A stretch of DNA of 64,000 bases from Candidatus Latescibacterota bacterium (GTDB taxonomy: Bacteria > Latescibacterota > UBA2968 > GCA-2709665), in the NCBI GenBank assembly GCA_965203805.1, contig OZ241917.1:416001-480000 (forward strand), in the 5' to 3' direction. The notes under the pieces are model-generated. The model worked only from the letters and a program-made list of their open reading frames with translations, was not told the origin of the DNA and did no database searches. A program made the translations under genes and the position numbers. Positions 1 to 64,000 of this stretch are shown here, piece by piece (positions within the stretch are counted from its first letter, which is position 1; every line of letters begins with the position of its first letter).

Positions 1-89
1 GAGCAGGCGGACTGAAGGTGCCGCCGGAAGCCGCCGCCGGAAGCTGCGGAAAACGGCACGATCCTGAACATATCGAGGCCACGCGCGCC

Positions 90-1103
90 ATGGGCGTCTA
101 CATCCTGAAACGGCTGCTTCTGCTGGTCCCCATGTTGCTGGGCATTGTGGTCCTGGTGTTTCTGATGATCCATTTCGTTCCCGGGGATCCGGCGCAGGTG
201 ATGCTGGGAGAACGCGCGAACGCGGAACAGGTGGCGGAACTGCGAAAGCAGCTGGGGCTTGACAGGGACCTGCATGTCCAGCTGGGTCTGTACCTGGCGG
301 GATTGCTGCAGGGCGATCTGGGCCGTTCGTTCAAGTCGCACGCGAAAGTCTCCTCCGAGTTGCTGGCCAGGTTTCCCGCGACGCTCGAACTTACGTTGAC
401 GAGCATGCTGCTTGCCTGCGGCTTCGGGATACTCGCCGGCGTGGTCTCGGCGTCACGAAAGGGGTCCGTCATGGATTATCTCGGCATGACGGCTTCCCTG
501 GCGGGGCTCTCCATGCCGATTTTCTGGCTGGGTCTGATGGTCATTCTGTTGATGTCGGTCTTTCTCGGGCTGTTTCCCGTTTCCGGACGGCTCAGCACCC
601 ACCTGTTTATTCCGGAAGTGACCGGGCTCTACCTGATTGACAGTCTGCTGGCGTGGGATTGGCCGGCTTTCGGCGACGCGGCGTGGCATCTCGTGCTGCC
701 CGGGCTTACGCTGGGCACCGTGCCGATGGCCGTCATTGCGCGCATGACGCGGTCCAGCCTCCTCGACGTGCTGAAAGAAGACTATGTGCGCACGGCGTGG
801 GCGAAGGGCCTCCCGGAACGAATCGTCATTTTCCGGCACGCCCTCAAGAACGCGTTCATTCCCGTGCTGACCGTGATCAGCCTGCAGTTCGGATTCCTGC
901 TCGGAGGAGCGGTCATCACGGAGACGATTTTCGCCTGGCCGGGCGTGGGGCGCTGGCTGCTGCTCGCGGTCTATTCGCGGGACTTCAGGGCCGTGCAGGG
1001 CGGGGTTCTGCTGGTTGCGCTGACATTTGCTCTGATCAACCTCGTTGCGGACGTGATGTACGCGTGGCTGGACCCGAGGATCCGACACCGGAGAGGAACG
1101 TGA
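90..1103 (+). CDS. dppB: Peptide/nickel ABC transporter permease (DppB/OppB)
   Basis: YILKRLL start, PGDPA, RFPATLEL, EAA loop (DYVRTAWAKGL), ITETIFAWPGVG; ATG at 90 preferred over the ORF-track start. Confidence 0.9.
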   Translation: MGVYILKRLLLLVPMLLGIVVLVFLMIHFVPGDPAQVMLGERANAEQVAELRKQLGLDRDLHVQLGLYLAGLLQGDLGRSFKSHAKVSSELLARFPATLELTLTSMLLACGFGILAGVVSASRKGSVMDYLGMTASLAGLSMPIFWLGLMVILLMSVFLGLFPVSGRLSTHLFIPEVTGLYLIDSLLAWDWPAFGDAAWHLVLPGLTLGTVPMAVIARMTRSSLLDVLKEDYVRTAWAKGLPERIVIFRHALKNAFIPVLTVISLQFGFLLGGAVITETIFAWPGVGRWLLLAVYSRDFRAVQGGVLLVALTFALINLVADVMYAWLDPRIRHRRGT

Positions 1104-2002
1104 ACCGGCCATGCCATACAGGCGCGGGACAGGTTGCGGACGCCGGCGGTCCGCCCGTTCTTTCGGTTTCCGGCTGGGGCGGGCTGTTCTGGAAGCGGCT
1201 CCTCAAGAACCGGCTCGCGGCCGGCGGCGCCGTCCTCCTGTTGGCATTCCTGTTGCTGGCCGTCGCCGCGCCGCTGGTGGCGCCACACGATCCCCTTGCC
1301 CAGAACCTGTACGACCGCCTTCAGCCGCCGTCGCTGTCGAATCCGTTCGGTACGGATGATTTCGGCAGAGACGTATTGAGCCGTGTTATCCACGGCGCCC
1401 GGATATCGCTTCGGGTGGGTGTTTCAGCAGTGCTGATCGCACTGGTCGTGGGCGTTCCGATCGGGCTGGCTTCGGGATACTGGGGCGGTGGCCTGGACCA
1501 GGCGCTGATGCGGGCAATGGACCTGATGTTGGCGTTTCCCAGCATCCTTCTGGCCATTGCCATTGTCGCGATATTGGGACCGGGACTGGAAAACGCGATG
1601 CTGGCCGTCGGAATCGTGGCGGTGCCGCAGTACGCCCGGCTCGTGCGGGCATCGGCGCTGGCCGTGCGCGGGCAGGATTACGTGCAGGCCGTGAGAGCGC
1701 TTGGCGGCGGCGATTTCCGAATCCTGTTTTCTTCGGTTCTCCCGAACTGCCTTACGCCGCTGATCGTTCAGTCCACGCTGGGCCTGGCGACGGCCATACT
1801 CGATGCGGCGGGCCTGAGCTTTCTGGGATTGGGCGCGCAGCCGCCGTTGCCGGAGTGGGGTGCGATGTTGACCGGCGGCCGGGAACTGGTACTGCGTGCG
1901 CCGTGGGTCCTGACCTTTCCCGGCCTCGCCATCTTCCTGACCGTATTGGCCTTTAACCTGGTCGGAGACGGATTGCGGGATGCACTGGATCCACGGTCCT
2001 GA
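1100..2002 (+). CDS. dppC: Peptide ABC transporter permease (DppC/OppC)
   Basis: FGTDDFGRDVLSR, LSFLGLG, PEWG, GDGLRDALDPR; GTGA overlap with the dppB stop. Confidence 0.9.
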   Translation: MNRPCHTGAGQVADAGGPPVLSVSGWGGLFWKRLLKNRLAAGGAVLLLAFLLLAVAAPLVAPHDPLAQNLYDRLQPPSLSNPFGTDDFGRDVLSRVIHGARISLRVGVSAVLIALVVGVPIGLASGYWGGGLDQALMRAMDLMLAFPSILLAIAIVAILGPGLENAMLAVGIVAVPQYARLVRASALAVRGQDYVQAVRALGGGDFRILFSSVLPNCLTPLIVQSTLGLATAILDAAGLSFLGLGAQPPLPEWGAMLTGGRELVLRAPWVLTFPGLAIFLTVLAFNLVGDGLRDALDPRS

Positions 2003-2020
2003 ACCTGCTGGAGAAAGGCT

Positions 2021-2049
2021 TTGACTTCCACGATTCCGTAGCCTATATT
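2021..2049 (+). promoter_or_regulatory. Sigma70-like promoter
   Basis: TTGACT-17 nt-TATATT. Confidence 0.6.
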
Positions 2050-2055
2050 TTCGCT

Positions 2056-2312
2056 TACACGGAAAGGAGGTGGTCAAATGATCGAATCGACCAGTGGAGG
2101 TGGCTGTAGTTAGGTGCGCTGCCGGGTGCGGGAGAACATCTCGTCTGGTAACGCGCCTGGCGAATCTAAGCAGCCATCGAAAGACAGGCGATCCGTCGTA
2201 CCGACGGGCCCCCGCGATGCGTTTGGGGGCGCCGTGAGATGGAAGCCGTCTCGAGCAATGCGCCGTGGTGAGATGTGGCCGGAGAGCCGGCTCCCGAATC
2301 GCGGCGCATTTT
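2056..2312 (+). ncRNA. Candidate structured RNA containing an 11-aa ORF (MIESTSGGGCS, 2078-2113)
   Basis: Upstream promoter, extended SD AAGGAGGTGGTC, several stems, terminal stem 2257-2310 followed by T's. Confidence 0.45.
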
Positions 2313-2333
2313 GCGTTAAATAAGGGTTTGTGC

Positions 2334-2362
2334 TTGACAGAGATAAATGTGTTTTATATCTT
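2334..2362 (+). promoter_or_regulatory. Sigma70-like promoter of the rplM operon
   Basis: TTGACA-17 nt-TATCTT; hairpins in the leader before rplM. Confidence 0.6.
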
Positions 2363-2444
2363 TTGAGGCTTGACATTGTGCGCAAATGTCGTTGAGAGGA
2401 GGTGAATTCGAAATTGGCGTGCACGTGGACGCCATTCGGATTTT

Positions 2445-2879
2445 ATGAATACGCCGAGCGCGAAAAAGTCCGACGTCGAACGCAGATGGTTTCTGGCTGA
2501 TGCCGAAGGCAAGGTGCTGGGTCGCTTCGCGAGCGAGGTGGCACGGATTCTGATGGGCAAACACAAACCGTTTTATACGCCGCACGTGGATACCGGCGAT
2601 CATGTTATCGTGGTAAACACCGACAAGCTCGTTGTCAAAGGCGCCAACAAACCCGAACAGAAGGTCTATACGAGCTTCAGCGGTTATCCGGGCGGCCTTA
2701 AAACCAAGACACTCAAGCGGGCGCTCGAAACCCAGCCTGTGTTCGTGCTGGAGCATGCCATCCGGGGGATGTTGCCTCGCACAAAGCTGGGTCGCAGGAT
2801 GATTAAGAAGGTCCGGATCTACGCGGGGCCCGATCATCCGCATGAGAGTCAGGTGCCCGAAGCGATCGACCTGATTTGA
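2445..2879 (+). CDS. rplM: 50S ribosomal protein L13
   Basis: GKVLGR, GKHKP.YTPHVDTGD, GYPGGLK, GMLP. Confidence 0.98.
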   Translation: MNTPSAKKSDVERRWFLADAEGKVLGRFASEVARILMGKHKPFYTPHVDTGDHVIVVNTDKLVVKGANKPEQKVYTSFSGYPGGLKTKTLKRALETQPVFVLEHAIRGMLPRTKLGRRMIKKVRIYAGPDHPHESQVPEAIDLI

Positions 2880-2934
2880 TTTCCGCCGAACCGAAGCATC
2901 GTTCGAAGTTCGTTGACCGAGAGGAGGTCGGGTC

Positions 2935-3327
2935 TTGGCAGAAATCCTTGCTTCTGCCAGAGGCCGGCGCAAGTCGGCCACGGCAAACGTAAAGCTGTTT
3001 TCCGGGTCCGGAGAGATTACCATCAACGGCGCGCCGATTCTGAATTATCTGAAGCGGGAGACGCTCGTGATGATCGTGGAACAGCCGCTGGCGGTTACGG
3101 AGACGATCGGGCAGTACAATATCGTCGCCAGCACCAAGGGGGGTGGTCTCAGCGGCCAGGCCGGCGCCGTAAGGCTTGGCATCGCCCGGGGCCTGCTCGC
3201 CCTGAACGAGGACCTCAAGGGGCCGCTGCGGGAGGCAGGGCTGCTGACCCGCGACGCGCGAGAGGTGGAGCGGAAAAAGCCGGGTCGCCCCGGGGCGCGC
3301 AAACGGTTCCAGTTTTCGAAACGCTAG
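2935..3327 (+). CDS. rpsI: 30S ribosomal protein S9
   Basis: GRRKSA, GGGLSGQAGA, LLTRDAREVERKK, QFSKR; TTG start with GGAGG SD. Confidence 0.98.
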   Translation: MAEILASARGRRKSATANVKLFSGSGEITINGAPILNYLKRETLVMIVEQPLAVTETIGQYNIVASTKGGGLSGQAGAVRLGIARGLLALNEDLKGPLREAGLLTRDAREVERKKPGRPGARKRFQFSKR

Positions 3328-3377
3328 TCGGCCCTTTTTTTTAAATGGCGTGTTGTGCAAACCCGACAGCGCGCCTA

Positions 3378-3470
3378 TTTCACATGTGCCCCGACTTCAG
3401 GCCGGGTGTCGGTTTCCGGCGGGCCTGCGGAATGACGGTCACAGAGGTTCAACCCGGAGTCGCAGGAGGA
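3378..3470 (+). promoter_or_regulatory. rpsB 5' leader (S2 autoregulatory, t44-like)
   Basis: Position, plus CACA...GGGTG...GAGGTTCAACCC resembling known rpsB leaders. Confidence 0.5.
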
Positions 3471-3474
3471 TTGT

Positions 3475-4239
3475 ATGGCTGTCGTTGAAATGAAAGCGTT
3501 GCTCGAGGCCGGAGTCCACTTCGGGCATCAGACCCGACGTTGGAATCCGAAGATGAGAAAGTTCATCTTTATCGAACGCAACGGCATCTACATTATCGAT
3601 CTGCAGAAGACGATGAAGCAGATCGAAGAAGCGTGCCAGATGATCAGCCAGGCCGTGGAACGGGGTGAATCCGTCCTCTTCGTGGGAACGAAGAAACAGG
3701 CGAAGGATGTCATCCTTCGGGAAGCGAAGCGTTGCGAGATGTTTCACGTCACCGAGCGCTGGCTTGGTGGGATGTTGACGAATTACCAGACCATCCGTCA
3801 GAGTATTCGGCGCCTCGAAACGCTCGACAAGATGGGCGCGGACGGGACCTACGAGAAGTTGACCAAGAAAGAGGTACTGCGGCTGGAACGTGAGCGGGAG
3901 AAACTGGAGAGATCCCTGAGCGGTATCCGGGATATGGGCCGTCTGCCCGGATTGGTATTCGTGATTGATATCAAGAAAGAAAGGATCGCCGTTCACGAAG
4001 CGAGGCGTCTCAATATTCCGGTGGTGGCCATCGTCGACACCAACTGCAATCCGGACGACGTCGACTATCCGATTCCCGGAAACGACGACGCCATCCGGTC
4101 TATCGGACTCCTCACCCGGCTCGTGTCCGATGCGGTGCTCGAGGGTCAGAAGATTCGGCGGGAGGGTCCCGACCGGGCGGACGACGAACCCCAGTTGCTC
4201 GGACCGGAAATTACCGAGATTACCGAAGCCAGCGAATAA
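3475..4239 (+). CDS. rpsB: 30S ribosomal protein S2
   Basis: [38 protein letters not shown]. Confidence 0.98.
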
Positions 4240-4284
4240 CGGACGAATCAGAAGGGAAAGGCGTTACGCCAGCGGGGAGAATCC

Positions 4285-4884
4285 ATGGCAATTTCTGCGA
4301 AGATGGTTCAGGAACTGCGCGGCAAGACCAATGTGGGCATGATGGACTGCAAGAAAGCGCTCGTCGAGAGTGACGGGGACATGGAAAAAGCCATCGAGCT
4401 TCTGCGCACCCGCGGGGTTGCCAAGGCGGAAGACCGTTCTCACAGGGCGGCAAAGGAAGGGCTGATCACCTCGTATATTCACACCGGCAGCAAGCTGGGC
4501 GTGATGCTGGAGGTCAACAGCGAGACCGATTTCGTCGCCCGAACCGATCAGTTCCAGACCTTTGTCCGTGACCTGGCAATGCACATCGCCGCCAGTGCGC
4601 CGGCCGCCGTGAGCCGCGACCAACTGGACGACGCAAACATCGAGCGCGAACGCAGAATCTTCAGACAGCAGGCGCTGGACGAGGGCAAACCCGAGCGGGT
4701 AATCGACCGGATCGTTGAGGGGCGGCTCGAAAAGTACTTCCAGGATGTTTGCCTTATGGAACAGCCCTTCGTGAAGGATCCGGACAAGACGGTCAAAGAC
4801 CTGCTGATGGACCTGATCGCCCAGTGCGGCGAGAATGTCACCGTCAGACGGTTCGTGCGGTTTGTTCTCGGGGAGGAAAGCTGA
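4285..4884 (+). CDS. tsf: Elongation factor Ts (short form)
   Basis: GMMDCKKAL, NSETDFVA, RRFVRF. Confidence 0.98.
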   Translation: MAISAKMVQELRGKTNVGMMDCKKALVESDGDMEKAIELLRTRGVAKAEDRSHRAAKEGLITSYIHTGSKLGVMLEVNSETDFVARTDQFQTFVRDLAMHIAASAPAAVSRDQLDDANIERERRIFRQQALDEGKPERVIDRIVEGRLEKYFQDVCLMEQPFVKDPDKTVKDLLMDLIAQCGENVTVRRFVRFVLGEES

Positions 4885-5063
4885 CGGCGCCCGGCGCCGG
4901 TCGTTGAACTGGTAGACGCCGGAGGAAAAGGGCCGTACCCGACCCCGGGTCTGCCGCGCCAGGGATTGTCTGTCGTCGCACGTCTTCCGCTGCCCGGTTT
5001 TGCTGACCGCTCACAGTATGCAATCTCTCCATTGGTTTGCTTTCTCAGCAGGGGATGCAAGAG

Positions 5064-5621
5064 ATGGTTGACGAGATTCTTTCAGAGACCAGGCAGTCGA
5101 TGGCGAAGGCCGTGGAAGCGTTTCAGTACGAAATCTCGACGGTGCGAACCGGACGCGCAAACACGTCACTGCTGGACAATATCCGCGCCGAGTATTACGG
5201 TACCCAGGTGCCGCTCAACCAGGTGGCCACCATTGGCGTTCCGGAGCCGCGGCTCATCGTTCTTCAGCCGTGGGACAAGAGCGCAATCCCGGCGATTGAA
5301 AAGGCCATACAGTCGTCGAATCTGGGCCTGACGCCGTCCAATGACGGGACCGTCATTCGTCTGCCGATCCCGCACCTGACAGAAGAGCGCCGCACTGAAC
5401 TCGTACGCGTGGTGCGCCAGATGGCGGAAGAGTGCAAGGTCTCCGTGCGCAATGCCAGACGGGACGCCAACGAGATGTTCAAAGACGGTCAGAAAGAGGG
5501 CGAGATCCCTGAAGACGATTCGAGAAAGGGGCACGACCAGGCGCAGAAGCTGACCGACGATTTCGTGGCGGAGATTGACAAGCTGCTGGCGCGGAAGGAA
5601 GAGGAAATCATGGAGGTCTGA
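5064..5621 (+). CDS. frr: Ribosome recycling factor
   Basis: RTGRAN, YYG, QPWD, LTEERR, RNARRD. Confidence 0.97.
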   Translation: MVDEILSETRQSMAKAVEAFQYEISTVRTGRANTSLLDNIRAEYYGTQVPLNQVATIGVPEPRLIVLQPWDKSAIPAIEKAIQSSNLGLTPSNDGTVIRLPIPHLTEERRTELVRVVRQMAEECKVSVRNARRDANEMFKDGQKEGEIPEDDSRKGHDQAQKLTDDFVAEIDKLLARKEEEIMEV

Positions 5622-5721
5622 ATCCCCTTGAATGGTCCCCTCCAATCGCTGCTTTCAGGTCGCTCGAAGGTGGCGGTTCTTTTTTGCCGTGTCGATCGCG
5701 GTTTCCCGGACGTGCTTTGAT

Positions 5722-6456
5722 ATGCTCTTGTTGACGGTGGTCGCGATCGTGTTTGTGGCTGCGCTGGTCCATTCGACGCTCGGGTTCGGGACTGCCCTGG
5801 TGGCGATGCCGATGCTCGTGACGGTTCTTGACGTCGAGGTTGCGACGCCGCTGGTCGGCCTGACGATGCTGACGACGATCGCCCTGCTTCTGGTTCGAAC
5901 CTGGCGGGACCTGGACGTCAGGGCCGCATTGCATCTGCTCGTCGCTTCGATTCCGGGAATTCCACTGGGTCTGCTGGTCCTCCGGTACGCACCCCAGGAT
6001 GCCTTCAGGGCGGGGCTTGGGATTCTGCTCATCGCTATCGGTCTGTATAACTTGCGGACGTCGGTGCTTCCCAGGCTGGAGCACATCCGGTGGGCGCACC
6101 TGTTCGGCTTCCTGTCCGGTGTACTCGGCAGCGCATACAACGTGAACGCGGCGCCGGTTGCCGTTTACGGGATCCTGAGGCGTTGGCCGCCCGAAGGCTT
6201 CAGGGCGACGCTGCAAGGGTACTTCTTTCCCTCGACCCTGCTCATTGTCGGCAGCCACGCGATGGCCGGACTGTGGACGGAGGACGTTTTCGGGTTTTAT
6301 CTGCCGGCGGTGCCAGCCATCATTCTAGCCGTCGTTTGTGGCCGGATCATCGGCGCGCGCATCCCCGTCGACCGATTTCAGCGCGTTCTTTACGCGGCGC
6401 TGACTGCATTTGGAACTCTGCTTCTGGTGCAGCCGCTGATTTCGGCACTGGATTGA
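5722..6456 (+). CDS. TauE/SafE (TSUP) membrane transporter
   Basis: GFG.ALVAMP motif, two hydrophobic repeats, FRATL. Confidence 0.8.
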   Translation: MLLLTVVAIVFVAALVHSTLGFGTALVAMPMLVTVLDVEVATPLVGLTMLTTIALLLVRTWRDLDVRAALHLLVASIPGIPLGLLVLRYAPQDAFRAGLGILLIAIGLYNLRTSVLPRLEHIRWAHLFGFLSGVLGSAYNVNAAPVAVYGILRRWPPEGFRATLQGYFFPSTLLIVGSHAMAGLWTEDVFGFYLPAVPAIILAVVCGRIIGARIPVDRFQRVLYAALTAFGTLLLVQPLISALD

Positions 6457-6531
6457 CGGAACGAGACGCTAATGTAGTGGGGACATTCATTTGAAGCGCG
6501 GTTCAGCAACCGTTTCGGAAAGGGGAGAAGC

Positions 6532-6894
6532 GTGAACGCTACACAACCTATGGTCGTGCACTACGTCAAGGATATGGCCAGGGCGTTGCCCTTTTACCGC
6601 GACGTCATCGGTCTCGAGGTGGAGTTCGAATCGTCCGGATGGACAACGTTTCGATGCGGCGGATGCATCGTGGCGCTCCACATCCTGTCTCCAGGGATGA
6701 CCGAGGGCGCCGTCGCCCACGCGGGGCTGAATCTCCACGTGGACGATCTCGACGCCGCGGTCAGGGAGGTCACGGCCGGCGGCGGGGAGGTCAGAAACAT
6801 CCGGGAAGCCGGCGGCGGCATTCCGGTGCGGATCGCGGTCATCAGCGATACGGAAGGCAACGTCTTCGAACTGCGCCAGTACGTGGGCGAGTGA
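6532..6894 (+). CDS. VOC/glyoxalase family protein
   Basis: V.D..RA..FY..V.GL; D.EGN.FEL. Confidence 0.85.
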   Translation: MNATQPMVVHYVKDMARALPFYRDVIGLEVEFESSGWTTFRCGGCIVALHILSPGMTEGAVAHAGLNLHVDDLDAAVREVTAGGGEVRNIREAGGGIPVRIAVISDTEGNVFELRQYVGE

Positions 6895-7066
6895 TATCGA
6901 ATGTCGGCAGGATGATTACGGCGGGACTTACGCGGTACGACGCCCTCGATCGCGGAGGGTCGGCGACGCCGTTCCCGATATTGAATTCGCGTGGCACCCT
7001 GAATGGGCGGTTCGATGCGTCCGCCGGTGCCGATTCCCTGTCTGAACACCGGAAGGAGGTCCTTTC

Positions 7067-7597
7067 GTGAAGAACTGCGTACTCGCCGTTGTCTTGTCTG
7101 CTGTTGTTCTGTTCGCCTGGGGCTTTTTGTCGTGGGCGATATTGCCGTGGCACAATGCGGTTGCAAACAAATTCGCAGACGAATCGGCTGTTTCTGCGGT
7201 CCTCAAGGAAAACGCGCCGGCCGCGGGAATGTACTATCTCCCGTTTGCCCAGGAAGACCTCAAACCGGGGGTGTTGTTCGCCCTTGCGAACGTATTGCCC
7301 GATGGCGTCGATGCGAACATGGGCGAAATGATGGGGCTTGGCCTGCTCGGTCAGGCGGTGTCCGCCGCGCTCGTTATGCTTCTGCTGTGCAGAACCTCGA
7401 TTCCGGACTACTGGGGGCGGGTCCGTTTCGTCGCGCTTTCGGGATTGGCCATCGGTTTTGTCAGCCACTTCCCCTACTGGAACTGGTTCGGCTTCTCAAC
7501 GTCGTATACGCTCGTCATCATCGTGGACTCCCTGATTGCGTGGTTCCTGGCCGGGCTCGTCCTGGCGAAATTCGTGGAAGGGAAATCGGCGACGTAA
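7067..7597 (+). CDS. Hypothetical membrane protein
   Basis: GGAGG SD, about 4 hydrophobic segments. Confidence 0.7.
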   Translation: MKNCVLAVVLSAVVLFAWGFLSWAILPWHNAVANKFADESAVSAVLKENAPAAGMYYLPFAQEDLKPGVLFALANVLPDGVDANMGEMMGLGLLGQAVSAALVMLLLCRTSIPDYWGRVRFVALSGLAIGFVSHFPYWNWFGFSTSYTLVIIVDSLIAWFLAGLVLAKFVEGKSAT

Positions 7598-7909
7598 TTG
7601 TCCGGAGGGCCCGGCCGATACGGCCCAATGCCTGCGATGTGCGGGAAACTACAAGACGACCGCGAGACGCGTCAACTCGCGGTCGTTCGTGTGTGGGCGA
7701 TGAACGGACGGTCCCTGCATCCGAACGAGGCTCCGGGATTTCACGTCCGGCGGTGAATTATCGGATGGGTCCTCGTGTTCAGCGCCTTGATTTATCGCGG
7801 AGGAGGTCTTATTTTCCGGTACGCGAACTTGCCTTCCGTGTGAAGGAGAGATGCCCGCGCACAGGCGAGTTTCAACAGGCAGGAAGGTTGATTGAGACTG
7901 AGACTTCGA

Positions 7910-8827
7910 ATGGCTTCGCAACAATCGGGGTTGTCTTCACAGGTGCACAGGACGAGCAGAACGGCGAATCTGGCGGCTTGCGTACGTGCGTATCATTCCC
8001 GTTGGCACGAGTCGCCGATTTTCGACGACGTCTACGCATACGATTTGATATCGGATTTCTGGCGCGCGATTGCCAGGTACAGATTGCTCAGCCATATTGT
8101 CGTCCACACCGTGTTCCGATCGTTTCGCCCCATACACACCGAAATTATCCTGCGCGCGAGGTACGCCGAAGACCGACTGATGGACGCCGTGTCTGCAGGC
8201 ATCGGGCAGTACGTCATACTCGGGGCCGGTCTCGATTCCTTCTCCATGCGTCAGGATGGACTCCTGGATACGTTGAGGATATTCGAGCTGGACCATCCCG
8301 CGACCCAGGCCATGAAGCGCGACAAGGTCTCGAGTGTCTTTGGCGGAATCCCGGCGAATCTGGTATTCGTACCCATCGACTTTGAAACCGATCATCTCGA
8401 CGATGCGCTTGTCCGGGCGGAATTCGACCCTCAGACGCCGTCCTTCTTCTCCTGGCTGGGGACGACCTACTATCTCACCAAAGACGCGATACGCGAAACA
8501 CTTGCCCGCATTGCGGGCGTGGCGGCCCCGGGAAGCCGCATGGTTCTCGACTACAAGATTGACAGGGGCCTCATTCCGGTGGAGAGCCTGCCGTTCGCGG
8601 ACAAGCTGGATCGATTCGTGGCACGACGTGGAGAGCCCATGATCTCCACGTTCACGCCCGGGGAGTTGCGGGACGACATGTCAGGATTCGGCTTTGAGGA
8701 AGTGGAAGCCGTCACGGCCGGCGATCAGAAACGCCGATACCTGAACGAGAGATCCGACCTGGTGGATCCGGCGCCCAATTTTTCCTTCGCGCGTTTTCGA
8801 GTGAGGCGCAGGGGAGAAGAGACGTGA
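7910..8827 (+). CDS. Class I SAM-dependent methyltransferase (LCM-like family)
   Basis: QYVILGAGLDS, FELDHPATQ, VPIDF, WLG..YYL. Confidence 0.88.
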   Translation: MASQQSGLSSQVHRTSRTANLAACVRAYHSRWHESPIFDDVYAYDLISDFWRAIARYRLLSHIVVHTVFRSFRPIHTEIILRARYAEDRLMDAVSAGIGQYVILGAGLDSFSMRQDGLLDTLRIFELDHPATQAMKRDKVSSVFGGIPANLVFVPIDFETDHLDDALVRAEFDPQTPSFFSWLGTTYYLTKDAIRETLARIAGVAAPGSRMVLDYKIDRGLIPVESLPFADKLDRFVARRGEPMISTFTPGELRDDMSGFGFEEVEAVTAGDQKRRYLNERSDLVDPAPNFSFARFRVRRRGEET

Positions 8828-8880
8828 AGAAAACGCGGTGTTCAGAACGTCCGAACGCCCGAAACCGAAGGGTTGAGCCG

Positions 8881-9339
8881 ATGTCAGATAAAGGCGAAAA
8901 GCCGCGCACGATCTCTCTCCGCCAGGGCCTTCTGTTGATCTTCGTCCTTGGGAGCGTCGGATTGGGCGCCGAGTTGCTGCTCCTCGGCCATTTCCAGGAG
9001 TGGAGGCAGCAGGCGCCTCTCGCGCTGCTTGCTTTGGGCCTCGTCGTGGTGGCGATGCTTGTTCACTTTAAGGGGCGGGTCGTCCTCCGGCTCTTTCGGC
9101 TGGCGATGCTGGCGTTCGTACTGGGGGGAATCGCAGGATTCTGGTTTCATATCAACGGGAATATGGAATTCGAACTGGAGATGAATTCGAGGTTGACCGG
9201 CTGGGCGCTTGTGTCCAGGACCGCTAGCGGCGCCCTCCCGGTCCTCGCGCCCGGCGCTCTCATCCAGCTTGGTTTAATCGGCCTGCTGTACACGTACCGG
9301 CATCCGGGTCTGGGCGCTGGGCAACCTGAGAGAGATTAG
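8881..9339 (+). CDS. Hypothetical membrane protein
   Basis: 4 TM segments; ELLLLGH, P.LAPG. Confidence 0.7.
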   Translation: MSDKGEKPRTISLRQGLLLIFVLGSVGLGAELLLLGHFQEWRQQAPLALLALGLVVVAMLVHFKGRVVLRLFRLAMLAFVLGGIAGFWFHINGNMEFELEMNSRLTGWALVSRTASGALPVLAPGALIQLGLIGLLYTYRHPGLGAGQPERD

Positions 9340-9375
9340 CGTATTCATACTGGCAGAATAGATCGCAAGACAGCC

Positions 9376-10698
9376 ATGCATTACGCAACAGATACCCCGC
9401 TGCCCCGTGTGCGAAACGTTGAAGTGGTTCCGATCGACCAGGATGGCAGCCGCGTGTTCTACGTGCGCGATCCGCTGGAGGTCGCGCCGCAGCCCCTGTT
9501 GGTCGGACCGGCAGGGGTCTTCATTTTATCGCAACTGGATGGCCGTCGCACCATCGATGAGATTCTCGAATCCGTGCGAAAGGCGCTGCCGGGCGGAGAG
9601 GTGGGGGTTGGTGAGGTGCGTCAGGTGCTTGGCAAATTGAGTGAGTGCTGCTTTCTGGACGATCATGTAGCTTCGGCGCGGATTGCACAGGTACGCGAGG
9701 CATTCGAGGATTCGGACGTGCGGCCGGCGTGGCACGCGGGCACTGCATACCCGTCCGATCCCGGGGAACTGGCGGGAATGCTCGACGGCTTCTTCGCCGC
9801 GGCGTCTTCCGAAAAGGCGCAGGACGGAATCGGGAACGGAGACGCCACCACGGGGCTTGCCGCCATCATGTGCCCGCACATCGACCTGCGTGCCGGCGGA
9901 AAGACCTACCCGCCGGCTTTCACGGCGCTGGCCGATGCCGCCGATGCGTCCCGGCCATTCGATCTCTTTGTCATTCTCGGCGTGGCCCACAACGGGGGCA
10001 CGGAACCGGGAAAGAGCTTCGCCATCGCGACCGGCAAACACTATGAGACGCCGTTCGGACGGGTGGCTTCGAACGGCCGGATCATCGACGATTGGTCGCG
10101 TCGTGCCGGGCGCGACGTCACGCAGCAGCAGTGGATGCATCGCACCGAACACTCGGTGGAGTTTGCACTGCTGTTTCTCCAGTATATCCAGGCGCGGGCG
10201 AACCTGCCGCCGTACGAAATCGTACCCGTTCTGCTTGGCAGCGTCGATCACTATCTTCACGAAGGACAGGATCCCCTGCGGGGCCCGGAAGTCGCTACCG
10301 AACTCGACGCGCTGAGGGCGGCGGTTTCTGCCGGCGGCAAGCGCGCCCTCTACGTACTCAGCGTGGACCTGGCGCATATCGGACCCAAATTCGGCCACCC
10401 CGACCGAGTCGATGATGCGGCGGCCGCCGCCTGCGAGTCCGCCGACCGTGACCTGCTCGGAACCGCGCAACGGTTCGATGCGGCCGGACTCCGTCGCTCG
10501 TTGCAGACCGACGGAAACGGCCGTAACGTGGACGCCGCTGCCGGTCTGTTTGCGCTCCCGGCGCTTCTGTCCGGCGCCGAATGCCGCGGCGACCTGCTCA
10601 GCTACGGGCAGAATCGGCAGGAGGAGTCCGGTTCCCTGGTCAGCTATGCCAGCATGGCCTTCTACCGGGCGCCGACAACATCCGCGGACCGCGCCTGA
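9376..10698 (+). CDS. MEMO1 / AmmeMemoRadiSam protein B family
   Basis: AG..YP, PHID, GVAH, EHSVE, SVDLAH.G..FG. Confidence 0.88.
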   Translation: MHYATDTPLPRVRNVEVVPIDQDGSRVFYVRDPLEVAPQPLLVGPAGVFILSQLDGRRTIDEILESVRKALPGGEVGVGEVRQVLGKLSECCFLDDHVASARIAQVREAFEDSDVRPAWHAGTAYPSDPGELAGMLDGFFAAASSEKAQDGIGNGDATTGLAAIMCPHIDLRAGGKTYPPAFTALADAADASRPFDLFVILGVAHNGGTEPGKSFAIATGKHYETPFGRVASNGRIIDDWSRRAGRDVTQQQWMHRTEHSVEFALLFLQYIQARANLPPYEIVPVLLGSVDHYLHEGQDPLRGPEVATELDALRAAVSAGGKRALYVLSVDLAHIGPKFGHPDRVDDAAAAACESADRDLLGTAQRFDAAGLRRSLQTDGNGRNVDAAAGLFALPALLSGAECRGDLLSYGQNRQEESGSLVSYASMAFYRAPTTSADRA

Positions 10699-10803
10699 GC
10701 CATCGGGCACTCCCGGCCCTCATTTCTTGTTTCTCGCATCGTTCATTCTCGCGCGTTATATTGCGAATGCCGCGTGATATACTATCGTCCAGGAGGCCGA
10801 AAT

Positions 10804-11649
10804 ATGTCCCGGAAGTGGCTGCGCGTCGCCGCGGTCCAGATGCACGCCGGCGAAGACATCGAGAAAAACGCGGACGGCATCGTCGACCGGCTGGCTGCCT
10901 GCGCCCGTGAAAACGTGGAGGTCGCCGCATTCCACGAAGGCGTCCTGTTCGGCTATTGCGACCGACCGGATTTCTGGACGCAGCGCAATCAGACCCGCAT
11001 CGAAATCGCCGAACGGCGGATCGTCCAGGCCTGCCGCAAAGGAACCATCGGGGCGGTCGTCGGCTCAACCCATCTCGAAGGCGGAAAACGCTTCAACAGC
11101 CTGCTCGTCGTCGACCGGGACGGCAAGGTCAAGGGACGCTACGGCAAGATCCACCTTGCGGGCGAGCGCTGGTTTGAGCCCTCCCAGCACCTCCCCGTTT
11201 ACAGGTTGTGCGGCGTTCCGTGCTGTTTCCTGATCTGTCACGATATTCGCTATCCCGAACTCGTGCGGCTGCCCGCTGCGGCCGGCGCCGAGGTCTGCTT
11301 CTTCTGCAGCTGTGAGAGTTCCGTCACTTTGGAGCATAAGTTGTCCGCGTACCGGGCCATGCCGATCAGCCGCGCGACCGAGAACGGCATCTACGTCGTG
11401 ATGGCCAATGCGCCGGCCGATCCGTCGGATATCGACCGCGCGGGTTCTTCGCATGGCGAGTCGAAGATTATCCATCCGGACGGCAACGTCATGGCGGAAG
11501 CCGGGATGTTTAGCGATGAGATCGTCATCCGAAGGCTGGATCTGCGCCAGGCGTCGCGAAATATCGCCATGCGCGCCGTACACGATGTCACCTGCATCAG
11601 TGGTTGGATGAAGGACGGCGTGAGGCTTGTTGAGGGAGGAAACGCATGA
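10804..11649 (+). CDS. Carbon-nitrogen hydrolase (nitrilase superfamily)
   Basis: E-K-C triad (FHEG, YGKIHL, ICHDIRYPE), RATEN. Confidence 0.88.
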   Translation: MSRKWLRVAAVQMHAGEDIEKNADGIVDRLAACARENVEVAAFHEGVLFGYCDRPDFWTQRNQTRIEIAERRIVQACRKGTIGAVVGSTHLEGGKRFNSLLVVDRDGKVKGRYGKIHLAGERWFEPSQHLPVYRLCGVPCCFLICHDIRYPELVRLPAAAGAEVCFFCSCESSVTLEHKLSAYRAMPISRATENGIYVVMANAPADPSDIDRAGSSHGESKIIHPDGNVMAEAGMFSDEIVIRRLDLRQASRNIAMRAVHDVTCISGWMKDGVRLVEGGNA

Positions 11650-11680
11650 TGAAGCGCTTCAATTTGCCGGCGGGGCGTGT

Positions 11681-13138
11681 ATGAAAGATACCCGACCGAA
11701 CATCCTGTGGATCTGTACGGACCAACAGCGGTACGATACCGTACGCGCACTGGGGAACCCCCACGTCGACACGCCCAATATGGACCGGCTTGTCGCGGAC
11801 GGATTCGCCTTTACGCACGCGTACTGCCAGAGCCCGATCTGCACGCCCAGCCGCGCGAGTTTCCTGACCGGCCAATATGCGAGCGCCGTCCACGTGAACG
11901 GAAACGGCAACTCGCACTTTCCGGACGCGCCGCCGCCGGTCACGAAATTGCTCGCGGACAGCGGCTACGACTGCGGTCTGATTGGTAAATTGCACCTGTC
12001 CAGCGCGTTCGGGCGCGTGGAAAAGCGCGTCGATGACGGGTACCGGTACTGGCAATACAGCCACGCGCCGCGGGACGACTGGGAGACCGGGCACGACTAC
12101 GCCGACTGGGTACGGTCGAAGGGAGAGGTGCTGGGTGAGTTGACGAAAAGCCTCGACGGTGTGCCCGCGGCATTGCACCAGACGACCTGGTGTGCGGAGA
12201 AAACCATCGACTTCCTGAGCGAAGCGCGTGACGGTCCCTGGTTGGCCTCCGTCAATATCTACGACCCGCATCCCCCGTTCAATCCGCCGAAGGCGTACCG
12301 CGATCTGTTCGATCCGGAACAGGTGAACGGTCCCCTGTTCAGAGAGAGCGATCTGGCGCAGCAGAAAAAGCTGGAAGCCGTCGATTTTCAGTCCAGAGGA
12401 CGGCATCCGAGTGAGCTGGACATCAAGAGCCCGGTGATCCCCTGGACGCAGACCCGCGGACTGGTCGAGCCGGAGACAACCGGAAAAAGGGACGCCAAAA
12501 CGCTGATCGCCGCGTACTACGCGATGATCAAGCTGATCGACGATCAACTCGGGCGAATTATCGCCGCGCTGGAAGACACCGGCCAGCGCGAGAACACACT
12601 GGTCATCTTAACCAGCGATCACGGGGAGATGCTGGGTGACCACGGGCTGATTCAGAAGGGATGCCGGTTCTACGAAGGGCTGGTGCGGGTGCCGCTGATT
12701 TTCTCGTGGCCGAATCAGGTGAAATCGGGGCAGAGGAGCAACGCGCTCGTCGAATTGCGCGACATCGCTCCACTCCTGTTGGAGACAGCGGGGTTGCCGG
12801 TGCCCGAGCGGATGCAGGCGCGTTCCCTGTTACCCTTGCTGGGCGGCGAAAAATCACCCGGCGAACACCGCGAATTCGTACGGTGCGAGTTTTACGACGC
12901 GCTGGACCAGGCCGACGGGACTTTCGCCACGATGTACCGCGACCGCCGGTACAAACTGGTGGTCTACCACGGGCACGGCCTGGGCGAACTGTATGACCTC
13001 GAGGAGGACCCCGGAGAGTTTGACAATCTGTGGGACAACCCCGATCACGCCGCCGTGAAACTCGACCTGATGCAACGCAGCTTCGACGCCTCAATGCTCG
13101 CCATGGACAGAGGTCCCGAACGCATCGGGCCGATGTGA
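11681..13138 (+). CDS. Sulfatase
   Basis: PNIL.I.TDQQR, CTPSR (CxPxR), GKLH, SDHGE. Confidence 0.93.
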   Translation: MKDTRPNILWICTDQQRYDTVRALGNPHVDTPNMDRLVADGFAFTHAYCQSPICTPSRASFLTGQYASAVHVNGNGNSHFPDAPPPVTKLLADSGYDCGLIGKLHLSSAFGRVEKRVDDGYRYWQYSHAPRDDWETGHDYADWVRSKGEVLGELTKSLDGVPAALHQTTWCAEKTIDFLSEARDGPWLASVNIYDPHPPFNPPKAYRDLFDPEQVNGPLFRESDLAQQKKLEAVDFQSRGRHPSELDIKSPVIPWTQTRGLVEPETTGKRDAKTLIAAYYAMIKLIDDQLGRIIAALEDTGQRENTLVILTSDHGEMLGDHGLIQKGCRFYEGLVRVPLIFSWPNQVKSGQRSNALVELRDIAPLLLETAGLPVPERMQARSLLPLLGGEKSPGEHREFVRCEFYDALDQADGTFATMYRDRRYKLVVYHGHGLGELYDLEEDPGEFDNLWDNPDHAAVKLDLMQRSFDASMLAMDRGPERIGPM

Positions 13139-13238
13139 GGGAGGGGATGGAGTTTCTCCAACTCTTGCCTTAACGCGCTGATCCTTGAGAGAATCCGACT
13201 GACGCAGCCTATCCTGGTGAAATGTAAGGGAAACCCAA

Positions 13239-14261
13239 ATGGAAATTGATCTGAACAAGATCGTAGACGAACTGAACTTCCTGTCTGCAGGTTATCGGGT
13301 TGGAAACCTTCAACAGCTTCGCCGGAAGATTCAATGCAAGTCGGGAAACTACCGCGGAATGCGCTTGCAAGTTCCGAAGAATAAACACGATTATGCATTT
13401 CATTGGGGCGGCCGCAAAGAGCTGCAGTTCAATTTGGGTATTGAGCATTCCCATATTCGATATGGGCTTGCGTTTTCGTTTGAATCCAGCCGCACCTATC
13501 CGCTTGCCGAACTACGCCGACTCCTTTTTCCAAAAGTGGGACGCTACAACCAATATATCGAGCGGAATGCAGATCGTTTCGCAAATATGAAAATGTGGGA
13601 TTGGGTCGATGATCAGCGGTCGAACGACTATCAACCCGGACCGATCAGGACAGACCTATATCACGGAAAAGTGTTCATATTCTTGGGGCGAAGCAGCACT
13701 CGAGACTCCTGGAATCCACATGAAGTGCTGAAAACCTTTGATGATCTCTTGCCGATCTACGAATACGTTGAAAGCGATGGATCGTCTTCTCTCAAGCCTC
13801 ACCGACACGGAGCAGCCGGATTCTCTTTTCAGCCCGGCTGTACAAACAAGCCGAGCCGAACTATCGCCAAACTGCATCCGGGCATCTCTAACATCCGTCT
13901 ACGCCACAACGATATGCAGTTCACGCTTCACGCCAAACTGGCATCGAAACACGGCAAGGGCAACGTGGGCACGGAAAATCCCAGTGGCAATGGTCTACCC
14001 ATCGACGTCGTCGTTGAACACGAAGACAACACCTATAGTTTCTACGAAATCAAGACCTCACACGATCCGCGCATTTGCATCCGCGAAGCCATGGGCCAAT
14101 TGCTAGAATACGCCTATTGGAACGGTTGTGGCCCAGGGATTCGCAACTTGGTAATCGTCGGACCAAATCCGATTGACTACGACGCCCAAAAGTACCTGCT
14201 GGAGCTAAGGGCAAAATTCAGCCTGCCGATAAAATACGTTCACCTGCGGATTCCAGGTTGA
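13239..14261 (+). CDS. Putative PD-(D/E)XK nuclease
   Basis: C-terminal IDVVV...FYEIKT...A.GQLLEY. Confidence 0.6.
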   Translation: MEIDLNKIVDELNFLSAGYRVGNLQQLRRKIQCKSGNYRGMRLQVPKNKHDYAFHWGGRKELQFNLGIEHSHIRYGLAFSFESSRTYPLAELRRLLFPKVGRYNQYIERNADRFANMKMWDWVDDQRSNDYQPGPIRTDLYHGKVFIFLGRSSTRDSWNPHEVLKTFDDLLPIYEYVESDGSSSLKPHRHGAAGFSFQPGCTNKPSRTIAKLHPGISNIRLRHNDMQFTLHAKLASKHGKGNVGTENPSGNGLPIDVVVEHEDNTYSFYEIKTSHDPRICIREAMGQLLEYAYWNGCGPGIRNLVIVGPNPIDYDAQKYLLELRAKFSLPIKYVHLRIPG

Positions 14262-14301
14262 CTTAATCATCCTGTGCCCGCTTTTCACTTGGAGGGGTTA
14301 G

Positions 14302-17112
14302 ATGGATGGAGGCGCACACTTTTATCGTTGTGATCTTCAGGTACATTCCCCCCGAGATACAAATTGGACTGGCCGTGAACGCGTAACAGAGCCGGATCGA
14401 TATGCCTACGCGACTAATCTTGTACATGCTTGCCGCGAACGTGGGCTACAAGCAATTGCTATAACAGATCATCATGACATGTTGTTTCTCAGATTCGTTC
14501 GCTCAGCCGCTGCCGAAGAGAAAGACCAGGAGGGCAACGAGTTGTTGCCAGAGAAACGCTTGGTGGTATTTCCTGGAATGGAGTTGACTCTGGGAGTTCC
14601 TTGCCAGGCATTGGTTATATTTGACGCCAAATTTCCAGACGATTTATTCTCGTTGGCCATGAACGCTCTAGCCATTACACCAAGTGCCGAAAATGACGCG
14701 AAGATAGCCGACGTGCAACGACTAAATGGTATACAGTCGCTAGGTGATTTAAAACAGAAACTCGACGAGCACGATTTCATTCGCGGTCGCTACATCGTAT
14801 TTCCGAATGTCGGTAAGGACGGTCAGTTCTCCCTGATTCGGAAAGGGCTTGCAGGAAAGTACGTCGAAATGCCGTGTGTTGGTGGATACGTAGACGGAAA
14901 AATCGCCGACTTAGGGAAGGGTACGCGAAACATCATTGACGGAAAGGCTAGGGAGTGGGGACATAAGCGGATTGCGTGTTTTCAAACTTCAGACAGTCGT
15001 AGTGAAGATCACACGACGCTCGGAGAATCTAGCACGTGGATCAAGTGGGCCGTCCCCACCGCTGAGGCGCTACGCCAAGCGTGTCTAGGCCAGGAGTCTA
15101 GGATTTCCCAAGAATTGCCCCCAATGCCAGCAGTTGTGATAAAGAGTATCTCGGCGAGTAACAGTTCATTCCTTGGTCCGTTTGACCTAGAACTGAATCC
15201 GCAGTACAACTGTCTAATTGGCGGTCGAGGGACTGGGAAGTCCACGATCCTTGAATACTTACGCTGGGGGTTGTGCGATCAACCGCCATCAGATTTAGAG
15301 GAGAGCGATACGCCGAATTATGAGGCACGGAGGCGGCGTCTAATCGAACACACGCTAAAACCTATGGACGCAACGGTGGATGTGCAGTTTGAGGTTAATG
15401 GCGTACAGCACATCGTCCGACGAACGAGTGAAAACGGTCACCTTCTGATCAAGATCGGCACTGAAGAAATGAAACCTTGCACTGAAGAGGAAGTTCGCAG
15501 GCTACTACCCATACAGGCCTATAGTCAAAAGCAACTGAGTGACGTAAGTGTCAGGGTCGATGAGTTGTCACGTTTTGTCAGAGCCCCGATTCGCGCAGAA
15601 CTTGATAAGATTGAACAGCGTCTAGAGGAGGGCGCCGACAGGGTAAAGGAAATCTACGCGTTGGTGCGACGATATCGTGCGCTTTCCCGAACGATCCAGG
15701 AACGTCAAATTGCTGAAAGTTCGTTGTCGGAGCAAGCAGATGCGCTACGAGCGGGACTATCAGGCCTGTCGGAAGAGGATCGTGCGCTGCTCGATATGGG
15801 TGGTTCATATTCGAATGCGGAACACACCGTCGAGTCTTGGAAGAGTGGTGTTATCCAGTTGGCCGAAGGTGCCGACGCGTTGCGATCGAGGTTAGATGTC
15901 CATTTGGTTGAGCATGAAGCGGTGCCAGCAAGTCCGGAAGGCGACATTCTGAGGGACGCCCACGGGGAATATAGAACGCTGCTCACTGATGCAAAGTTAG
16001 CTCTTGATGGCATCGTCGAGAAGGCACGATCAATTATCGATGCTCCACAATCGGACGGTGAAGGTCCTTGGCGGAAATGGGTTGAGAAATTGGCCGCTTT
16101 TCGTGAGGCATACCAATTGGCTGTTAGTCGATCGACGACTCATCGTGACAAAATGGAGCAACTGACAGAGATCGAGGAACGACTGCGGGCGCATCAACAA
16201 GAGACGTTGCGCTTAGAAAAAGAAAAAAAGGCGATTGCGAGGGTGGAGGAGGACTATAATAACGCGCGCGATGAATGGAAGGAGCTGATTGGCAAGCGCG
16301 ATGATTTACTTGATGTGCAATGTTCGAATCTAACAACGAACTCTGGAGGCACCATTCGTGCCCACGTTAGCCGTTACGCCGATCCCGAGGATTTCGTAAC
16401 GCGACTAAAGCAGGCAGTCAGTGGATCGCGTGTACAAGGTAGCAAAATCGAGCAACTCGGAGCGGCTATCTCAGAAGTAGAATCAGCAAGTGACGCACCC
16501 AAAATCCACCAGGCGATCTTGGCGGACCTTGAGAAACTGGCGGAATTCGATGCAGAGCGAGAGGGAATTGAGAATCGGCCAGATGCCTCAGCTCTGACAC
16601 GTATCGGATTGACTAAATCAAACTTGGACGGGATCTGTAGAGGTCTTGGGCTAGACGATTGGTTGACTCTGTCACTTACGCCAATCACTAGTGAGCCAGT
16701 TTTCGAATATCGGGCGCGCGAGAAGGATTACATTCCGTTCCGAAACGCTTCGGCTGGTCAGCAGGCTACGGCACTACTCACAACGCTACTTAATCAGTCA
16801 GGTCCTCCATTGATTATTGATCAGCCGGAGGAGGATCTGGACAACCCAATTATCCTGGAGATCGTTGAACACGTTTGGGTTGCAAAAAAGAAACGTCAGC
16901 TAATTTTCGCGAGCCACAATGCTAATTTAGTGGTGAATGGTGACGCCGAGCTTGTTGCTTGGTGTGGCCACAGAACGTCTGGCGACCAGTCACGGGGGAC
17001 GGTTGCTGGCGAGGGTGCGATCGATGTAGACGACACCAGAAATGCTATCAAGGAAATAATGGAAGGGGGGGAGGCAGCATTTAACCTCAGAAGGGCCAAA
17101 TATGGGTTCTGA
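14302..17112 (+). CDS. PHP domain + coiled-coil ABC/AAA ATPase (TrlF/Ppl-like defence protein)
   Basis: DLQVHSP, AITDHH, PGMEL; GGRGTGKS, SAGQ, IIDQPEEDLDN, SHN. Confidence 0.82.
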   Translation: MDGGAHFYRCDLQVHSPRDTNWTGRERVTEPDRYAYATNLVHACRERGLQAIAITDHHDMLFLRFVRSAAAEEKDQEGNELLPEKRLVVFPGMELTLGVPCQALVIFDAKFPDDLFSLAMNALAITPSAENDAKIADVQRLNGIQSLGDLKQKLDEHDFIRGRYIVFPNVGKDGQFSLIRKGLAGKYVEMPCVGGYVDGKIADLGKGTRNIIDGKAREWGHKRIACFQTSDSRSEDHTTLGESSTWIKWAVPTAEALRQACLGQESRISQELPPMPAVVIKSISASNSSFLGPFDLELNPQYNCLIGGRGTGKSTILEYLRWGLCDQPPSDLEESDTPNYEARRRRLIEHTLKPMDATVDVQFEVNGVQHIVRRTSENGHLLIKIGTEEMKPCTEEEVRRLLPIQAYSQKQLSDVSVRVDELSRFVRAPIRAELDKIEQRLEEGADRVKEIYALVRRYRALSRTIQERQIAESSLSEQADALRAGLSGLSEEDRALLDMGGSYSNAEHTVESWKSGVIQLAEGADALRSRLDVHLVEHEAVPASPEGDILRDAHGEYRTLLTDAKLALDGIVEKARSIIDAPQSDGEGPWRKWVEKLAAFREAYQLAVSRSTTHRDKMEQLTEIEERLRAHQQETLRLEKEKKAIARVEEDYNNARDEWKELIGKRDDLLDVQCSNLTTNSGGTIRAHVSRYADPEDFVTRLKQAVSGSRVQGSKIEQLGAAISEVESASDAPKIHQAILADLEKLAEFDAEREGIENRPDASALTRIGLTKSNLDGICRGLGLDDWLTLSLTPITSEPVFEYRAREKDYIPFRNASAGQQATALLTTLLNQSGPPLIIDQPEEDLDNPIILEIVEHVWVAKKKRQLIFASHNANLVVNGDAELVAWCGHRTSGDQSRGTVAGEGAIDVDDTRNAIKEIMEGGEAAFNLRRAKYGF

Positions 17113-17499
17113 GTTCGCACCTATGACCCAGCGCGCCCGTGAGTCACTTAGCCTGACTAATTCATGAAACTGAACGGAACAGTGTTTTTGGAAGCAAAAA
17201 GTGATCTATAGAAGGGGAAATAGTCAAATGACGTGTTGGTGACGGGATAATGCGTAATTTTGGGTGGTCTGTCAGCATCGAGGGGTGTCGAGTTCTTTGA
17301 TTTGTGGATGGAAAGGACAGACGGATGCCTTGGTCTTACTTTTGGCGATGAGAAAGGGACGGCGGGGCCTGCGTGAAGCGTCTGCGTTATGGAACTGCCT
17401 TTGCCAAATTGCATAGGATGGTGCCATAGAGGTGTTTCAAGGGAAATGAGGTTGGCAAATGGAGTTTGATTTTGGTTTTGAGTTCGGACACTCTCCCGG

Positions 17500-17520
17500 C
17501 CTGTCTGCCGGACAGGCAGG
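17500..17520. repeat. 21-nt palindromic insert CCTGTCTGCCGGACAGGCAGG
   Basis: Removal restores KVAGRV. Confidence 0.85.
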
Positions 17521-17726
17521 CGACTTTGAGGATGCGATTCTGAATGGTATTAAACTGCGCGTGCGTCCATTGGGTGGTCCGGAGTCCTTTTTCGGTAAGG
17601 GTGTGCATCAGGACATAAGCGGCACTATGCAGTAAGAGACGGAAGTGATTGGCTTCGAAGGTGTGGCAGGAGGTACGATCGGAATGGAGGAAGGTTTTGT
17701 GATTCTTGATGAAGTTTTCCATCCTG

Positions 17727-17747
17727 CCTGCCTGGCCGGCAGACAGG
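17727..17747. repeat. 21-nt palindromic insert CCTGCCTGGCCGGCAGACAGG
   Basis: Removal restores the YCARGRMEN motif. Confidence 0.88.
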
Positions 17748-18583
17748 CCGCGCGCACAATAGACGGTTTTGTAGAGGAATGAGGGCTGGCTACTCTTCAG
17801 GTTGGTGACGACAAAGCGTGTATTGGCTTGTCCGGAAGCGGTGATTTCAGCTTTGTAGATGATGCGTCTTGGCAGGGCCCAGGAATCTGCCTGGTAAGCG
17901 AAACTGGTAAATCGCTGCACAGGCTGTCCGGTCTCCCGATACTGTGCCTTTGCCTGCTCGATCAGCGCGTGTCCCCGTTGTGCAAGCCTGGCATTGCCCG
18001 TCTGTCCCAGCACGAAATACACCTCTTGCACGTCGCAGAAGTCGTGGACCTCGGGACAGGAAAAATGGCCGTCGCCACGCAAAAAGAGTCGCACGTGCGG
18101 CCACGCCTCGCGAAGGCGTTTCACCAGTCGCTTGAGAACGGTGACAATCTGTTTGCCGGTAGGACGGGCGCCCGGACGCAAAAGCGTCGTGATCAGTCTT
18201 CCTGTCTGCCCTTCATAGATATGCAAGGGACAGTAACAGCGTTCACCATAATAGCCATTGAACATCGCCAACTGTTGACAGCCGTAAACCTCGTCGTCGG
18301 TGTCATCGATATCCAGAACGACCGCGTTGGGAGGCCGCTTGTAGGACGCGATAAACCCGTCCACAAGGGCCTCGGCAATACGATATAAGTCCCGGCGACG
18401 AATGCCGTTTTCCAAACGACTCATCGTGGGTTGGCTGGCCAACGGCGTCCCTGATATCGGCAACCGACCACAGGCCGCCTTGAACGCGGGGTCAAAGCGC
18501 AGCAAATCGCAATCGTTCGCATCTTCATACGCGCACGCGATCTGAAACACACGCTGGCTGATCAGATCCGACATCGTGTGATC

Positions 18584-18616
18584 CCTGCCTGCGCCAAGTG
18601 CAGCGCGGCAGGCAGG
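18584..18616. repeat. 33-nt palindromic insert CCTGCCTGC-15 nt-GCAGGCAGG
   Basis: Removal restores HPSYVDHT. Confidence 0.88.
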
Positions 18617-18716
18617 CACATAACTGGGATGCCGACGGTCCGGTAACGCCTCGACGATCCGAGACAGAATGCCGATCTTGGACTCTACCTCTCGAAGCAA
18701 CATCGACCCGATATCG

Positions 18717-18735
18717 CCTGCCTGCAGCAGGCAGG
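18717..18735. repeat. 19-nt palindromic insert CCTGCCTGCAGCAGGCAGG
   Basis: Removal restores the frame and GGVLTSDIG. Confidence 0.88.
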
Positions 18736-18976
18736 CTGGTGAGCACACCGCCGTCGAAGACGGCTTCCACCTGCTTGCCAGAAACACTTGCGAACGGAAC
18801 TGTGAGTTGACTATCTTGACCTTTCACGGTAGTTTCCTCCTGTTTCATTGCGTTATGGTTATTCGCCTAACCATAATATAATACAATGACTTGGGTAAGG
18901 AAACTACCTTTTTTGTGAATAATTGGGGTCAGACTGACGATACCTATCCATATTCAAAATAGCCGGAGAAAAAAAG

Positions 18977-21900
18977 ATGCATTCCACAGAATCTTTGCAA
19001 TCGACAGTCAAACCTGGTGTAACCGTCGATGGCCCTTTTGTTCCCGAACCTATTGAAGTACTGGCAGTCGTTCCCTTTGGAACATCCTTGAAAGTGATCG
19101 GTAAGGGAACCAAGACTGGCTTGACCCACGATCCTGTTTTGAGTCGAGAGCAGCTATCCAAACTGAACATCTCTGGCGAGAACGAGCCTCTTGACGGGAA
19201 TGCAGCGTTATTCAGGATCGGCATTGAGGCCCATCGGCTTGGTTTGGCCTATGAATATGATCCTTTTTTTTCGCTTTCCATTGCAAGGATAGATCCACTG
19301 CCGCATCAGCTTGAAGCCGTATACGATTATTTTCTAAGACTACCCCGCATTCGGTTCTTGCTTGCTGATGATCCCGGAGCAGGTAAGACCATTATGGCCG
19401 GACTGCTAATCAAGGAGCTGAGAGCAAGGGGCTTGGTAAAGCGCGTTCTGATCGTGGCGCCCGCTAACCTGACGTTTCAGTGGCAGCGAGAACTCAGAGA
19501 TAAATTTCGGGAGTCTTTCGATATTATCAACAGTATGGTACTCCGTACGAACTACGGCCAGAATCCCTGGCAAGAGCGAGACCAGGCTATTACGTCCGTT
19601 TCCTGGGTGTCGCGTATCGAAGATGCTCGTGAGAGTCTACAGCGATCCCGATGGGACCTGATTATTGTAGATGAAGCCCACAAGATGAGTGCCTATGCAC
19701 ACGATCGTAAGACGCTCGCATATCAGCTAGGTGAATCCCTTTCGGAGATGACCGATCATTTTCTATTAATGACAGCAACTCCTCATAAAGGTGACCCCGA
19801 AAACTTCTGTTTGTTTCTCTCGCTTTTAGATCGGGATGTGTATGGTAATGTCGAGAGCCTGAACCACGCAATGTCTCAGAACGAGGCCCCTTTCTATCTT
19901 CGACGCACCAAAGAGGCCTTGGTGTCTTTTCCAGATCCAGATACTGGCGTTGTACATAAGCTGTTTACTAACCGCGAAGTGCATACTGCAGCGTTTGATC
20001 TGGATGGTGAGGAACTCGATTTCTATGATGATTTAACACGGTATGTCGAAGATCAGTCTATTCTGGCTTCAGCCGATAATTCTGCAAGGGGTAGAGCCCT
20101 TGGTTTTACAATGGCAATGCTCCAGCGCCGGATGGCGTCGACGATCTATGCGGTTCGCCGAAGTTTAGAGCGTATGCGGGCTCGGCGTGAAAAGATTCTG
20201 GCCGATCCTGAAGGGTATCGACAGGAACAGATCGAACGAAGGTTTCCGGACGATTATGATGACCTGACCGAAGAAGAACAGCATCAGATTCTGACCGATT
20301 TAGAGGAAGTGGTTGCGTCAGTTGATCCGAGTGCGCTTCGGGAAGAGATTACCCATTTGACGCGATTGATCGGTTCAGCAAGGAAGTTGGAGCACCGTGA
20401 GATCGAATCCAAGTTGGCCAATTTGAAAGACCTGTTGAATAAACGTGGCTTTTTGCGTGATCCGAATAAAAAGCTCCTGGTATTTACTGAACATAAGGAT
20501 TCTCTGGACTATCTGGCTGGAGATGGGAAGGACGGGCGACCATTTGGTAAGCTACGCGCGTGGGGGTTGACGATTACTCAGATTCATGGCGGTATGAAGA
20601 TCGGGGATCGAGATACGCGAGGGACCCGCATCTATGCAGAACGGGAATTTCGAGAATCTGCCCAAATACTAGTGGCAACAGAAGCAGCAGGAGAAGGCAT
20701 CAATCTTCAGTTTTGTAATCAGATGGTCAATTACGACATCCCGTGGAATCCTGTACGATTGGAGCAACGCGTTGGGCGTATTCATCGATATGGTCAGCAA
20801 CACGACTGTTTCATTTTTAACTTTGTTGCCAGAAATACCCGGGAAGGTCGCGTTCTTCAGAAGCTGATGGACCGGCTGCGTGAGATTCGGAGTGAGTTGG
20901 GGACAGATCAGGTATTTGATGTGATTGGCGAAGTATTACCTTCCAATTTGCTAGATCGGCTATTTCGAGATATGTATGCCCGAAGAACAGATGAGCACGC
21001 AGTAGCGCACCGCATTGTTCAGGAAGTGGACTTGAATCGGTTTAAATCCATTACCGAGTCCGCTCTTGAAGGTCTAGCCAAGAAGGAACTAAATCTGTCT
21101 GCCGTTCTTGGCAAATCCGCCGAGGCCAAGGAAAGACGACTGGTGCCTGAGGTGATCGAGCAATTTTTCGTGGAAGCAGGTCCAGTAGCTGGTATTCATC
21201 CAAAGGCCACGTCTCACTGCGGCCAAATATATCGCGTAGGAAAAATACCCAGAACGCTACTTCAAAAAGGGCAGGAAATAGAGGGGCGATTTGGAAGGTT
21301 GGGGAGAGATTATGCGCGTATCGGATTTGACAAGGAGTTGCTAAAAGATCACCCCACATTAGAATGGGTAACCCCTGGCCATCCCCTTTTTGAAGTTGTC
21401 CGAGAGGATGTACTTGAACGCGTGCAAGATCATCTAAACCGGGGGGCAGTGTTTTGGGATCTAAACATACAGGCTGCTGGGATTCTGGACGTTTTTGCTG
21501 CATCGATTAAGGATGGTCTTGGTAACACGCTGCATAGACGTATTTTCGTGGTTGAAACAGATCCCGATGGAGAGATGCAACTCCGACAACCTACCTATTT
21601 CTTGGATATCACGCCAAAGCCTGCCGATGAAACTTCGGCACAGGATCCGAATTTCAAACCACCGGATCGGGTGCTGGCTGAGCGGTTTCTGTTTGAAACG
21701 GCATTACAACCCTGGCTAAATGAATCTGCCGAGCAGAGAGAGAAGGAAGTTGGCATAATTGCCCACCATGTAGGCATCAGCTTGAATGCTTTGATAGATC
21801 GGCAGCAAATCCAGCTTGCAGACTATCTTAATCGTCAGATTGACGGCCAAACTGTTACCGGATTGGATGGTTTGATTGCCCAAGCCGAACAGCATCTGGA

Positions 21901-22438
21901 CGATCTCAACAACCGATTGGAGAACAGAAATAAGGAATTGGAAATGGAGCGCCACTGTACCATCGGAGACATTGCACATCTCGGTCGTGCGATAGTAGTT
22001 CCACATCCCGAACGTCAGACTACAAAATTAGCGCCTATGGTACGGGATGAAAAAATCGAGAAAATAGCGGTACATATGGCCAGGAATTACGAAGAAGCGC
22101 GCGGATGTGTGGTCGAAAGTGTTGAAGCTGACAACCGGGGATTTGATTTGATTTCTCGACGCCCACATCCGGAAGATTCCGACACATTTACAGAAGTAAG
22201 ATTTATTGAAGTAAAGGGGAGGGCCGGAGTTGGGGAGATTTTCTTGAGTACGAATGAATACAGAACCGCAGAACGACTCAAAGACGATTATTGGCTCTAT
22301 ACTGTGTTTAACTGCATAACCGAACCTGACTTACATATTTTTAGAGATCCTGGATCCTTGGATTGGAAACCCATCACGAAAATAGAACATTATCGGATCA
22401 ACCCCAACGCAGTGTTTAGAAACCAGAGCCATGTCTGA
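18977..22438 (+). CDS. SNF2-family helicase with C-terminal DUF3883 (NOV C-like) nuclease domain
   Basis: LLADDPGAGKT, IVDEAH, TATPH, QRVGRIHR; GFDLIS...FIEVKGR. Confidence 0.9.
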   Translation: MHSTESLQSTVKPGVTVDGPFVPEPIEVLAVVPFGTSLKVIGKGTKTGLTHDPVLSREQLSKLNISGENEPLDGNAALFRIGIEAHRLGLAYEYDPFFSLSIARIDPLPHQLEAVYDYFLRLPRIRFLLADDPGAGKTIMAGLLIKELRARGLVKRVLIVAPANLTFQWQRELRDKFRESFDIINSMVLRTNYGQNPWQERDQAITSVSWVSRIEDARESLQRSRWDLIIVDEAHKMSAYAHDRKTLAYQLGESLSEMTDHFLLMTATPHKGDPENFCLFLSLLDRDVYGNVESLNHAMSQNEAPFYLRRTKEALVSFPDPDTGVVHKLFTNREVHTAAFDLDGEELDFYDDLTRYVEDQSILASADNSARGRALGFTMAMLQRRMASTIYAVRRSLERMRARREKILADPEGYRQEQIERRFPDDYDDLTEEEQHQILTDLEEVVASVDPSALREEITHLTRLIGSARKLEHREIESKLANLKDLLNKRGFLRDPNKKLLVFTEHKDSLDYLAGDGKDGRPFGKLRAWGLTITQIHGGMKIGDRDTRGTRIYAEREFRESAQILVATEAAGEGINLQFCNQMVNYDIPWNPVRLEQRVGRIHRYGQQHDCFIFNFVARNTREGRVLQKLMDRLREIRSELGTDQVFDVIGEVLPSNLLDRLFRDMYARRTDEHAVAHRIVQEVDLNRFKSITESALEGLAKKELNLSAVLGKSAEAKERRLVPEVIEQFFVEAGPVAGIHPKATSHCGQIYRVGKIPRTLLQKGQEIEGRFGRLGRDYARIGFDKELLKDHPTLEWVTPGHPLFEVVREDVLERVQDHLNRGAVFWDLNIQAAGILDVFAASIKDGLGNTLHRRIFVVETDPDGEMQLRQPTYFLDITPKPADETSAQDPNFKPPDRVLAERFLFETALQPWLNESAEQREKEVGIIAHHVGISLNALIDRQQIQLADYLNRQIDGQTVTGLDGLIAQAEQHLDDLNNRLENRNKELEMERHCTIGDIAHLGRAIVVPHPERQTTKLAPMVRDEKIEKIAVHMARNYEEARGCVVESVEADNRGFDLISRRPHPEDSDTFTEVRFIEVKGRAGVGEIFLSTNEYRTAERLKDDYWLYTVFNCITEPDLHIFRDPGSLDWKPITKIEHYRINPNAVFRNQSHV

Positions 22439-23912
22439 TCCGCGCAACGTACTTCAGCGCAAATTTGATTTGCGCCATCGGTCCAGCAACTTTGGAAATG
22501 TAATATCAAAAATGGTGGTAAGAGGGTTTCGCTGTCATCCTCACACGATTATAGATATTCAGAGTCCAATTACTGCTTTTTGTGGTTTGAACGGTGTAGG
22601 AAAATCCACTCTTATCGAACTCGCAGCCTGCGCCTATAAGAACCCTAATGGGCAAAGATTCAATATCAGTAGATTCTTTGCCGTTGGACAACTCGATCCG
22701 GCACCATTTAGCGCCAACGCCTCTGTACAGTATCACTTCGACATACCGGAACAAGGTGAACAAGTCGTAACGATATCTAGAAACCGCCAGCAAAGTCGTT
22801 GGAATGGCTATTCAAGGCGCCCAGCAAGAAATGTTGTTTTTACTGGGCAAGGATTGTATGTATCCCGCTGTGAGAGAAATGATTTCGTGGTTCGGGAGTC
22901 TGCCCGTCTCGATATAACAGAGTCTAAACCAATTGGAGAAGAAGAAATAACAAGATGTTGCGAAATCCTCGGATTGCAATATGAAGAGATCGAAGAGAAA
23001 ACCGTTCGCAGAAAAAAGCAGGAAACTAGTGTCTTAAGCTCTTCAATTGGAGGGAACACATACTCGGAAACCCATATGGGCTTAGGCGAAGGGCGTGTGC
23101 AAACCTTCATAAAAGTTTTTGAATCAGTTGAACGACAAAGCTTAATCCTGATTGAAGAACCAGAACATGCACTTCACCAAAGTGCGCAATATCGACTTGG
23201 TCGCTACCTCGTGGACCTATGTATCCGCAAGGGCCACCAGATGTTCCTTACCACCCATAGTGAGCATCTTCTGAGAGCTTTACCTCAGTTATCTTCTATA
23301 TATTTACACAAAATTCCACAAGGTATTGAAACGATTCCCGGAATGCCTCCTGCTCAGGCTGTGAGCTTGATGGCTGAGGGCTTCGATAAGGCAATTACTC
23401 TGCTTGTGGAAGACGAATGTGCCAAGATTGTCTTGTCTGAAATTCTCAGGCATTTCGATCCAACTTTTCTGGCGTCAGTAAAAATCGAAATTGCTGGATA
23501 TAAAGACGACAGTGGTGAATATGTGGGAGGGGGAAAGGATGCAATTACCAAAACAATGAGAGCTCTAACCAATGTGGGACTGAGCGTAGCTGCAGTTCTA
23601 GATCCTGATGCCTTTTCTGATCCCAAAAATTATGTTTTCAAATTACCTGGTCGAAACGCGCCGGAGTTGGAATTAATTAAATCAACTAAATTTCGAGAGG
23701 TTTTGCTGACCACCTATCAGATTGAGGTAGATAATTTCATTGCAAGCATTAGAACATATGATTGTCATCGATGTTTCTCCCTTCTGGCTAAACAGCTCAA
23801 TGTACACGAATCTTATTTGCTCACTGAAGCGGCACGTGGTTATGCTCCTGAATGCAACAGGTATGAAGCAGAGGTTCTCATTGAACAATTGAAAGAAGCC
23901 GGGAGCCGCTGA
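22431..23912 (+). CDS. ABC/AAA_21 ATPase with TOPRIM-like C-terminus (OLD-like ATP-dependent nuclease)
   Basis: GLNGVGKS, HMGLGE, LIEEPE..LH, TTHS; LLVED, VLDPD. Confidence 0.75.
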   Translation: MSDPRNVLQRKFDLRHRSSNFGNVISKMVVRGFRCHPHTIIDIQSPITAFCGLNGVGKSTLIELAACAYKNPNGQRFNISRFFAVGQLDPAPFSANASVQYHFDIPEQGEQVVTISRNRQQSRWNGYSRRPARNVVFTGQGLYVSRCERNDFVVRESARLDITESKPIGEEEITRCCEILGLQYEEIEEKTVRRKKQETSVLSSSIGGNTYSETHMGLGEGRVQTFIKVFESVERQSLILIEEPEHALHQSAQYRLGRYLVDLCIRKGHQMFLTTHSEHLLRALPQLSSIYLHKIPQGIETIPGMPPAQAVSLMAEGFDKAITLLVEDECAKIVLSEILRHFDPTFLASVKIEIAGYKDDSGEYVGGGKDAITKTMRALTNVGLSVAAVLDPDAFSDPKNYVFKLPGRNAPELELIKSTKFREVLLTTYQIEVDNFIASIRTYDCHRCFSLLAKQLNVHESYLLTEAARGYAPECNRYEAEVLIEQLKEAGSR

Positions 23913-26900
23913 TGGTAGACACCTCCTTTAATTTCCAAGCGGAAGAAAGGAAATTTATGCAGAGCAGATATCCAAAAAGGCTTATAGAAGTTGATCTTCC
24001 GATCTCTCGAATTTCTGCTCAGGCGAGAAGAGAAAAGTCCATTAGAAAAGGACATATCTCCAGTTTACACATTTGGTGGGCGAGGAGGCCATTAGCTGCC
24101 TGTAGAGCTGTATTGTGTGCTTCTCTCTGGCCGGACCCTGTTGATCTGTATGAAAACTGTGCGAAATATAAGGGTTTTGTCCAAGAAAACGGAATTGGAG
24201 TAGCACGCCCAGAACATTTCCTGTACGAAGCTGAAAGACTAATGTCTAAGTGGGCCAAAAAAAACCTCAATCTGGCCAGCCAAAGTTCTTACCGCCGACT
24301 GTTACAGATTCAAAGGGGACGCGAATTTCTTCAAGATCCGGTTAACTTGCGAAACGTGCTACTCGATTTTATCGCAGATTTCAGCATTTGGGAAAACTCC
24401 CAGAAGCACGAATATCTTGAAATTTCACGTGCACTAACATCAGCCGCTCAGGAGACGTTGTATGGGATAAGGGGTACCAATCCTGTCGTTCTAGATCCTT
24501 TTGCTGGTGGCGGTTCTATACCGTTGGAATCCCTGAGATTGGGAGCTGATACATTTGCAATAGATCTCAATCCTGTAGCAGTCTTACTAAATAAGGCCAT
24601 TTTGGAGTATTTACCTAGGTATGGACGAACTCTAGTGAAAGAGATTAACAAATGGGGTGAATGGATACAACGCAAAGCAGAAGAAGAATTGAGCGCATTA
24701 TTTCCGTCATCAAGAGATGGTTCTACTCCCAAAGCGTATTTATGGGCAAGAACCCTTAATTGCGAGGGACCGTCCTGCGGTAAAACTATTCCTGCGATTC
24801 GGACTACAACTCTTCTAACGCGCTCTAAGAACAAACAATATATCAGCATTAAAGGAAATCCAAATCATCCAAAGATTGAAATTGAATTAGTACAGGATAA
24901 ACCAAGCAGAGCCACGATTTCATCAGGCAAACTTACTTGCCCTGTTTGTGGATACACTACCTCTGATAAGAACACAATGAGGCAGATGACGAAGAGAAGA
25001 GGAGGGACAGAAGACGCTTCTCTCATCTGTGTTATAAGCGAGGGTACTGACGGAGCGCGGCAGTTTGATCTCCCTTCGGCCGATGATCTAGTCGCTGCCC
25101 AAGTGTATTCATCTGAGGTTTTATCTGAGCTTTCAAATCAAGGATATAATGCGCCAAAAGATCCTATAAATCCACTTAGACCTTCTCCTAATGCAAGAGG
25201 ACTATCCGCTGTCACTCGTTACGGGATGAGTGCTTTTTCAGATCTTTATACAATACGTCAAAAGGCGACATTACTGACATTTCAGAGAATCATAAATGAA
25301 GCCTCGGAGAAAATGGACGCATCTATTCGCATTCCACTGACGACATTTCTCGCTTTGTCGCTTGGCCGACTACTTGACCGAGATACATCTCTTTGTCGTT
25401 GGATTCCCCAAACAGGCGCAGTCGGCTTTACTTTTGGTCGGCAAGCTTTATCGATGATTTGGGATTTTGTGGAAATTAACCCCTTAACACATTCCGGCGG
25501 ATGGACAGGTGCCTATAAGACAGTGTCCTCTGTCATTGAGGCACAACTATGTATAGAGAAATCCGGTGAGGTTTTCAGTAGTTCTGCAACGTCTCTTGTC
25601 CTGCCGGATGATTCAATAACGATGTTGGCTACTGATCCACCATATTACGACTCGATCCCATATGCAGATCTATCTGATTTTTTTTATGTATGGTTAAAAC
25701 AGCTATTAAGGCCGATTCATAGCTCCCTGTTTTCAAACGAGCTAACTCCGAAAGATGATGAAGTAATTTGGAACCCAAGTAGGTCTTTACCGTGTGGGCA
25801 AAGTAAAGACAAAGAGTTTTATGAATCCATGATGACACGTGCTTTCGAGGAGGGGAGACGCGTTACCGCACCATCTGGTTTAGGCATTGTTGTCTTTGCC
25901 CATAAGTCAACTGATGGATGGGAAGCAATGCTACAATCTTTACTCTCTGCAGGATGGATAATTACTGCATCTTGGCCAATTGATACTGAACGATCTGCTC
26001 GAACAAATGCAATTGGAACAGCCTCATTAGCTTCATCGGTGCATTTAGTGTGTAGACCGCGCGAGATGAGAGATGGAGATATCGGAGAAGATGAGATTGG
26101 TGAATGGCGAGATGTAATATCAGAACTTCCAATACGGATACAAGAATGGATGCAACGGTTAACAGAAGAAGGAATTGTTGGGGCAGATGCTATATTTGCT
26201 TGTTTAGGACCAGCATTAGAAATATTCAGTCGCTATAGCCGAGTTGAAAGGGCAAGTGGTGAAACGGTAGCACTGCGAGAATATCTTGAGCAAGTATGGG
26301 CAGCTGTATCTAATGAGGCTTTGTCCGTAATATTTGAGAGTGCTGATGCACAGGTTTCGGAGCCTGAAGCGCGTTTAACTGCAATGTGGCTATGGACATT
26401 AGGTGCAGGTAGCAAAACTGAAATTGGCGATGGCTTCGGAAATGACCAGTACGACGCACGTGAAGGGAAAGAAACAATACATTCGTCGGGGTTTAATCTT
26501 GAATATGATACAGCACGTAAGATTGCTCAAGGTTTAGGTGTGCACCTTGAGAAAGCAAATTCAGTGGTGGAAGTCAGGGGAGAAAAGGCGAGATTGTTAC
26601 CAGTTATAGAACGGACTCGCTACCTCTTTGGCATAGACAGTGAGTTAGAGACTGGGCGTCGCCGGAGAACCAAGAATGTGAAGCAGCTTTCTCTCTTCAA
26701 TGAGTTAGAAGAAGCGGAAGGTGTTGATGCTGAAGAATTGGAGGCAAATGGTCCGCTTCCAGGCTCGACAATATTAGATCGTGTGCATCAAGCAATGATT
26801 CTCTTTGGGGCGGGACGAGGAGAGGCATTGAGGAGATTCTTGGTACAAGAAGGTATTGGAAAAGATGATGGATTCTGGAAATTGGCTCAAGCTCTCTCAG

Positions 26901-26977
26901 CCCTTTATCCATCAGAAATTGTAGAGAAGAGGTGGGTAGATGGGGTTCTTGCCCGTAAAGGAAGTCTGGGATTCTGA
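23912..26977 (+). CDS. DUF1156 adenine-specific DNA methyltransferase
   Basis: KRLIEVDLP, LHIWWARRPL, DPFAGGGSIP, Zn ribbon, TDPPYYD. Confidence 0.9.
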   Translation: MVDTSFNFQAEERKFMQSRYPKRLIEVDLPISRISAQARREKSIRKGHISSLHIWWARRPLAACRAVLCASLWPDPVDLYENCAKYKGFVQENGIGVARPEHFLYEAERLMSKWAKKNLNLASQSSYRRLLQIQRGREFLQDPVNLRNVLLDFIADFSIWENSQKHEYLEISRALTSAAQETLYGIRGTNPVVLDPFAGGGSIPLESLRLGADTFAIDLNPVAVLLNKAILEYLPRYGRTLVKEINKWGEWIQRKAEEELSALFPSSRDGSTPKAYLWARTLNCEGPSCGKTIPAIRTTTLLTRSKNKQYISIKGNPNHPKIEIELVQDKPSRATISSGKLTCPVCGYTTSDKNTMRQMTKRRGGTEDASLICVISEGTDGARQFDLPSADDLVAAQVYSSEVLSELSNQGYNAPKDPINPLRPSPNARGLSAVTRYGMSAFSDLYTIRQKATLLTFQRIINEASEKMDASIRIPLTTFLALSLGRLLDRDTSLCRWIPQTGAVGFTFGRQALSMIWDFVEINPLTHSGGWTGAYKTVSSVIEAQLCIEKSGEVFSSSATSLVLPDDSITMLATDPPYYDSIPYADLSDFFYVWLKQLLRPIHSSLFSNELTPKDDEVIWNPSRSLPCGQSKDKEFYESMMTRAFEEGRRVTAPSGLGIVVFAHKSTDGWEAMLQSLLSAGWIITASWPIDTERSARTNAIGTASLASSVHLVCRPREMRDGDIGEDEIGEWRDVISELPIRIQEWMQRLTEEGIVGADAIFACLGPALEIFSRYSRVERASGETVALREYLEQVWAAVSNEALSVIFESADAQVSEPEARLTAMWLWTLGAGSKTEIGDGFGNDQYDAREGKETIHSSGFNLEYDTARKIAQGLGVHLEKANSVVEVRGEKARLLPVIERTRYLFGIDSELETGRRRRTKNVKQLSLFNELEEAEGVDAEELEANGPLPGSTILDRVHQAMILFGAGRGEALRRFLVQEGIGKDDGFWKLAQALSALYPSEIVEKRWVDGVLARKGSLGF

Positions 26978-26985
26978 GGCATACG

Positions 26986-27585
26986 ATGGATACTCCCCTG
27001 TCTGAGAAATGGACAAGAGCGTTTCGTGATGTTGTCGTGCAGCCTCGAATTTCCGATCCATTGAAGACAACTTCACTTAACGAAGATTTGAGACATTGGA
27101 CAACGCTGTTGACAGATGTTGTTATTGAGAGTTGTAAACAGTTGGATTGGCAGGCTGCAGCCAAGGGTCATACGCTTGATTTGCTTCCTCAGATGGGACA
27201 AGAATACCTCGGCCTTGATGCTGTCGCGTTCGAAGTTTCTCTTAGCCAAATGCAATCCTCTCGTTGGACTTTTCCTGTTGCCGTTTTTGAATTGGAGAAT
27301 AGTCTCTCTGATAATCGTGTGGCTTATTCTCTTTGGAAAGTGATGTGTATAAACGCTGCATTGAGAGTTGTATTTGCCTACCGACGAGATGATCTGAAAG
27401 GAGCAGACCTTGTGAAGTCCTTGAAAACAAACGTCGTTTCAGGGATTCCTTCAATACAACGTACTCGAATATTTGGAGAAACCCTCCTTGTGATAGGGAG
27501 TCGGTCTGATGGACCAACCTTCCCGTGGGGATTCTTCAAATTCTGGCACCTTGATTTGAATACGGGAAGTTTTGTAAAATCTTAA
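26986..27585 (+). CDS. Hypothetical protein, possible restriction-endonuclease fold
   Basis: EYL.LD...FELEN...K pattern; sits within the operon. Confidence 0.55.
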   Translation: MDTPLSEKWTRAFRDVVVQPRISDPLKTTSLNEDLRHWTTLLTDVVIESCKQLDWQAAAKGHTLDLLPQMGQEYLGLDAVAFEVSLSQMQSSRWTFPVAVFELENSLSDNRVAYSLWKVMCINAALRVVFAYRRDDLKGADLVKSLKTNVVSGIPSIQRTRIFGETLLVIGSRSDGPTFPWGFFKFWHLDLNTGSFVKS

Positions 27586-27610
27586 CCCAAGGAAAGAGTG
27601 GGAGACAGTT

Positions 27611-30547
27611 ATGGCATCACTGAAGCCGTGGTATCAAGTTGTAACACCAAGAGAGGATTTAAGGGAGAATCGACCGCTTGATGCATCTGAATTTGCCGTT
27701 CATTTGGATCATATCCGTGACAGGCGATCTCATGTGGATTATTGTGAACCAGACCGGTTTTTTGATCGCACATACTTGACCAGGAACTTACTGGATCTGA
27801 CATCACAGGTTGTGCGGAGACTTTCCGGTATCAAGGTTGGGACTTCTGCTGTATTCAATATGGCAACACAATTTGGGGGCGGGAAGACACACGCTTTAAC
27901 TGCCCTTTATCATATAGCTCGCGGCGGAAATAAAGCCAAGGATTGGAAGGGTATCAGTTCAATATTGACTAAAGCACAAGTTCGGGAAGTGCCGAAAGCT
28001 GATGTCGCTGTATTTGTGGGTACTGAGTTCGATGTGCTGGATGGACGGGGTGGAAAAGGAGAACCACATCGCAGAACACCCTGGGGTGAAATTGCCTGGC
28101 AACTTGGAAAGAAGAGAGCATTCGATGTGGTTGCCAGCCATGATGATAAAGGCATTGCCCCTGCAGGTGATGTGATCAGAAAAATGTTGCCAGATGGCCC
28201 TGTGCTGATTCTGATTGATGAATTGTTAAATTATGTCAGTCGTAGTCGCAAATCAGGGCTTTCAGATCAGTTTTATGATTTCGTGCAGAGCTTGTCGGAA
28301 GAATCCCGTGCTCGAGAAAATATCGTGCTTTGTGTTTCGATTCCGGCATCTGAACTTGAGATGAACCCGGAAGATCAGCGGGATTACGATTCTTACAAAA
28401 AGATGTTGGATCGTCTTGGAAAAGTCATCAGTATGGCATCGGATACAGAAGTGACTGAGATTATTCGCCGACGCCTTTTTGAGTGGCACGGCATCCCTAA
28501 CGAAGGGAATCAGGTAGTTGCCGCCTATGCAGAATGGGCACAGCAACATGCTGATGAACTATCAAATTTGGGAGATCGAGATACTGCAGAAGTGTTCCGT
28601 GCCTGTTATCCGTTTCACCCTTCTATGATTTCTGTTTTTGAGCGCAAATGGCAGAGTTTGCCCAGATTCCAGCGCACGCGCGGAATACTGCGTCTTTTCG
28701 CCCTCTGGATTGCACGGCAATATCAAGAGGAACACAAAAAGGCGTCGAGAGAGCCGCTGATCACTCTTGGATCTGCTCCTTTGGAGGATCAGGTTTTCAG
28801 GGATGCAGTATTTGAACAGCTTGGGTCTGATCAGCTTTCTACACCTGTCACGACAGATATTGCGGGCAAAAAGGATGCCCACTCTATCAAGTTGGACCGA
28901 GAGGCAACGGATTCGATCAAGAAGAGCAGGTTACATCAAAAGGTGAGCACTGTCATATTCTTTGAGTGTAATGGGGGGCAAAGCCAGAGTAAAGCTGATG
29001 CTTCGGTTCCTGAGATCCGAACTGCGTTGGGTAGTCCGGATTTAAATCTCGCAGAAATAGAGGCCGTCTTAGAGGGATTGAGTTCTACCTGCTACTATCT
29101 TACGTGGGACCGCAACCGATATCGGTTCGGTTTAAGGCCTAATCTCAACCAGATGCTGGTGACTCGCCGTGGAGCAATATCTGTCAGAGATATTGATGAT
29201 CAGGTACGTAAGACAATTATCGACGTCTTCAAGGATGGGCAACAAGCTCTTGAACGGCGTTATTTTCCTGCACGAAGTAATGACATTCCGGACCGTCCTC
29301 AGTTGACACTGGCAATATTAAGCCCCGATTATCTGGCCAAAGACGCAGAATCCAAAGCACTGATGGAGAAAATGGTTCGGGAATCTGGATTATCGGGACG
29401 CACGTACAAATCAGGCCTGGTCTTTGTAGCTTCAGATTCTGCGACACTAATGACCGAGGCCGCCCGGACACTTCTGGCCTGGGACGACATTCAGGACGAT
29501 GTGGACTCCGTCGCACAATTGGAAGAATCGCAGAAACGGAATTTAACCAGGAGCCTTGGACGTGCCCGATCTGATCTTAAAGAAGCGATCTGGCGTTCCT
29601 ACAGGCATGTCTTCCTATTGGCCGAAAACAATAGACTTAAAGAGGTTGATCTAGGGCAGGTGACATCCAGCATGGCCTCCAATTATGTTGATTTGCTCGT
29701 AAATCAACTTACCCGGGACGATGAAATTACTTCATCTGTAGGCGTCAATCGTCTAATCCGTGTTTGGCCACCTGCCTTGACAGAATGGTCAACAAAAGAT
29801 GTGCGCGATGCGTTTTTTGCTTCTCCAGCTCTTCCCCGATTATTGGAACCAGATTCTATCAAACGGACCATTGCCGACGGTGTCAGCGCTAAGTCGCTTG
29901 GATATGCCCGTAGAGAATCGGATGGGCTAGTTCTCGAAAAATTCGGCGATAGTATGTCTGACCTGGAAGTCGAGATTGACAAAGACGTTTTCATACTCAA
30001 AGCGGATGATGCACAAAAACTGGTTGAACCCCCCAGGCTGGATCGATTGCTCATTCAGCCCGATCAAGCAGAGGCGAATCCTGGAAAGCGTGTGACATTT
30101 TCTGCTACGGGTTTGGATCAATATGGTCACAAATACGATGTTAAGGATGTAAAATGGTTTACGTCAGATGGTGGAATTGATGAAAACGGCCTCCTAATAG
30201 CTGCCGATAACACTGGGATTTATACGATTACTGCTCAGGTTGAAGGTATACAGAATAGTACTCAACTCAGAGTAACAGATAAGGTTCCTGGTGGCGGTGG
30301 TGGAGACGAAAGTGATGACGTTGGCATAGAAGGTGTGACTATACGGTGGCAGGGCGATGTCCCTCCGCAAAAGTGGATGAACTTCTATACCAAAGTCTTG
30401 ACCCGCTTTGTTACAGAGCCCGGATTGAAACTACAGGTCAGTTTTGAGGCGCCCACAGAAGAAGCCGCCGCACAGAACACGCTGGACCAAATTAAGAGCG
30501 CATTGCGCGATCTTGGGCTAGGCGAGGACGCATCGGCTGGACAATAG
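27611..30547 (+). CDS. DUF499 AAA+ ATPase with C-terminal Ig-like region
   Basis: LKPW..VV.PREDL, EFAVHL, QFGGGKTH, LILIDE, YPFHP, FQRTRG.LR. Confidence 0.88.
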   Translation: MASLKPWYQVVTPREDLRENRPLDASEFAVHLDHIRDRRSHVDYCEPDRFFDRTYLTRNLLDLTSQVVRRLSGIKVGTSAVFNMATQFGGGKTHALTALYHIARGGNKAKDWKGISSILTKAQVREVPKADVAVFVGTEFDVLDGRGGKGEPHRRTPWGEIAWQLGKKRAFDVVASHDDKGIAPAGDVIRKMLPDGPVLILIDELLNYVSRSRKSGLSDQFYDFVQSLSEESRARENIVLCVSIPASELEMNPEDQRDYDSYKKMLDRLGKVISMASDTEVTEIIRRRLFEWHGIPNEGNQVVAAYAEWAQQHADELSNLGDRDTAEVFRACYPFHPSMISVFERKWQSLPRFQRTRGILRLFALWIARQYQEEHKKASREPLITLGSAPLEDQVFRDAVFEQLGSDQLSTPVTTDIAGKKDAHSIKLDREATDSIKKSRLHQKVSTVIFFECNGGQSQSKADASVPEIRTALGSPDLNLAEIEAVLEGLSSTCYYLTWDRNRYRFGLRPNLNQMLVTRRGAISVRDIDDQVRKTIIDVFKDGQQALERRYFPARSNDIPDRPQLTLAILSPDYLAKDAESKALMEKMVRESGLSGRTYKSGLVFVASDSATLMTEAARTLLAWDDIQDDVDSVAQLEESQKRNLTRSLGRARSDLKEAIWRSYRHVFLLAENNRLKEVDLGQVTSSMASNYVDLLVNQLTRDDEITSSVGVNRLIRVWPPALTEWSTKDVRDAFFASPALPRLLEPDSIKRTIADGVSAKSLGYARRESDGLVLEKFGDSMSDLEVEIDKDVFILKADDAQKLVEPPRLDRLLIQPDQAEANPGKRVTFSATGLDQYGHKYDVKDVKWFTSDGGIDENGLLIAADNTGIYTITAQVEGIQNSTQLRVTDKVPGGGGGDESDDVGIEGVTIRWQGDVPPQKWMNFYTKVLTRFVTEPGLKLQVSFEAPTEEAAAQNTLDQIKSALRDLGLGEDASAGQ

Positions 30548-30595
30548 CGTTAGGACCTGACAAGATTTACATCTCTCCAGTAAGGACCGCTTCCG

Positions 30596-31363
30596 ATGGG
30601 ACACGAAAGAACAGGAACACTTCCCCGTTCGCAGCAATGGCGAAGTGTTGTCGCCCACATTGCCCAATTTCCGGAAGAAGGCAACGTTTCGGATGTTGCT
30701 AAAGCAATCATTTCTAATGTTCGGAAGCAGTTCCTTCAGATTCATAGAGACGATGGCGTTAAAGCCGCGTTTGGGTTCCTTATAGCGCTTTCGCGCGCTT
30801 CCGTCTCAGATGAATCTGAACCTCTTTATGTAGATCTCTCCTCAAATCCCTCACCTCTCCGAATCTCCTTAGACCTGTCCAAATGGGTCAAAGCACACAC
30901 TAATTCTCTTGAATATGCGGAAATTGCACAGAAAGCCGCCATAGACGCTGTGGGAATATGGACCCGGCAACAACAGCAGCAACAGACCATCTTCAACGAT
31001 TACAGCGACGCTGTTGAAGTGTGGCGAAAAGCGGGTGACGGCAGCGGATTTTGTGTGGTGGCACGACTGTTCTTTGCCAAATTTACAGAGAAATATCTCA
31101 ACTACTTTCTTGAGAGAGAAGCATCGGCCGTCCTGCCAAATGTGAAGACACGTGATGAATTCTCCTCCCTTTTGGAAGAACATATCGACGCTGTTTCTGA
31201 TCATGCGTTTGAAACCGCCAGAATTGCGCGATCGTTTGCTGCTGGATGGTACAATAATCACGCACTTAAGGGAATGCCATCAAATGAGGAAACAGAGCGA
31301 TTTTTGGCAGTAGCGTTTGGCAAAATCCGCGAGGAATTAATGCGGGAAAGTGTCCAGATATGA
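30596..31363 (+). CDS. Helical hypothetical protein, QatB-like partner of QueC
   Basis: MGH.R.G.LPR N-terminus; ATGA overlap with the QueC-like gene. Confidence 0.6.
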   Translation: MGHERTGTLPRSQQWRSVVAHIAQFPEEGNVSDVAKAIISNVRKQFLQIHRDDGVKAAFGFLIALSRASVSDESEPLYVDLSSNPSPLRISLDLSKWVKAHTNSLEYAEIAQKAAIDAVGIWTRQQQQQQTIFNDYSDAVEVWRKAGDGSGFCVVARLFFAKFTEKYLNYFLEREASAVLPNVKTRDEFSSLLEEHIDAVSDHAFETARIARSFAAGWYNNHALKGMPSNEETERFLAVAFGKIREELMRESVQI

Positions 31364-33219
31364 CGAGAGACGCCTCCCACATTATTCTGTGCAATAATGC
31401 TGAAATGGATGGCAGCAAGCTTGGGAAATCCGTGAAGCGGCTTAACTATCTGGAGGAAGCCACCAGGAATGTCAATCTCCTGCTTCCCGATTTTGTCAGA
31501 GGCGTATATTATCTGCCCGACCGACTGTTAGATCTTCTTGAGATAGCATCATTTGTTTACAACGGCGATCGAATGACTACCCGAGGTTCTCGAGATGCAG
31601 TAGAATATCACAGTTGGTCTCGGACGCTTGAATTCGTTATCCGGGTTCGCGATGAACAATTTTGGAATAAACCCGAGGTTAAACAGGCTTTGGCGGCAGC
31701 GTTGAGATTTGTAACCGGTGATCGAGAGTATCGGTTTCATTTCCACCCGGGTCATTCAACTTCACCCACCAGTCTCTTTGACCGGCAGGAGTTCAGTGTT
31801 GCCGTCAAAAAGGACGTTTCTGTCATACTCTTCTCAGGTGGGCTTGATTCACTAGCCGGAGTGCTGGAACGGTTGTTAAATACTGACGACCAATTGTGTT
31901 TGGTTAGCCACCAGTCACTTCAGCCGAGCATAATCAGAACTCAGGAACGCCTCGTAGATACTCTGAAATCACGCTTTCCAAATCGAATTTACCACTATCG
32001 TTTCAAGTGCAGTTTGAAAGGTATTCGCGCACCTGAGGAAACTCAAAGGAGCAGATCGTTTCTCTACACAAGTATCGCTTTTGCATTGGCTTATGCATAT
32101 AAACAGAGTCGGTTCTATGTGTACGAAAATGGCGTCACGAGCATCAATTTTTCTCGGCGGGAAGACCTTGCTAATGCACGGTCAAGCAGAACAACACATC
32201 CTCAAACGATAGCTCTACTTCAAGATTTCTTCTCACTATTCTCGGATGAAACCGTCAGTATTGAGATTCCCTTTCTCTGGAAAACCAAAACGGAAGTATT
32301 CGAGTCCATCAAAGCGAGTGGACATGCTGAACTTATTCCAAGTGCTGTATCGTGCAACAAGACCTTTCAAGGCATGGTGCAGACCACACATTGCGGGCAG
32401 TGTTTCCAGTGTGTCGACCGACGGATAGCAGCATACGCGTCTGGGTCTGAAGGCTTTGACGAATCAGGGACATATGCTGCCAATTTCATTTCGGAAACCA
32501 TGGTCTGTGGCGAGACGAGAACGACGGTGGTTGACTATTTGCGCCAAGCTCGAAATTTCGCCAATTGGAATGTTGATTGCTTTTATGAGAAGATGATGAA
32601 CGGTCTTTCGGAGTTGATAGATTCGATACCTAATTGCAATGATGAGATAGAGGTTGTAGAACGAGTTTGGGATTTGTGCAACAGGCATGGAAAACAGGTA
32701 TTTAATGCCATTAAGCGAATGAGAGATATCCATGATGATTTGCATCAGCCGATAGAGGATGATTCATTACTTAAGACAGTCGATGAACGAGAATATCTAA
32801 AGGAGCCGATCGATCGGTTGGTTGCTGCAATAATCGAAAAGGTCTCAGATGCGATTCCTTCTATGTTTCGTCTGAATCAGCCAAAAAATGAGAATGACCT
32901 TAACACGAAAGTTCACGCGCTTCTTAAGACACATCGACCTGATTTAAGGCGTGAACATCCCGAAGTTTCTTTCGCAGGTGCTCAAGTCGTTCCTGACCAC
33001 GGGATCGGCTCTTTTTTGCTGGTTGAATCAAAATACATCCGTGACAGTACAACTCCGAGCGTTGCGACCGACGGGATGGCAGCGGATATTACGAAATATC
33101 CCGCGGATTTGCACATTTTGTTTCTCGTCTATGATCCCACGCGTCGGATTGTTGATGATCAAGAGTTCAAGAACGCCTTTGAAAAAACGGGCCGCTGCAC
33201 TGTCTGTATACTTCGTTGA
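31360..33219 (+). CDS. QueC/QatC-like protein fused to a C-terminal PD-(D/E)XK (DpnII/MboI-like) domain
   Basis: LFSGGLDS, QRSRSF, ENG, RTTHP, SC...HCGQCFQC; PDH...VESK...DI.KY...VYDP. Confidence 0.82.
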   Translation: MTRDASHIILCNNAEMDGSKLGKSVKRLNYLEEATRNVNLLLPDFVRGVYYLPDRLLDLLEIASFVYNGDRMTTRGSRDAVEYHSWSRTLEFVIRVRDEQFWNKPEVKQALAAALRFVTGDREYRFHFHPGHSTSPTSLFDRQEFSVAVKKDVSVILFSGGLDSLAGVLERLLNTDDQLCLVSHQSLQPSIIRTQERLVDTLKSRFPNRIYHYRFKCSLKGIRAPEETQRSRSFLYTSIAFALAYAYKQSRFYVYENGVTSINFSRREDLANARSSRTTHPQTIALLQDFFSLFSDETVSIEIPFLWKTKTEVFESIKASGHAELIPSAVSCNKTFQGMVQTTHCGQCFQCVDRRIAAYASGSEGFDESGTYAANFISETMVCGETRTTVVDYLRQARNFANWNVDCFYEKMMNGLSELIDSIPNCNDEIEVVERVWDLCNRHGKQVFNAIKRMRDIHDDLHQPIEDDSLLKTVDEREYLKEPIDRLVAAIIEKVSDAIPSMFRLNQPKNENDLNTKVHALLKTHRPDLRREHPEVSFAGAQVVPDHGIGSFLLVESKYIRDSTTPSVATDGMAADITKYPADLHILFLVYDPTRRIVDDQEFKNAFEKTGRCTVCILR

Positions 33220-33287
33220 GGAGAATCGTAGAGTTAGGCCCTTCGATTGGCGTACGGTCACATTGCGATAGCCTCACGGGACGCATT

Positions 33288-33567
33288 GAAGCGGTTGGCG
33301 GCTGCATAGGGATTACCATTCAGGCCGATCGTAGAAAAGGTAAAGGACAACGAACCGCAAAAGCTGCAGCAGAACAGGTACCATCAGTGCAGGAACCTCG
33401 ACGGTGTATTCGCAATCGACGGCTCTGTCCCGGGAGGTGCGGTTCTTCTGGTCGACGACGTCGTCGACTCCGGATGGACGTTGACTGTCATCGCAGCGTT
33501 GCTTCGAATGGCCGGCAGCGGTCCCGTGTGGCCACTGGCTCTGTCGACGACAAGAATGGCAGCTTGA
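33288..33567 (+). pseudogene. recQ-PRTase 3' fragment
   Basis: Diverged copy of 45585-45864 with an internal TAG. Confidence 0.85.
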
Positions 33568-34462
33568 GATGAAACTGGATTCCCATACTCAGGTGGTGGT
33601 GCTTCTCACGGTTACGTTTGGAAGATCGGAAGGGGCGACGGCGAAACCACTTTCGCCGAGAGAGTGGGCCCGGCTCGCGGCCTGGCTAAGGGATCGCAAG
33701 CTGGATGCGTCGGCCTTGTTGAAGGGTGAATTGAAGAACGAGCTCTCAGGTTGGATGGATCGTTCGATTTCGCTGGCCAGACTCGAGAGCCTGATGGATC
33801 GTGGTGGGGCGTTCGGCCTGTCGCTCGAGAGATGGCAGCGTGCGGGTCTATGGGTCGTTGCTCAATCCGATCCGGAGTATCCGGTACAATTGAAACGCCG
33901 GCTTCGGCTGGAATCACCCCCCGTGCTGTTCGGCTGCGGAAACAAGATGCTGCTTCCGCGCGGCGGCATCGCTGTCGTCGGCTCCCGAAATGCCGGCCGA
34001 ACCGATCTCACTTTCGCGGAGAGACTGGGCGCCGCCGCCGCCCGGCAGGGCTTCTCGATCGTATCGGGCGGAGCCCGCGGGGTCGACCAGAGCGCAATGT
34101 TGGGCACACTGGAGAACGAAGGCACCGGAGTCGGCGTTCTGGCAGACAATTTGATACGGGCGGCGACGTCGGCAAAATACCGCAAGTTTCTTGTTTCACG
34201 CGATTTGGTGCTGGTAACCCCGTTCAATCCGGAAGCGGGATTCAACGTCGGCAACGCGATGCGCCGAAACCGGTATATCTATTGCCTGTCCGAAGCTGGT
34301 ATCGTGGTCAGCAGCACGCCGAACCGGGGGGGCACCTGGAATGGCGCACTCGAAAACCTGAAAGCCGCCTGGGTTCCCCTTTGGGTCAAACGCACGGATG
34401 ACAGGAAGTCAGGCAATGCAAGTCTTGTCGAGAGGGGCGCGCGGTGGATTCCTGACGAACTA

Positions 34463-35620
34463 GTACTTACTTGACAAAAAAAGCGAAATAATATATCTTG
34501 TGCTCATAGGGAATCGATCTCAGTTCAACTGTGGAGAGGAGACCGCCTATGAGCCGCCCCGCCGTGTTGATCACGTTGCGTGACGAGGAAAAAGAGACGC
34601 TGTTGAGTTGGACACGTTCAGGCAAGACGCAACACCGTTATGTGCTGCGCGCCCGGATTGTTCTTTCAGCGTCCCAGGGCGATGCGAACCGGGACATCGC
34701 CAGGGATCTGGGAACGCGCGAGGCCACGGTGTGCAAGTGGCGCCGGCGCTTTCACGAGTCGGGTCTTTCCGGGTTGCAGGACAAGGCGAGATCGGGCAAG
34801 CCTGCCAAGTACGACCAGTCAAGCGAAAAGCGCATTTTGGAGGCCTTGGACGATGCCCCGCCCAAGGGCTATGGAAACTGGACCGGTCCGTTGTTGGCCG
34901 ACAAGCTGGGAATTTCTGTCCACTATGTCTGGCAGGTCTTGCGCAACCACGGCATTTCGCTGGCCAGAAGGCGCAGCTGGTGTATCAGCACCGATCCGGA
35001 ATTTGCCACCAAGGCCGCAGCCATCGTGGGGTTGTATCTGGAACCTCCCAAAAATGCGATTGTCTTGTGCGTCGACGAAAAGCCCGCGATTCAGGCGTTG
35101 GAAAGGGTACAGGGATGGCTCAAGCTGCCCAACGGCAAGGCCGTAACCGGCTTTAACCACGAATACAAGAGAAACGGCACCACCACGTTATTCGCTGCAT
35201 TGAACGTCGCCACCGGCCTCGTCAAGGCCGGGCATTACAAAAGGCGCAAACGACGCCAGTTTCTGAGCTTTATGAACGAACTTGTCGCCGAATACCCCGA
35301 TCAGGAACTCCACATCATCCTCGACAACCTGAACACCCACAAGCCCAAGAATGACCGCTGGCTGCCGCGCCATCCCAATGTCCACTTCTACTACACCCCC
35401 ACCCACGCATCCTGGCTCAACCAGATCGAAATCTGGTTCAGCATCCTGTGGAGAAGCGCGCTCAAAGGCGGCTCCTTCACCTCGATTCGAGACTTACGCA
35501 CCGCCATCAATCACTTCATTGACGCCTACAACGAGAACGCACATCCCTTCGAGTGGAAATCCACAAAAGTCCGACCCAAAGCCCTTGAAGAAAAATACTC
35601 TAATTTAACCAATTAAGTAC
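34463..35620 (+). mobile_element. IS630-family element
   Basis: IRs GTACTTA/TAAGTAC, TA duplication within a CTAG target. Confidence 0.9.
34549..35616 (+). CDS. IS630 transposase
   Basis: RARIVL HTH, VDEK, YKRNGT, ILDN, SWLNQIE. Confidence 0.93.
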   Translation: MSRPAVLITLRDEEKETLLSWTRSGKTQHRYVLRARIVLSASQGDANRDIARDLGTREATVCKWRRRFHESGLSGLQDKARSGKPAKYDQSSEKRILEALDDAPPKGYGNWTGPLLADKLGISVHYVWQVLRNHGISLARRRSWCISTDPEFATKAAAIVGLYLEPPKNAIVLCVDEKPAIQALERVQGWLKLPNGKAVTGFNHEYKRNGTTTLFAALNVATGLVKAGHYKRRKRRQFLSFMNELVAEYPDQELHIILDNLNTHKPKNDRWLPRHPNVHFYYTPTHASWLNQIEIWFSILWRSALKGGSFTSIRDLRTAINHFIDAYNENAHPFEWKSTKVRPKALEEKYSNLTN

Positions 35621-36014
35621 TAGAGTCGCTCGACGACTTAATGCGCGATTCGACGTCCGGATCCAGTGAGGCGTCTCGGGCCGAACTCCCTCTTTTCACG
35701 CCTGAGGTTGATAATCCGATAGTTCGGGATACAAGTGCGAAGGTCTCCGATACATCGGGATTGGAACCAGGATCGTTCGGCAGGGCAGGACATACCATCA
35801 AACCCGATCAGCCTGTCTCCAGCGGAGAAGCTGACGGCGAGCGCACACGCTGATTTGTAACCTCCGACCCGCGAGATTGCCTCGCCTTGCTGCTTCCATG
35901 TTGTTTTCCGAAAAACACAAATCTGGCTCATACTGCACTTGACTTGAACTGGAGTATGTTACAAATGCCGGTGCCTATGCAACCGTACAACTTCCACAAA
36001 CCCCAGGAGGAACA

Positions 36015-36791
36015 ATGGGAAATCCGGTCGTCCACTTTCAAATCGCAGGCCCCGACGGTCCCGCCTTGCAGCAGTTCTACCGGGACCTCTTCGGATGGAA
36101 TGTGCACACGCAGGGCGAGGAGATGGGCAATTACGGTCTGGTGCAGACCAACGAAGGCGGCATTGGCGGCGGTATCATGGAAACCACCGAGGACATGCCT
36201 GCCGGCAACTATGTGACGTTCTACATCCAGGTCGACGACCTCCAGGCAGCCCTGGACAAGCTTTCCGGATTGGGTGGAGCCACCGTGATGCCGCCGATGG
36301 AGATTGCGCCCGGCATGGGTTCCATTGCCATGTTCACGGACCCGGCTCACAACACGATTGGACTTTATTCGTTGCCTGCCGAATGGGACGGCGAGGTGCC
36401 GCCGAAGGGCAATGCCCCACCTGTTGTGCACTTCGAGGTCGGGGGAAAAGACGCGGAAGCGCTTAACGACTTCTACACTGAGATGTTCGGCTGGAAGACC
36501 ACGCTTATGGAAGAGATGAACTACCGCCTCGTGGAGCAAGAGCCGGAGGGCATCGACGGCGGCATGTTCCAGCACAGGGATAATATGCCGCCCAACGCCC
36601 CTTCGGTTGCTGTAATGGTCGACGATTTGCAGGCATATCTTGACAAGGCGGTGAGTCTTGGCGCAACGGCCCTGATGCAACCAAACGAGATTCCCGGCGG
36701 CTTCGGTTCGCTCGCGATCTTCAACGACATCGCAGGCAACCGAATTTCCCTTTTCAAGTCACCGGAGGATCCCACCGGCCCGCAAGACTGA
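36015..36791 (+). CDS. Two-domain VOC/glyoxalase protein
   Basis: Internal repeat VVHF...FY...FGW...V.DLQA.LDK. Confidence 0.88.
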   Translation: MGNPVVHFQIAGPDGPALQQFYRDLFGWNVHTQGEEMGNYGLVQTNEGGIGGGIMETTEDMPAGNYVTFYIQVDDLQAALDKLSGLGGATVMPPMEIAPGMGSIAMFTDPAHNTIGLYSLPAEWDGEVPPKGNAPPVVHFEVGGKDAEALNDFYTEMFGWKTTLMEEMNYRLVEQEPEGIDGGMFQHRDNMPPNAPSVAVMVDDLQAYLDKAVSLGATALMQPNEIPGGFGSLAIFNDIAGNRISLFKSPEDPTGPQD

Positions 36792-36828
36792 CAGTTTACC
36801 GGCATCACCGGGAAATAACCGATCGACG

Positions 36829-36919
36829 TCACTCTCCCGTGTATCCCTTTGATGCCCAGACCTTTCGGGCGAGCTTTTTGGGTTCGGCGGACGGTTCTAT
36901 GTCGCCGCGGATGCTGGAG
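36829..36919 (-). pseudogene. Diverged 3'-end copy of the Gfo/Idh/MocA gene at 46982-48241
   Basis: SSIRGDIEPSAEPKKLARKVWASKGYTGE*. Confidence 0.85.
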
Positions 36920-36945
36920 TGTATCGGTAACGAAATCTGCCGCTG

Positions 36946-37449
36946 ATGGAGGCAAGGAGGACGATCTTCAACCTTGTGGCTACGTACAACGACTTTGAGC
37001 ACAAATTCGCCGCGTTCCTGGGTCGAGCTGGAGATGTCGCGCGCTTCGCGTCGCTCGTTACCACGGAACAAGAGAATTCCGGCTCCACATTCAGGATCGA
37101 CTATCCGAAGAAGAGTGGGGCAATCGGCCACTATTTTCCGGATTGGGTGGTTGTCCAGAAGGTCGACGGCGGCGAAGTCAGTTGGATTGTGAAGACCAGG
37201 GGCCGAGAGTGGTCAGGCACTGGCGCGAAGGACGCAGCGGCACGGGATTGGTGTAAGCGGGTAAGCGAAGCCACTGGAAGGGCTTGGAAATACACGAGGA
37301 TCAACCAGTCGGAGTTTTCCGACGAGTACCCGACTTTCGGCGCGTTGCTGTGGAAAAAAGCACTTACAACATCGGGCGAACGCCAGCGGGAGATGGGGCA
37401 GGTGACGCAGGAAGATATCCGCCGATGGAAAGAAGGAGGGCGGGGCTGA
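36946..37449 (+). pseudogene. Type III restriction Res C-terminal fragment with an antitoxin-like tail
   Basis: F.IDY...Y.PDWVV...IV.T.G; ends VTQEDIRRWKEGGRG overlapping a PIN gene. Confidence 0.6.
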
Positions 37450-37882
37450 TGGCCACCGTTATCGACGCGTCGGTGATGGAGCGCCGCTACTTCGCGATGA
37501 GGCATATATTGACTTTGCCCGGGTGATACTGGAACAGCTGAATAACGAAGAGCGCATCACGTCGACGATTTTCTGGTACGAGATTCGAAATGTCTTGCTC
37601 AACGCGAAGCGCTCCAAGCGGATCGACGAGCGGCATTTCGATACCTGTCTGATTCAACTGACCGACGGGTTTTCATTGTGCGAGGACACGGAACGCAACG
37701 AAGCCGTAGTCCTGGAACTCGCGCAACGACACACCCTGACCGTATACGACGCGAGCTATCTCGAGACCGCTACCCGGCGCAAGGCCAGTTTGGCGACGTT
37801 CGACCAGAAACTCGCAAACGCTGCATTTAACGAGGAAATCGAGAATCCGGCGGTGGAGTTGGGGGCGGTGAGTGTGGGATGA
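37449..37882 (+). pseudogene. VapC/PIN toxin, frameshifted near codon 10-12
   Basis: VIDASV in one frame; YE.RNVL, LTVYDASYL, LATFD..L in another. Confidence 0.75.
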
Positions 37883-38092
37883 GCGGCGGGCTTCGAGACG
37901 GGTCCCCCTTGGTTTTTGTGGAAGTCTCCCCGCGTTGTCCGGCTAGGCCAAGTTCCGATGCAAGATTGCATAACTAAATCTGTAGAATTGGTTTCGTAGC
38001 CGCATACGAACGAAATTTGCGAATTGGCAGAATTACCATAGTCTCACGACGGGCTGAATCACTTCTAAACGATGTGTGCGGAATAACGGTGA

Positions 38093-38743
38093 ATGATCAT
38101 TAGACCACCGAAAGATTATAGCAAACGGATGCAGGTCACGCTTAAGCGACTTGAACGATGGTCGCTAGACTATGGTATTAGTCTCGAGCATATACCGAAA
38201 CAAGAAGCGACAAAGACAGCGGATTTCAGAGCAATCTTTCCAGATTCTGAGAGAACCAACGTGATAATTGAAGTTAAGGAAATAGCAATACCGTTCGAGA
38301 TCAACAAGGAAGAGGTTATCGAGGTTTGCGAATCGGGACCGCCTGACGGAAGGTTTCAGTCAGCCGATGCGGTACGGCGGAAGATAAGAGCCGCAAGAGA
38401 CCAATTAAAGCCGTACGCGGACACCGGTTGTCCCACCCTTCTGCTTCTTGGCATGTGGACCCCGGCACTTGATGTCAGGTTGGGTTGGGATATTCCGATT
38501 GCAATGCTTGGAGGTGGTCCTCGGATTTCGCTTAACGTATATGGATTGCCAATGTACGAAATCGTCTCAACTGCAAGAGGCGGTCGACAGGCCGCTGACA
38601 ACACCAATCGATCAATTTCAGCCGTGGGACGATTTGAACGCGGCAAACCTAACGTATTTCCAGAGACCTTGGTCGTATATCGACATAACAATCCTCGCGT
38701 CCAATTGGATGTGGATCTCCCAGGCATTCAGTACGTAATGTAG
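38093..38743 (+). CDS. Hypothetical protein, PD-(D/E)XK-like
   Basis: TADF...IIEVKEI...A..QL. Confidence 0.55.
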   Translation: MIIRPPKDYSKRMQVTLKRLERWSLDYGISLEHIPKQEATKTADFRAIFPDSERTNVIIEVKEIAIPFEINKEEVIEVCESGPPDGRFQSADAVRRKIRAARDQLKPYADTGCPTLLLLGMWTPALDVRLGWDIPIAMLGGGPRISLNVYGLPMYEIVSTARGGRQAADNTNRSISAVGRFERGKPNVFPETLVVYRHNNPRVQLDVDLPGIQYVM

Positions 38744-39094
38744 ATGTCGGAACATGTCATTTGTCTTTGGGGCCCGCTCTGTGTCACGGATCGACCGCAA
38801 GATGGGTGGAAAGGTGCTTGATTTCCTAAAGCGTTCACATCTTGTGGCCGGCTAAAGGATACGTCGGTCTCGACATTTCCGTGCTGTAGACGTCCTATCA
38901 TTTGGGAAAGAAAACTTCGGAATTTGCGAAAAAATTCGATAAGAGTTTAAAGCTACCCTATCTATGTTTTCTCCCACGGCTGTGTGCAGAATTCGGTGGC
39001 GACGGGAAGGGGACTCAATGGTCAAGACCAATATGATGTGAAATTAAGGTGGGTTTGATTTATGCTTTCGAAAGGGTTCTCCCTTTTGATATAG

Positions 39095-39295
39095 AGGTCA
39101 GCGGGTAGTCGGTCTTCCAGCCCCTGGCGTCGGCGTTTCTGGTTGTACAAGACGAAGTAGACAGAGAGTCGTTGGTACAGCAGGGGTATGGTTTCGTAGC
39201 TTTTAACGTAATGGTCTACGTACTTGAGTGAGCGCCAGAGCCGTTCAATGAAGACGTTGTCCAGGGCAGGTCTGCGTCCGTCTATGCTGATGAGG
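39095..39295 (-). mobile_element. IS3-family transposase C-terminal remnant
   Basis: Minus-strand ALDNVFIERLWRSLKY...YN..R. Confidence 0.7.
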
Positions 39296-39305
39296 ATGGC
39301 AGGGC

Positions 39306-40310
39306 ATGATTACGAAAGCAGGCGCACAAGAGATGATGCGATTCCTCCCAGGTGCACGGTTGACAGATTGTGTAATTTGCGGTCACTGCCGTACGTGTGT
39401 CTTTGAGCTGCCAAAAGCAAATCTTGTGGCAAAAGGACATTTGCAGCCATCCGTGATAATGAACGCGTCGGGAGCGAGGGCAACGGTGGTGTCCGACTTG
39501 CCGGGATATTTTCAGCAAGAGAGTCCGTTTCGCCATTATGCGATTTGCTGCTCACTGAGATCAAAGATCGACGACGCACTTGAGAAGTGCGCCATTGGGT
39601 CAGACGCAAACCGGTTCCCCTTATTCGTGGTATTGGAACAGGAGAAGCCATGTAATACGCGGATGGAGAAGGGCACGTGTTTCGTCGTCGATCAGGAGAT
39701 GATTGTTGGTGGGCGCGCGGGAGACGAGACGATTGTCGTGTGCCAGGTCAGCAACGCACCATGGCCTCAGGTGAACGATAGCTGCACTGAGTTCGTCAAT
39801 ACCGTCCTTGCTGCAGTCAAGATCGTACAGGACGAAACAGAAGTCATTCGTGAGGTCGCGGAAGCATCCTGCTTTTTTAACGAACTCAGCCAGGCGGTTT
39901 ATCCGACGACCGTGACAGCGAATATGAATCTTTCGGTTTCCTCGCCTCTGACAGAGTCGGAAGTAAACGAGAAAGTCGTTCGAATGCAGACGTTGGTTGG
40001 CGCCTTCGAAGCGAACCGGGGAGAGCACGGCGATAACATCGCCAATCTCGTTGACGTGCTTCGGTTGGAAAAAATCGAAAACGATCATTATCGCCGCGCG
40101 TGGTATCTGGTTTTGTTCGAAGCAATTGAAGCGATCCTCTCAGGTAGATACAAACAAGAGTTTCATCAACGACATCGGGGGTATAGAAAGACAATCGGGC
40201 ATCCGAAGCCGCATACGAAGATGGATATGGATGAATTTCGGAAGTTGCAGCGCGATGCTTTTGCCGAACTCCGCAGAATTTACCTGGGAGACTTAGGGAA
40301 GTCAGGATAA
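39306..40310 (+). CDS. Hypothetical protein with possible C-terminal HEPN
   Basis: LFEAIE...RKTIGH (Rx4H). Confidence 0.5.
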   Translation: MITKAGAQEMMRFLPGARLTDCVICGHCRTCVFELPKANLVAKGHLQPSVIMNASGARATVVSDLPGYFQQESPFRHYAICCSLRSKIDDALEKCAIGSDANRFPLFVVLEQEKPCNTRMEKGTCFVVDQEMIVGGRAGDETIVVCQVSNAPWPQVNDSCTEFVNTVLAAVKIVQDETEVIREVAEASCFFNELSQAVYPTTVTANMNLSVSSPLTESEVNEKVVRMQTLVGAFEANRGEHGDNIANLVDVLRLEKIENDHYRRAWYLVLFEAIEAILSGRYKQEFHQRHRGYRKTIGHPKPHTKMDMDEFRKLQRDAFAELRRIYLGDLGKSG

Positions 40311-40740
40311 ATACACACGCTGTTCCGATAGTCGCGGATATGGTCTAGCGGGCATCCGCTCGCCCGTGGGTTTTCTGCTTCCCAGTTCCAGCCGATGCGT
40401 AGCCTTTGCCGGCCACGGCAGATCCGTCGCAATCTAAACGGGGATGGGGCTTCAGGGCGGTACCCCGGACTTAGTACGATGTCGCCGGCTTGCCTGCACT
40501 GTCGACCGACCCTGCCAAGTGCCGTGATGTTTTGTTCGTCTCCATGTGTCCTACGTGTAACAGGTTGACCCCGATTGGCGCCGACCGCAACCCTACCGTA
40601 CTCGCAGTTCTCCCGACGGACCTGCGGACAATATTCAGTGACCATTTGCAACCCGTGCCTGGGTTCAGAGCCATTTCGATAGGGTCAATAAGCATATTTG
40701 AAATGACACTTATTCGAATATAAGTCGAGGAGGTTCAATT

Positions 40741-41736
40741 GTGGCTAAGATAAGTCACTTTCCCCGCTATTCTCAAAAGGAGAACATCGTTACAAACAAT
40801 ACCATGCTCTTGATGAGCAGGGTCTATGACTACAACCGCTTGAAGTTCGGTAGATTGTTGAGAGAACTTGATGAACGCATGATTGATATCGCTGACAGAT
40901 TGCACCTCCAATTCATTCAGCAAAAGGGGACGGGTGCAAGTGTCGTAGATGGACTAATCGTTCAGGAAGGTGTGACGATCATCATTGAGACGAAGCTTGA
41001 AGACCGCGGCTTCTCCCGTGACCAGCTTGAACGCCATTTATCGTTGTGTGGCGAAAAAACGCACCGCATTTTGATACTCTTGAGTCCAGGTCCCGAAGGG
41101 CCATTGGGATTAGTCGACCATTTCAATTCTAAAAAGATCCCGACGATACACACGACCTTCCAGCAGTTGATTAATGCGGCAACGGAATGTCTGTCTGCTC
41201 ACGATGAAGACATGCGTGCTGTGCTTGAGGATTTCACGGCATTTTGCAGTACGGAAAAGCTTCTTCCTCGTGACAAATTTACGATGTTCACGCCTCCGTG
41301 TGGGCAGTCTTTCGACGAGAATATTGAATACATGCTTTATTACTGCCCCCGATCTTGGAACCGAAGAGCCAGCAAATATCTCGGCATCTACTCCAAGAAA
41401 TCCATCCGGAGCATTGGACGAATCTCGAAGATCGTGGATTGCAAGATCGATACGGAAAAGGAAAAGGTGGTAGCGTGTGAACCCGACATATCTGAGTTAG
41501 AACGCGAGCGTATCGTCGGTGCGACAAAGGCTGCTTTCGAAATGCGGGGCTGGAACATCAGTGATCAACACAAGTTTTACCTGTGCGACAAAATGGTCGA
41601 GACGAATTTTGAGAAGACTTCCCCGGGCGGGATTCAAGGTCACCGCTACTTTGATCTCGGCGAGGTGCTTCATAAAGAGCAGTTGCCGAGCATTGAAACA
41701 ATTGGGGAACTTTTGAAAGGCCAAACGTGGGAGTAG
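40741..41736 (+). CDS. PD-(D/E)XK nuclease-domain protein
   Basis: EN..T, VDGLI...IIIETK...QL..H. Confidence 0.65.
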   Translation: MAKISHFPRYSQKENIVTNNTMLLMSRVYDYNRLKFGRLLRELDERMIDIADRLHLQFIQQKGTGASVVDGLIVQEGVTIIIETKLEDRGFSRDQLERHLSLCGEKTHRILILLSPGPEGPLGLVDHFNSKKIPTIHTTFQQLINAATECLSAHDEDMRAVLEDFTAFCSTEKLLPRDKFTMFTPPCGQSFDENIEYMLYYCPRSWNRRASKYLGIYSKKSIRSIGRISKIVDCKIDTEKEKVVACEPDISELERERIVGATKAAFEMRGWNISDQHKFYLCDKMVETNFEKTSPGGIQGHRYFDLGEVLHKEQLPSIETIGELLKGQTWE

Positions 41737-42034
41737 CTGTGATTGGGTCGAAGATGCCTTATGAATTTGCCACACTCTGAATACAGCGTTCCAGTGACGC
41801 GTTCTACCGAATAGGCTAGTTTGCGGAACCTTATCGAAATTTGCGAGAGGCCGTTCTAAGGGGTCGATAAGAGCAAGGCCAGAATTCCGTCTCGGCCGCT
41901 GAGGTATTACCAGAGCACTGACTACAAACGAACGACCTAATATGTTCGGTTCGTATTGTGCCTTATATTCCTGTGGACGTGCTCTGGCTGGCGCGTTTTT
42001 CGTCGAACTGGACCGAGACGTGACTTGGGTAGGA

Positions 42035-42139
42035 TTAAATATCTCCCGTGTATCCCTTTAACGCCCAGATCTTTCGGGCGAGTTTTTTTGCATCATCGGA
42101 TGGTCCAATTTCGCCGAGGATGCTGTTGGGCGACGGTCG
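42035..42139 (-). pseudogene. Second diverged 3'-end copy of the Gfo/Idh/MocA gene
   Basis: RPSPNSILGEIGPSDDAKKLARKIWALKGYTGDI*. Confidence 0.8.
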
Positions 42140-42877
42140 GGCAGCGGTCCCGTGTGGCCACTGGCTCTGTCGACGACAAGAATGGCAGCTTGAGATGAAA
42201 CTGGATTCCCATACTCAGGCAGTGGTGCTTCTCACGGTTTCGTTTGGAACACCCGAAGGGTCGACGGCGAAACCGCTTTCACCGAAAGAATGGTCCCGCC
42301 TCGCGGCGTGGCTGAGGGACCGCAAGCTGGATGCGTCGGCTCTGTTGAAGGGAGACTTGAAGAATGAGCTCTCAGGTTGGATGGATCGTTCGATCACGCT
42401 ATCGAGACTTGAGAGCCTTCTGGATCGTGGGGGAGCGTTCGGCCTGTCCCTCGAGAGATGGCAGCGTACGGGTCTGTGGATCGTTACGCAATCCGATCCG
42501 GAGTATCCTGGACAGTTGAAACGCCGTCTTCGGCTGGATTCTCCATTAGCCCCAGCCGGAAATTGCCACATCTTACCGATGCGTTCACGCACCGGCCCGG
42601 TAATCGAAACTCCCGCGCTTCATGTAGCGCGACGCCGTCGATCGAATTCACTCCCCCGTATAACCCTTTGACGCCCAAACCTTTCTGGCGAGTTCTCGGG
42701 CTTCGAAGGATGGTTCGATGTCGCCGAGGATGCTGGAGGACGGCTGTCCGTCTTTTTTGCGGGCGGGATCGGGCGACCAGTCGTCGTCCTCGTATTGCCT
42801 GCGCACCGATTCGTCGCGGAAGTCGGGCACTTCCACAGGCGCGGAATCGTTCAGCGCCGAACGCCACGCCTGGATGC
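42140..42877. repeat. Near-identical copy of 45811-47211 (recQ end, dprA 5', Gfo 3' end) with a ~660-bp internal deletion
   Basis: Direct sequence match; deletion between GGAATCTCCA (46207) and GGATTCTCCA (46870). Confidence 0.9.
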
Positions 42878-43208
42878 AGGCGCGTTCCCTGTTACCCTTG
42901 CTGGGCGGCGAAAAATCACCCGACGAACACCGCGAATTCGTACGGTGCGAGTTTTACGACGCGCTGGACCAGGCCGACGGGACCTTCGCCACGATGTACC
43001 GCGACCGCCGGTACAAACTGGTGGTCTACCACGGGCACGGCCTGGGCGAACTGTATGACCTCGAGGAGGACCCCGGAGAGTTTGACAATCTGTGGGACAA
43101 CCCCGATCACGCCGCCGTGAAACTCGACCTGATGCAACGCAGCTTCGACGCCTCCATGCTCGCCATGGACCGAGGCCCCGATCGCATCGGACCGATGTGA
43201 GGGAGGGG
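42872..43208 (+). repeat. Near-identical copy of the sulfatase 3' end (12810-13146)
   Basis: About 7 substitutions counted by eye; joined to the Gfo copy via shared GGATGC. Confidence 0.92.
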
Positions 43209-43764
43209 GGGAGAGACCGATCGGTTCGTCCTGTGAAGGTATGTTTCGAATGTGAGGTTGACCGGCAATCCGGTCACGAAGAACCACTACACCCTGTGAA
43301 AGATTCTTGCATTGCCGGAGTAACCAATTGGAAAACGGCACCGTGCCGCGAGCAAGTTGTCACGATCTTTCGTGTTTAAAAGTGGGGTCCTGTATCGGCA
43401 CACGCCGGCAATCATCGTCTAATCTTGATTCGTCATTCTTCGGTGACGTCAAATCGAATATACGCAAGTTGATTAAGGCGATTTGACGTCGGATTTCCAG
43501 GAACCTCCAGGTCGCTGGACGTGAACAAAAAAGTCCATTTGGATGACTTTTTCGGCCCATTTCGAAAGGATTCGTCGCGGCACCGCATTGCGGTTTTTGT
43601 TGAATTAAGGCTAACCGTATCGTTTCTCGAGTTTGAGAAATCCAACGGGTACGCTTATTGCGGTACATGAACCATCCAACACTTACCGAGTAGGCTTGAG
43701 GTCGCCTGCCACAGGCCTGCAAAGTTGCTCGCTGTTCAGCAATTCCAGTGGAGGATGGTTCAAA

Positions 43765-45864
43765 ATGGCTGAGAAATCAGATGCACTCGATCTGCTCAAG
43801 CTGGCGACGGATGAACGAGCCCTCGATTTCAGACAGGGCCAATGGGAAGCCATCGACGCTCTCGTGAACAGGAGGTCGCGACTTCTTGTTGTCGAGCGGA
43901 CAGGATGGGGCAAGAGCTCGGTCTACTTCATCGCGACACGCATACTGCGCAACCGTGGGCGTGGACCGACACTGATTGTCTCTCCTCTCCTCGCCCTGAT
44001 GCGAAATCAGATCGACGCTGCGGATCGCTTGGGGATCCGCGCGCTTACGATCAATTCAGCAAACAGAGAGGACTGGCCGAAAGTTCGGCGTGCCATCCGG
44101 TTGGATGAGGTTGATGCGCTTCTGATTTCACCCGAACGGCTGTCGAACGACGAATTCGTCGATAACGTCCTGTTGACGATTGCCGAGCGAATTGGATTAA
44201 TGGTCGTAGACGAGGCGCATTGCATATCTGATTGGGGTCACGATTTCCGCCCCGACTACAAACGTCTCGTACAAATATTGCAGCGAATCCCTGACAATGT
44301 GCCGATTCTGGGTACGACAGCGACGGCGAATGATCGTGTTGTTGAGGATGTGCGGGCGCAGCTTGGTGATTTGGATGTACAACGCGGGCCCCTCGTGCGT
44401 CGAACACTTGCACTTCAAAACATGCGGTTGCCTTCGCAGGTGGAGCGATTGGCATGGTTGGCGGATCACATCGATGCTTTGCCTGGAACGGGAATCATCT
44501 ATACCCTGACCAGGCGCGACGCGAACCAGGTTGCAAACTGGCTGCAGATTCGGGGAATTTCAGCGAAAGCGTACTACAGTGGTGTGGTGAGTGACGAATT
44601 CAAGGGCTCGAATGCCTATCGTCTGCACCTGGAAAAAAAGCTGCTTCGCAATGAGATTAAGGCATTGGTGGCCACGACGGCGCTTGGGATGGGATACGAC
44701 AAGCCGGACCTGGGTTTCGTGGTCCACTACCAGGCGCCGGGCTCAATTGTCGCCTATTACCAACAGGTTGGTCGAGCGGGTCGCGCCATTGAGTCCGCGA
44801 TTGGAATATTGATGTCCGGAGATGAGGACGCCGTCATTCATGAGTTTTTTCGACGAAGTTCCTTTCCGGAGGAAGAGTGGACAATCGAGATACTTGGCGT
44901 CCTGGAAGAAAGCGACGGCTTACGCGTCCGCCAACTCGAGGAGGCAGTTAACCTGATGCGCGGTCAAATTGATCAGGCGCTCAAATTTCTGTCGGTAGAC
45001 AGCCCCGCACCTGTCATCAAATCAGGTTACAATTGGCAACGAACGCCGGTTCACTATCAGATGGACCGCGAACAGATCCGGAGACTGACGGAAAAACGTG
45101 AGATCGAGTGGCAGGAGGTGCAGGAATACATCGAAGAAGACCGGTGCCTGATGGAATTCCTCACCCGGGCGCTTGATGACGTGGACCCCCATCCCTGTGG
45201 CAAGTGTGCTTCATGCCTGCGCCGACCGCTTGTCGAGGTGTCCTTTCAACGCGATACAGCGATTGCGGCTTCCCGTTTCCTTCGTCAATCCGAACTTGAC
45301 TTGGAATGCAACAGGCAAGTCGCACGGAATGGGTTCCCGCAGTACGGTTTTCGCGGAAATATGTCCGGTGACCTTCGAGCCGAAAAGGGACGAATCCTCT
45401 CCCGATGGGGCGACGCCGGCTGGGGACAACTGGTCGCCGACAACAAGCACGGCGGCCACTTTAGCGACGACATCGTAGCCGCGGTCGTGGAGATGATCAA
45501 CGATCGTTGGAAGCCATCACCGACCCCGAAGTGGGTCACGTGCGTCCCATCCCGAAACCATCCGGACCTCGTCCCTGACTACGCGAAGCGGTTGGCGGCG
45601 GCATTGGGATTGGAATTCAGGCCGGTTGTCGAGAAGGTGAAGGACAACGAGCCGCAAAAGCTGCAGCAGAACAGGTACCATCAGTGCAGGAATCTCGATG
45701 GCGTATTCGCGATCCACGGGTTCGTCCCGGGAGACCCGGTTCTTCTGGTCGACGACGTCGTCGACTCCGGATGGACGTTGACTGTCATCGCAGCGTTGCT
45801 TCGAATGGCCGGCAGCGGTCCCGTGTGGCCACTGGCTCTGTCGACGACAAGAATGGCAGCTTGA
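43765..45864 (+). CDS. RecQ-family helicase with C-terminal phosphoribosyltransferase (ComF-like) domain
   Basis: TGWGKS, VVDEAHCISDWGHDFRP, YYQQVGRAGR, CGKC; LLVDDVVDSGWT. Confidence 0.9.
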   Translation: MAEKSDALDLLKLATDERALDFRQGQWEAIDALVNRRSRLLVVERTGWGKSSVYFIATRILRNRGRGPTLIVSPLLALMRNQIDAADRLGIRALTINSANREDWPKVRRAIRLDEVDALLISPERLSNDEFVDNVLLTIAERIGLMVVDEAHCISDWGHDFRPDYKRLVQILQRIPDNVPILGTTATANDRVVEDVRAQLGDLDVQRGPLVRRTLALQNMRLPSQVERLAWLADHIDALPGTGIIYTLTRRDANQVANWLQIRGISAKAYYSGVVSDEFKGSNAYRLHLEKKLLRNEIKALVATTALGMGYDKPDLGFVVHYQAPGSIVAYYQQVGRAGRAIESAIGILMSGDEDAVIHEFFRRSSFPEEEWTIEILGVLEESDGLRVRQLEEAVNLMRGQIDQALKFLSVDSPAPVIKSGYNWQRTPVHYQMDREQIRRLTEKREIEWQEVQEYIEEDRCLMEFLTRALDDVDPHPCGKCASCLRRPLVEVSFQRDTAIAASRFLRQSELDLECNRQVARNGFPQYGFRGNMSGDLRAEKGRILSRWGDAGWGQLVADNKHGGHFSDDIVAAVVEMINDRWKPSPTPKWVTCVPSRNHPDLVPDYAKRLAAALGLEFRPVVEKVKDNEPQKLQQNRYHQCRNLDGVFAIHGFVPGDPVLLVDDVVDSGWTLTVIAALLRMAGSGPVWPLALSTTRMAA

Positions 45865-45865
45865 G

Positions 45866-46825
45866 ATGAAACTGGATTCCCATACTCAGGCAGTGGTGCT
45901 TCTCACGGTTTCGTTTGGAACACCCGAAGGGTCGACGGCGAAACCGCTTTCACCGAAAGAATGGGCCCGCCTCGCGGCGTGGCTGAGGGACCGCAAGCTG
46001 GATGCGTCGGCTCTGTTGAAGGGAGACTTGAAGAATGAGCTCTCAGGTTGGATGGATCGTTCGATCACGCTATCGAGACTTGAGAGCCTTCTGGATCGTG
46101 GGGGAGCGTTCGGCCTGTCCCTCGAGAGATGGCAGCGTACGGGTCTGTGGATCGTTACGCAATCCGATCCGGAGTATCCTGGACAGTTGAAGCGCCGTCT
46201 TGGGCTGGAATCTCCACCCGTGTTGTTCGGCTGCGGAAACAAGATGCTGCTTCCGCGCGGCGGCATCGCTGTCGCCGGCTCTCGAAATGCGTGCCGAGAG
46301 GACCTCACTTTCGCGCGGAGAGTGGGCGCCGCCGCCGCCCGGAAGGGCTTCTCGATCGTATCGGGCGGAGCCCGCGGGGTCGACCAGAGCGCAATGTTGG
46401 GCACACTGGAGAACGAAGGCACCGGAGTCGGCGTTCTGGCAGACAATTTGATACGGGCGGCGACGTCGGCAAAATACCGCAAGTTTCTTGTTTCACGCGA
46501 TTTGGTGCTGGTAACCCCGTTCAATCCGGAAGCGGGATTCAACGTCGGCAACGCGATGCGCCGAAACCGGTATATCTATTGCCTGTCCGAAGCTGGAATC
46601 GTGGTCAGCAGCGCGCCGAACCGGGGGGGCACCTGGAATGGCGCACTCGAAAACCTGAAAGCCGCCTGGGTTCCCCTTTGGGTCAAACGCACGGATGACA
46701 GGAAGTCAGGCAATGCAAGTCTTGTCGAGAGGGGCGCGCGGTGGATTCCCGACAAATTAGAGACGCTTGAAAACCTGATTCGCGATTCGACATCCGGGCC
46801 CGCTGCAGCGCCCCGGCTCTTTTAG
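45866..46825 (+). CDS. DprA/SMF-like DNA-processing protein
   Basis: YP..L, PPVLF, GSR, VSGGARGVD, RNRYI, GGT. Confidence 0.88.
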   Translation: MKLDSHTQAVVLLTVSFGTPEGSTAKPLSPKEWARLAAWLRDRKLDASALLKGDLKNELSGWMDRSITLSRLESLLDRGGAFGLSLERWQRTGLWIVTQSDPEYPGQLKRRLGLESPPVLFGCGNKMLLPRGGIAVAGSRNACREDLTFARRVGAAAARKGFSIVSGGARGVDQSAMLGTLENEGTGVGVLADNLIRAATSAKYRKFLVSRDLVLVTPFNPEAGFNVGNAMRRNRYIYCLSEAGIVVSSAPNRGGTWNGALENLKAAWVPLWVKRTDDRKSGNASLVERGARWIPDKLETLENLIRDSTSGPAAAPRLF

Positions 46826-46981
46826 CGCACCCGCAATTCCCTTCCTTTTTTCGAGTCGGCCAACCTCCAGGATTCTCCATTCGCCCCAGCCGGAATTTGC
46901 CACATCTTACAGATGCGTTCACGCACCGGCCCGGTAATCGAAACTCCCGCGTTTCATGTAGCGCGACGCCGTCGATCGAAT

Positions 46982-48241
46982 TCACTCCCCCGTATAACCC
47001 TTTGACGCCCAAACCTTTCTGGCGAGTTCTCGGGCTTCGGCGGATGGTTCGATGTCGCCGAGGATGCTGGAGGACGGCTGTCCGTCTTTTTTGCGGGCGG
47101 GGTCGGGCGACCAGTCGTCGTCCTCGTATTGCCTGCGCACCGATTCGTCGCGGAAGTCGGGCACTTCCACAGGCGCGGAATCGTTAAGCGCCGAACGCCA
47201 CGCCTGGATGCCGGCGATGCTCATATCGAGCCCCCTGTACACATCCAGATAGGGCTGTTCGCCCGTGCGGATTGCCTCGGCAAAGTGCCAGGAGGTGAAG
47301 AAGTCGCCGCCGCCGTGCCCGGCGCGGGTCGCCCTGTCGTGATGGACGGGGAAGTCGGGTTTGTACACGGTTTCGACGGGCTCGCCCTTACGCTTTTCCC
47401 ACGGTTCGCGCCAGACCCGCAGCCGCTGCCTGTCGCCGTGGCGGCAGTTCTCCATCACCCCCTTGTTGCCGTGGATGCGGACGTAGTTGCCGTGACCGCG
47501 CAGCCCGCCGTGAAGTGACTTCATCACCGCGTCGTTGTCCATCCGGCAGATGATCACCGCGGCGGTGTCGGATCGCTTCATGTGCAGCGTCTGCGAGGGG
47601 TCTGCGAAATCGAAGGGGATGACGAATCCATTCACTTTCGTGGGTCTCGTGTCGGTGATGTACATGACCGGCGCGATGGAATGCGTGCAATAATACGTGG
47701 CCGGGGTCCAGTTGCGCCAGTGGTCTCGCCCGCAGCTTCGACCCAGTTTCACTTCGGGCGGATCCGGGTGGACGTATTCGCCCTCGCCGTATTTGAACTC
47801 GCCCACGCGTCCTTCCTGATAGAGCCGCTTCATCTCCTGGTTGAAGACCATGTAGGGGTAGTTCTCGGCGAACATGTAAATCCTGCCGCTTTTTTCGACC
47901 GCCCTGGCCAGCGCGACCCCTTCGCCCAGGGTGTGGCAGGCTGCGGTCTCACTCATCACGTGTTTCCCGGCGTTGAGTGCCTTGATGGCAAACGGGGCGT
48001 GCTCGTGGAAATAGTTCGCCAGCACGACCGCGTCCATGTCGCAGCCCAGGAAGTCGTCGTAGTCGACGAAAGTCCGGACATTCAGTGTTTCTCCCTCCGC
48101 CATCAGCCGCTCTTCCCAGGTGTCGCAAATTGCAACAAGCGCCATCCCGGTCGCCCCGGCCGCACGCGCAAACGAACGCCCGCGGCCGACGCCGACCACG
48201 CCGACCCGGATTTTCCGGTTTTCACCTTCATTGGCCATCAT
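46982..48241 (-). CDS. Gfo/Idh/MocA oxidoreductase
   Basis: VGVVGVGRG, AGKHVMSE, AENY, GEYVH, GHGGGD. Confidence 0.9.
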   Translation of the reverse strand: MMANEGENRKIRVGVVGVGRGRSFARAAGATGMALVAICDTWEERLMAEGETLNVRTFVDYDDFLGCDMDAVVLANYFHEHAPFAIKALNAGKHVMSETAACHTLGEGVALARAVEKSGRIYMFAENYPYMVFNQEMKRLYQEGRVGEFKYGEGEYVHPDPPEVKLGRSCGRDHWRNWTPATYYCTHSIAPVMYITDTRPTKVNGFVIPFDFADPSQTLHMKRSDTAAVIICRMDNDAVMKSLHGGLRGHGNYVRIHGNKGVMENCRHGDRQRLRVWREPWEKRKGEPVETVYKPDFPVHHDRATRAGHGGGDFFTSWHFAEAIRTGEQPYLDVYRGLDMSIAGIQAWRSALNDSAPVEVPDFRDESVRRQYEDDDWSPDPARKKDGQPSSSILGDIEPSAEARELARKVWASKGYTGE

Positions 48242-48479
48242 TCAATCCCTTACAATGTGCAGCGGAATTCGTGAATCGGGAATGGCATCTCCGATCCACA
48301 CGAAAATCGCCCCCATTCCCTCGCGATATTCCGAATTTACGTCCGGTCTTCATCTGGCGCAATCACACTTTTGTTGTTACAATAGTGCATACCTCGCCGA
48401 ATCCGGCTTTTGGCCTCACAGCATCGTTACTCAGGGCTACTGTGAGGTTTTATCGAGACGTTAAAAGAGGAAGAGTAAG

Positions 48480-49298
48480 ATGGGAACCGGCACGAAAACG
48501 GGTTCCGGACTGAGCCCGTCGCAAAAGTACTTCTTCGACGTCAACGGCTATGTGTTGCTTCATGGGATTTTCGGTCCGGAAGAATGTGGCCGTCTGATTG
48601 ATCTTGCGGACAGGATGGACGCCGATGATACATGCGCGTACAAGCACGACGGCTATCCGAAGACCGCGACGCTGACCGTACTCTCCCGGTGCGCCTGGTA
48701 TGATCCGTACTTGCTGGAGACCGCCTTGCACCCCGTCCTGCTCCCGATCATCGAGGAGGTCGTGGGCGGTGACGTGCGCCTGGAAGAGCATCAGTTCCTG
48801 ATCAATTATCCGGATGAGCCGCGCGGCGATGCCGACCAGCCCTCCTGCAATGTGGCCAATGAGGGGTGGCACCGGGGTATCGCCCCGAATGTGGGAAGTT
48901 TTGACGCAGATGAACACTACCACTGTATGTTCAGCAAAGCCTTCATCTACCTGACCGACAACGGTCCCGGGGAGGGGACGTGGGTGGTGCCGGGAAGCCA
49001 TCGCATGAATATGCCCATGGCAACGCTGCGCGAATTCATGGACGAAACCCTGGCGCGGCAATTGGGATCCCGGGCGGGCGACGTCCTCATCCTGAGCGAA
49101 ACGCTCATCCACGCCGGCCCCCGGTTGGGCGCAGGCGCGCAACCGCGGTATTCGCTCGTGTACGGATATACGCCGCCGTTCATGCAGACGTGGAATCGCT
49201 ACGATCCGCCGGCTGATCTGCTTGAGCGGGTGACGCCCGAACAACGGCGCCTGCTGACGGGTGAACTCCGATACGCATTCCGCCGGGGGCAGTTCTGA
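48480..49298 (+). CDS. PhyH-family 2OG-Fe(II) dioxygenase-like protein
   Basis: FDVNGY, WHRG, YLTD, VVPGSH, AGD...H. Confidence 0.85.
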   Translation: MGTGTKTGSGLSPSQKYFFDVNGYVLLHGIFGPEECGRLIDLADRMDADDTCAYKHDGYPKTATLTVLSRCAWYDPYLLETALHPVLLPIIEEVVGGDVRLEEHQFLINYPDEPRGDADQPSCNVANEGWHRGIAPNVGSFDADEHYHCMFSKAFIYLTDNGPGEGTWVVPGSHRMNMPMATLREFMDETLARQLGSRAGDVLILSETLIHAGPRLGAGAQPRYSLVYGYTPPFMQTWNRYDPPADLLERVTPEQRRLLTGELRYAFRRGQF

Positions 49299-49332
49299 GG
49301 ATCGGCGGGAAACCCCAAACGATTGGTAATCA

Positions 49333-50361
49333 ATGCCCCTTGGAGTCGCATTGCTGGGAACCGGCCGCATCGGCGGCAGTTATATCGACGTGGTGAAGAA
49401 GACGCCCGGCGCCGATATCAGGATTGTCGCGGAGCCGAGGGAAGATGCCGCGGCACGCTGGCAGAACCGGCATCCCGACGTCGACTTTGTGGCAGACTAC
49501 CGGGAATGCCTGGAACGCGACGACGTTGACGTCGTCATCGGAACCCTGCCGCACTGGCTCCATCACCAGGCGGCGATGGATGCCGCGGCCGCCGGCAAAC
49601 ACATCTACATGGAGAAACCGCTCGCGGCCTGGGCCTGGCAGGCCGAGGAGATGCTGGAGGCGGCGAGGGAGAACGGCGTCAAGCTCATGACCGCCCACAC
49701 CCAGCGCTATTTCCCGGCCGTCAGGGCGATGAAAGTTGTCGTGGACCGCGGCAACCTGGGGTCGCTGATTATGGCGTACGACATGTGGCACAAGCCCTAT
49801 GTTCCGTACAACCGGCCGGCGTGGATGCTGGAACGCGAACGGGGCGGCGGCATGGGACAGATGGACGGCACCCACCAGATCGACCGGCTGCTCTGGATCA
49901 TCGGGAACGACGTCGCGACGGTCTCGGCGCAGCAGGGGCAGTTTACCCATCCGAGATCGGAACATCCGAAAATCGATTGCGACGACACAGGCATGTACTT
50001 CATCCGGTGGACGAGCGGCGTGGTGGCAACGGTCAGCCGCATCGCGTGGGAGCGCGGGGCAACGGAGTACGGCGGCGACTGGTTTTTCACGGATGGTATG
50101 GCGCGTTTCCGATTGCCGTACGGCGGGGGTGATCCGCCGGGGTTGTTCATCGCCGACACAGGCGACGGGACCTGGCGGCGCGAGCCCGTTCCCGCTCGCG
50201 ACAGCCTGCTGGACGAGTTCACCGATTTCATCGGGTCGCTCGAGCGTGGCGACGAGGATACACCGATACCCCAGGTTCATGGACTCAACGTGCTCAAGGT
50301 CCTGGAAGCTACCGAATCGTCCGCGCGGACCGGGCGCGAAGTGGTCCTGGACCTGGCGTAG
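49333..50361 (+). CDS. Gfo/Idh/MocA oxidoreductase
   Basis: GTGRIG, AGKHIYMEKP, GGG...H.ID. Confidence 0.9.
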   Translation: MPLGVALLGTGRIGGSYIDVVKKTPGADIRIVAEPREDAAARWQNRHPDVDFVADYRECLERDDVDVVIGTLPHWLHHQAAMDAAAAGKHIYMEKPLAAWAWQAEEMLEAARENGVKLMTAHTQRYFPAVRAMKVVVDRGNLGSLIMAYDMWHKPYVPYNRPAWMLERERGGGMGQMDGTHQIDRLLWIIGNDVATVSAQQGQFTHPRSEHPKIDCDDTGMYFIRWTSGVVATVSRIAWERGATEYGGDWFFTDGMARFRLPYGGGDPPGLFIADTGDGTWRREPVPARDSLLDEFTDFIGSLERGDEDTPIPQVHGLNVLKVLEATESSARTGREVVLDLA

Positions 50362-50376
50362 GAAGGAGAGGGTAAA

Positions 50377-51117
50377 ATGAACGACATACGGGCATTTTTC
50401 GAGGAAAACGGCTTCTACCTTGCCAGAGGCGTCTTTTCTCAGGATGAATTGGGCCGGCTGGAAGACGAATTCGATCGAATTGTGCGTCAAATCGGCAAGG
50501 AAGACAAGAATGGCTCCGCAAACGGCAACGGTGTCATCAGCACCCGCAACGTGCAGCAGTATTCCGGTCTGTGGATGGCCGCCCTGCTTCAGATAAAATT
50601 CCTCGACATTGTCGAACGGCTCATCGGTCCGGATATCGTCCTCAATCATTCCACGCTCTTCGAGAAGCGGATGACAACCGCAAAAACACCCTTCCACATG
50701 CACCAGGACTGGAGCTACCTGCCGACCCGGATGAACACCATGATTGCCGGCATGATCCATGTCAGCGAGGCCACGGAGGAAATGGGCTGCCTCAGAGTCT
50801 ATCCCGGCTCCCACAGACACGGCCGGGTGGAAGGCTCTACCGCGACGAATGCGGCGTTCCACGAACAGTTTCCGTTTGAGGGGTCCACGGCGATTGAAGC
50901 ACGCCCGGGCGACGTCACGTTTTTTGACTACTTCATTGTTCATGGCTCGCGGTCCAACCGCTCTGAAACGCCGAGGAAGGTGGTGATCGCGCGGATGTTT
51001 TCCGGCAGGGACCGGAAGGAAGACATCCATCAGTTCAGCGAAAACCTGGTGCTGCGCGGGTGGAATTATCATACGACCACCGCCACGGCCAGGAAAACGG
51101 TATTGAAGTCTGCGTGA
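50377..51117 (+). CDS. PhyH-family dioxygenase
   Basis: F.ENGF, HQD, GCL.V.PGSH, PGDV, HGS..N.S..R. Confidence 0.9.
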   Translation: MNDIRAFFEENGFYLARGVFSQDELGRLEDEFDRIVRQIGKEDKNGSANGNGVISTRNVQQYSGLWMAALLQIKFLDIVERLIGPDIVLNHSTLFEKRMTTAKTPFHMHQDWSYLPTRMNTMIAGMIHVSEATEEMGCLRVYPGSHRHGRVEGSTATNAAFHEQFPFEGSTAIEARPGDVTFFDYFIVHGSRSNRSETPRKVVIARMFSGRDRKEDIHQFSENLVLRGWNYHTTTATARKTVLKSA

Positions 51118-51331
51118 TTCACCGCCTGACCGGGCGCGGTGGTCCCTCACAGTCACCACCCGGTCTTCCGGTTACCGGTTGAAATATTAATTTTTTAATT
51201 GATCGGACGACGACATTTCCATATATTAAATTATCAATGGATATAAAACGCTACAGTAAATGCTTGGTCAGACTGGCGGCCGTCGAGACATAACAGGTCT
51301 CGCCAACGTGTGACAGGCACATCTCGCTCAT

Positions 51332-51523
51332 GTTATTGCAAACCATGTCATTCTGAGCGCAGCGAAGAATCTCCCGTCTTCTCGATCGTCCCGACGCAGA
51401 AACGCAGGAAATACATCTGCGCGGACTCATCACCGGTTTGGCGGCCTCGTCAGGATGACAGTACTGGAAAACGTGTAACAGCCACATTTTCCAAATGGTT
51501 ATTGCAAAACATGTCATTCTGAG
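51332..51523. repeat. ~166-bp REP/REPIN-like unit plus the start of a second unit
   Basis: TGTCATTCTGAGCGCAGCGAAGAATCTC...TCAGGATGACA with inverted ends at 51346-51460. Confidence 0.8.
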
Positions 51524-51717
51524 TAAACTCGAGGTTCGCATATCGAAACGTGGTCATTGCCTGTGCTGAGCTTGCCGAAGTAAGCTTGTCGAAATGCCCG
51601 TATTTCTGGATCCCGTCGACACTCGCGCCACTCTGCCCGGCCCGTGGAGGCGTAAACGTGCCGCCTGCCAGGCTCGGGGCACGTGCAAGTCAATTTGATG
51701 CGAACCGATGCCGCAGT

Positions 51718-51778
51718 AGATCCTTCGTCAGCCGGCCAGCCGATGACCCTCTGGCAGGCCGGCTGACGAAGGATGACA
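51718..51778. repeat. Long REP-like hairpin
   Basis: ATCCTTCGTCAGCCGGCC / GGCCGGCTGACGAAGGAT followed by GACA. Confidence 0.7.
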
Positions 51779-51814
51779 GTTTGGGCTAGCGAATGACGGA
51801 TACATTTCGACGAC

Positions 51815-51909
51815 GGTTATTGCAAAACATGTCATTCTGAGCGCAGCGAAGAATCTCCCGTCTTCTCGATCGTCCTGACGCAGAAACGCAGGAAATACAT
51901 CTGCGCGGA
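51815..51909. repeat. Partial copy of the 166-bp unit
   Basis: Near-identical to 51332-51425. Confidence 0.85.
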
Positions 51910-51952
51910 GAAATCGTCTTCGGCGAGGCGGCCAGGCATAAGGAGGTCCGAA

Positions 51953-53503
51953 ATGAAATCCATATGGCTCACTCTCTTCGCGTTGTCCCTCCCGGGGTCG
52001 CTTTCGGCGAAGGCGGCGCTGACGTTGGACGGTGCATCGACCGACAGCACGATCACCATCAACTATGATGTCCCGGAAAGTTCTCACGTCCAGGTGAGGA
52101 TCGTATCGACCGGGGGCATACTCGCGGCGCCACAATACGGATACCAGGCGTCCGGGAACTATACGATCATACAGGACAAATCCGGATTTCCCAGGGGTGA
52201 TTACCATTTGCAGCTGATTTTGGATCGTGATCGGGACAAGGTGACCCGGCGTCGTTTCCTGCACAGCCCTTCGGGAAGGCCGATTGCGCGATCAAGAGAA
52301 GAACGAAACCTCTACAATCGATCGTTCATCAGCACCACGTTCGACCCGAAACAGGCTGTTGAACTGTGGAATGAACTGCTCACCCGGTATCCAGACTACG
52401 CAGCCAGGGGTGCGGCGTTTCTATATTCAATCCCGGCCAGAATGTCCGCGACAGACAGCATTGACGTCCACGCCGCCGCAGACAGCGCTGCAGCGTTGTT
52501 CGCATATCCCGCGACTTACGTGACCATCGGTCGTTTCCTTAGCGGCTTGGAAGTACCGGCCAGTGTAAAGACACGGTACCCGGAAACGGCGTTAATGTAT
52601 GCGGAGAGGGCCGTAAAGCACATCAGCGATGTACCGGAACCCTACCGCTACGAGGCGCTCTATCGTTGTCTGCACCTCAGAGGTCGTTGCCTGCAACTCC
52701 TGGGCAGATTCGATGAGGCCGAAAAGGCTTACAACGAGGCCATCGAGACGCTCGCTTCGGTAGAGGGTGCGGGTACTTACTCGGATTTCCTGCAGGACGT
52801 CTGGGCGTACCAGGGGCTCGCCTCGCTCTACGAACAGCAAGGCAGGCACGGTGACGCGATCGGATTTTACGAAAAGGCGGTCAAGAGCAACCCGAGGAAC
52901 CCTGAACTCTGGATGGCCTTGCAGCGAAATTTCAACCTCGTTCATGGGTCCGACACGGGCTATGAGGCATTCAGCCGGAGACTTGAGGCTTCGGTTCGCA
53001 GCGATGAGCATGAGAAGAAGCACGGCCTCCTGGGCAAGCCGCTACCGGAATTTGAACTGCCGCGATTGGACGGGGGTACGTTGTCGCTCAATCAGATTAA
53101 GGGCAACGTGAGCGTCCTGAACTTCTGGGCGTTCTGGTGCGGACCCTGCATGTATGAGTTGCCGGTGATTGCCCGCCTTGCAAGAGAATCGTCAGGTCGT
53201 GGGGTCAAAGTGGTCGCCATACACACGCCCCGTGAGTTCTCTCCGGGGATCACCAGGGAGGAATTCCCGGAAATTGTCCGAAACGGGGTGAGAGAGCACG
53301 AGGGCTCGTTCGAAACCGTCTGGGACAGCAAGAAACAGAACTTCGCGGTGCGGTGCGGGATCGAATCCCTGCCGGTAACGCTGGTCACGGATAGAGAGGG
53401 GATCGTTCGATACCGGATGACCGGCTTCGATCCGGACAACGCGTACCGGAAACTGAAGGCGGCTGTGGATCGCCTGACTGGTCCTTCGACGCCGCCGCGA
53501 TAG
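51953..53503 (+). CDS. Secreted TPR + TlpA/redoxin-domain protein
   Basis: Signal peptide, TPR-like helices, NFWAFWCGPC..ELP, LP.T. Confidence 0.85.
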   Translation: MKSIWLTLFALSLPGSLSAKAALTLDGASTDSTITINYDVPESSHVQVRIVSTGGILAAPQYGYQASGNYTIIQDKSGFPRGDYHLQLILDRDRDKVTRRRFLHSPSGRPIARSREERNLYNRSFISTTFDPKQAVELWNELLTRYPDYAARGAAFLYSIPARMSATDSIDVHAAADSAAALFAYPATYVTIGRFLSGLEVPASVKTRYPETALMYAERAVKHISDVPEPYRYEALYRCLHLRGRCLQLLGRFDEAEKAYNEAIETLASVEGAGTYSDFLQDVWAYQGLASLYEQQGRHGDAIGFYEKAVKSNPRNPELWMALQRNFNLVHGSDTGYEAFSRRLEASVRSDEHEKKHGLLGKPLPEFELPRLDGGTLSLNQIKGNVSVLNFWAFWCGPCMYELPVIARLARESSGRGVKVVAIHTPREFSPGITREEFPEIVRNGVREHEGSFETVWDSKKQNFAVRCGIESLPVTLVTDREGIVRYRMTGFDPDNAYRKLKAAVDRLTGPSTPPR

Positions 53504-53649
53504 GCCACTAAGACGGTTGGAATCGAAGTCACGCGTCAGAGCGTTTGAGAATGTGGGGCAGACCGGAATGTCTGCCCCACCCTAAAGGCGGTTCTGTCAT
53601 CGTCTCCACCCTGCCGTGAGTCCCCTTGGCCGTTGTTGGGGCGGCTTCC

Positions 53650-53814
53650 TCAGGATGACAGTACGGGCAAACGTGTAACAGCCACATTTTCCAATGGTTA
53701 TTGCAAAACATGTCATTCTGAGCGGAGCGAAGAATCTCCCGTATTCTCGATTGTCCGACACAAAACAACGCGGCAGACACATTTGCGCGGACACATCACC
53801 GGTTTGGCGGCCTC
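53650..53814. repeat. Diverged, circularly offset copy of the 166-bp unit
   Basis: TCAGGATGACA...GTCATTCTGAGCGGAGCGAAGAATCTC...CATCACCGGTTTGGCGGCCTC. Confidence 0.8.
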
Positions 53815-53993
53815 CCACGGTACCGGGAACCTTTGCCTCGTCAGCGCGTCTAATATAGGATGTAAGAATCAATTACTGCGCCCGCCGTTCGTCGAAGCAG
53901 ATAAATAACCGGCGCGTTGCAGCAGCCCGTTCCAACCGTCGCATTTTGCGACACTCAGCGCGAATCCGAGGGCCATCACAGAAAGGAGCGCCA

Positions 53994-55448
53994 ATGAGGA
54001 CGATTCCCAGGATGATCTGCCTCTGGCTTTTCTTTACCGCATTTACAGCGGCCGGAATCGGGGCGGAGACCGCCTCCCCGCTGCTGCAGGCCATGCGGGA
54101 GGAAATGTCCCGCTCCATTGACCTGCTCAAACGGCAGCCGGTCCCGCCCTATTTTCTGAGTTATGAAATCACGGAAACCCACCTGATCCGTGTCGGAGCT
54201 TCATTTGGCGCGCTGTCCTACAACAACGAGCGACGCAACCGCATGCTCGACATCGATCTTCGGGTGGGGGACTACGCGCTGGACAATACGCACCCGGTTC
54301 GCGGCAGCCTGACCAACTGGTCCGATCGATTTTCACGGATCAACATCCCGATCGAGGACGATGTCGACGCGGTGCGCTCGGTGCTATGGTACCACACCGA
54401 CAGGAAATACAAGCGTGCCCTCGAACAGTTTACCACGGTCAAGACCAACGTCCAGGTCAAGGTGGAAGAGGAAGATCAGTCCGACGATTTCTCAAGAGAG
54501 CCGGTCGAGCAATACGTAGAGGAACCCGCATTCCTCGCTGTCCCTCGCGACGAATGGGTAGGCAGGGTGAAGAAGTACACCGCCCCGTTCGCGAGAGACG
54601 GAAACATATACGATGCCAGCGCAAGTCTGCTTGCAACCGTTTCAACACGCCAATACGTCAACAGCGAGGGAAGCGAGATCCAGACTTCTCAGGTACGCTA
54701 CCGGTTGTTCATCTACGCGTTCACGAAGGCAGACGACGGTATGGAACTGCCTCGGTACGAGTCCTTTTCGGCATTTTCACCAGAGGGATTGCCGGGCGAC
54801 GATGAAGTCCTCGCCCTCGTGGACAGAATGATCGCCGACCTCCAGGCTCTGCGCGATGCCCCTGTTGTGGCGCCGTATGAAGGACCCGCGATTCTGTCGG
54901 GCCGTGCCAGCGGCGTCCTGTTTCACGAGATCTTCGGACACCGAATCGAGGGACACCGCCAGAAGCGCGAGGAAGAGGGCCAGACGTTCAAGAAGAAAGT
55001 CGGAGAGAGGGTTCTGCCCGAGTCGTTTTCGGTCATTTTCGACCCCACCAGAAAGAGCATCGCGGGAAAGGACCTCGTCGGCGCTTACGCGTACGACAAT
55101 CAGGGCGTCAAGGCGCGGTCCGTAGCCGTTGTGGAAAACGGAATCTTCCGTCGCTTCCTGATGTCGCGTTCACCCATCGAGAATTTTCCCAATTCCAACG
55201 GCCACGGGCGCAAGCAGGCGGGCTACGCGCCCGTGGCGCGGCAGTCCAACCTCGTCGTGGAGACCTCGGAACCGTTGAGCCGGGACAGGCTGAAGGAAAT
55301 GCTCATCGAGCAGTGCCGGAACGAGGGCAAGGAGTTCGGGCTCTATTTCGAGGATATTCAGGGAGGATTCACCATCACAGGCCGTACGATTCCCAACGCC
55401 TTCAATGCTGTCCCCCACTCTCCCGGCCTCCCCGCCCGCTCCCGGTGA
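53994..55448 (+). pseudogene. TldD/PmbA-family metalloprotease, probably 3'-truncated near 55408
   Basis: FHEIFGHRIEGHR, SNGHGR, RQSNL; family-like sequence stops after IPNAFN. Confidence 0.75.
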
Positions 55449-55470
55449 GTCCGGTCGAGTGCAGAAACAA

Positions 55471-55589
55471 GGTCCCATGCGCCTTATCATTCTCCTGATA
55501 TTTGGCACCTTTCAGATACCCTCTTGCTCGTACCAAAATTGAACTTTATTAAATATTCTTAAGTCTGGAATGATAAGGCGCATGGAACT
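55471..55589. mobile_element. MITE-like element or inverted-repeat cassette
   Basis: 18-bp perfect IR CCATGCGCCTTATCATTC around an AT-rich core. Confidence 0.55.
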
Positions 55590-55803
55590 AATGAAAATGT
55601 TTTGGCAGACAAAGACTTACGTCCAAATAAAAAATCGTCTTTTTGAGAATGGGGGTCGAAATTAGGGTGAAAAACGCTTGGGTGAATTGGCCCAGGGCGC
55701 GAGTTATATTCAAAAGTTGTGGATGAATAAAAAAAAGAGCGTATCCTTACGTGTCACCAAAAACCCGCGAGGCCCCTCGGACGAGGGAGAAAGGATACGC
55801 TCG

Positions 55804-56139
55804 ATGAGACAATATACAGCCTCCGAAGTTGAGAGGATAGTCAAAGATGAAGTGACGTTAAGCCTGGAAGGTCTGATCCGAGTTGGGGCCAGGCGGATGC
55901 TTCAAGCCGCGTTAGAGTTCGAAGTGGACGCGTACGTCGAGAACTTGCAGGACGAGAGAGACGAACAAGGTCACCGGCAAGTGGTCAGGAATGGTGCCCA
56001 CAAGCCGCGGGACCTGATCACGCGCGTAGGCCCCGTACCGATCCGTCAGCCGCGCGTAAACGACCGTCGTGAGGGGAAAGCGTTTCGTTCTGCGATTCTG
56101 CCGCGGTATATGCGTCGTGCGCCTTCGATCGATGCATTG
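55804..56139 (+). pseudogene. IS256-family transposase N-terminal fragment
   Basis: GARRMLQAALE.EV, RNG, VGPV....PRV.DR, F.S.ILPRY.RR. Confidence 0.82.
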
Positions 56140-56444
56140 AAGCCGCCGCTTAATCCATCTGGATGCGCTCGCCCCCATCCACAACATTTGACAATATCTC
56201 CCCAGGGCGTGGGCCTGGGCTTCGTGGAAATGAGAAAACGGTTGTCTTCTTTCGTAACAATGTCATATTTACCAAAAGGTGATCCGCGAATGTAGACGAC
56301 ATCCGCGGATCAAATCCACCACCGGAAGGGGGTGAAAAGGCCAATGGCCAAAATACCAACGGTGCAAATGTCGGAACGACCAATACCGACGACAAGTGTT
56401 AGGGAACTACAGGGGAAAGTGATTAGGTAGGAGTAGTGGATTGC

Positions 56445-56480
56445 AAAAAGGCCACCCGGTATTACATCCGGGTGGCCTTT
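56445..56480. terminator. Intrinsic terminator-like hairpin
   Basis: AAAAAGGCCACCCGG-loop-CCGGGTGGCCTTT. Confidence 0.7.
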
Positions 56481-56536
56481 CATGTTTCACGGCTTATCAC
56501 TCTTGACATCGAAAATGGTGGTTTTATCATGTGCCC

Positions 56537-56658
56537 GTCATACACTGTAGGATTGTTGTGCCGGGCCTCCCGCCGAATAAGGCCACTGAACATCGGGATT
56601 AGCTACCCCGATGGGCCGAATACGCGGGACAATTCCGGCAATCCCTGCGGTGTGTGAC
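56537..56658 (+). ncRNA. Candidate rod-shaped structured RNA
   Basis: TTGACA-16-TATCAT at 56503-56530; five nested stems closing the 5' end to the 3' end. Confidence 0.45.
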
Positions 56659-56715
56659 AAGGCCCAGCGCCTTTTATCGGGCGCCTGAACCGTCACACGT
56701 TTCAGGGAGGGAAAG

Positions 56716-57279
56716 ATGGATCGACGGAATTGTGTTGTCTTGGTAGCAGTGTTATCCACGCTGTTGATGGGATCAGTTGGGGCGGAAGAAAGTGATCCGT
56801 GGCGGATCGAAAGAAAGGTAGACGCGATTACTGATTCTGTAACTGTGACTCTTCAAAACTTCGGTCGAGAGTGGGATGGCATTTACGAAAAGGTCAATAT
56901 CGGTGCCATGACCATCACATGCAAACAAGGGAATAATGGCAACCTGGTAACTCTCTCCATCATGTCCCCCAAGCTATTGAACGTTCCGAGGGTGGATTTT
57001 CCATCTCCCCCGAAAAGCAATATATATTTCCGTTTCGGCAAGGAAAAAGCAGTCCTTTATGAAGGTTGGGAAACCGTCGCGCCAGCTGTGGAGAGGGTAA
57101 GCATGGAGTGCCCACAGCGAGATATAGCCCAAATACTCGACCGTATCTATGCCGGATATTACAGAACCCTTATCGTTCGGTCTGACTCTCCATTCACGGG
57201 CCTGACTTGGACAATGAGATTCAACATTGAATACGGCGCTAAAATGGTTGGAGAAATGTTCGAGCAATGCAAGCAATAA
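56716..57279 (+). CDS. Hypothetical secreted protein
   Basis: GGAGG SD, signal peptide, W.....D..TD. Confidence 0.7.
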   Translation: MDRRNCVVLVAVLSTLLMGSVGAEESDPWRIERKVDAITDSVTVTLQNFGREWDGIYEKVNIGAMTITCKQGNNGNLVTLSIMSPKLLNVPRVDFPSPPKSNIYFRFGKEKAVLYEGWETVAPAVERVSMECPQRDIAQILDRIYAGYYRTLIVRSDSPFTGLTWTMRFNIEYGAKMVGEMFEQCKQ

Positions 57280-57351
57280 ACGGAATCGGCCTACACAACA
57301 AAGAGGACCGCCTTTATCGAGGCGGTCCAGTCATTCCAGGGAGGGACAGAG

Positions 57352-57597
57352 ATGAAAATCCAAGCGATTGAGGATTTGACTTACGTGTGTGAGTATGTGC
57401 ACGTCAATGAGAGTAGACATGCCGCCATCGAAACACTGAGAATTGAAGCCACGAAAAAACGGGCGAAAGAGCGTGGCGTGCGCGTGCAAACCGTCCACCG
57501 CAATCTAAAACTGGCATTGGGTTACGATAAGAGGAAAAACATAGATAGTATCGACCAACTCTTGTTGGATATGTTGAAAAAACGTAGGGGCGGTTAA
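57352..57597 (+). CDS. Small hypothetical protein
   Basis: GGAGG SD; basic helical ORF. Confidence 0.45.
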   Translation: MKIQAIEDLTYVCEYVHVNESRHAAIETLRIEATKKRAKERGVRVQTVHRNLKLALGYDKRKNIDSIDQLLLDMLKKRRGG

Positions 57598-57840
57598 GCG
57601 GACGACATACCGTAAAGGGCAACCAAATGCCGGGTGCCTCCTAATTTGTTACCCGGCGTTGTCCTGCCGCCCCTATCGCACGGCCTGGGGACACGCGGAG
57701 CGAGTCGGAAGCAATAACGGAGGGTTATTGCTGGCCTCCTGTTCGGCTCGTCGCGTGTTCCCCGGGCCATCCCATCAAGCATAAACGAAATTTATGGTAA
57801 AGACAGAGACAATCAAAACCTTTTATTCGGGGAGAGCGAC

Positions 57841-58023
57841 ATGACGAATCAGGACCTCGTATACGAGTACCTGCAGCGAAAGAAATATGGCGCTTCAGTG
57901 TCGGAAATGGCTAATCACTTAGACCGTTCTGGAGACCAAGTCCGAAACGCTATTGACGGGCTGCGCCGAAAGGGAATAAAGGTCGGTAACGATCCAGACA
58001 AAGGCACCTTCTGGCTTCGCTGA
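57841..58023 (+). CDS. Small winged-HTH-like protein
   Basis: SVSEMANHL.RS..QVRNAI..LR.KG. Confidence 0.6.
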   Translation: MTNQDLVYEYLQRKKYGASVSEMANHLDRSGDQVRNAIDGLRRKGIKVGNDPDKGTFWLR

Positions 58024-58032
58024 TTCAGCCAA

Positions 58033-58370
58033 TCAATTCCTCCCAGGCGAGATTTTTCCGATCATGTCCGTTACGACGTGACTCATTTGGTCGAGGATCA
58101 TTGAGCCGCGAATATTGTATCGGCCAGAGAACTCATTGGCGTAGCGCCACAAGTGTTTGTGGCTCATGTAGTGATACACGCCGTAGTATCCGCGTTTGAG
58201 CAAGGCCCAGAATGATTCCATCCCGTTGGTATGCGCCTCCCCATCGACATACTGTTTCGCTGAATGATTCACGGATACATGGTTCTGGAGGCCGGTATAT
58301 CCGCCGTGGTCATCGGTGTAGACCCGCGCAAGGTGGTCAGTGTGCTTCTTCACAAACCTGTGTAGCGTAG
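58033..58370 (-). pseudogene. IS1595-family transposase C-terminal fragment
   Basis: YTDD...Y, H..VNHS..YV, HTN..ES.W..LKR...G.YH, KHL..Y..EF. Confidence 0.85.
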
Positions 58371-58557
58371 CCCTCAAGAAAAACGCCGGTTATCCCTACT
58401 GCCAATACGCCTGCGGTGATTGCTCCGAGCCGGTCCCGTATTGTTCGTTTATCGGGGTCCCTAAACGCCTTGATCGCTATGATCCACCATGCCACAGCAA
58501 ACACACCCATGAGCACTGCGGACACAAGTTTCAGTATCAGCTTAACGGGATCGCTCA

Positions 58558-59202
58558 TCACTTATTGGCATATGGGATGCCTACTCCCACCCTTGCAGTC
58601 AGTGTTCGGTGTTTCGTTTCTTCGCCCGCGAAAGAGATGGGGTTGAGGTCCATGCTGTATGTCGCGTCCCAAAACATCCAGACATTGCCAGACTTCTTCT
58701 GCAAGCCCACGCCCGCGACAATCGCAACCCTGGTTGTGTTGCCGAGGTCGAAGTCTAACTGTGGGTTTTCGCAGTCAAGGGCTACCTACGCTCCCGACAC
58801 ACGCGCATTTATCTTGCAACCGATCTGGAAGCCGACAGACCCACCGCCAAGCAGATAGGCGTCTGTCGTTTTGTTCAATGGAACACCTGACTTTCCAAGA
58901 AATGAAAACTCCAGATAGCGCACAGCCCATCCGCCAGACACATTCCCGAGCCCACCGGTGTCACTGATGTCTGCATTGATTCCCTTGTTGGTTACCGCAA
59001 GGCCAAAGGCAGACCGCAAACCCGAAGGCTCGATTGACAAGCCAAAGAGTGGCGCAATTCTGGCTTTGGCATCCGATCCCGGTTCATCCTCTACGCCTGT
59101 CATGGTTGAGCGTGTTATGCCAGAATATGCCCCAATGACTGTTTCTGCGTGGGCGTGAGATACAGTCAAAAGCAACACGAACAAAACGGCAAACTTAGGC
59201 AT
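58558..59202 (-). pseudogene. Outer-membrane beta-barrel (PorT-like) protein with one in-frame TAG at 58786-58788
   Basis: Signal peptide, KG, YLE; frame continues to ...RVGVGIPYANK*. Confidence 0.65.
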
Positions 59203-59401
59203 AGCACGTTCTCCTCATAATGGATTTATCATCAAATTATCCCAATATACCCTCATCTCGCATCTCCTCAATCAACATCCCCCTTTAGATCCCTCTACCC
59301 ATTCCAGTCAAGTTAAGTACATAAGCCCCATATAAAACCCTTGGAAATCGCCCAGGGGTTTTGTGTGGTTTGCGAATAAAGATTATAGAGCACAAAGCGA
59401 A

Positions 59402-59626
59402 TTAATACGTGAAATAGTAAACGTACCATGTCGTCCACTCAGGACCTTCTCCGCCAGGATGAGCCATACAACCCCTGTTCCTTGCCTCCTGATTTTCCCT
59501 CCGCTGGGCCTCGCTCTTAGAATAACATATATCCAAGATTTCTCAATTCCGCAAACTAGGGTGTCTTCTTTCCCAATATCTTCTTCGTCCGACCTGATCA
59601 GTCGTGATTCCAACGCGACAAGGCAT
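59402..59626 (-). pseudogene. Small protein (MPCRVGITTD..., GIY-YIG-like) with in-frame TGA at 59543-59545
   Basis: AAGGAGG SD; 75-codon frame not in the ORF track; GIT.D..RR...H pattern. Confidence 0.55.
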
Positions 59627-59679
59627 ATCTTCCCTCCTTCGGTGAGTATGATCTGAGAAAACGAGTCAGTATAAATTAG

Positions 59680-60546
59680 CTACGATTGTGATAACCATAC
59701 TTCCATAATCGCATAACCAATGCCTTTATCACGTCGAAATGCAGGAGTCTCAAGTAATCCTTTTATGGTTGGATGGTGTATCTCATTACGAACGTAGATA
59801 GGTAATAATTCTCGTCGTCCTATTCGTTCTCGCCAAAAATTATCACCGATTTTATGTTTAGGTAAAAAATCATGAATATTTCGTAATTTCGGTTGCATTA
59901 TTTTAGTTGCTTTTTTCTGATTAGGGCCGCCCCAAAATTCAATCAATTTTTCATAAAGTATTGAATATTGCTCATTTGTAACTGTTTTCAATGGAGTGGC
60001 GTCTTCTAATTCTTTGGCGCTACCAACCAGACCCACACGGATAGGAAAGCCTTTCTGAATAACTAATTGTTTTTCTATCTCTAGTAAAGTTCTGTAGTTA
60101 CCTGAAAATACACGAATCATATTACCTGTAGCGACATACTGCTGTCGATATAAATAACCCTCTATGTGCGCCAAGTATACCGCAATAAAATGATCACGTT
60201 GAGATTTGGTAACTGTGGACGGAAGTAGATCAACGACAGTCTTCAAATGTAAGTCAAGAAATTTAGAGAATATTATAACGTAGGGTAGAATTTCCTGGCC
60301 ATTCGGTACCAATAGTTCAATAGTTTTCTGTACAATACCATCAAGTTTATTATAACGAACACTAAGGATTCCATTCTCATCCATATTTATCGCACTTTCG
60401 TCATTATCATCATCGCCACTGGGATCGCGGCAATACAACACGCCACCACCAATGTACAGAAGTCGATCTGAATCCACACAATGATAGTCGCTTTGCGATT
60501 TAACTTATGCAAAAGTACTTCCAGATTGTAGTTCGACATATAGCAT
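59680..60546 (-). pseudogene. AT-rich hypothetical protein with HEPN-like RNEIHH and an early in-frame TAA at 60505-60507
   Basis: ORF 59680-60477 extends in frame to ATG 60546 through one stop. Confidence 0.5.
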
Positions 60547-60608
60547 TCTCGATCCAAGATTTCGGCATCACGGTTTAGTGTCCCTGTTGCCTCCGAAATC
60601 TAAGATCA

Positions 60609-60630
60609 GAGAATACTATTCTCCTGTCAA
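60609..60630 (-). promoter_or_regulatory. TTGACA with adjacent operator-like palindrome GAGAATA-N-TATTCTC
   Basis: Perfect 7-bp arms in the promoter spacer. Confidence 0.45.
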
Positions 60631-60931
60631 GACAAAATAAAAACCCCTGGGCTGTTCTCAATAGCCCAGGGGCTTGCTATGCGGTCGCGTGAGGTTCTAT
60701 CTACCCGATTCCTGATACTTATCGCTCTCAGGATTCAACTGCTCTGAGCGGTTATCCTGCGCCGCCTGATAAGCATCATTATTCGGGTTAGCCTGATTTG
60801 TTAGTGATCGCCCATATGCGGCCAATGCGGGATCGGCATAATGAGGCCACCTGGGATGCGATAAAGGTTTCGGACTATCCGGCAACGGTTCTACCTTCTT
60901 TCTGTCTCCCCGACAGTCAGGAGGGAAGGAC

Positions 60932-62310
60932 ATGGCCAACCGGAGGTTCGAGATGTATCAGTATCGCCAGGTATTGACGCGTATGCGGTTGGGCGATTCG
61001 GATCGTGCGATCGCCCGTTCCGGGTTGATGGGTCGGCGGAAGGCCGGCTCGCTTCGTGAAGTGGCAGGCCGTGAGGGATGGCTGGAGGCTTCCAACGTGT
61101 TGCCCGATGATGCCACGCTGGTGCAGGTGGTTCAGGTTCCAACCTCGCGGCCTCAGTCGGCCTCGTCGGTTTTGCCCTACCAGGACAAGGTGACAGCTTG
61201 GTGGCGTGAGGGTATCCGGGGTACCGTCATCCACCAGGCGTTGGTGGACACCTACGGCTATGCCGGCTCGTATGCTTCCATCCGTCGTTTTCTCCAGCAG
61301 CTCAAAGACGCTCATCCCGACGTCACCACCGTGTTGGACTTCGATCCGGGCGACGTGGCGCAGGTGGACTTCGGGCGGGGTCCCACGATAGAGGACGTCT
61401 TCACCCACCAGACCATCGCGACGTGGATCTTCGTGATGGTACTGGCCTGGTCTCGCCACCAGACAGAAGCGCCTTCGAGTTCTTCGGCGGCGTCCCGGCA
61501 CGCGTGGTGATCGACAACCCCAAAAACGCCATCACCAGGGCCTGCTACCACGATCCGGAGGTGCAGCGCGCCTACGGCGAGTGCGCCTGCCTGCGTCCCT
61601 CGGACAGGCAGGCCGAAGGCTATGGCTTCACCATCTCCCCGTGCCCCGTGCGAGACCCGAAGAAGAAGGGGTGCGTGGAGGCGGCCGTGAAGTATGTCAA
61701 GCGCAGCTTTGTTGCCCTGCGCCAGTTCCGTGACATCAGCGATGCCAACCGGCAGTTGCAGGACTGGATCCTGGGGGTGGCCGGTAACCGCATTCACGGC
61801 ACCACCCACGAACGACCCCTGACACGCTTTGCACAGACCGAGCGCGAGTTCCTCAAGCCGTTACCCGCCATTCCACCTGAGCAGGCGGCCTGGGCCAAGG
61901 TGAAGGTTCACGGCGACTGCCACGTCCAGTTCGAGAAGTGTCGATACTCCGTGCCCTATGCCCTGGTGCGCCAACAGCTCTGGTTGCGGGCCAGCCCAAA
62001 AACCGTGAAGATCTACCAGAACCACAACATGGTGGCCGTTCATCCCCGTAAAAACACACCCGGTGCACGCGCGACCGTTACCGAACATCTGCCGCCCGAG
62101 GCGCGCGCTTTCCTGATGCGCGATCCACAATGGTGCCTCAAACAGGCACAGAGTATCGGTCCTTCCTGCCACCACCTCATAAAGACCCTCTTCTCCGATC
62201 GCGTGCTGGACAACCTCCGCGCGGCGCAGGGCATCATCCGACTTTCCGAACGCTACGGCGCAAGGCGCCTTGAGGCCGCCTGCGACCGCGCCCTGGCCTA
62301 TGACAACCCC
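60932..62310 (+). pseudogene. IS21-family IstA transposase with deletion/frameshift; no istB follows
   Basis: PG..AQVDFG, FVM.L..SR, FFGGVP..V.DN.K, KG.VE..VKYV, R.HGTT, YSVP. Confidence 0.88.
61586..61612. repeat. 27-nt palindromic insert CCTGCCTGCGTCCCTCGGACAGGCAGG
   Basis: Removal restores YGECAEGYGF. Confidence 0.85.
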
Positions 62311-62322
62311 CGAGAAGAAATA

Positions 62323-62973
62323 CTAGAAAAGTTCGGCCTCCTTCATAGATAGAAACCTGTCTTTCGCCAGCACGATGTGATCAAGAACCTCGATTCCGAT
62401 GATCTCCCCAGCCTGGACCATTCGCCGCGTGAGTTCTATATCCTCACGAGAAGGCGTTACGTCTCCCGATGGATGGTTGGGCGCCAGGATCACCGAGGCC
62501 GCGCAACTGCCGATCGCTGTATAGAATACTTCGCGAGGGTGCACGAGCGAGGCGTTGAGGCTCCCTACGGCGACTTCTTCCCGGTTGATGACCTGGTGGT
62601 TCCGGGCGTTTAAAAAGATCGCTACAAAGTGTTCTCTGCGCCGATCCTTATACTCCGTGAGCATCCCCACCGCGTCCGCGGACTTGGTGATGGATGGTTC
62701 TATCCCCAAGCCCTGATTCAATGCTCTCCTGGAGAGTTCGAACGCCGCGACTAAACCTACCGCTCCGACCCTACCGATACCCTTTACTTCCATCAAATCC
62801 GCCAGGCTCATTCCGATTAGGCTCTGTAAAGATAGCTTCTGGAAAATAGGTTCTACTTTCGCTTCCTCGGTCCGCAACAGGATTGCCAATATTTCTTCAT
62901 CACGCAGGGCCTCAACGCCCAGTTTCTCTAATTTGTCACGAACAATTCCAACACCACCGCTTGCCATTTGCAA
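62323..62973 (-). CDS. radC: RadC-like JAB-domain protein
   Basis: L.DEEILAILLRT, KGIG, VHPREV, NHPSG...PS.ED, LDHI. Confidence 0.92.
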   Translation of the reverse strand: MQMASGGVGIVRDKLEKLGVEALRDEEILAILLRTEEAKVEPIFQKLSLQSLIGMSLADLMEVKGIGRVGAVGLVAAFELSRRALNQGLGIEPSITKSADAVGMLTEYKDRRREHFVAIFLNARNHQVINREEVAVGSLNASLVHPREVFYTAIGSCAASVILAPNHPSGDVTPSREDIELTRRMVQAGEIIGIEVLDHIVLAKDRFLSMKEAELF

Positions 62974-63167
62974 TCACCTTCGTTAATATTTAGGGCCGTG
63001 CCGCTTTAAGTTACCCTTATGCTAACTAACCTGATTACAAAAGACAACATCTTTAAATAAAAAAGAACGCCTGCCGAAAACAGGCGTTCTGACAACATCC
63101 CAGCGTCTGAAAGGGGGTGAGTCCGAAAAGACGCTGATCTAATTTAAAAAAGCGGATCGAGCGCGAC

Positions 63168-63195
63168 AAGCCCAGGGAACTCCCTGGGCTTGTTT
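63168..63195. terminator. Terminator-like hairpin
   Basis: AAGCCCAGGGA-AC-TCCCTGGGCTT just past the stop of 63199-63837. Confidence 0.6.
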
Positions 63196-63198
63196 TGG

Positions 63199-63837
63199 TC
63201 AAAATTCAAATGGGTCTGGTTCTAACCACTCGGTTTCTGGCCATTCGCTACTGTTTGGATAAGGCTGTGGTTTATAAAATTCGTCCGCCACTTCATACCA
63301 ACCACGAACGTTATTTTTCGAATCTACTAATTCAAGCCATAATTCATATTGCAGTCTACGTAATTCTTTAAATCTTACCTCTCCCCAGGGTGATATACGT
63401 CTTACATAAGACACCACACCCTTTAGACGCAAAAATTTCCAAAATTCACCAGTATACTGAAGATATTCAATGGTGTCGCCCTTCGCGAAATTAAGAGTAT
63501 CTTTCTGTGACCCCCTTTGTCTTGCCACATAGGATACTTTCCCCAATACTTCGCCTCCCAGAGTACCAGATGTTTGAGCAAGAAAAAGACCTGAAACAAC
63601 AGTTCGGAAACGAACTCTGTTAAATTTGAGTACAGCCTCAGGGGGAACATGAATTGTGTCTGCGATACTACTCAATGGAAAGGGAGCGTATCGAAGCACC
63701 ATTTTCCCACCTTTAAATGTGCGTGATCCAGGACCAAGATATGCGCTTTCTGCTGGATAAATAGCAGATTCAAAAGCCCAGATACTAATAGGAAATCCAC
63801 AAAATATCATAATACTTAGGCAAATGAATCTTTTCAT
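63199..63837 (-). CDS. Hypothetical secreted protein
   Basis: Signal-peptide-like N-terminus, AT-rich ORF. Confidence 0.6.
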   Translation of the reverse strand: MKRFICLSIMIFCGFPISIWAFESAIYPAESAYLGPGSRTFKGGKMVLRYAPFPLSSIADTIHVPPEAVLKFNRVRFRTVVSGLFLAQTSGTLGGEVLGKVSYVARQRGSQKDTLNFAKGDTIEYLQYTGEFWKFLRLKGVVSYVRRISPWGEVRFKELRRLQYELWLELVDSKNNVRGWYEVADEFYKPQPYPNSSEWPETEWLEPDPFEF

Positions 63838-64000
63838 TAAATTATCCCTTGTAGGTGAGTCCAGGAAGCGATCTGGGTTCTATTGCTTCGGCAAAGCCGG
63901 AGGAAGTTCTTTTACGAGCTCGAGACGGTTACTGTCGCGGATCTGTAAGTACCCATCGACGATTTGTGGTGTTGAAGTAGAAAATGAAGCAGGTATATCA

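Follow-up and report, generated by a model that had tools for sequence, protein, structure and literature searches.

Several short palindromes with arms in common interrupt the transposase gene of an IS1380-family element in the window, by which we mean the whole 64-kb stretch of DNA that was analyzed. The locus raises the questions of whether these palindromes are insertions, whether they are mobile as units, and what would move them.

Hairpin inserts in the IS1380 transposase gene

A scan of the window for the arm pattern CCTGYCTG N1-25 CAGRCAGG gave six matches, i.e., five hairpins and an overlapping match at 17723, versus none in each of the 100 dinucleotide shuffles that served as the control. 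The rest of the window contained no further CCTGYCTG/CAGRCAGG match, even when up to one arm mismatch was allowed, which bears out the by-eye impression of the initial annotation that the other genes are free of such hairpins. The features concerned are as follows.

17152..18928, minus strand: IS1380-family host element, ends approximate (CCTGAC...TTGGGG)
17387-18787, minus strand: IS1380 transposase ORF (PF13701)
18525-18848, minus strand: N-terminal piece of the transposase, 107 aa, in another frame
17500..17520: hairpin insert 1, 21 nt, T.G wobble form on the plus strand (pattern match)
17727..17747: hairpin insert 2, 21 nt, in frame, adding 7 aa (pattern, alignment, BLASTP)
18584..18616: hairpin insert 3, 33 nt, in frame, adding 11 aa (pattern, alignment, BLASTP)
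18717..18735: hairpin insert 4, 19 nt, near-perfect palindrome, causing a frameshift near the transposase N terminus
61586..61612: hairpin insert 5, 27 nt, in frame in an IS21-type gene (pattern match)

The claim that four palindromes interrupt the transposase gene was confirmed by comparison with seven paralogs in the same genome, each of which lacks at least one insert. In a MAFFT alignment of the eight IS1380 copies, all four inserts have precise empty sites, with junctions ambiguous by only 1 to 3 nt (GG, GCC, C, GC), and none is accompanied by a target duplication, as had been stated initially. Insert 1 is private to the window copy, the other seven being empty at that site (...CTCCCGG^CGAC...), and insert 2 is common to four of the eight copies and absent from those at 2767k, 2880k, 358k, and 1739k. 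Insert 3 is found elsewhere only in the copy at 1.369 Mb, where its position coincides exactly with the break between BLAST HSPs, and insert 4 is found in the copy at 4.185 Mb and as a remnant in the copy at 1.369 Mb, which lacks the 119 nt that separate these two inserts elsewhere. The presence and absence of the inserts among the paralogs are nested and track copy similarity. For insert 5, an empty paralogous site exists at genome positions 5441113-5441348. All five inserts follow a G in gene orientation and four of the five precede a C, exactly as first described.

At the protein level, BLASTP against an insert-free paralog gave three clean gaps of 11, 7, and 7 residues (PACRAALGAGR, GLSAGQA, ACLSGRQ), and removal of the inserts brings back the family motifs SYVDH, YCARGRMEN, and KVAG, in agreement with the initial reading. 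The window transposase scores 449 bits against PF13701 versus 508 bits for the insert-free paralog, and its match begins at profile position 21 instead of 3; this late start, together with the N-terminal piece lying in a different frame, substantiates the proposed frameshift by the 19-mer.

A genome-wide family of hairpins

The whole genome contains 262 CCTGYCTG...CAGRCAGG elements of 19 to 37 nt, which fall into about 20 subfamilies. They have in common a basal stem of 7 to 9 bp, CCTGYCTG(C)/(G)CAGRCAGG, and each element spans exactly from CCTG to CAGG. Most have a small bulge together with an inner stem-loop that varies, in which complementarity between the two sides is kept through compensated changes. 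Position 5 of the stem is often a T.G wobble, and a strand-asymmetric T.G/C.A pair occurs in 76 of the 262 elements. The spacing between the arms ranges from 1 to about 20 nt, a variability that seems easier to reconcile with an enzyme that recognizes a folded stem than with one that recognizes a duplex site.

Folding predictions are consistent with such a structure. With DNA parameters, the minimum free energy of at least one strand was below the shuffle mean for 18 of the 19 subfamilies with at least three copies (-4.6 to -14.5 versus -2.0 to -7.6 kcal/mol), the 23-mer subfamily being the one that folded no better than its shuffles (-2.5/-2.7 versus -3.3). The predicted folds mostly pair the basal arms, leaving the outermost bases unused in four, and their inner stems differ in sequence. 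A search of Rfam at the gathering threshold with the window and six loci gave group II intron hits only and none for the hairpins.

Insertion sites and a possible mechanism

Precise empty paralogous sites were found for 74 of the 262 elements. Among 24 independent sites, position -1 is G in 20, position +1 is C in 18, and position +2 is G in 13, which makes G^C the usual target and G^CG a frequent one; no conservation is seen at positions -2 to -6 and +3 to +6, and a target duplication was found at none of these sites. The cases in which the target is not G^C (A^C, A^T, G^T, G^A, C^C) fix the ends of the element as CCTG...CAGG. The targets entered include members of the family itself and other kinds of palindromic repeat as well as IS elements and group II introns, and the contexts without mutual homology comprise two IS1380 families, IS21, a DUF772 IS, a group II intron, the RAYT loci, and other hairpins. 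At least seven insertions of one element into another are known for which empty host elements exist, and nested elements also occur in genomes G016 and G024. At two orthologous sites this genome carries a hairpin and its relatives do not, one site lying beside the gene RAYT-1 and the other inside the ORF in which a methylase is fused to RAYT-2 (empty in four of four orthologs). From the nesting and the outgroups we infer, on sequence comparison, that the polarity is one of insertion instead of precise excision. Contigs assembled from four read runs, as distinct from the reads themselves, were compared over a 19-kb stretch with two hairpins in unique contexts; they break at the 33-mer, cover the 27-mer thinly from runs other than the source, and showed no insertion or excision polymorphism either way.

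The suggestion of a minimal mobile hairpin family is thus supported, the inserts being derived, precise, and free of target duplication. The palindromes are probably ultra-small, non-autonomous hairpin transposons resembling REPs and SDRs, moved in trans as a folded single strand. An enzyme encoded elsewhere would recognize the folded single-stranded element, cut both ends at the base of the stem, and rejoin the flanks, following the same “peel-and-paste” logic as HUH enzymes of the IS200/IS605/RAYT type; with cuts at the stem base and rejoined flanks, each bond broken or made would typically be a GpC step. The comparisons themselves show that new copies enter precisely between two target bases and then hitch-hike as the host repeat multiplies, and that short arm-to-arm recombination can delete the DNA between two copies.

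Genomic context

Repeated DNA holds 220 of the 262 elements but only 43 of 400 random positions. The initial annotation had proposed that the hairpins accumulate in mobile DNA, and this strong excess upholds that part of it; their concentration in a transposase gene is true of the window only, and most copies lie in non-coding repeats. Flanks are non-coding-like on both sides of 169 elements and coding-like on both sides of 21 (of 262), as against 43% of random positions for the latter; ordinary genes are thus depleted of them.

The preference for repeated DNA would also be compatible with a scheme in which no unit transposes, the palindromes instead being copied from repeat to repeat by gene conversion, propagated through templated break repair, or maintained by selection as host motifs, for example sites of protein binding or RNA structure. 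In its favor, arm-to-arm recombination does happen, and many hairpins sit between ordinary genes, as REPs do. Such a scheme is nevertheless very improbable, because identical sharp element ends recur in non-homologous contexts, where templated repair would be expected to leave variable end points, and selection for a host function leaves the frameshifting and nested copies unexplained.

At least five kinds of large mobile elements bear inserts, and the 19-mer, although it causes a frameshift, is common to three IS copies at different loci, both of which would agree with a system that scars transposons or with an RNA-level excisable switch or intron-like element. We regard these options, of which scarring and an excisable switch were raised initially, as highly improbable: the bulk of the copies are found in non-coding repeats or in the gaps between ordinary genes, the frame stays open despite three of the four IS1380 inserts, and no Rfam family matches.

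The predominance of in-frame lengths had been taken as a sign that the IS stayed under selection while it accumulated inserts. The length is a multiple of 3 in 180 of the 262 elements overall and in 119 of the 169 in non-coding contexts; since the bias is present in non-coding DNA too, it gives no evidence for selection on the IS, and that proposal is not supported. Replication-strand bias was absent in most subfamilies (leading:lagging 15:9, 12:11, 13:10, 9:4, 5:5), and the sole skewed subfamily is the 31-mer, which travels with its host repeat, hitch-hiking copies of this kind blurring the strand test.

Candidate enzymes and distribution

An enzyme of the HUH/RAYT type had been suggested as the mover, and the genome contains two Y1 HUH enzymes, RAYT-1 and RAYT-2, the latter being a domain fused into a DUF1156 methylase. 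RAYT-1 scores 104 bits against the NCBIfam model “REP-associated tyrosine transposase,” above its cut-off of 80, and also matches PF01797. The hairpins might accordingly be the REPs of one of these enzymes, which would cut and paste them. A hairpin abuts both frames, 7 nt past the RAYT-1 stop codon and 4 nt ahead of the point at which RAYT-2 homology begins; of 3893 gene-like frames, just 113 contain a hairpin or have one no more than 10 nt away. Furthermore, among 41 genomes, at least 16 hairpins were found in 12 of the 18 with a RAYT-like hit versus 1 of the 23 without, counts that are not independent because the genomes are kin. A RAYT-like hit is present in eight of the nine genomes with at least 66 copies. 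The ninth is the closed genome G024, whose 120 copies include many identical ones; it shows no intact Y1 gene, which counts against this assignment. The abutting hairpins are, moreover, peculiar to this genome, and at the seven loci of relatives that hold RAYT-1 or RAYT-2 orthologs (L017-L022, L025) no CCTG hairpin adjoins the gene, those borne by an IS1380 copy aside. RAYT-1 orthologs in five genomes are flanked by another conserved palindrome of the GAGGGCA type, CGAGGGCAGG(G)ATGCCCTCG, which has only 21 copies in this genome, 18 of them local, and just 1 of the 262 hairpins lies within 1 kb of these RAYT-1 REPs. RAYT-3 is flanked by a GTAG-tagged GCAAACTGWCAGTTTGC palindrome (GTAG-GCAAACTG), and no GTAG or CGTC tag was found on the hairpins in the flanks of the 24 independent sites. 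With all three RAYT lineages flanked by other palindromes and the orthologous sites beside the genes empty, the REPtron test failed, and it is unlikely that either Y1 enzyme moves the hairpins.

Another candidate partner is a DUF559 nuclease (Vsr-like, PD-(D/E)XK), which might, for example, nick the T.G stem and so promote spreading through repair or homing. One DUF559 gene of 153 aa (genome 3336187-3336648, minus strand), whose product has a match in PDB 3HRL, “endonuclease-like protein,” is located at the center of the densest hairpin region with identical 33-mers on either side, and in genus g1 strong DUF559 hits were found in nine of nine genomes with at least 16 hairpins and in none of six with seven or fewer. 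A CCTG hairpin lies within about 1 kb at 7 of the 20 DUF559 loci in genomes with at least 16 hairpins (7 of 25 when all DUF559 loci are taken). The gene is bracketed in the first place by CT/GA-rich palindromic units (GACCTCTCCCC...GGGGAGAGG, 74 copies), and the hairpins are inserted in those units, so the adjacency looks indirect. A role for DUF559 is very unlikely, considering also that 13 of the 20 loci have no nearby hairpin, including both in G015 (four DUF559 open frames, 236 hairpins), that the same subfamily occurs in genomes with zero to three hairpins (G020, G022, G027, G034), and that G024 has no DUF559 hit.

A Pfam scan of ten genes bracketed by two hairpins gave no candidate enzyme: nine encode GNAT, alanine-racemase-like, TPP enzyme, MacB/FtsX, oxidoreductase, NMT1, FAA hydrolase, TIM-barrel, and M78 peptidase proteins, and the tenth a DUF772 transposase. 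In the densest region, 3.327-3.347 Mb, a Pfam search of 10 of the 24 ORFs of at least 150 aa gave secreted repeat proteins, DUF559, and six without a match. An Ssn-type nuclease was also considered and rejected, as no small GIY-YIG gene was found and PF01541 had only two hits, in frames of 629 and 678 aa.

The family is distributed patchily, with 0 to 281 copies per genome among the 140 Latescibacterota genomes scanned. At least 66 copies are present in eight genomes of one family and one genome of a second family, each with subfamilies of its own.

Points that run against a transposon moved as a folded strand are that none of the candidate enzymes is tied to the hairpins, that target specificity is weak, that most subfamilies lack a strand bias, and that G024 has no intact Y1 gene.

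Significance

Very small palindromic repeats are common in bacteria, but direct evidence for the mobility of a single hairpin of 19 to 37 nt is rare. The dozens of filled and empty pairs, the G^C target, the defined ends, the nested and recent lineage-specific insertions, and the copy-number spread over related closed genomes make the question of the mover testable by association and by oligonucleotide biochemistry. For annotation, the inserts matter because they lengthen proteins by 7 to 11 residues or frameshift them, and the hairpins break assemblies at the k-mer scale and favor deletions between copies.

A bolder proposal, possible but doubtful, is that the hairpins form a new class of minimal single-hairpin transposons served by a hitherto unrecognized enzyme that is neither RAYT nor Ssn. 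They would then be largely hyperparasites of other selfish and structured DNA, in the form of IS elements and group II introns, REP-like as well as BoxC-like repeats, and further hairpins of the family, with one basal stem across a candidate phylum and a freely evolving interior. On this reading, the range of copy numbers in closed genomes would allow the enzyme to be found by association.

Comparison with known systems

Literature searches on Latescibacter repeats and transposases gave nothing relevant by title or abstract opening, and a text search for the 8-mer arm returned primers only. MITEs have terminal inverted repeats, target duplications, and lengths above 50-100 nt, Rickettsia palindromic elements (RPEs) are about 100-150 nt long, and the GC clusters of yeast mitochondria are organellar. 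The hairpins resemble all three as small palindromic selfish DNA able to sit in frame in genes, but have a sequence common to none of them. They differ from MITEs also in that 0 of 24 sites is duplicated, although the host IS1380 copies do show 4-bp duplications (CTAG, CTAA, CTAT, TTAA, TTAA, and GTAA in six of the seven other copies, the flanks of the copy at 1739k not being resolved in the alignment).

IS200/IS605 elements transpose by single-strand “peel-and-paste” with a bias for the lagging-strand template. The hairpin ends, precise joints, and lack of target duplication are common to both systems, whereas the elements described here encode no transposase, have one hairpin instead of two sub-terminal ones, and show no lagging-strand bias. 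Their target of 1-2 nt on each side is also weaker than the guide-defined 4-5 nt of IS608-type elements.

The NTS/SRM hairpin repeats accompany Ssn GIY-YIG single-strand nucleases, according to passages of Chenal 2025 (PMC11893778) that also give the NTS motif as CGTCATTCCCGCG...GGGAAT and relate that the Ssn partner was found via genes flanking the repeats. As far as those passages go, both kinds are hairpin repeats with hundreds of copies and a patchy occurrence among relatives, but the motifs are unrelated, the present genome has no small Ssn-type gene, and the Ssn repeats are not described there as inserting.

Closer likenesses exist with REP/REPIN elements, which are associated with RAYT (TnpA-REP) genes (PMC2817692; PMC3116915; PMC3733652). 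Like them, the hairpins are GC-rich palindromes of 20-40 nt with hundreds of copies, mostly extragenic and occasionally in genes, in a genome that has RAYT genes, and both are thought to move as folded single strands. One end of a REP bears an unpaired GTAG or CGTC tag that is conserved (PMC3733652), whereas the hairpins are untagged and are not the palindromes that flank any RAYT here; unlike in REPINs, the mobile unit is a single hairpin and not a doublet, and filled and empty sites and nested insertions are directly documented. The Latescibacterota hairpins belong with the “untagged” REP-like families, which Di Nocera 2013 (PMC3733652) lists as unexplained.

The target offers a further parallel, since SDR5 of cyanobacteria inserts into the short palindrome HIP1, and SDRs are reported only from Nostocaceae, in the portion of PMC5861425 that treats them. 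The hairpins of less than 40 nt described here are likewise inserted, as judged from related loci, nested, and placed in a short palindromic target. They occur in another phylum with another sequence and, in contrast to SDRs, form many subfamilies on one basal stem, the two being likened by description only. Small dispersed repeats (SDRs) of Nostocaceae are said to be hairpin-forming dispersed repeats of 21-27 nt that lie inside other repeats and are nested, with families alike in structure and not in sequence; their mobility was reportedly recognized from comparing related loci. To our knowledge, no enzyme has been assigned to SDRs or to other “untagged” families. The SDRs were reportedly the subject of Elhai et al. 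(2008, Genome Res 18:1484), and if the Latescibacterota hairpins do constitute a class of single-hairpin transposons, the same explanation might account for these cyanobacterial repeats too.

Results

The pattern CCTGYCTG-N(1–25)-CAGRCAGG gave six matches in the window and none in 100 shuffles.

Matches to the hairpin pattern in the window and the ORF holding inserts 1 to 4
Insert 1: 17500-17520, pattern match
Insert 2: 17727-17747, pattern match, plus an overlapping start at 17723
Insert 3: 18584-18616, pattern match
Insert 4: 18717-18735, pattern match
Insert 5: 61586-61612, pattern match, in the IS21-type gene
ORF: 17387-18787, minus strand, IS1380-type transposase (PF13701, 449 bits)

The source genome, a single contig of 5,865,457 bp with 59% G+C in which the window spans 416001-480000, carries the IS1380 element eight times, the window copy included, and alignment of all the copies confirmed the claim of the initial annotation that the palindromes interrupt the transposase as true inserts, because clean gaps appeared against the seven paralogous copies. 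All absences of inserts are such gaps, with a junction ambiguity of 1–3 nt and no duplication, in contrast to the matching 4-bp flanks on six of the seven other IS1380 copies (the 1739k copy was unresolved). Insert 1 is present solely in the window copy, insert 2 in four of the eight (window, 1.369, 4.185, and 4.028 Mb), insert 3 in two (window and 1.369 Mb), and insert 4 in those of the window and 4.185 Mb, and this nested pattern tracks how similar the copies are (98%, 90%, and 88% identity). Against an insert-free paralog, the window transposase shows three clean protein gaps of 11, 7, and 7 residues, and the 19-mer (insert 4) shifts the frame near the N terminus, as originally noted. Since inserts, including the frameshifting one, are common to copies at different loci, we infer that IS1380 moved on after gaining them, presumably in trans, or that conversion spread them. 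The copy at 1.369 Mb (genome 1369844-1369877) carries a deletion of 119 nt that begins and ends in the 3′ arms common to inserts 3 and 4, so the hairpins, small as they are, promote deletions within their host. The window copy has the non-matching flanks TTAG (17148-17151) and TCAG (18929-18932), which could reflect a point change or recombination of two copies. Its neighbors, a 936-aa ORF at 14302-17112(+) and a 1153-aa helicase-like ORF at 18977-22438(+), could belong to a defense locus.

Genome-wide, 262 elements of at most 40 nt were found with one arm mismatch allowed, the commonest lengths being 33 (84 copies), 27 (44), 31 (39), 30 (28), 36 (14), and 19 nt (13). They form about 20 subfamilies with common outer arms and different interiors. 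When these are pooled, no other dispersed repeat in the genome is as abundant; among individual 14-mer families, the largest reach 74 and about 65 copies, the second of which is CRISPR-like. Four 14-mers at about 65 copies each (e.g., one with the end GATTGAAAC) look like one CRISPR repeat. Most subfamilies are predicted to fold as a single hairpin, and with DNA energy parameters the minimum free energy lay under the shuffle mean on at least one strand for 18 of the 19 subfamilies having at least three copies, the 23-mer being the exception. In several major subfamilies the predicted hairpin has a basal stem of 7–9 bp, a bulge of 2–3 nt, and an inner stem of 4–6 bp; inner stems vary in sequence among subfamilies while keeping complementarity. 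In 76 of the 262 elements, T faces G at stem position 5 of one strand and hence C faces A in the complementary strand, an asymmetry that makes sense for a folded single strand.

The expected enrichment in mobile or repeated DNA is evident, as 220/262 elements lie in repeated DNA against 43/400 random positions. Judged by codon-position G+C periodicity, flanks are non-coding-like on both sides for 169 elements and coding-like on both sides for 21, versus 43% of random positions. Concentration in a transposase gene holds within the window, where IS1380 carries four inserts, but not genome-wide, where the biggest host is a CT/GA-rich palindromic intergenic repeat (GACCTCTCCCC...GGGGAGAGG, 74 copies) that is concentrated at 3.24–3.47 Mb and accounts for 78 elements in a single context cluster. 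This 230-kb region outside the window contains 69 of the 262 hairpins, many in spacers between genes. The 31-mer is oriented one way to about 3.33 Mb, the opposite way between 3.337 and 3.457 Mb, and beyond that in the original direction, which suggests a 120-kb inversion or a polarity tied to gene direction. Hairpins also sit in two IS1380-type families, IS21, a DUF772 IS, an unidentified five-copy repeat, and group II introns (Rfam RF02003, RF00029), one of which (genome 688500-691500, locus L031) bears three hairpin inserts, one inside the D1-D4 match, and has other copies that lack them. Of the genes bracketed by two hairpins, ten were scanned against Pfam: one is a DUF772 transposase, and the other nine have matches to ordinary families of enzymes, transporters, or peptidases. 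The hairpins are therefore REP-like in placement, accumulating in dispensable and mobile DNA. Lengths divisible by three make up 180/262 overall and also 119/169 in non-coding contexts, so the in-frame bias in the IS, previously ascribed to selection on the transposase, reflects the length spectrum of the family, in which 33, 30, 27, 36, and 21 nt predominate.

Of the 262 elements, 74 are matched by one or more paralogous loci from which precisely the element is absent, and collapsing related sites left 24 independent filled/empty pairs. The absence of target duplication (0/24) and the preference for G before and C after the insert (20/24 and 18/24), both put forward earlier, hold at these pairs, and the C is followed by G in 13/24. 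The preceding G appears far beyond chance, G being about 0.295 of bases. Because sites with other flanks exist (A^C, A^T, G^T, G^A, and C^C), the mobile unit is exactly CCTG...CAGG. Insertion of element into element accounts for at least seven events, with the uninterrupted host element found elsewhere.

A PF01797 search recovered two Y1 genes in the source genome: RAYT-1 (201 aa; NCBIfam ‘REP-associated tyrosine transposase’, 104 bits) and RAYT-2, an in-frame fusion domain within a DUF1156/D12-class DNA methylase ORF (locus L002, genome 4546470-4549700; open frame 1252 aa). The fusion is kept in the relatives G008, G011 (two copies), and G016, with open frames of 1203–1441 aa (orthologs in loci L019, L021, and L025). 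The G016 frame has a second, RAYT-1-like domain, which has its own small palindromes at its borders, GCGGGCGTCCCGCCCGC (5′) and GCGGACGGGACGTCCGC (3′). It is tempting to assign the movement of the hairpins to one of these RAYTs because a hairpin abuts both, an unusual placement, seen in 113 of 3893 gene-like frames when hairpins inside the frame or at most 10 nt away are counted. The 33-mer lying 7 nt past the RAYT-1 stop is, however, missing from the 91%-identical ortholog in G001, and the 27-mer that adds PACALHADR to the methylase fusion, where it sits in a host palindrome, at the loop (GCGGGCG^TCCCGCCCGC), is missing from four orthologs (G008, G011, and G016). Dated by these orthologs, both hairpins appear to be lineage-specific insertions. 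Moreover, in five genomes the palindrome beside the RAYT-1 ortholog is a different one, CGAGGGCAGG(G)ATGCCCTCG (21 copies in the source genome, 18 of them local), a third RAYT lineage in relatives has a GTAG-tagged palindrome as its flank, and G024, a closed genome with 120 hairpins, has no intact Y1 gene. A RAYT of the source genome is thus unlikely to move the hairpins, and of the enzyme suggested initially, HUH/RAYT-like or other, what may be retained is an HUH-like logic. RAYT-1 lies within an array of repeat units of about 300 nt (locus L001, genome 4532312-4535533), which comprise inverted copies of CGAGGGCA(TCCC/GGGA)TGCCCTCG, with GTAG before some. With 21 copies genome-wide, 18 of them at 4.5–4.6 Mb, it is a low-copy, local REPtron, a RAYT gene with its own flanking REPs.

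A DUF559 nuclease was another candidate, five small genes being present in the source genome.

Small DUF559 genes of the source genome
DUF559 gene: genome 3336187-3336648, minus strand, endonuclease-like (PDB 3HRL)
Further small DUF559 genes: genome 3343615, 5380885, 5383110, and 5395140

The first lies between two identical 33-mers at the center of the densest hairpin region, and within the genus DUF559 follows hairpin number, occurring in 9/9 genomes with at least 16 hairpins and 0/6 with at most seven. That gene is, however, bracketed by CT/GA-rich units, themselves targets of hairpin insertion, and two of the five genes lie in the hairpin-dense region with such units on both sides. Hairpins are nearby at just 7 of 25 DUF559 loci, the subfamily is also present in genomes with no more than 0–3 hairpins, and G024 has no DUF559. 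Presence-absence tables for RAYT and DUF559 are weak evidence in any case because all of these selfish features are found together in repeat-rich genomes belonging to one clade. Ssn, the GIY-YIG single-strand nuclease of NTS/SRM repeats, was rejected; the small GIY-YIG gene is absent and the NTS/SRM motif is unrelated to the hairpins.

The exact 33-mer of the commonest subfamily was found in 14 stretches, all in records titled Candidatus Latescibacterota. Across 140 genomes of the phylum, counts range from 0 to 281, and nine genomes have at least 66 copies: eight from the window's family and G024 from a second family. The rest of the window's family has 0–23 copies and other families, except G024, 0–10, some of them clear members of the hairpin family. 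In G016 and G024, subfamilies particular to each genome are seen, as are nested forms.

Discussion

The ends of the hairpins are defined, their target is G^C and is not duplicated, they nest in one another, and their basal stem is conserved, with its arms freely spaced. We consider it fairly likely that they are ultra-small non-autonomous elements moved as a folded strand by an enzyme encoded elsewhere. Such an enzyme would recognize the folded strand and cleave it at both ends, at the base of the stem, and the flanks would be rejoined; each cut, whether at either end of the element or in the target, and the rejoining of the donor would then typically involve a GpC step. The chemistry would be conservative, as in HUH ‘peel-and-paste’ enzymes, but the hairpins differ from a classical IS200/IS605-like process in having no replication-strand bias, a very short target, and no cognate Y1 gene.

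The survey of Di Nocera (2013; PMC3733652) places most REPs in GTAG- and CGTC-tagged super-families and leaves the untagged families, Elhai's included, unexplained; the CCTG hairpins belong among these untagged REP-like families. A literature search for the motif, or for repeats in Latescibacteria, returned nothing relevant, supplementary files being outside its scope. The hairpins, from an uncultured phylum, are a real, well-documented ultra-small mobile family of the REP/SDR kind. The SDRs of Nostocaceae, for which we know of no enzyme, are reportedly very small mobile hairpin repeats and are the closest match to the present family.
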